A stretch of DNA of 16,161 bases from Candidatus Bathyarchaeota archaeon (GCA_963768425.1 CAVYHV010000004.1:1-16161), one strand, 5' to 3'. Shown: positions 1 to 16,161, counted from the first letter of the stretch. Notes: generated from the sequence alone by a model not told the origin. Numbers and translations: made by a program.

Positions 1-33
1 AATAAAAAAGCTGTACAATAAAACTTAGAAACA

Positions 34-183
34 TTAGACGTTTGGCTGAACAATTACTGTTTGCTTAAAAATTTGGTTGGCGCACTCCTTTTCGGTCATG
101 TCAATTTCTGGCCACAAAACTTGGAGTATCCAGCGCCTCGCAAAACAAATATTTCCAGCTGTATTATGCAAGCGTTTCAACAA
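34..183 (-). CDS. possible 49-aa hypothetical protein (MLKRLHNTAG...VQPNV)
   Basis: TTG start at 183 with GGGTG(A) SD-like sequence about 7 nt upstream and TAA at 36-34. Divergent from the micropeptide promoter. No recognisable motif. Confidence 0.2.
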   Translation of the reverse strand: MLKRLHNTAGNICFARRWILQVLWPEIDMTEKECANQIFKQTVIVQPNV

Positions 184-231
184 TTTATTTCACCCAAATT
201 TTCTATTACCATTTAGACGCTTGTCGATGTT

Positions 232-270
232 TTATGAAATATTATGAACAAATCACAACTTCATTTATAT
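232..270 (+). promoter_or_regulatory. operator-like motif plus TATA box (copy 1)
   Basis: TTATGA-N4-TTATGA-N5-TCACAA (232-258), then 5 nt, then TTTATA (264-269). Confidence 0.7.
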
Positions 271-312
271 TTACCTGAGCAAATAACTAAACTACATAAA
301 AACGGTGAAAAT

Positions 313-411
313 ATGTTTGGACTGTTAGATTTAGCTTCAATCGGTGTAATCTTTGCTTCATTTGTAGTCATAATGTACAACATCAGATTAGAACTCAAAA
401 TCAAAGTGTAA
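313..411 (+). CDS. 32-aa single-TM micropeptide MFGLLDLASIGVIFASFVVIMYNIRLELKIKV
   Basis: GGTGA SD at 304-308, ATG at 313, TAA at 409-411, TATA upstream. Paralog at 9975..10079 differs by synonymous and conservative changes. Confidence 0.8.
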   Translation: MFGLLDLASIGVIFASFVVIMYNIRLELKIKV

Positions 412-459
412 CATAAGAAACACATTTTTGTGTAACTTGAATCAACGAAGGAGAAAAAT

Positions 460-648
460 ATGGAATTCAAAAATATACACGAAGCATTGAAATATATAAG
501 TCGCCAATCAAAAGCCTACCCGAGTGAAATAGACTATTATTCGTCGGAAGAATACAAAAAAATTTATCCTGAGCTTTGTCGTGTAAATCGCTTGCTGCAA
601 GCTGCATATAATGTTCATCATGAAGGTTGCAGCGTGCCCTTGCGCTAA
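460..648 (+). CDS. 62-aa hypothetical protein
   Basis: AAGGAG SD just upstream of the ATG, same strand as the micropeptide and followed by a hairpin. No recognised family. Confidence 0.5.
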   Translation: MEFKNIHEALKYISRQSKAYPSEIDYYSSEEYKKIYPELCRVNRLLQAAYNVHHEGCSVPLR

Positions 649-668
649 GCTGTTAACGAACAGCTTTC
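647..668 (+). terminator. hairpin at the end of the 460..648 ORF
   Basis: Perfect 8-bp inverted repeat AAGCTGTT-AACG-AACAGCTT (647-666) with only a short T tail. Confidence 0.3.
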
Positions 669-917
669 TAACCGATTGCTTTAAAGAGAAAGGCGAAATA
701 GTAACATTAAATGCGCTACTCTCATTACACTGATTTGAAAGAACCGATGAACTGGAAGATGAAAAGCATTCCCTTGAAAGATTTTCTGAAAGACATAATA
801 TCGACAAGACAGCGTCTAAGAATGCAGCAAAGCCGCCGACATATTCGCTTTTACATGCAAAGCCCATCGCCAAGAAACTACTTAAGGATTTAAGGGGACT
901 GAGCATTAGTCATTAGT

Positions 918-3716
918 GTGGTTGGCGGGGTTTATTTGGAAAAAGCTGCTTCTTTGCAAATTTACGAAGTCTTCGACGACCTAGCGACATCACCCAATGG
1001 TTTGACAAGCGAAGAGGCAAAAATTCGCCTAGCTAAAAATGGCTACAACCAACTTTCCGAAAAAAGACAATTACCATTCATTCATAAATTTTTTAGAAAC
1101 CTTCGAGATCTATTCGGCATTTTATTGCTTGTTGCAAGCGTCTTATCTTACATTAGCGGCAGTCCAGAACTTGCCCTAATCATACTCGCAGTTGTTTTTG
1201 TAAACATTTTTGTAAGCATGTTCCAAGAGTCTCGTGCAGAAAAGGCGATGGCGACTCTGAGAAGCTGGATGCCTGAGTTTGCAAAAGTAATTCGAGACGG
1301 AGAACTCAAAAAAATCTCAGTCAGAGAAATTGTTCCCGGCGACATTATATTTCTTGACGAAGGCGACCGTGTACCGGCGGACGCACGCTTATTTGAGACT
1401 TTTGACTTGTGGACCAATAACGTCCCCTTGACAGGCGAGTCCGAACCGCAGCCCCGTGTCGCTGAATCGGTACAAGTCGTAGAGAAAGCCTACATGTACG
1501 CACCTAACCTCGTGTTCATGAGCACTAGCGTAGCGAAAGGCCAGGGAAAAGCCGTTGTCTACTCAACCGGCATGGACACCCAGTTTGGAAAAATCGCTAA
1601 TCTAACCCAAACAATCCATGAAGAGGAAAGCCCGCTTCAGAAGGAAATCGCTTTAACAGCAAAGTATGACTTCATAATTGCTCTCGGCGTTGGCGCAACT
1701 TTTTTTGCCGCTAGTTTTCTGTTTCTGCACGCAACTTTGGCTACAAGCATTTTCTTCATGATAGGTGTAATGGTTGCTTGTGTTCCTGAAGGATTACAAG
1801 TCACCGTGTCAAGCGCCTTAGCCATCAACGTTCTGAAGATGGTCAAGCAGAATGTTTTAGTAAAACGGTTATCAGCCGTGCAAACGTTGGGCAGCGTTAC
1901 TGTAATCTGTACCGATAAGACAGGTACGATAACAAAAGGCGAAATGACTGTAAACAAACTATGGGTTTACAACTACATTGTGGACGTTTCCGGCTTAGGC
2001 TATACGCCTGAAGGCGATTTCACAACAAATGGTCAGCCATTGCAGGAGGGGCAAACAGGTTCACTGGAGAAACTTATAGAGATTGCCGCACTCTGCAACG
2101 GAGCGAAGTTGGATCCACCTTCGGATAGAAACAAGAATTGGAGTGTGATAGGTGATCCTACTGACGGGGCTTTGCTTGTTGCGGCACTTAAGTCGAATGT
2201 AAATGTCCAGAATGCTCTGGATAAGAAACCGATTGTACATCTTTTGCCGTTCAGTTTTGAGCGGAAACGTATGAGTACCGTGCATAAATTGAACGACGAT
2301 TTCTATATTTATACGAAAGGTGCTCCCAGAAACATCTTAGACATATGCAACAGACTGCTTGTGGGCGGCGAAGTTAAAGGCTTAGACGAAGAAAACATGT
2401 TGCTTATTGAATCAAGGATTCGCGAGTTTGCCGATCAAGGCTTGAGAGTTATTGCTGTAGCATATAAGGTGATACCCAAAAACCAATATGACGAAGACGA
2501 AGCAGAGAAAGACCTAATTTTTGTCGGTTTAACTGCAATGCGTGATCCCCCGAGAGTGGAGGTTAAAGACGCTGTTTTGGAGGCAAAACAAGCAGGAGTG
2601 AAAACCGTCATAATTACAGGTGACTACGGACCAACTGCTCAAGCTATTGCTCAAGAAGTTGCAATTGCCTCGAGGGACTGTTGCCAGGCTATTCGGGGCG
2701 TAGACTTGGAAGATTTAAGTGACCAAGCAATCATAGATGAAGTTCGCAAAGGCAACGTGATTTTTGCTCGTGTTTCACCTGAACAGAAACTTCGTATAGT
2801 TACAGTGCTCAAGAAGAGCGGAGAAATCGTTGCAGTAACTGGTGACGGAGCAAACGATGCGCCTTCGCTTAAGGAAGCTGACATCGGCGTTGCGATGGGC
2901 GCTTCAGGCACAGACGTTGCTCGTGAAGCCGCTGACATAGTTTTGCTAAATGATAGCTTTGCATCCATTGTTAAAGCCATTGAATCAGGACGAGCTATTT
3001 ACGAAAACATTCGTAAGTTTATTGTTTATGTGTTTTCGCACAACTGGGCTGAACTGATTCCTTTCATACTTTACGCGGTGTTAGGTATTCCTTTGCCGTT
3101 GCTTGTGCCGCAAGTTTTAGCCATTGACCTTGCCATTGACGTTATTCCTTCTCTGGCTTTAAGTCGTGAACCGCCTGAAGCAGGAATTATGCAGGAACCC
3201 CCAAGAAGCATCAAGGAGAGACTGTTCACCCGTAAGGTGCTACTCCGTTCAGTATTCATCGGGGTCATCATTGCCACAGGAGCTATGATTGGGTGTCTTA
3301 ACGCTTGGGCTGCGGGTGGATGGCACTTTGGAATGGCATTAACAAGTACAAGTTCATTTTACACTAGCGGAGTTTACGCCAAAGGTGTAACTATGACTTT
3401 TGCTGGCATAGTGGTCGCTCAAGCAGGCAACGTCTTGGCATGTCGAACCAGCAAGCAATCAATCTTCAAAACAAGCCTGAAAACAAACAAGTGGATACTC
3501 TTTGGCATCGCTGCACAACTCGGAATCCTCTCAATACTCATTTATGTTCCATTTATGCAACACGTCTTCACAACAACGGCTCTCTCTCTAAGCAACTGGG
3601 CATTTCTAGTGTCTTTGGCGATTATCGTTGTTTTCGCAGAGGAAATCAGAAAGTTCTTCAGCCGCAAATTCACTAAAACCAGTACTGAAGCACTAAAACT
3701 ACACGACCACACTTAA
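918..3716 (+). CDS. P2-type cation-transporting ATPase, Na,K/H,K-ATPase (P2C)-like; start may be TTG at 936
   Basis: Motifs LTGES, VPEGL, ICTDKTGT, KGAP, DPPR, TGD and TGDGANDAPSLKEADIGVAMG. TM5 SHNWAE, TM6 IDLAID, TM8 QAGNVLACRT. Intact 932-aa ORF. Confidence 0.95.
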   Translation: MVGGVYLEKAASLQIYEVFDDLATSPNGLTSEEAKIRLAKNGYNQLSEKRQLPFIHKFFRNLRDLFGILLLVASVLSYISGSPELALIILAVVFVNIFVSMFQESRAEKAMATLRSWMPEFAKVIRDGELKKISVREIVPGDIIFLDEGDRVPADARLFETFDLWTNNVPLTGESEPQPRVAESVQVVEKAYMYAPNLVFMSTSVAKGQGKAVVYSTGMDTQFGKIANLTQTIHEEESPLQKEIALTAKYDFIIALGVGATFFAASFLFLHATLATSIFFMIGVMVACVPEGLQVTVSSALAINVLKMVKQNVLVKRLSAVQTLGSVTVICTDKTGTITKGEMTVNKLWVYNYIVDVSGLGYTPEGDFTTNGQPLQEGQTGSLEKLIEIAALCNGAKLDPPSDRNKNWSVIGDPTDGALLVAALKSNVNVQNALDKKPIVHLLPFSFERKRMSTVHKLNDDFYIYTKGAPRNILDICNRLLVGGEVKGLDEENMLLIESRIREFADQGLRVIAVAYKVIPKNQYDEDEAEKDLIFVGLTAMRDPPRVEVKDAVLEAKQAGVKTVIITGDYGPTAQAIAQEVAIASRDCCQAIRGVDLEDLSDQAIIDEVRKGNVIFARVSPEQKLRIVTVLKKSGEIVAVTGDGANDAPSLKEADIGVAMGASGTDVAREAADIVLLNDSFASIVKAIESGRAIYENIRKFIVYVFSHNWAELIPFILYAVLGIPLPLLVPQVLAIDLAIDVIPSLALSREPPEAGIMQEPPRSIKERLFTRKVLLRSVFIGVIIATGAMIGCLNAWAAGGWHFGMALTSTSSFYTSGVYAKGVTMTFAGIVVAQAGNVLACRTSKQSIFKTSLKTNKWILFGIAAQLGILSILIYVPFMQHVFTTTALSLSNWAFLVSLAIIVVFAEEIRKFFSRKFTKTSTEALKLHDHT

Positions 3717-4009
3717 ACAGATACTTATTGCCCCGCGGTCCAGCCAACCAGCGCTTGATTGCAGATTTACATAACTCCCAGTTGCAGAAGGTGTCCTTTC
3801 ACGCGTTCAAACCAGAAAGCAGTTGAACAAACAATGCTTGGTTCAACCCTGACATCATTCGGATTGAACAAAGAATTTATCAAGATAGAGGGAGGTTTTT
3901 TGTTTTATTTCTATATTTAAATCGCAATCGATCGGTAACCACACAGTTTTTAGCTGTGCTTTCAGTTTTTCCAAGTTTTCCTGTAAGATAGTTCAAATAT
4001 TGCTGGAAA

Positions 4010-4051
4010 GTGTGAACAAATCACAACCAGTCATAATCAACTTTATATAAA
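4010..4051 (+). promoter_or_regulatory. operator-like motif plus TATA box upstream of the RAM-kdp operon (copy 2)
   Basis: TGTGA-ACAAA-TCACA palindrome (4011-4025), extra TCATAA half-site at 4031-4036, then 5 nt, then TTTATATAAA at 4042. Confidence 0.7.
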
Positions 4052-4096
4052 AGTGTGTATTTGACTAAGTGAAAGGGAGAAAAGAGAGGCCAAAAA

Positions 4097-4198
4097 TTGC
4101 AGTGTCTTGAAGTTAATATTCCTCATAGCAAAGATAGAGGAATTTCTGATTTGGCTTTCTTTAACAACATGAGAAAGAACCTCGAAGAGGTTCCATAG
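4097..4198 (+). CDS. possible 33-aa leader ORF MQCLEVNIPHSKDRGISDLAFFNNMRKNLEEVP
   Basis: GAGG SD 7 nt before a TTG, located just after the copy-2 promoter. Hydrophilic and not KdpF-like. Confidence 0.2.
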   Translation: MQCLEVNIPHSKDRGISDLAFFNNMRKNLEEVP

Positions 4199-4339
4199 TA
4201 AACTCCTTTTCGGACTCGCCTGATTATTATGTCGAACTTAAACGTTGTTGATATGTTTTGCATTTCGATTGAAAGTCGTTTCATATCCCGCTTGCCAGTT
4301 CCCAGTCTTGAATTCACTTGCAAATTGGAGAAGAAATAA

Positions 4340-4612
4340 ATGAGTCGTTTCTTAGCGTCAGTCAACATCTTCGCTGAAAACTCCCAAATAGATCAAGTTG
4401 TAGCAGCTTTGCGAAAGCTTGAGAACATTGAAGAAGTCTACGAAGTCGCAGGCGAATACGACATCGTCACGCTCGTAAGCACTTCAACGCTTGAAGAATT
4501 TCGTGACACCCTGCAGAAGAAAATTATGAAAATCAAAGGAGTAAAAAGCACCATAAGCACTATTATACTGAAACCCCATAAAGGTCATAGGTGTCAAAAA
4601 AACCACAATTAA
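4340..4612 (+). CDS. stand-alone Lrp/AsnC ligand-binding (RAM) domain protein
   Basis: VYEVAGEYDIV and IKGVKSTIS RAM signatures, no N-terminal HTH, GGAG SD. Confidence 0.9.
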   Translation: MSRFLASVNIFAENSQIDQVVAALRKLENIEEVYEVAGEYDIVTLVSTSTLEEFRDTLQKKIMKIKGVKSTISTIILKPHKGHRCQKNHN

Positions 4613-4675
4613 ATCAACCGTTATTTGAGGTAGGAGCCATAGTGAGCACAAATGCTATTTGGAGTTTCGGATTAA

Positions 4676-6337
4676 TTGATCGATGCAGTTCAAGCGCTGT
4701 CAATCATCATTATACTTGGAGTAACCATACTCTTAGCATGGCTAATAGCACCTTACATCACAGGGGTTTTTAAAAGAAAATCAAGCCGTCTAGACAAGAT
4801 CTTCAATCCCATCGAAAAATTCATTTACAGAATCACCGGTGTAAACACAGAGCAGTCGATGGGTTGGAAACAGTATTTCCTCGCTGGCTTACTTTTAAAC
4901 ATCGTTATGATGGTTATTGGCTTTCTAATCCTTGTTTTCCAAGGAAGCCTGCCCCTCAACCCAATGGGTTTTGGCGGCATAAAGCCAGATCTCGCCTTCA
5001 TGCAAGTAGTCTCATTCACAACAAACACAGACCTGCAGCACTACAACGGCGAAGTAGCCTTCTCTTATCTAAGCCAAATAAGTGTTTTACAGTGGCTTCA
5101 ATTCACCTCCGCCATAACAGGTCTATGCATGGGTATCGCTTTCATACGGGGATTGGTTGACGGCGCGAAAGACATGGGTAACTTCTATGTTGACTTCACC
5201 AGATCCATAACAAGGATTTTCTTGCCACTGACGATTATCGCTGCAATAATATTTCTTGCCTTAGGCGTACCTCAAACACTCAATGGCTATACAACAGTAA
5301 AAACCATAGAAGGCGCTGCTCAAACAATTCTAGTTGGGCCAGTGGCTTCTCTTGACTCAATAATGCAAATAGGCACCAATGGCGGCGGATTTTATGGAGC
5401 AAACGCTGCATACCCATTTATGAATCCATCGCCAGCCAGCAACATTCTTATGATTTCTCTTATGCTTCTGCTTCCCACGGCATTAATTTTTGTTTTCGGT
5501 CAAATGATCGGCAAAAAAACTGAGTCAAGGCCGCTTTTATGGGGCGCTTACATCCTGTTTGGAGTAAACTTGGCTTTGGCGTTCATTCCTGCCCTGCCTT
5601 TGGTGGCTCCAGGCATAGAAGTCAGATTCGGCGGCTTCATGTCCAGCTTCTACACCGTTACAACAACCGTCGCAACAACAGGCTCATTGAACTCAGCGCT
5701 TACTGGGAAACCATCCTCTAACATTACTTTCTGGATTCTTGGGCATGTTTATTCAGTCAATCCCAGGCGGAAAAGGCGTGGGCATGATGTACATGGTGAT
5801 GTACATTATAATAACAGTCTTCATCGTCGGACTTGATGTCGGGAAGAACTCCTGAATACTTAGGCATGAAAATCACAGGGCGCGACGTTAAACTTGTGAT
5901 GGTTGCTTTCCTTATTCATCCACTAATCATACTTATTCCAACAGTGATAGCATACGCCTCAGGTGCTGTTTCTGCAATAGGCATGGGTGGAAACTCTGTC
6001 GGTTACACCCAGGTTCTCTGGGAATTTACCAGCGCCGCAGCCAACAACGGCTCAGACTTCTTAGGCTGCCTCAGCCAACACGCCGTTCTTCAACATAGCA
6101 ACCGCCATAGTCATTCTCATTGGACGATATGCTCCAATTGTAATATTGTTGGCGCTTTCAGGATCAATGATTGGCAGAAAACGCGGCGGCACAACCTCGG
6201 GTCTAAAAACTGACACGCTGATATTCACTATAGTCTTGATTGCCAGCATCATCATACTTGTAGTGCTTACATTCTTCCCGTTCCTAGCAATTGGACCAAT
6301 AGCATCATTCTTTAAAGGGTTGGTGAACGGCTTTTGA
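4676..6337 (+). CDS. kdpA: K+-transporting ATPase subunit KdpA (three +1 frameshifts at ~5705-5710, ~5833 and ~6066)
   Basis: Filter/signature motifs TNTDLQHY, GTNGGGF, EVRFG, GRTPEYLG and ANNGSDF. Shifted frames give IPGGKGVG...VFIVGL and NTPFFNIATAIVILIGRY. C-terminus LTFFPFLAIGPI. Confidence 0.93.
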
Positions 6338-8514
6338 CCACTGAAAAACCTGTAAATTCAAAGACAAACAAAGAATCAGCGCCCACTGGAATTCGAACGG
6401 TTTTCTCTAGGAAAGTGCTAGTTGACTCTAGTAGTTCGTTTAAATCCCAAATCGTTACTTAGAAACCCAGTAATGTTGATCGTTGAAATCACCTTCTTTA
6501 TCGTTGCAGCAATGGCTATAGTTCCACAAGCATTCGTTCCAGTAGCTAGCCCCAGCTTACAAGTTTTCTACATTGAAGTCGCAGTCATCCTCCTCATCAC
6601 AGTCTGGTTTAGCACGCTCTCCGATGCACTTGCAGAGCAACAAGCAAAAAGCACTGCTGGAAGCTTGCGGAAACTGGAAACAGAAGTGTCCAGCAAAAAA
6701 ATTATCACGGAAGGCTGGACCCGAAACATAGTGACCGTGAAATCAACTGAGCTTAGAAAAGACGATCTTGTCCTCATTGAAGCAGGCGACATTGTTCCCT
6801 TAGACGCTGATGTAATTGAGGGAATCGCGATGGTTGACGAGTCACTTGTCACAGGCGAATCAGCCCCCGTCAGAAAGGCGCCTGGCGACTCTCTAATCGG
6901 CGGTTCTCGTCTTGCAAGCGATACCTTGACAGCGAAAATTACAACAAACCCAGGCGAAACCTTCATCGACCAAATGATCAAGATGGTCGAATCCTCCAAA
7001 CGACCAAAGACTCCAAACGAAGTTGCAATAACCATGGTGCTGATCGGCTTAACCGCCATATTCACCATAATCATACTTGCATTGCTAGGCACCTCAGTAA
7101 TGCTTGGTCTTGGAGCAGACTTGTCAGTGTTGATCGCATTATACGTTTGTCTTCTTCCTACAACCATAGGTGCCTTGCTGCCTGCCATCGGCCTCTCAGG
7201 GATAACTCGTCTTTACAAAAACAAAATCGTCGCAAAATCAGGCAGAGCAATAGAAACCGCGGGAGACGCAGACGTGGTGCTCTTAGACAAAACAGGTACA
7301 ATTACCGTGGGCAACCGGCAAGCCATAGAGTTCATCGCGTTTGAAGCATGTACAGAAGAAGACGTCGGCGAAGCAGCATTCCTGTCTTCTTGGCATGATG
7401 ATACCCCTGAAGGACGAAGCATACTGAGACTTGCCTACGAAAAAGGGTTCGTGCCAAAAGAACTAAACTCACTTGCAACCTCAGAAGTAGATGCATTCTC
7501 AGCAGTCACTCGAACAAGCGGGGTAAAAATAACTCACTTAGGTCTCACTTTGCCAAAAGGTGACAAGTCAGGAAGAGAGCAGAAAGCGCATTCGAAGAAA
7601 AGCCTCTATAGCAGTGGAAGAAACCGAGGCTGACATACTTGAATCCGAAATCGACATTGTAAAAGGCGCTCCTGAATCAATCAAAGACTTAGTCATCAAC
7701 TGTTCCCAAGAACTATGATCTAGTTGTGGAAGGGATTTCTGCAGCGGGAGAAACTCCAATAGCCGTCATGCGCAACGGAGTAGCCATCGGAATAATCAGA
7801 CTTAAAGACGTGCTTAAAGTGGGCATAAAAGAAAAGATTCAAGCCCTCAAAGTCATGGGAATCCGACCCGTCATGATTACAGGAGACCAGCCGCTAACCG
7901 CAAAAAGCATAGCTTCCGAGGTTGGAATCGACGAGTACGTTGCACAAGCTAAACCTGAAGACAAATATAAGATAGCTAAAAGAGAACAGGCTGAAAACAG
8001 AATCGTAGCCATGATCGGCGACGGAACCAACGATGCGCCAGCACTTTCCGCTGCAGACGTTGGGTTAGCAATGAACTCAGGCACTGAAGCAGCAAAAGAA
8101 GCCGCCAACATGGTGGATTTAGAATCAAACCCTGCAAAAATAATCGACGTTGTCATGTTGGGAAAGCAACTGCTGATGACCAGAGGTGCAGTTACGGCTT
8201 TCAGCATCGCCAACGACATGTCAAAATACTTCGCAATCATGCCTGTTATCTTTGCCGTCGCCCTTCCACAACTGAGTAGCCTCAACATCTTACAGTTGGG
8301 TCTTAAGAGTGCTGTGTTGTCAGCTCTGATCTTTAACGCAATAATTATTCCGCTTCTGATTCCGCTCGCTATGCGCGGCATCGCTTTCAAACCTACAAGC
8401 ACAATGACACTGTTCCTCAAGAACACTTTAATTTATGGAGTGGGCGGAGTTATCGTGCCATTCATCGGAATCAAACTAATAGACATACTGCTCGTAGGAG
8501 TATTTCATATTTAG
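6334..8514 (+). CDS. kdpB: K+-transporting ATPase subunit KdpB (three +1 frameshifts at ~6430, ~7545-7600 and ~7695)
   Basis: TTG at 6334 overlaps the kdpA TGA and has a GGTGA SD at 6322. Motifs [32 protein letters not shown] (intermediate frame), [15 protein letters not shown] and ANDMSKYF. Confidence 0.93.
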
Positions 8515-8525
8515 GAAGGAAAAGT

Positions 8526-8993
8526 ATGACTGAACAAAAAGAAAAATGGAACTTCAAACCAATCATTGGATTAGCACTGGTTTCGCTGTTGATTTGCGGG
8601 CTATTTTACCCGTTCTTAATCACTGGGATTGGCCAAGTTTTCTTTCCCAACCAAGCCAACGGCGACGTTGTCCAACTCAACGGGCAAGCAGTCGGATCAA
8701 ACCTTATAGCTCAAAACTTCACTTTGCCTATTTTTTTCCACACAAGAAACGAGACCGCGCTTCGCCTTCAGCATCAGGCGTTGACCCAGACATCACACTT
8801 GCAAGATGCTTATTCCCAGATTCCAGGAATAAGTAACGCAACAGGCATTTCTGCGGCTTCGTTAACAGCAATTGTTAATCAGAATCAACAGGGAACATTT
8901 TGGATTTTCGGCAGTCCATACATAAATGTTTTGAGAGTTAATTTGCTGCTGATAAATAATTATCCGTCAGTATACAGTAATTTTACTGGCTAA
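8526..8993 (+). CDS. kdpC: K+-transporting ATPase subunit KdpC (two compensating frameshifts at ~8757 and ~8797)
   Basis: LFYP..TGIGQVFFP.QANG, GSNLIAQ.F and INVLRVNL motifs. The SASGVDPDI motif lies in the alternative frame (ORF 8546..8836). Confidence 0.9.
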   Translation: MTEQKEKWNFKPIIGLALVSLLICGLFYPFLITGIGQVFFPNQANGDVVQLNGQAVGSNLIAQNFTLPIFFHTRNETALRLQHQALTQTSHLQDAYSQIPGISNATGISAASLTAIVNQNQQGTFWIFGSPYINVLRVNLLLINNYPSVYSNFTG

Positions 8994-9130
8994 TTGCGTT
9001 AGGTGCTATGTTGAATTGATGGTTTCTCGGAGATAGTATGCCAGCCATGTCAATTTAACAAATTTCCAACTTTACACTATATTTCTGTACGTTTGTCGGG
9101 GTAATGATGAATATTGTTGCGTATGAGCGA

Positions 9131-9146
9131 GAAAAGGTATAAATAT
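9131..9146 (+). promoter_or_regulatory. BRE-TATA of the second RAM gene
   Basis: GAAAAGGTATAAATAT about 35 nt upstream of ATG 9180. Confidence 0.55.
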
Positions 9147-9179
9147 ATGGAACTCCTGTTCATAAAGGAAATGACCCAT

Positions 9180-9467
9180 ATGCCAAGACTATTAGCATTC
9201 GTAGACATATTTGTAGAATCCCCAGAAATGGACAACGTCTTAGTTTCACTTGCCGAATTAGAACATCTTGAAGAATTCTACGAAGTTACTGGCGAATTTG
9301 ACATCGTAACCTTGGTGTCAGCCGCGGACATAGAAGAATTCCGAGATGTCCTCAAAAACAAAATCATGAAAATAAAAGGCGTAAAAAGCACTGTTAGCTC
9401 CATCGTTCTTAAAGCTCACAAAGGACCAAAATGTCCAGACGAAAGTGGTCAAGCTCCCCCAGGATAG
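9180..9467 (+). CDS. stand-alone Lrp/AsnC RAM-domain protein, close paralog of 4340..4612
   Basis: Start moved to ATG 9180 (MPRLLAFVDIF aligns with MSRFLASVNIF). Shares YEV.GE.DIVTLVS, EEFRD.L..KIMKIKGVKST and HKG..C with the paralog. Confidence 0.9.
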   Translation: MPRLLAFVDIFVESPEMDNVLVSLAELEHLEEFYEVTGEFDIVTLVSAADIEEFRDVLKNKIMKIKGVKSTVSSIVLKAHKGPKCPDESGQAPPG

Positions 9468-9569
9468 CTGGAACGAAAGCGTCAAATTTTGTTATCAAGC
9501 ATTTTTGCAAAAAATAGGCTTTTAAATTTAAAAAGAAAAAATTGGGTTTTGGTGTCTTCTGATTTGCTT

Positions 9570-9806
9570 CTACATTGGTGATAGTACGATGGATGTTTCT
9601 GTTCGGATGACGTTGGGGTCTTTTTCGATTATTTTGTAAACAACTTGGTTAATTTCTTCGAGTGAAGGTGCTTCCAATATTACTATTGCGTCGTAGCGGC
9701 CGAATATGGCGTCTGCGGTGATTGTTTCTTTGACTTTTTCTTTAAATCTGTGGACGACTTCCAGTGAAGTGCCGGGTTTTGTGCTTAGGAGGATGTAGGC
9801 TTTCAT
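9570..9806 (-). CDS. stand-alone Lrp/AsnC RAM-domain protein (divergent third copy)
   Basis: MKAYILL, FGRYDAIV and VIRTETSIV signatures, no HTH. Confidence 0.88.
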   Translation of the reverse strand: MKAYILLSTKPGTSLEVVHRFKEKVKETITADAIFGRYDAIVILEAPSLEEINQVVYKIIEKDPNVIRTETSIVLSPM

Positions 9807-9850
9807 TTTGTTTTTCCTTCTATTTTGTTCGATGTTTAATGGTTGTTATT

Positions 9851-9865
9851 CCATATAAATTTTCT
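9851..9865 (-). promoter_or_regulatory. BRE-TATA of the minus-strand RAM gene
   Basis: Reverse strand reads AGAAAATTTATATGG about 45 nt upstream of the ATG at 9806. Confidence 0.5.
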
Positions 9866-9892
9866 GTTGGGATTTAGACGGTTGTTTAGTGT

Positions 9893-9931
9893 TTATGAAA
9901 AATTATGAACAAATCACAACCATATTTATAT
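9893..9931 (+). promoter_or_regulatory. operator-like motif plus TATA box (copy 3)
   Basis: TTATGA-N4-TTATGA-N5-TCACAA (9893-9919), then 5 nt, then TTTATA (9925-9930). Confidence 0.7.
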
Positions 9932-9974
9932 GCAGCTGGGCAAGTATGTACTTATAAAATGAAATGGTGAAAAT

Positions 9975-10079
9975 ATGTTTGGAATAATTGATATAGCCTC
10001 AATAACAGCAATCTTCGCTTCGATAGCTGTAGTAGTTTACAACATCAGATTAGAACTCAGGACACAACCCCTCAATTAA
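9975..10079 (+). CDS. 34-aa single-TM micropeptide MFGIIDIASITAIFASIAVVVYNIRLELRTQPLN
   Basis: GGTGA SD, ATG at 9975, TAA at 10077-10079. Identical to the 313..411 peptide at 19 of the first 28 residues. Confidence 0.8.
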   Translation: MFGIIDIASITAIFASIAVVVYNIRLELRTQPLN

Positions 10080-10339
10080 GAATACCCCACTTTCAACAAT
10101 CTTGGGTTTTAACCCTTATCATTATCTAACTTTCTTAAGTTAATTGACTTTTCAAGTATGATGATTCATCTTGAGTGTTTCAACACTTGTTTTGCAGAAT
10201 CTTCGATTAAACAACTTTCGGTGGGTCCCTTGCGAAAACAACTATCATTGCCAGCGACAACCAAAACATCCAACCTGCAAACGCAAATTGGGCGTTGTAA
10301 ACTTGTTATATTTCTGGACTGAAATTGAAGAGTTATGCC

Positions 10340-11277
10340 TTATTTTATAGCCCGCTGACACCCAGGACAAAAAGTTGCCGCGTCTAAAACGGGGGTGTTG
10401 CAGAATTTGCAAGCGTTCTTTGGGAAAGATATGAACCCCTTTTTTACCGCTCCATAGTTGCCGCCTGTTGCTTCTGCCTCTTTTCTTTTTTTGCGTGTGC
10501 GGTCGATTCTTCGGCCGAAAAAGATTGCGGTTTCGAAGACCACCACGAAGGGCGCCATGATGATTAAGCCTGTGACCGGGGTGGGATCGGGCCAAATATC
10601 CAAAATATCATCAGTAGAGCTATGTAAGCGAAGATTTTGTTGCGTCCACTCACATATTTAACGGGGAGAACTCCAACCTGGATAAGCATAACGACGAAGA
10701 TGGGGATGGTGTAGAAGACACCGCATAAAACAAATATCGTGTAGATCCAGTTGTAGAAATCCTTGATGAAGATGTACGGTGTGGCGCCTCCTTGGATAGT
10801 GAAGTAAATTAAGATTCGAAATGAAATTGGGATAACAACAAAGAAAGCCATAACTACACCTAAAATCAGCAGCCCAATGAAGGAGCCCAAGTAAATCCCT
10901 AGAACCTTCTTCTCGTTGTCGTATAATGCGGGTTTGATGAAGGCAACAACTTCATAAAATATCACGGGGGAAGCCAACAAGATCCCAACAATCACAGACA
11001 GGTAAGCCATAGCAAACACTGTGTCCGCCATCCCGCCTGCAATCAAAGTTGCCTGCTTAGGGAGAAACTCATCTCTTAACTGCACCATTAGAGGCGCAAT
11101 CATGGGTTGATAGGTTCCAACTGGGTTTGTGATCCCGGCCAAAGTAGTAGGAATCCATCCGACCCCGATGCCGATGATTAAAGCCACAAGAACAACTTTT
11201 AAGCGGCGGACTAGCTCATCGATGTGCCCCCAGAAACTCATGACCCAACCCTTAAGTGACTCAGGTTCAGAACTCAT
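10340..11277 (-). CDS. tatC: twin-arginine translocase subunit TatC with C-terminal zinc ribbon (one frameshift at ~10590)
   Basis: MSFWGHIDELVRRL and PVIFYEVVAFIKPALY.NEK motifs. Restoring one base in the G run at 10589-10591 gives FGPDPTPVTGLIIMAPFVVVFE followed by a CKFC...CPGC tail. Confidence 0.9.
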
Positions 11278-11500
11278 AAAACTTCAAACCCGCAAGAAAA
11301 CACAGAATTTCCTCTCTTGACTCCGACAACAGATAAAGTGTTAACCATCCTCTTCCTACAAGCATGTCTCTCATTGGCTGATATTAAAATCCATAAGCAG
11401 TCAAGCGCTTAAAACAATTTGTTGTAGTATAGCAACAATCACGCTGCAGATTTTTTTGGCGCAGAATTTTTCTGTTTGTGTTTTGGTTTGCTTTTTTGTG

Positions 11501-11513
11501 GAAAAGCTTAAAT
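11501..11513 (+). promoter_or_regulatory. BRE-TATA upstream of the repeat array and AbrB-like gene
   Basis: GAAAAGCTTAAAT. A similar GAAAAAGCTTAAG precedes the 12470 gene at 12411. Confidence 0.5.
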
Positions 11514-11530
11514 CATCTGTAGGTTGAGTC

Positions 11531-11620
11531 ATACTCAGACACTATTAGACACTCTTAGACAAAATTAGACGCTATCAGACACTCTTAGATACTTTCAGAC
11601 AATATCAGACAATCTTAAAG
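11531..11620 (+). repeat. tandem array of eight (plus one degenerate) 10-bp direct repeats, core TYAGAC
   Basis: ATACTCAGAC ACTATTAGAC ACTCTTAGAC AAAATTAGAC GCTATCAGAC ACTCTTAGAT ACTTTCAGAC AATATCAGAC (AATCTTAAAG). Confidence 0.95.
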
Positions 11621-11636
11621 TTAAGGAAGAATATAC

Positions 11637-11915
11637 ATGCCGTTAACACGAAAAGTAACCTTCAGAGGGATACTTCAGAAAAGTGAAAGAATACAAATTC
11701 CAAAATTGATCATAAACGAATTCAAGTTGGAGCCTTCCCAAGTTTTGAAAGTTGGCTTTACCTTGCCAGACAAGTTTAAAGGCTGGCAGTTCTTTTACGC
11801 AAAAATGGAAAAAGCCGGACGAATTTACATCCAAAAGGCAACATTATCAGTCTGGGAAGAAGAAAGAGCAAGCCTGCCCGGTTGCATCGTCGAAGTGACG
11901 CTTGAACCCACCTGA
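11637..11915 (+). CDS. putative DNA-binding protein with two tandem AbrB/SpoVT/MraZ-like swapped-hairpin repeats
   Basis: Repeat 1 FRGILQKSERIQIPK...LEPSQVLKV and repeat 2 FYAKMEKAGRIYIQK...LPGCIVEV both resemble the AbrB 'GRI.IPK...G..v.V' pattern. AAGGA SD. Confidence 0.7.
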   Translation: MPLTRKVTFRGILQKSERIQIPKLIINEFKLEPSQVLKVGFTLPDKFKGWQFFYAKMEKAGRIYIQKATLSVWEEERASLPGCIVEVTLEPT

Positions 11916-12066
11916 CCATAAGCAATTCAAGATTCACTTTCATCATCCCCTCCACTGCTTCAAAATGACGTTTCAACGTTTTCTTTTTAAAGCGTTTAAC
12001 GCATAAGCACCCACCCGCGTGAAAGTCTATGAAAAAGAAATTATGTTGCCTGGGGGCTTAGCAAGC

Positions 12067-12384
12067 ATGGGAAAAACTGTGCCTTCTTACCGAATGGCTC
12101 TGGAAGACGAAATTGGCAGCTGGAAGAACTTTCGAAACGGCCTGCCAAACGAAGAAGAAATGCAGACTTTTGATGTACTTATGGATATGTGCAGAAATCT
12201 TGCTTCAGCGAGCAGCTGCGCATGCAAACCGATAATCTTTGAACCTATGGCGATCAGTATACTTATAGCTCAACAGAAAAAGATCAAGCAGCTCGAAAAA
12301 AAATTAAACGAACTGTTAATGCAGAGGAGCGGAGGGCAAACAAGAAGCAATGAACCTGTTGTTCGCGGCAATTTTGAACCTTAA
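12067..12384 (+). CDS. small alpha-helical archaeal protein (MGKTVPSYR...W..FR..L...FD.L), resembling the PolB2-associated arCOG07300-type family
   Basis: Start moved to ATG 12067 on the MG[KR]T.P[ST][YF]R N-terminus. Family assignment is from recalled similarity only. Confidence 0.65.
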   Translation: MGKTVPSYRMALEDEIGSWKNFRNGLPNEEEMQTFDVLMDMCRNLASASSCACKPIIFEPMAISILIAQQKKIKQLEKKLNELLMQRSGGQTRSNEPVVRGNFEP

Positions 12385-12469
12385 ATGAGAGGCTGTTAAT
12401 CTCGTACAGTGAAAAAGCTTAAGAACTAAAACAAAAAATAGTAAAAATCCTTCTCGGGAGCTGCAGATT

Positions 12470-13654
12470 ATGAGTCTAAACAGCGCTAGTCAACAGGATG
12501 CATTCGGAAATGTTGACTGGCCTTTAAGAAGTGGAATATTTCTTGTTTTGGCGGCATGGTTCATTTATGTCGTTTATGAAGGCGTTCTAGGAATATACAA
12601 TCGACACACGACCATTCCGTTGGTAAGAGAAGACATTGCTGCAACGGTAGGATTAGGCTTCGTGGTTGCCGCGAGCGCTATAGCCGTCTTGATAATGCTT
12701 TTCTACCTCGTAAAAAGGGACCTTTCGCGGCCTGAATTAACCATGGCAACGCGGATAATCCTGTTTGCTGTGGGGGCTTATTTTGTATTAGCTTTCCTGC
12801 CGGCAGTATTCGTCGAGGGATTGCCTGGAGCTTTCAATTTTAGCATTATGAAAGTGTTTGAGGTTACATTGCCCTGCATTGTCGACGGCATAGCTATACC
12901 CGTTGTCTTAGCGAAACTGTTCTTGACCTTGAATCCTAACATGCCGGCAAAAGAAATAATCAAGTGGTCACTTATCGCGGGGTCAGTTTACCTTTTCGCT
13001 TTTTGGGTCAACAACGCAGGCAACTGGATAGGCGCCGTCATAGCAAAAGGCGCAAGCTACTTAACCTATTACCCAGTCAACATGTTCAGCTTTCTCTTAA
13101 CAACTGTAGGCTTACTTTTGCTATCACTTTACACAGCGTTTTTCTCAAAGAAGACAATAGGAAAGAACGACTTAGCAGAAGCAGACTACCGGAGAATAGG
13201 ACTCATATTTTCTTTTACAGGCCTCTATCTGACAATTACTTTATTGCTGTGGTTCATTTTCGGATCAGTCGGAGGATGGGGCAGTTGGTACGCCTGGCTA
13301 TTAGGCCACGGCTACCTGGACCTTTGGGGACTAACAATTCCGTTCATTGGATTGCCCCTTCTTTTCTACAAAAATAACAGCGCCCAAAAAGCAACCTCCG
13401 GTCTCCAAAAAGAATCAACACTCCCGTTGAGCAAGAAACAGCTATATCCATTTTTGTTTTTCATCGAAGGCTTAGGCATAATCTTTTACGCTGTATTTTC
13501 AGCAGCCTACTATATTCCAGTTCCGTCAACTAAAGTGCTTATCGGAGAAGCTATCTTCAAAATTCCAATAACCGTTTTTGGGCTACTCTACTTTATCTCC
13601 ATAATCCTGATCATAATATTTTCAATCACAAAATCAAGGCATAGGGAAAAGTAA
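12470..13654 (+). CDS. hypothetical polytopic membrane protein (about 10 TM segments)
   Basis: 394-aa ORF with many hydrophobic segments, GGGAG SD and an upstream BRE/TATA-like site. Confidence 0.85.
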   Translation: MSLNSASQQDAFGNVDWPLRSGIFLVLAAWFIYVVYEGVLGIYNRHTTIPLVREDIAATVGLGFVVAASAIAVLIMLFYLVKRDLSRPELTMATRIILFAVGAYFVLAFLPAVFVEGLPGAFNFSIMKVFEVTLPCIVDGIAIPVVLAKLFLTLNPNMPAKEIIKWSLIAGSVYLFAFWVNNAGNWIGAVIAKGASYLTYYPVNMFSFLLTTVGLLLLSLYTAFFSKKTIGKNDLAEADYRRIGLIFSFTGLYLTITLLLWFIFGSVGGWGSWYAWLLGHGYLDLWGLTIPFIGLPLLFYKNNSAQKATSGLQKESTLPLSKKQLYPFLFFIEGLGIIFYAVFSAAYYIPVPSTKVLIGEAIFKIPITVFGLLYFISIILIIIFSITKSRHREK

Positions 13655-14027
13655 ACTACTCGCCATTCCCTCCCAACTCCTAATATGTATCTATAATCGG
13701 CTGATTGGTGCGTTCGTCGGCGGATGCAAAAACATGAATGGTGCTCCTTTTGTTTAGTGAAGCTGAATCAGCAGCGTCAACCATTACTCTGCGATCTCAT
13801 TCAAACGTTTGCAACAGCCAAGACTCCCACTCAGATATTCTTGATTAAATTTGCAATAAATCAGTCATGAATCTCAAATACTGATCACAGGTCGATTAAA
13901 AGTGAAGATTTTGAAAAACTGAATGTCTAAAAGTTATGATATTTTGAGCTTGAATAGCTTTTCTTGCTGTTACTAATTTATCACATTTTTCGGTCTAAAG
14001 TTGAAAAAGAAAAAATAGTTAGTGTTG

Positions 14028-14921
14028 TTATTTCTTGCTTATCTTCCTCTTTCTTACTGTAAGCATGATAACCGCAAGGAATGATAGCGCCATGAAGATC
14101 GTTACGGCTGTTATAGTTGGAAACTCTGGAGTGACTGGTGTTGCGCTAGTGGTCGATAATGAACTTGTTGACGACGTTGGTGTTGGCGTAGTTGATGACG
14201 AGCTTGTTGGTGTAGCAGTTGGTGAAGATGCTGAGTTCGTGGAACCTGTTGCGTAATTGCTGATAGAAACATCGGATATGGCGATTAAAGAATAACTGGC
14301 ATACAAAGACATTTGTGTTGTGTCAGACGGCATTATTTGGAATTGCGATGTGGTGCCAGCAGGAACGTCGGGTGTATCTGGATATCCTGATGCTGTGTCA
14401 ACGACTTTTCCGCTTGAATCATAGAAAGTTGCATAAATTGCTGTTGCGGTTGCTGTTGCTGACCCCGTGTTTTGAATTTGACCCATTATGTCAGGGGTTC
14501 CGTAATATGTAGTGAAGTTACTTTGTATAATTGACAGATCTTGCGGAATTGAGGCGCTAACTGACGATTTCACTACTAGAGAATAAGTGCTTATTTGTGA
14601 GACGATGGTTGATGTTGTTTCTGTAATCTCGAATGGTGCTTTGCCGTTGGGGCTCAGGGTAGCAAGAAAATCAGATTGAGTTAATGTGTCAAGTACGTTG
14701 CCGTGTGCATCACTTATTGTTGCTGTTATTAGCGCGTATGCCCAGGCGGAACCCGTATTCTGCACTTCGCCAACTATGTTGTAATTTCCGTTTGAATCAG
14801 TGAAGCCAGTACTCGACACAACTGTGACACTGTCAGCTTTAACGAGATTAAGACCTGCCATACAAATCATTGATGTCAAAAGCAATAATGAAACTGTTGC
14901 AATCAATATTTTTTTGTTCAT
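14028..14921 (-). CDS. secreted cell-surface protein with two FxLYD-like Ig-type domains, Ser/Thr linker and PEF-CTERM-type anchor
   Basis: Signal peptide MNKKILIATVSLLLL. Repeated GEVQNTGS/GQIQNTGS and ATISDAHGNVL/ATFYDSSGKVV. S/T/P-rich stalk, then PEFP, a TM helix and RKRK. Confidence 0.85.
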   Translation of the reverse strand: MNKKILIATVSLLLLTSMICMAGLNLVKADSVTVVSSTGFTDSNGNYNIVGEVQNTGSAWAYALITATISDAHGNVLDTLTQSDFLATLSPNGKAPFEITETTSTIVSQISTYSLVVKSSVSASIPQDLSIIQSNFTTYYGTPDIMGQIQNTGSATATATAIYATFYDSSGKVVDTASGYPDTPDVPAGTTSQFQIMPSDTTQMSLYASYSLIAISDVSISNYATGSTNSASSPTATPTSSSSTTPTPTSSTSSLSTTSATPVTPEFPTITAVTIFMALSFLAVIMLTVRKRKISKK

Positions 14922-15072
14922 TTGGATTTCTCCTTATGTGTATTTTCACTTTATGTGTATGAGTTTTCTAATAAGGCTAGTTAGGTAGGGCTACTACACA
15001 CAAAATCGAAAAACTTACTAATCTCGTGGCAACTAATAATCGGAATGTACCTCAAATTCGAGTTAGATTACT

Positions 15073-15882
15073 TTGGAAGAATCCGTTAACACTTTGACAT
15101 GTCTGGGGCTAAAACTTGTTCAAGCCAAAGTTTACGTGGCACTTGCAAAATCAAGTCCACTGAGCATTAGAGAAATCTCAGACCTTTCAAAAGTGCCCAG
15201 AACTGACCTTTATAGAATATTAGAAGAACTTGAAAAAAAGGGTTTGGCGGAAAGAGTCATTGCAGCCCCAACCAAATTCAAAGCAACCCCTTTGTTCGAT
15301 TGCATTAACATGCTACTTCAATGCAGAAGGGAGGAAAGCCTTGAACTTGAAAAAAAAGCCCTAAAACTACAACACGACCATCAAATGGCAATAAATATTG
15401 AATCCACCGTAAAAGGTAAAACTGAATTTATTCTGGTTCCGAGCGGTAGAGTGATGGAGAAAATGGCAAATAATATCGATTGTGCTCAAAAAAGCCTCGA
15501 CGTTGTCCTCTCGTATAAACGATTCTCACATGTCGTTTTCACCTATGTTGAGAAGATTCAAGAGGCTTTGTCCCGTGGAGTGAATTGTAGATTCGTTGTT
15601 GAAAAAGACGAAAGGGAACAACTTTCTACAAAGTACTCGGAGCTCTGTGGAAAAAATACTTCTTGCAGAGTCAAAAGTGTTGCAGCTATGCCTCAGACGA
15701 TATTTGCTATATTCGATGAAAAAGCAGTTTTCATTATTGAAAATATACCTTCCGGCGTAGAAAAGTCGTCGTTGTGGTCAAACAATTCCAGTCTAGTAGC
15801 TTTAGCCAGTGACCATTTTGAAGTATTATGGGAAAGATCAATGCAAGTTAAAAATGAGAAAATTCCTTGTGAAAAAATCTAG
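15073..15882 (+). CDS. TrmB-family transcriptional regulator
   Basis: wHTH LGL...QAKVYVAL...EISDLSKVPRTDLYRILEELEKKGL followed by P.KFKATP. C-terminal effector domain with IFDEK and FEVLW. Confidence 0.9.
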   Translation: MEESVNTLTCLGLKLVQAKVYVALAKSSPLSIREISDLSKVPRTDLYRILEELEKKGLAERVIAAPTKFKATPLFDCINMLLQCRREESLELEKKALKLQHDHQMAINIESTVKGKTEFILVPSGRVMEKMANNIDCAQKSLDVVLSYKRFSHVVFTYVEKIQEALSRGVNCRFVVEKDEREQLSTKYSELCGKNTSCRVKSVAAMPQTIFAIFDEKAVFIIENIPSGVEKSSLWSNNSSLVALASDHFEVLWERSMQVKNEKIPCEKI

Positions 15883-16161
15883 TTGTTGACACTTTCGGTA
15901 TGGTAATTAACTTTATCTGAGTGAGAAGAGGCTGAATTAGAAATGCATTTGAAAAGCATTTCGACAAACCAAAACAATTCTTCTCTACTATAGTTTATAG
16001 ATTTTTGTGGGTGTATAATTGTAGCCCAGATTTTTTAGTTTCGCATTTGAGTTTGACGAGAGCTTCTATGTTTTTTCATTTTTTGTAAGAGAGATATAGT
16101 TTCAGGGGAGGGGATTCCATTGAATCTCCCGAACCATGGCTTGAACCCAGTTTAGTTGAGA

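Follow-up and report, generated by a model that had tools for sequence, protein, structure and literature searches.

A lineage-restricted family of predicted single-helix membrane micropeptides linked to kdp operons in Bathyarchaeia

Introduction

With reference to small membrane proteins that accompany ion pumps, several described systems are of interest. KdpF is the 29-aa subunit of the bacterial KdpFABC complex, and in E. coli K-12 the kdpF gene abuts kdpA. The enterobacterial proteins MgtS, MgtR and MgtU, each a single membrane helix of about 30 aa, raise or lower the stability of MgtA and MgtB, two P-type Mg2+ ATPases; one ion-responsive regulator controls pump and small protein alike, and the small proteins act post-translationally and can be encoded away from the pump gene. 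FXYD, phospholamban and sarcolipin are single-helix regulators of P2-type ATPases in eukaryotes. Additionally, bacterial type I toxins, such as those of the Hok, Ldr, Ibs and TisB classes, are short peptides, hydrophobic and charged at one end, which occur in multiple copies and are often missed in annotation.

In this study, a window of 16,161 nucleotides from Candidatus Bathyarchaeota archaeon (GCA_963768425.1, CAVYHV010000004.1:1-16161) was analysed, which is the whole contig, with its left end inside an intergenic region. A first-pass annotation had described two unannotated paralogous micropeptides bracketing a K+ pump island, and had interpreted them as a possibly undescribed family of pump regulators; overall, we found this interpretation partly supported.

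Results

Peptide gene 1 (313..411, + strand) encodes a single-helix membrane micropeptide of 32 aa, MFGLLDLASIGVIFASFVVIMYNIRLELKIKV, of the type with a 62-aa protein (orf62) next downstream, and peptide gene 2 (9975..10079, + strand) encodes 34 aa, MFGIIDIASITAIFASIAVVVYNIRLELRTQPLN, of the type paired with the RAM-domain gene RAM3. The coordinates, TATA boxes and GGTGA sites that the first-pass annotation gave for both genes were confirmed, as were the 19 identical residues among the first 28, the five synonymous differences (A8, I10, F14, S16 and V19) and the invariant YNIRLEL. The two genes match at the DNA level with an E value of 4.8e-31, far beyond chance. A third copy on contig C28 gave a match of 7.2e-39 and shares 98.1% DNA identity with peptide gene 2, compared with 86-89% for the adjoining kdp genes. 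Four peptide genes are present in the genome, all intact, and a further divergent paralog is found in close relatives just past the position of the window's left end. The description of the peptides as unannotated holds for peptide 1, whose exact sequence has no entry in the public protein collections searched (NCBI, JGI, ENA), but not for peptide 2, whose exact sequence is already public there, with close variants named 'hypothetical protein'. A peptide identical to peptide 1, with the same neighbours, is encoded in a close relative (L057).

A census of 120 genomes of one Bathyarchaeia genus recovered 85 peptide copies of 31-38 aa in 47 genomes, at 1-5 paralogs per genome, with no internal stops and two truncated copies; the family was found only in this genus and in one genome of a sister genus. 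Among 20 aligned copies, the sense frame is open in all 20, and none of the other five frames in more than seven; ATG is likewise present in 20/20, preceded by GGTG in 18 and AGTGA in two. Homologous loci have retained both the reading frame and its start. Codon-position entropy in 14 type-A copies is 0.48/0.31/0.92, the third positions being two to three times more variable than the first and second. Pooling gives a pN/pS of 0.34; dN/dS between individual pairs ranges from 0.06 to 0.68 in the 15 pairs with estimable dS, one more pair being saturated; amino acid replacements are conservative and synonymous sites have diverged to saturation. Selection on the peptide, as earlier proposed, is borne out by these values, and the sequences confirm the two window ORFs as paralogous protein-coding genes under purifying selection. 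Given the three-base substitution periodicity, the open frame and the conserved ATG and ribosome site, the ORFs are almost certainly translated and constitute a real gene family.

AlphaFold2 predicts one helix spanning residues 2-31 (pLDDT 87). Across 40 sequences, columns 7-22 form an uncharged core, flanked by conserved charges: D/E at position 6 in 39/40, R25 in 35/40, E27 in 39/40 and K/R29 in 40/40. Conservation is highest in the tail, I-R-x-E-L-K-x-K. The family is supported as an undescribed, lineage-restricted one of predicted single-helix membrane micro-proteins.

The DNA similarity of the two window loci is not limited to the reading frames but continues for some 130 nt before the ATG (185-285 against 9846-9946, 77%); this upstream similarity is a shared promoter and operator outside the ORF. 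In the promoter of peptide gene 1, the operator box TTATGAACAAATCACAAC lies at 242..259 on the + strand, with the core TTATGAAC-N3-TCAYAA, followed by the TATA box TTTATAT (264-270, 43-49 nt upstream of the ATG and conserved in the 20-copy alignment) and the ribosome-binding site GGTGA, read from the sequence at 304..308. About 17 nt upstream of the box, a palindrome-like element, TTAGACGCTTGTC, was noticed at 213..225 on the same strand; a corresponding block, TTAGACG..GTC, is conserved in most type-A copies of the promoter alignment, and the element may be a second protein-binding site. The promoter of peptide gene 2 (9874..9970, + strand) comprises TTAGACGGTTGT at 9874-9885, the box TTATGAACAAATCACAAC at 9903-9920, TATA TTTATAT at 9925-9931 and GGTGA at 9966-9970. 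The kdp operon promoter (4013..4049, + strand) carries the same box as the peptide genes, TGAACAAATCACAAC at 4013-4027, together with the TATA box TTTATATA at 4042-4049.

The box core beside the TATA box is near-invariant in all 20 aligned peptide promoters. The strict box pattern matches at 12 sites in the 2.96-Mb genome, of which six are accounted for by the peptide genes (four) and kdp promoters (two), and at 56 sites in 41 fetched loci (609 kb), most of them upstream of peptide genes and five upstream of RAM1-kdpA. Apart from the window, RAM1-kdpA is preceded by the same box on contig C28 and in three other genomes (G020, G003 and G013). Downstream of the peptide stop, conservation between paralogs is lost, leaving the promoter/operator and the ORF as the conserved part. 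Since the box is common to peptide promoters and kdp operons, the peptide family is probably a member of the kdp regulon.

Directly after peptide gene 1, orf62 (460..648, + strand) encodes a conserved soluble protein with three predicted helices (AF2 pLDDT 87), the fixed downstream partner of the peptide-1 type. Its 85 public clusters share 68% identity or more across the aligned stretch and, save two misnamed entries, bear the name 'hypothetical protein' or none; no Pfam, NCBIfam or PDB fold match was obtained for it, and it is as lineage-restricted as the peptide. An intact cation ATPase of 932 aa follows (918..3716, + strand; Pfam Cation_ATPase_N, E1-E2_ATPase, Hydrolase and Cation_ATPase_C). 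Its earlier assignment as P2C-like stands as far as P2-type is concerned, but is not established for P2C, as it scores about equally against a Listeria Ca-ATPase (8.9e-149) and the Na,K-ATPase alpha subunit (8e-144) and falls below all NCBIfam subtype cut-offs.

The kdp operon begins with RAM1 (4340..4612, + strand), a stand-alone Lrp/AsnC ligand-binding (RAM) domain protein, and ends with its paralog RAM2 (9180..9467, + strand); RAM3 (9573..9806, - strand, 78 aa, detected by tblastn, with the Pfam match on the C28 copy) is divergent from peptide gene 2. The three proteins match PF01037 at E values of 9.2e-16, 4e-16 and 1.4e-9 across lengths of 78-117 aa, and are therefore stand-alone RAM proteins, with no helix-turn-helix or other DNA-binding domain match in Pfam. 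Between RAM1 and RAM2, all on the + strand, kdpA (4676..6310) is broken by 1-base insertions near 5698, 5832 and 6066, with Pfam KdpA found in three frames; kdpB (6422..8514) is broken by 1-base insertions near 6429, 7581 and 7691, the intact ortholog having 725 aa; and kdpC (8526..8993, 155 aa) contains an internal frame-shifted stretch (+2 at 8763, +1 at 8801). Compared with intact orthologs, the three genes carry nine insertions of 1-2 bases and one deletion. The frameshifts in kdpA, kdpB and kdpC had been missed in the first-pass annotation. Both kdp operons of this genome are frameshifted and all its peptide genes intact, from which it follows that, if the frameshifts are real, the peptides are independent of Kdp. 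RAM3 is 96.6% identical between its two genomic copies, and the values for RAM3, the peptide and the intergenic promoter that they share lie at 94-98%. Within the duplicated segment, this RAM3-peptide module is better conserved than any other part, kdp reaching 86-89%.

Linkage of the family to kdp was present in the neighbourhoods, with 55 of the 85 copies lying within 8 kb of a KdpA match and 30 not. Among the 120 genomes, 45 had both peptide and kdpA, two the peptide only, six kdpA only and 67 neither; kdpA thus occurs in 45 of the 47 peptide-bearing genomes, though, as these genomes are related, the counts imply more independent co-occurrences than there are. Three genomes (85%, 69% and 92% complete) carry the peptide with no KdpA match, and in five of the six kdpA-only genomes the kdp operon is differently organised, without the box, RAM3 or the downstream RAM gene. 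The window layout was seen again in other species (L057, L058 and L083), and three fixed cassettes can be recognised: one immediately downstream of kdpABC, in which the peptide and a stand-alone RAM-domain gene diverge; one with the 62-aa helical protein directly after the peptide and, in many cases, a P2-type ATPase after that; and one in which the peptide is divergent from kdp and precedes an APC permease. In a survey of 49 full-length copies, RAM3 was the divergent neighbour of 19 and orf62 lay directly downstream of 18, being the sole recognisable neighbour in 12, for instance beside ribosomal-protein genes; neither adjoins the APC-permease type or three orphan copies. A P2 ATPase lies within 1 kb of only 7/49. 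Hence the closest fixed neighbours of the peptides are the RAM-domain gene, the 62-aa protein or the APC permease, not pumps. The RAM3-peptide pair persists without kdp in the sister genus and in one further genome (G124).

Comparison with KdpF and other known families gave no match. None of eight peptides matched the KdpF model PF09604 at E values up to 10, and in Pfam at large seven of them matched no family while the eighth gave only a weak MARVEL hit (E 0.13). Neither window peptide matched any NCBIfam entry. A search of the PDB with a 20-member profile found no matching entry, and no KdpF chain at E values up to 10, and hhalign of a 40-member profile against E. coli KdpF returned a probability of 0.4% over one aligned column. 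The protein atlas held only unnamed clusters for the peptide (score 0.78). Membership in the FXYD, phospholamban, sarcolipin, MgtS and MgtR families was rejected, as no Pfam or NCBIfam match was obtained.

Discussion

Our data indicate that the peptides share with KdpF a length of about 30 aa, one predicted transmembrane helix and association with kdpABC. They differ from it in showing no sequence or profile similarity, in possessing their own promoters outside the kdp operon, divergent from or downstream of kdp, and in being multi-copy; they also have an acidic residue that is conserved and a tail that is basic and amphipathic, and some copies lie at a distance from kdp or in genomes lacking kdpA. 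In the window it is RAM1 that precedes kdpA, so the first-gene position of KdpF is not occupied by the peptides. The earlier statement that kdpF is missing was upheld, as PF09604 had no match at cut-off in this genome or in five relatives with intact kdpABC; the KdpF role is therefore unfilled in these genomes. It can also be observed that the presence of several paralogs per genome (up to 5) runs counter to a KdpF-like role.

Comparatively, MgtS, MgtR and MgtU are unrelated to the peptides in sequence, and the peptides are archaeal and paired with small soluble proteins. FXYD, phospholamban and sarcolipin resemble them in having one helix and a short charged cytoplasmic segment, and one peptide copy does lie upstream of a P2-type ATPase; however, there is no sequence match and such ATPases are rarely nearby.

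The best explanation, which we hold tentatively and at a little short of an even chance, is that the peptides are single-pass membrane micro-proteins, co-regulated with kdp, that dock on a transporter. One DNA-binding regulator would switch on the peptides and the Kdp pump together, presumably at scarce K+. The peptide would insert N-out/C-in, and the conserved acidic D6 with a small-residue face (A8/S9, G/A15-S16) could provide a docking surface on the helix for the co-regulated transporter, whether the Kdp complex, the P2 ATPase or the permease. Once docked, it may stabilise or tune the transporter, as KdpF or MgtS do in bacteria, while the basic tail may make contact with the small soluble protein of the neighbouring gene. 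A role as pump accessory is plausible by analogy, and a direct transporter partner is possible, if somewhat doubtful. Of the pump-regulating new family first proposed, the undescribed family and the pump linkage (kdpA proximity, co-occurrence and the shared box) are retained, and none of the outcomes that the first-pass annotation named as refuting it was observed: reading frame and start persist, linkage to pumps is present and no known family matches. The fixed neighbours other than pumps, the 30 copies away from kdpA, the three genomes without kdpA, the six with kdpA and no peptide, the location outside the kdp operon and the frameshifted kdp genes speak against the regulation of a pump as such.

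Alternatively, the peptide may act chiefly with the adjoining soluble protein, RAM3 or orf62, as a membrane tether or co-sensor in K+ or amino-acid homeostasis signalling, with no direct pump contact. This rather unlikely reading draws on the fixed immediate neighbours in 37/49 copies as against pumps within 1 kb of seven, on the RAM3-peptide pair kept without kdp, on the higher identity of the RAM3-promoter-peptide segment than of kdp between genomic copies, on the strongly conserved tail, and on the equally narrow distribution of orf62. Neighbourhood by itself is nevertheless no demonstration of binding, the APC-permease type and the orphan copies have neither partner, and RAM-only proteins are not known to have membrane partners; moreover, the reading overlaps the docking explanation and does not exclude it.

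The peptides could also be stress-induced and membrane-active, either type I toxin-like or forming small pores with an effect on membrane potential or ion leak, and have no subunit role. A length of about 32 aa, one hydrophobic helix with an acidic residue within it, a charged C-terminus and several paralogs per genome with their own promoters, some at unrelated sites, are all shared with or expected of such peptides. This is nonetheless improbable, because the alignment contains no conserved antisense or flanking RNA element, the upstream conservation being promoter and operator, and Rfam has no match in the window; toxin loci would not be expected to occur so consistently with, and so close to, a single type of kdp operon, and a specific operator is common to the peptide promoters and the transporter operon.

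It is very improbable that the peptides are true KdpF orthologs, strongly diverged and relocated out of the operon; the similar size, the one helix, the kdp association and the lack of a canonical KdpF match are compatible with it, but the failed PF09604, PDB and hhalign comparisons, the gene position away from the upstream side of kdpA, the multiple paralogs and the copies in genomes without kdpA oppose it. Lastly, it is hardly credible that the ORFs arose by chance within a repeated stretch of regulatory DNA and go untranslated. The promoter part of the repeat is indeed at least as conserved as the ORF, but the substitution periodicity with its low pN/pS, the claimed frame alone being open in every aligned copy, the ATG and ribosome site at a fixed distance, the 85 copies without stops and the conservative replacements alongside saturated synonymous sites all contradict this.

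A more speculative reading, which we regard as unlikely, would be a lineage-specific transporter control in Bathyarchaeia, in which one operator-defined regulon contains paralogous micropeptides, each dedicated to one transporter (Kdp, P2-type ATPase or APC permease) and coupled via its basic tail to a small sensor, either the stand-alone RAM or the 62-aa protein. In our literature searches, no description was found of such an arrangement of RAM sensor, micropeptide and pump. If true, it would mean that cytoplasmic metabolite or K+ status is relayed to pumps through a micropeptide adaptor.

Coding evidence and genomic copies

The two short ORFs at 313..411 (peptide 1, 32 aa) and 9975..10079 (peptide 2, 34 aa) were correctly placed by the first-pass annotation, and a direct check of the sequence also bore out what it had attached to them, namely TATA boxes at 264-270 and 9925-9931, GGTGA at 304-308 and 9966-9970, 19 identities over the first 28 residues, five synonymous differences between the genes and an identical YNIRLEL. 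The similarity of the two genes is not due to chance, as their DNA match has an E value of 4.8e-31, and it runs about 130 nt 5' of the ATG, with 77-78% identity there, like that of the ORF.

For the coding analysis, 20 full-length family members (31-38 aa) from 12 genomes of the same genus, found by a profile of the copies, were aligned. All 20 start with ATG, directly preceded by GGTG (18 copies) or AGTGA (two), and all keep the claimed frame open, while each of the five other frames is open in at most seven. Substitutions among the 14 closest copies, which we call type-A, are three-periodic, with entropies of 0.48, 0.31 and 0.92 at codon positions 1, 2 and 3; the pooled pN/pS of the aligned copies is 0.34, and the 15 pairs with estimable dS have a pairwise dN/dS between 0.06 and 0.68, one further pair being saturated. 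Of 120 genomes searched within the genus, 48 gave a match (E up to 0.01), from which G063 was dropped as a weak hit within a 483-aa frame. The remaining 47 genomes hold 85 copies, of which none has an internal stop and two are truncated or frameshifted. The start context, the unique open frame, the three-periodicity, the low pN/pS and the stop-free copies together indicate that both ORFs are protein-coding genes, and the earlier proposal of selection on the peptide is upheld by the substitution ratios and by frame conservation. A minus-strand ORF at 261..470, antisense to peptide 1, was rejected, its frame being open in just four of the 20 copies.

The window is the complete contig C4 (16,161 bases) of a 2.96-Mb genome in 33 contigs, estimated as 91% complete. 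An 8.1-kb segment occurs twice in this assembly, at window positions 4338-12401 and on contig C28 (G000:C28:52274-44218), with 88.5% identity, and carries RAM1-kdpABC-RAM2 and RAM3 (RAM1-3 being stand-alone RAM-domain genes), a peptide gene, tatC and two small ORFs. With it, C28 adds another kdp operon and a third copy of the peptide, one residue off peptide 2; a fourth, more divergent copy lies upstream of the C28 kdp operon in divergent orientation. The duplicate may reflect a genuine duplication, or else a further strain in the same bin (contamination estimate 4.75%). The first 66 bases of the window match the region upstream of the fourth copy, and in three loci of close relatives (L057, L058 and L083) a copy of the divergent type lies about 400 nt left of the peptide 1 counterpart, so that the window starts within that intergenic region.

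Predicted protein and comparison with known families

AlphaFold2, given a 20-row alignment, predicted a single helix over residues 2-31 with a mean pLDDT of 87. In an alignment of 40 sequences, columns 7-22 are uncharged, 39 sequences have D or E at position 6, positions 8/9 and 15/16 are mostly small residues, and the tail is conserved, with R25 in 35, E27 in 39 and K/R29 in all 40. The positive tail points to a single-pass topology with the N terminus out and the C terminus in. A complex prediction of the peptide (40 rows) with an intact KdpA ortholog (21 rows), run without controls, gave a score of 0.01 against a mark of 0.32, and counts neither way.

In Pfam, no peptide matched KdpF or another family, save one weak match to MARVEL (E 0.13), and NCBIfam, a PDB profile search and a protein atlas gave no meaningful match (in the atlas, unnamed clusters only, at 0.78). 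Alignment of the family profile with Escherichia coli KdpF by hhalign reached a probability of 0.4%, which, with the Pfam result, sets the family apart from KdpF. The reported absence of kdpF also held: PF09604 gave a match below the cut-off or none in this genome and in five relatives with intact kdpABC, whereas five of 14 control genomes had matches above it. A KdpF fused to the N terminus of KdpA or KdpB was rejected, as intact KdpA measures 551-553 aa and the N-terminal extension of KdpB is hydrophilic.

Among 1.84 billion representative proteins, 37 clusters belong to the family (E up to 0.001), all of 30-69 aa, and the members looked up were unnamed or entered as 'hypothetical protein'; one of the two window peptides is absent from the protein collections. 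When 301 genomes representing 107 genera of the class were searched, only its own genus and one of six genomes of one sister genus contained the family, in agreement with the suggestion of a possibly undescribed family. The window had no match in Rfam. Those portions of the full-text literature that were accessible contained nothing on the peptide family or the motif, nor on RAM-only proteins in connection with potassium, and the one paper that mentions both Bathyarchaeia and kdp appears, from its title and the opening of its abstract, unrelated.

A promoter box common to the peptide genes and kdp

The most conserved block among the 20 copies with their flanks is not the ORF but a promoter box, TTATGAAC-N3-TCAYAA, followed after 4-5 nt by TTTATAT. 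The strict pattern has 12 matches in this genome; the four peptide genes, together with both kdp operon promoters (one at window 4013-4027, the other on C28), account for six of them. In 41 fetched loci, 609 kb in all, there are 56 matches, the majority directly 5' of peptide genes and five of them 5' of RAM1-kdpA, in the window, on C28 and in three relatives (G020, G003 and G013). The box is thus common to peptide and kdp promoters. A single regulator may bind it and co-induce the peptides with kdp. A further one of the 12 matches, on contig C6 (249440-249456), is a perfect 17-nt palindrome, TTATGAACAGTTCATAA, the symmetric form of the box; it lies 5' of another stand-alone RAM-domain paralog, which hints at a regulator that acts as a dimer and at a regulon that takes in more RAM genes.

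A second conserved element, TTAGACG..GTC, is partly palindromic and precedes the box by about 17 nt in the majority of type-A copies (window 213-225 and 9874-9885); it is possibly a further protein-binding site.

Gene order and neighbourhoods

On the plus strand, the window carries peptide 1, orf62 (a 62-aa three-helix protein), a P2-type ATPase gene, a box with TATA, RAM1, kdpA, kdpB, kdpC and RAM2; RAM3 follows on the minus strand, then box, TATA and peptide 2 on the plus strand, and tatC on the minus strand. The same layout was found in other species, at L083 and also at L057 and L058. By the coordinates of two genus-wide searches, a KdpA match lies within 8 kb of 55 of the 85 copies and within 5 kb of 54, so the claimed linkage to an ion pump stands. 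Among the 120 genomes, 45 have peptide and kdpA, two the peptide alone, six kdpA alone and 67 neither, counts that are descriptive only, as the genomes are related. A KdpA match is absent from three peptide-bearing genomes, G098, G124 and the sister-genus G348 (92% complete). Five of the six kdpA-only genomes (loci L084-L088, from G010, G110, G118, G129 and G092) have another layout, RAM-RAM-kdpABC, with no downstream RAM gene, RAM3, box or peptide, and a KdpA 57-60% identical to the window fragment. Peptide and box therefore follow one type of kdp operon.

The immediate neighbours were examined for 49 full-length copies in the 41 loci, a sample deliberately enriched for copies away from kdp. 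RAM3 lies divergently within 450 nt of 19 copies, orf62 within 150 nt downstream of 18, and an APC-family permease gene downstream of six, while six have none of these; a P2 ATPase gene lies within 1 kb of seven. The nearest neighbours of the peptide genes are thus not the pumps, and several peptide-orf62 pairs adjoin unrelated genes such as ribosomal-protein operons. The orf62 product is modelled with confidence as three helices, and 20 columns are invariant in an alignment of 15 sequences; the protein had no match in family searches or in a fold search against the PDB, and the protein atlas gave nothing usable. It is itself an undescribed, lineage-restricted and strongly conserved small protein.

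Several other elements were seen in the window. The gap between peptide gene 1 and orf62 contains a T5 tract (425-429), enclosed by a short inverted repeat (ACAC..GTGT), that could serve as an archaeal site of termination or attenuation in a putative two-gene unit. The arms of a 34-nt inverted repeat, 79% complementary, fall in the 3' end of the ATPase gene (3610-3643) and just 3' of peptide gene 2 (10226-10259). Just 3' of tatC, an 87-aa ORF (10340-10603, minus strand) has one hydrophobic segment and two CxxC pairs in a zinc-ribbon-like tail. About nine 10-nt units (11527-11616, consensus near AGACACTCTT) are repeated in tandem just 5' of a 92-aa ORF without a Pfam match (11637-11915), and similar stretches occur on contigs C8, C9, C10 and C29.

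Broken kdp genes beside intact peptide genes

Compared with the intact orthologs of G013 (KdpA 553 aa, KdpB 725 aa, KdpC 154 aa), the window kdpA, kdpB and kdpC (4676-8993) carry nine insertions of 1-2 bases and one deletion, and the C28 copy (G000:C28:47000-52300) about 14 indels; none lies in a homopolymer run. The RAM genes, tatC and the 2.8-kb ATPase gene are intact, the last being free of indels. Between the two genomic copies, identity is 86-89% for the kdp genes, 94.1% for the shared promoter region, 96.6% for RAM3 and 98.1% for the peptide ORF. The kdp operons are either pseudogenes or the product of an assembly problem confined to this region, in which two copies are 88% identical. 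Since kdpA is intact in the close relative G072, an assembly error is still a possible source of the frameshifts; kdpA is also fragmented in about nine other genomes of the genus. Should the frameshifts be genuine, kdp decays while the peptide-RAM3 module is kept, which speaks against a function that depends strictly on Kdp.

Discussion

The finding is confirmed and is larger than the first-pass annotation had seen. The peptides make up a previously undescribed family of single-helix membrane micro-proteins with a narrow distribution, tied through a common operator to kdp operons of one type and present in three fixed cassettes (RAM3-divergent near kdpABC; with orf62, often beside a P2-type ATPase; and with the APC permease, divergent from kdp). 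Small membrane proteins that tune transporters are established in bacteria and eukaryotes; to our knowledge, almost no such proteins are known from archaea, and none from Bathyarchaeia. By analogy, we take KdpF and the enterobacterial MgtS, MgtR and MgtU peptides to be the functionally closest counterparts.

The earlier reading of a pump-regulating micropeptide stood in part. The linkage to pumps and the box in common with kdp speak for it, and a direct transporter partner for the peptide is a tentative proposal, to which we give somewhat less than an even chance. A strict KdpF-like role is disfavoured, because the nearest neighbours are not pumps and frameshifted kdp genes lie beside intact peptides. 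The same neighbourhoods underlie the main rival, that the peptide forms a module with RAM3 or orf62; 37 of the 49 sampled copies adjoin one or the other, and we consider this module less likely than a direct transporter partner. Control of the pumps by a leader peptide or upstream ORF was rejected, as no gene in the same direction follows the RAM3-paired type and the permease-linked type points away from kdp.

Bathyarchaeia are abundant and uncultured, and the uncultured host, together with a range of one genus and one sister-genus genome, slows testing. The family illustrates the unnamed conserved coding capacity that lies under about 35 codons, and the peptide, the box and the RAM-domain genes offer three handles on the control of K+ uptake without KdpD/KdpE or KdpF.
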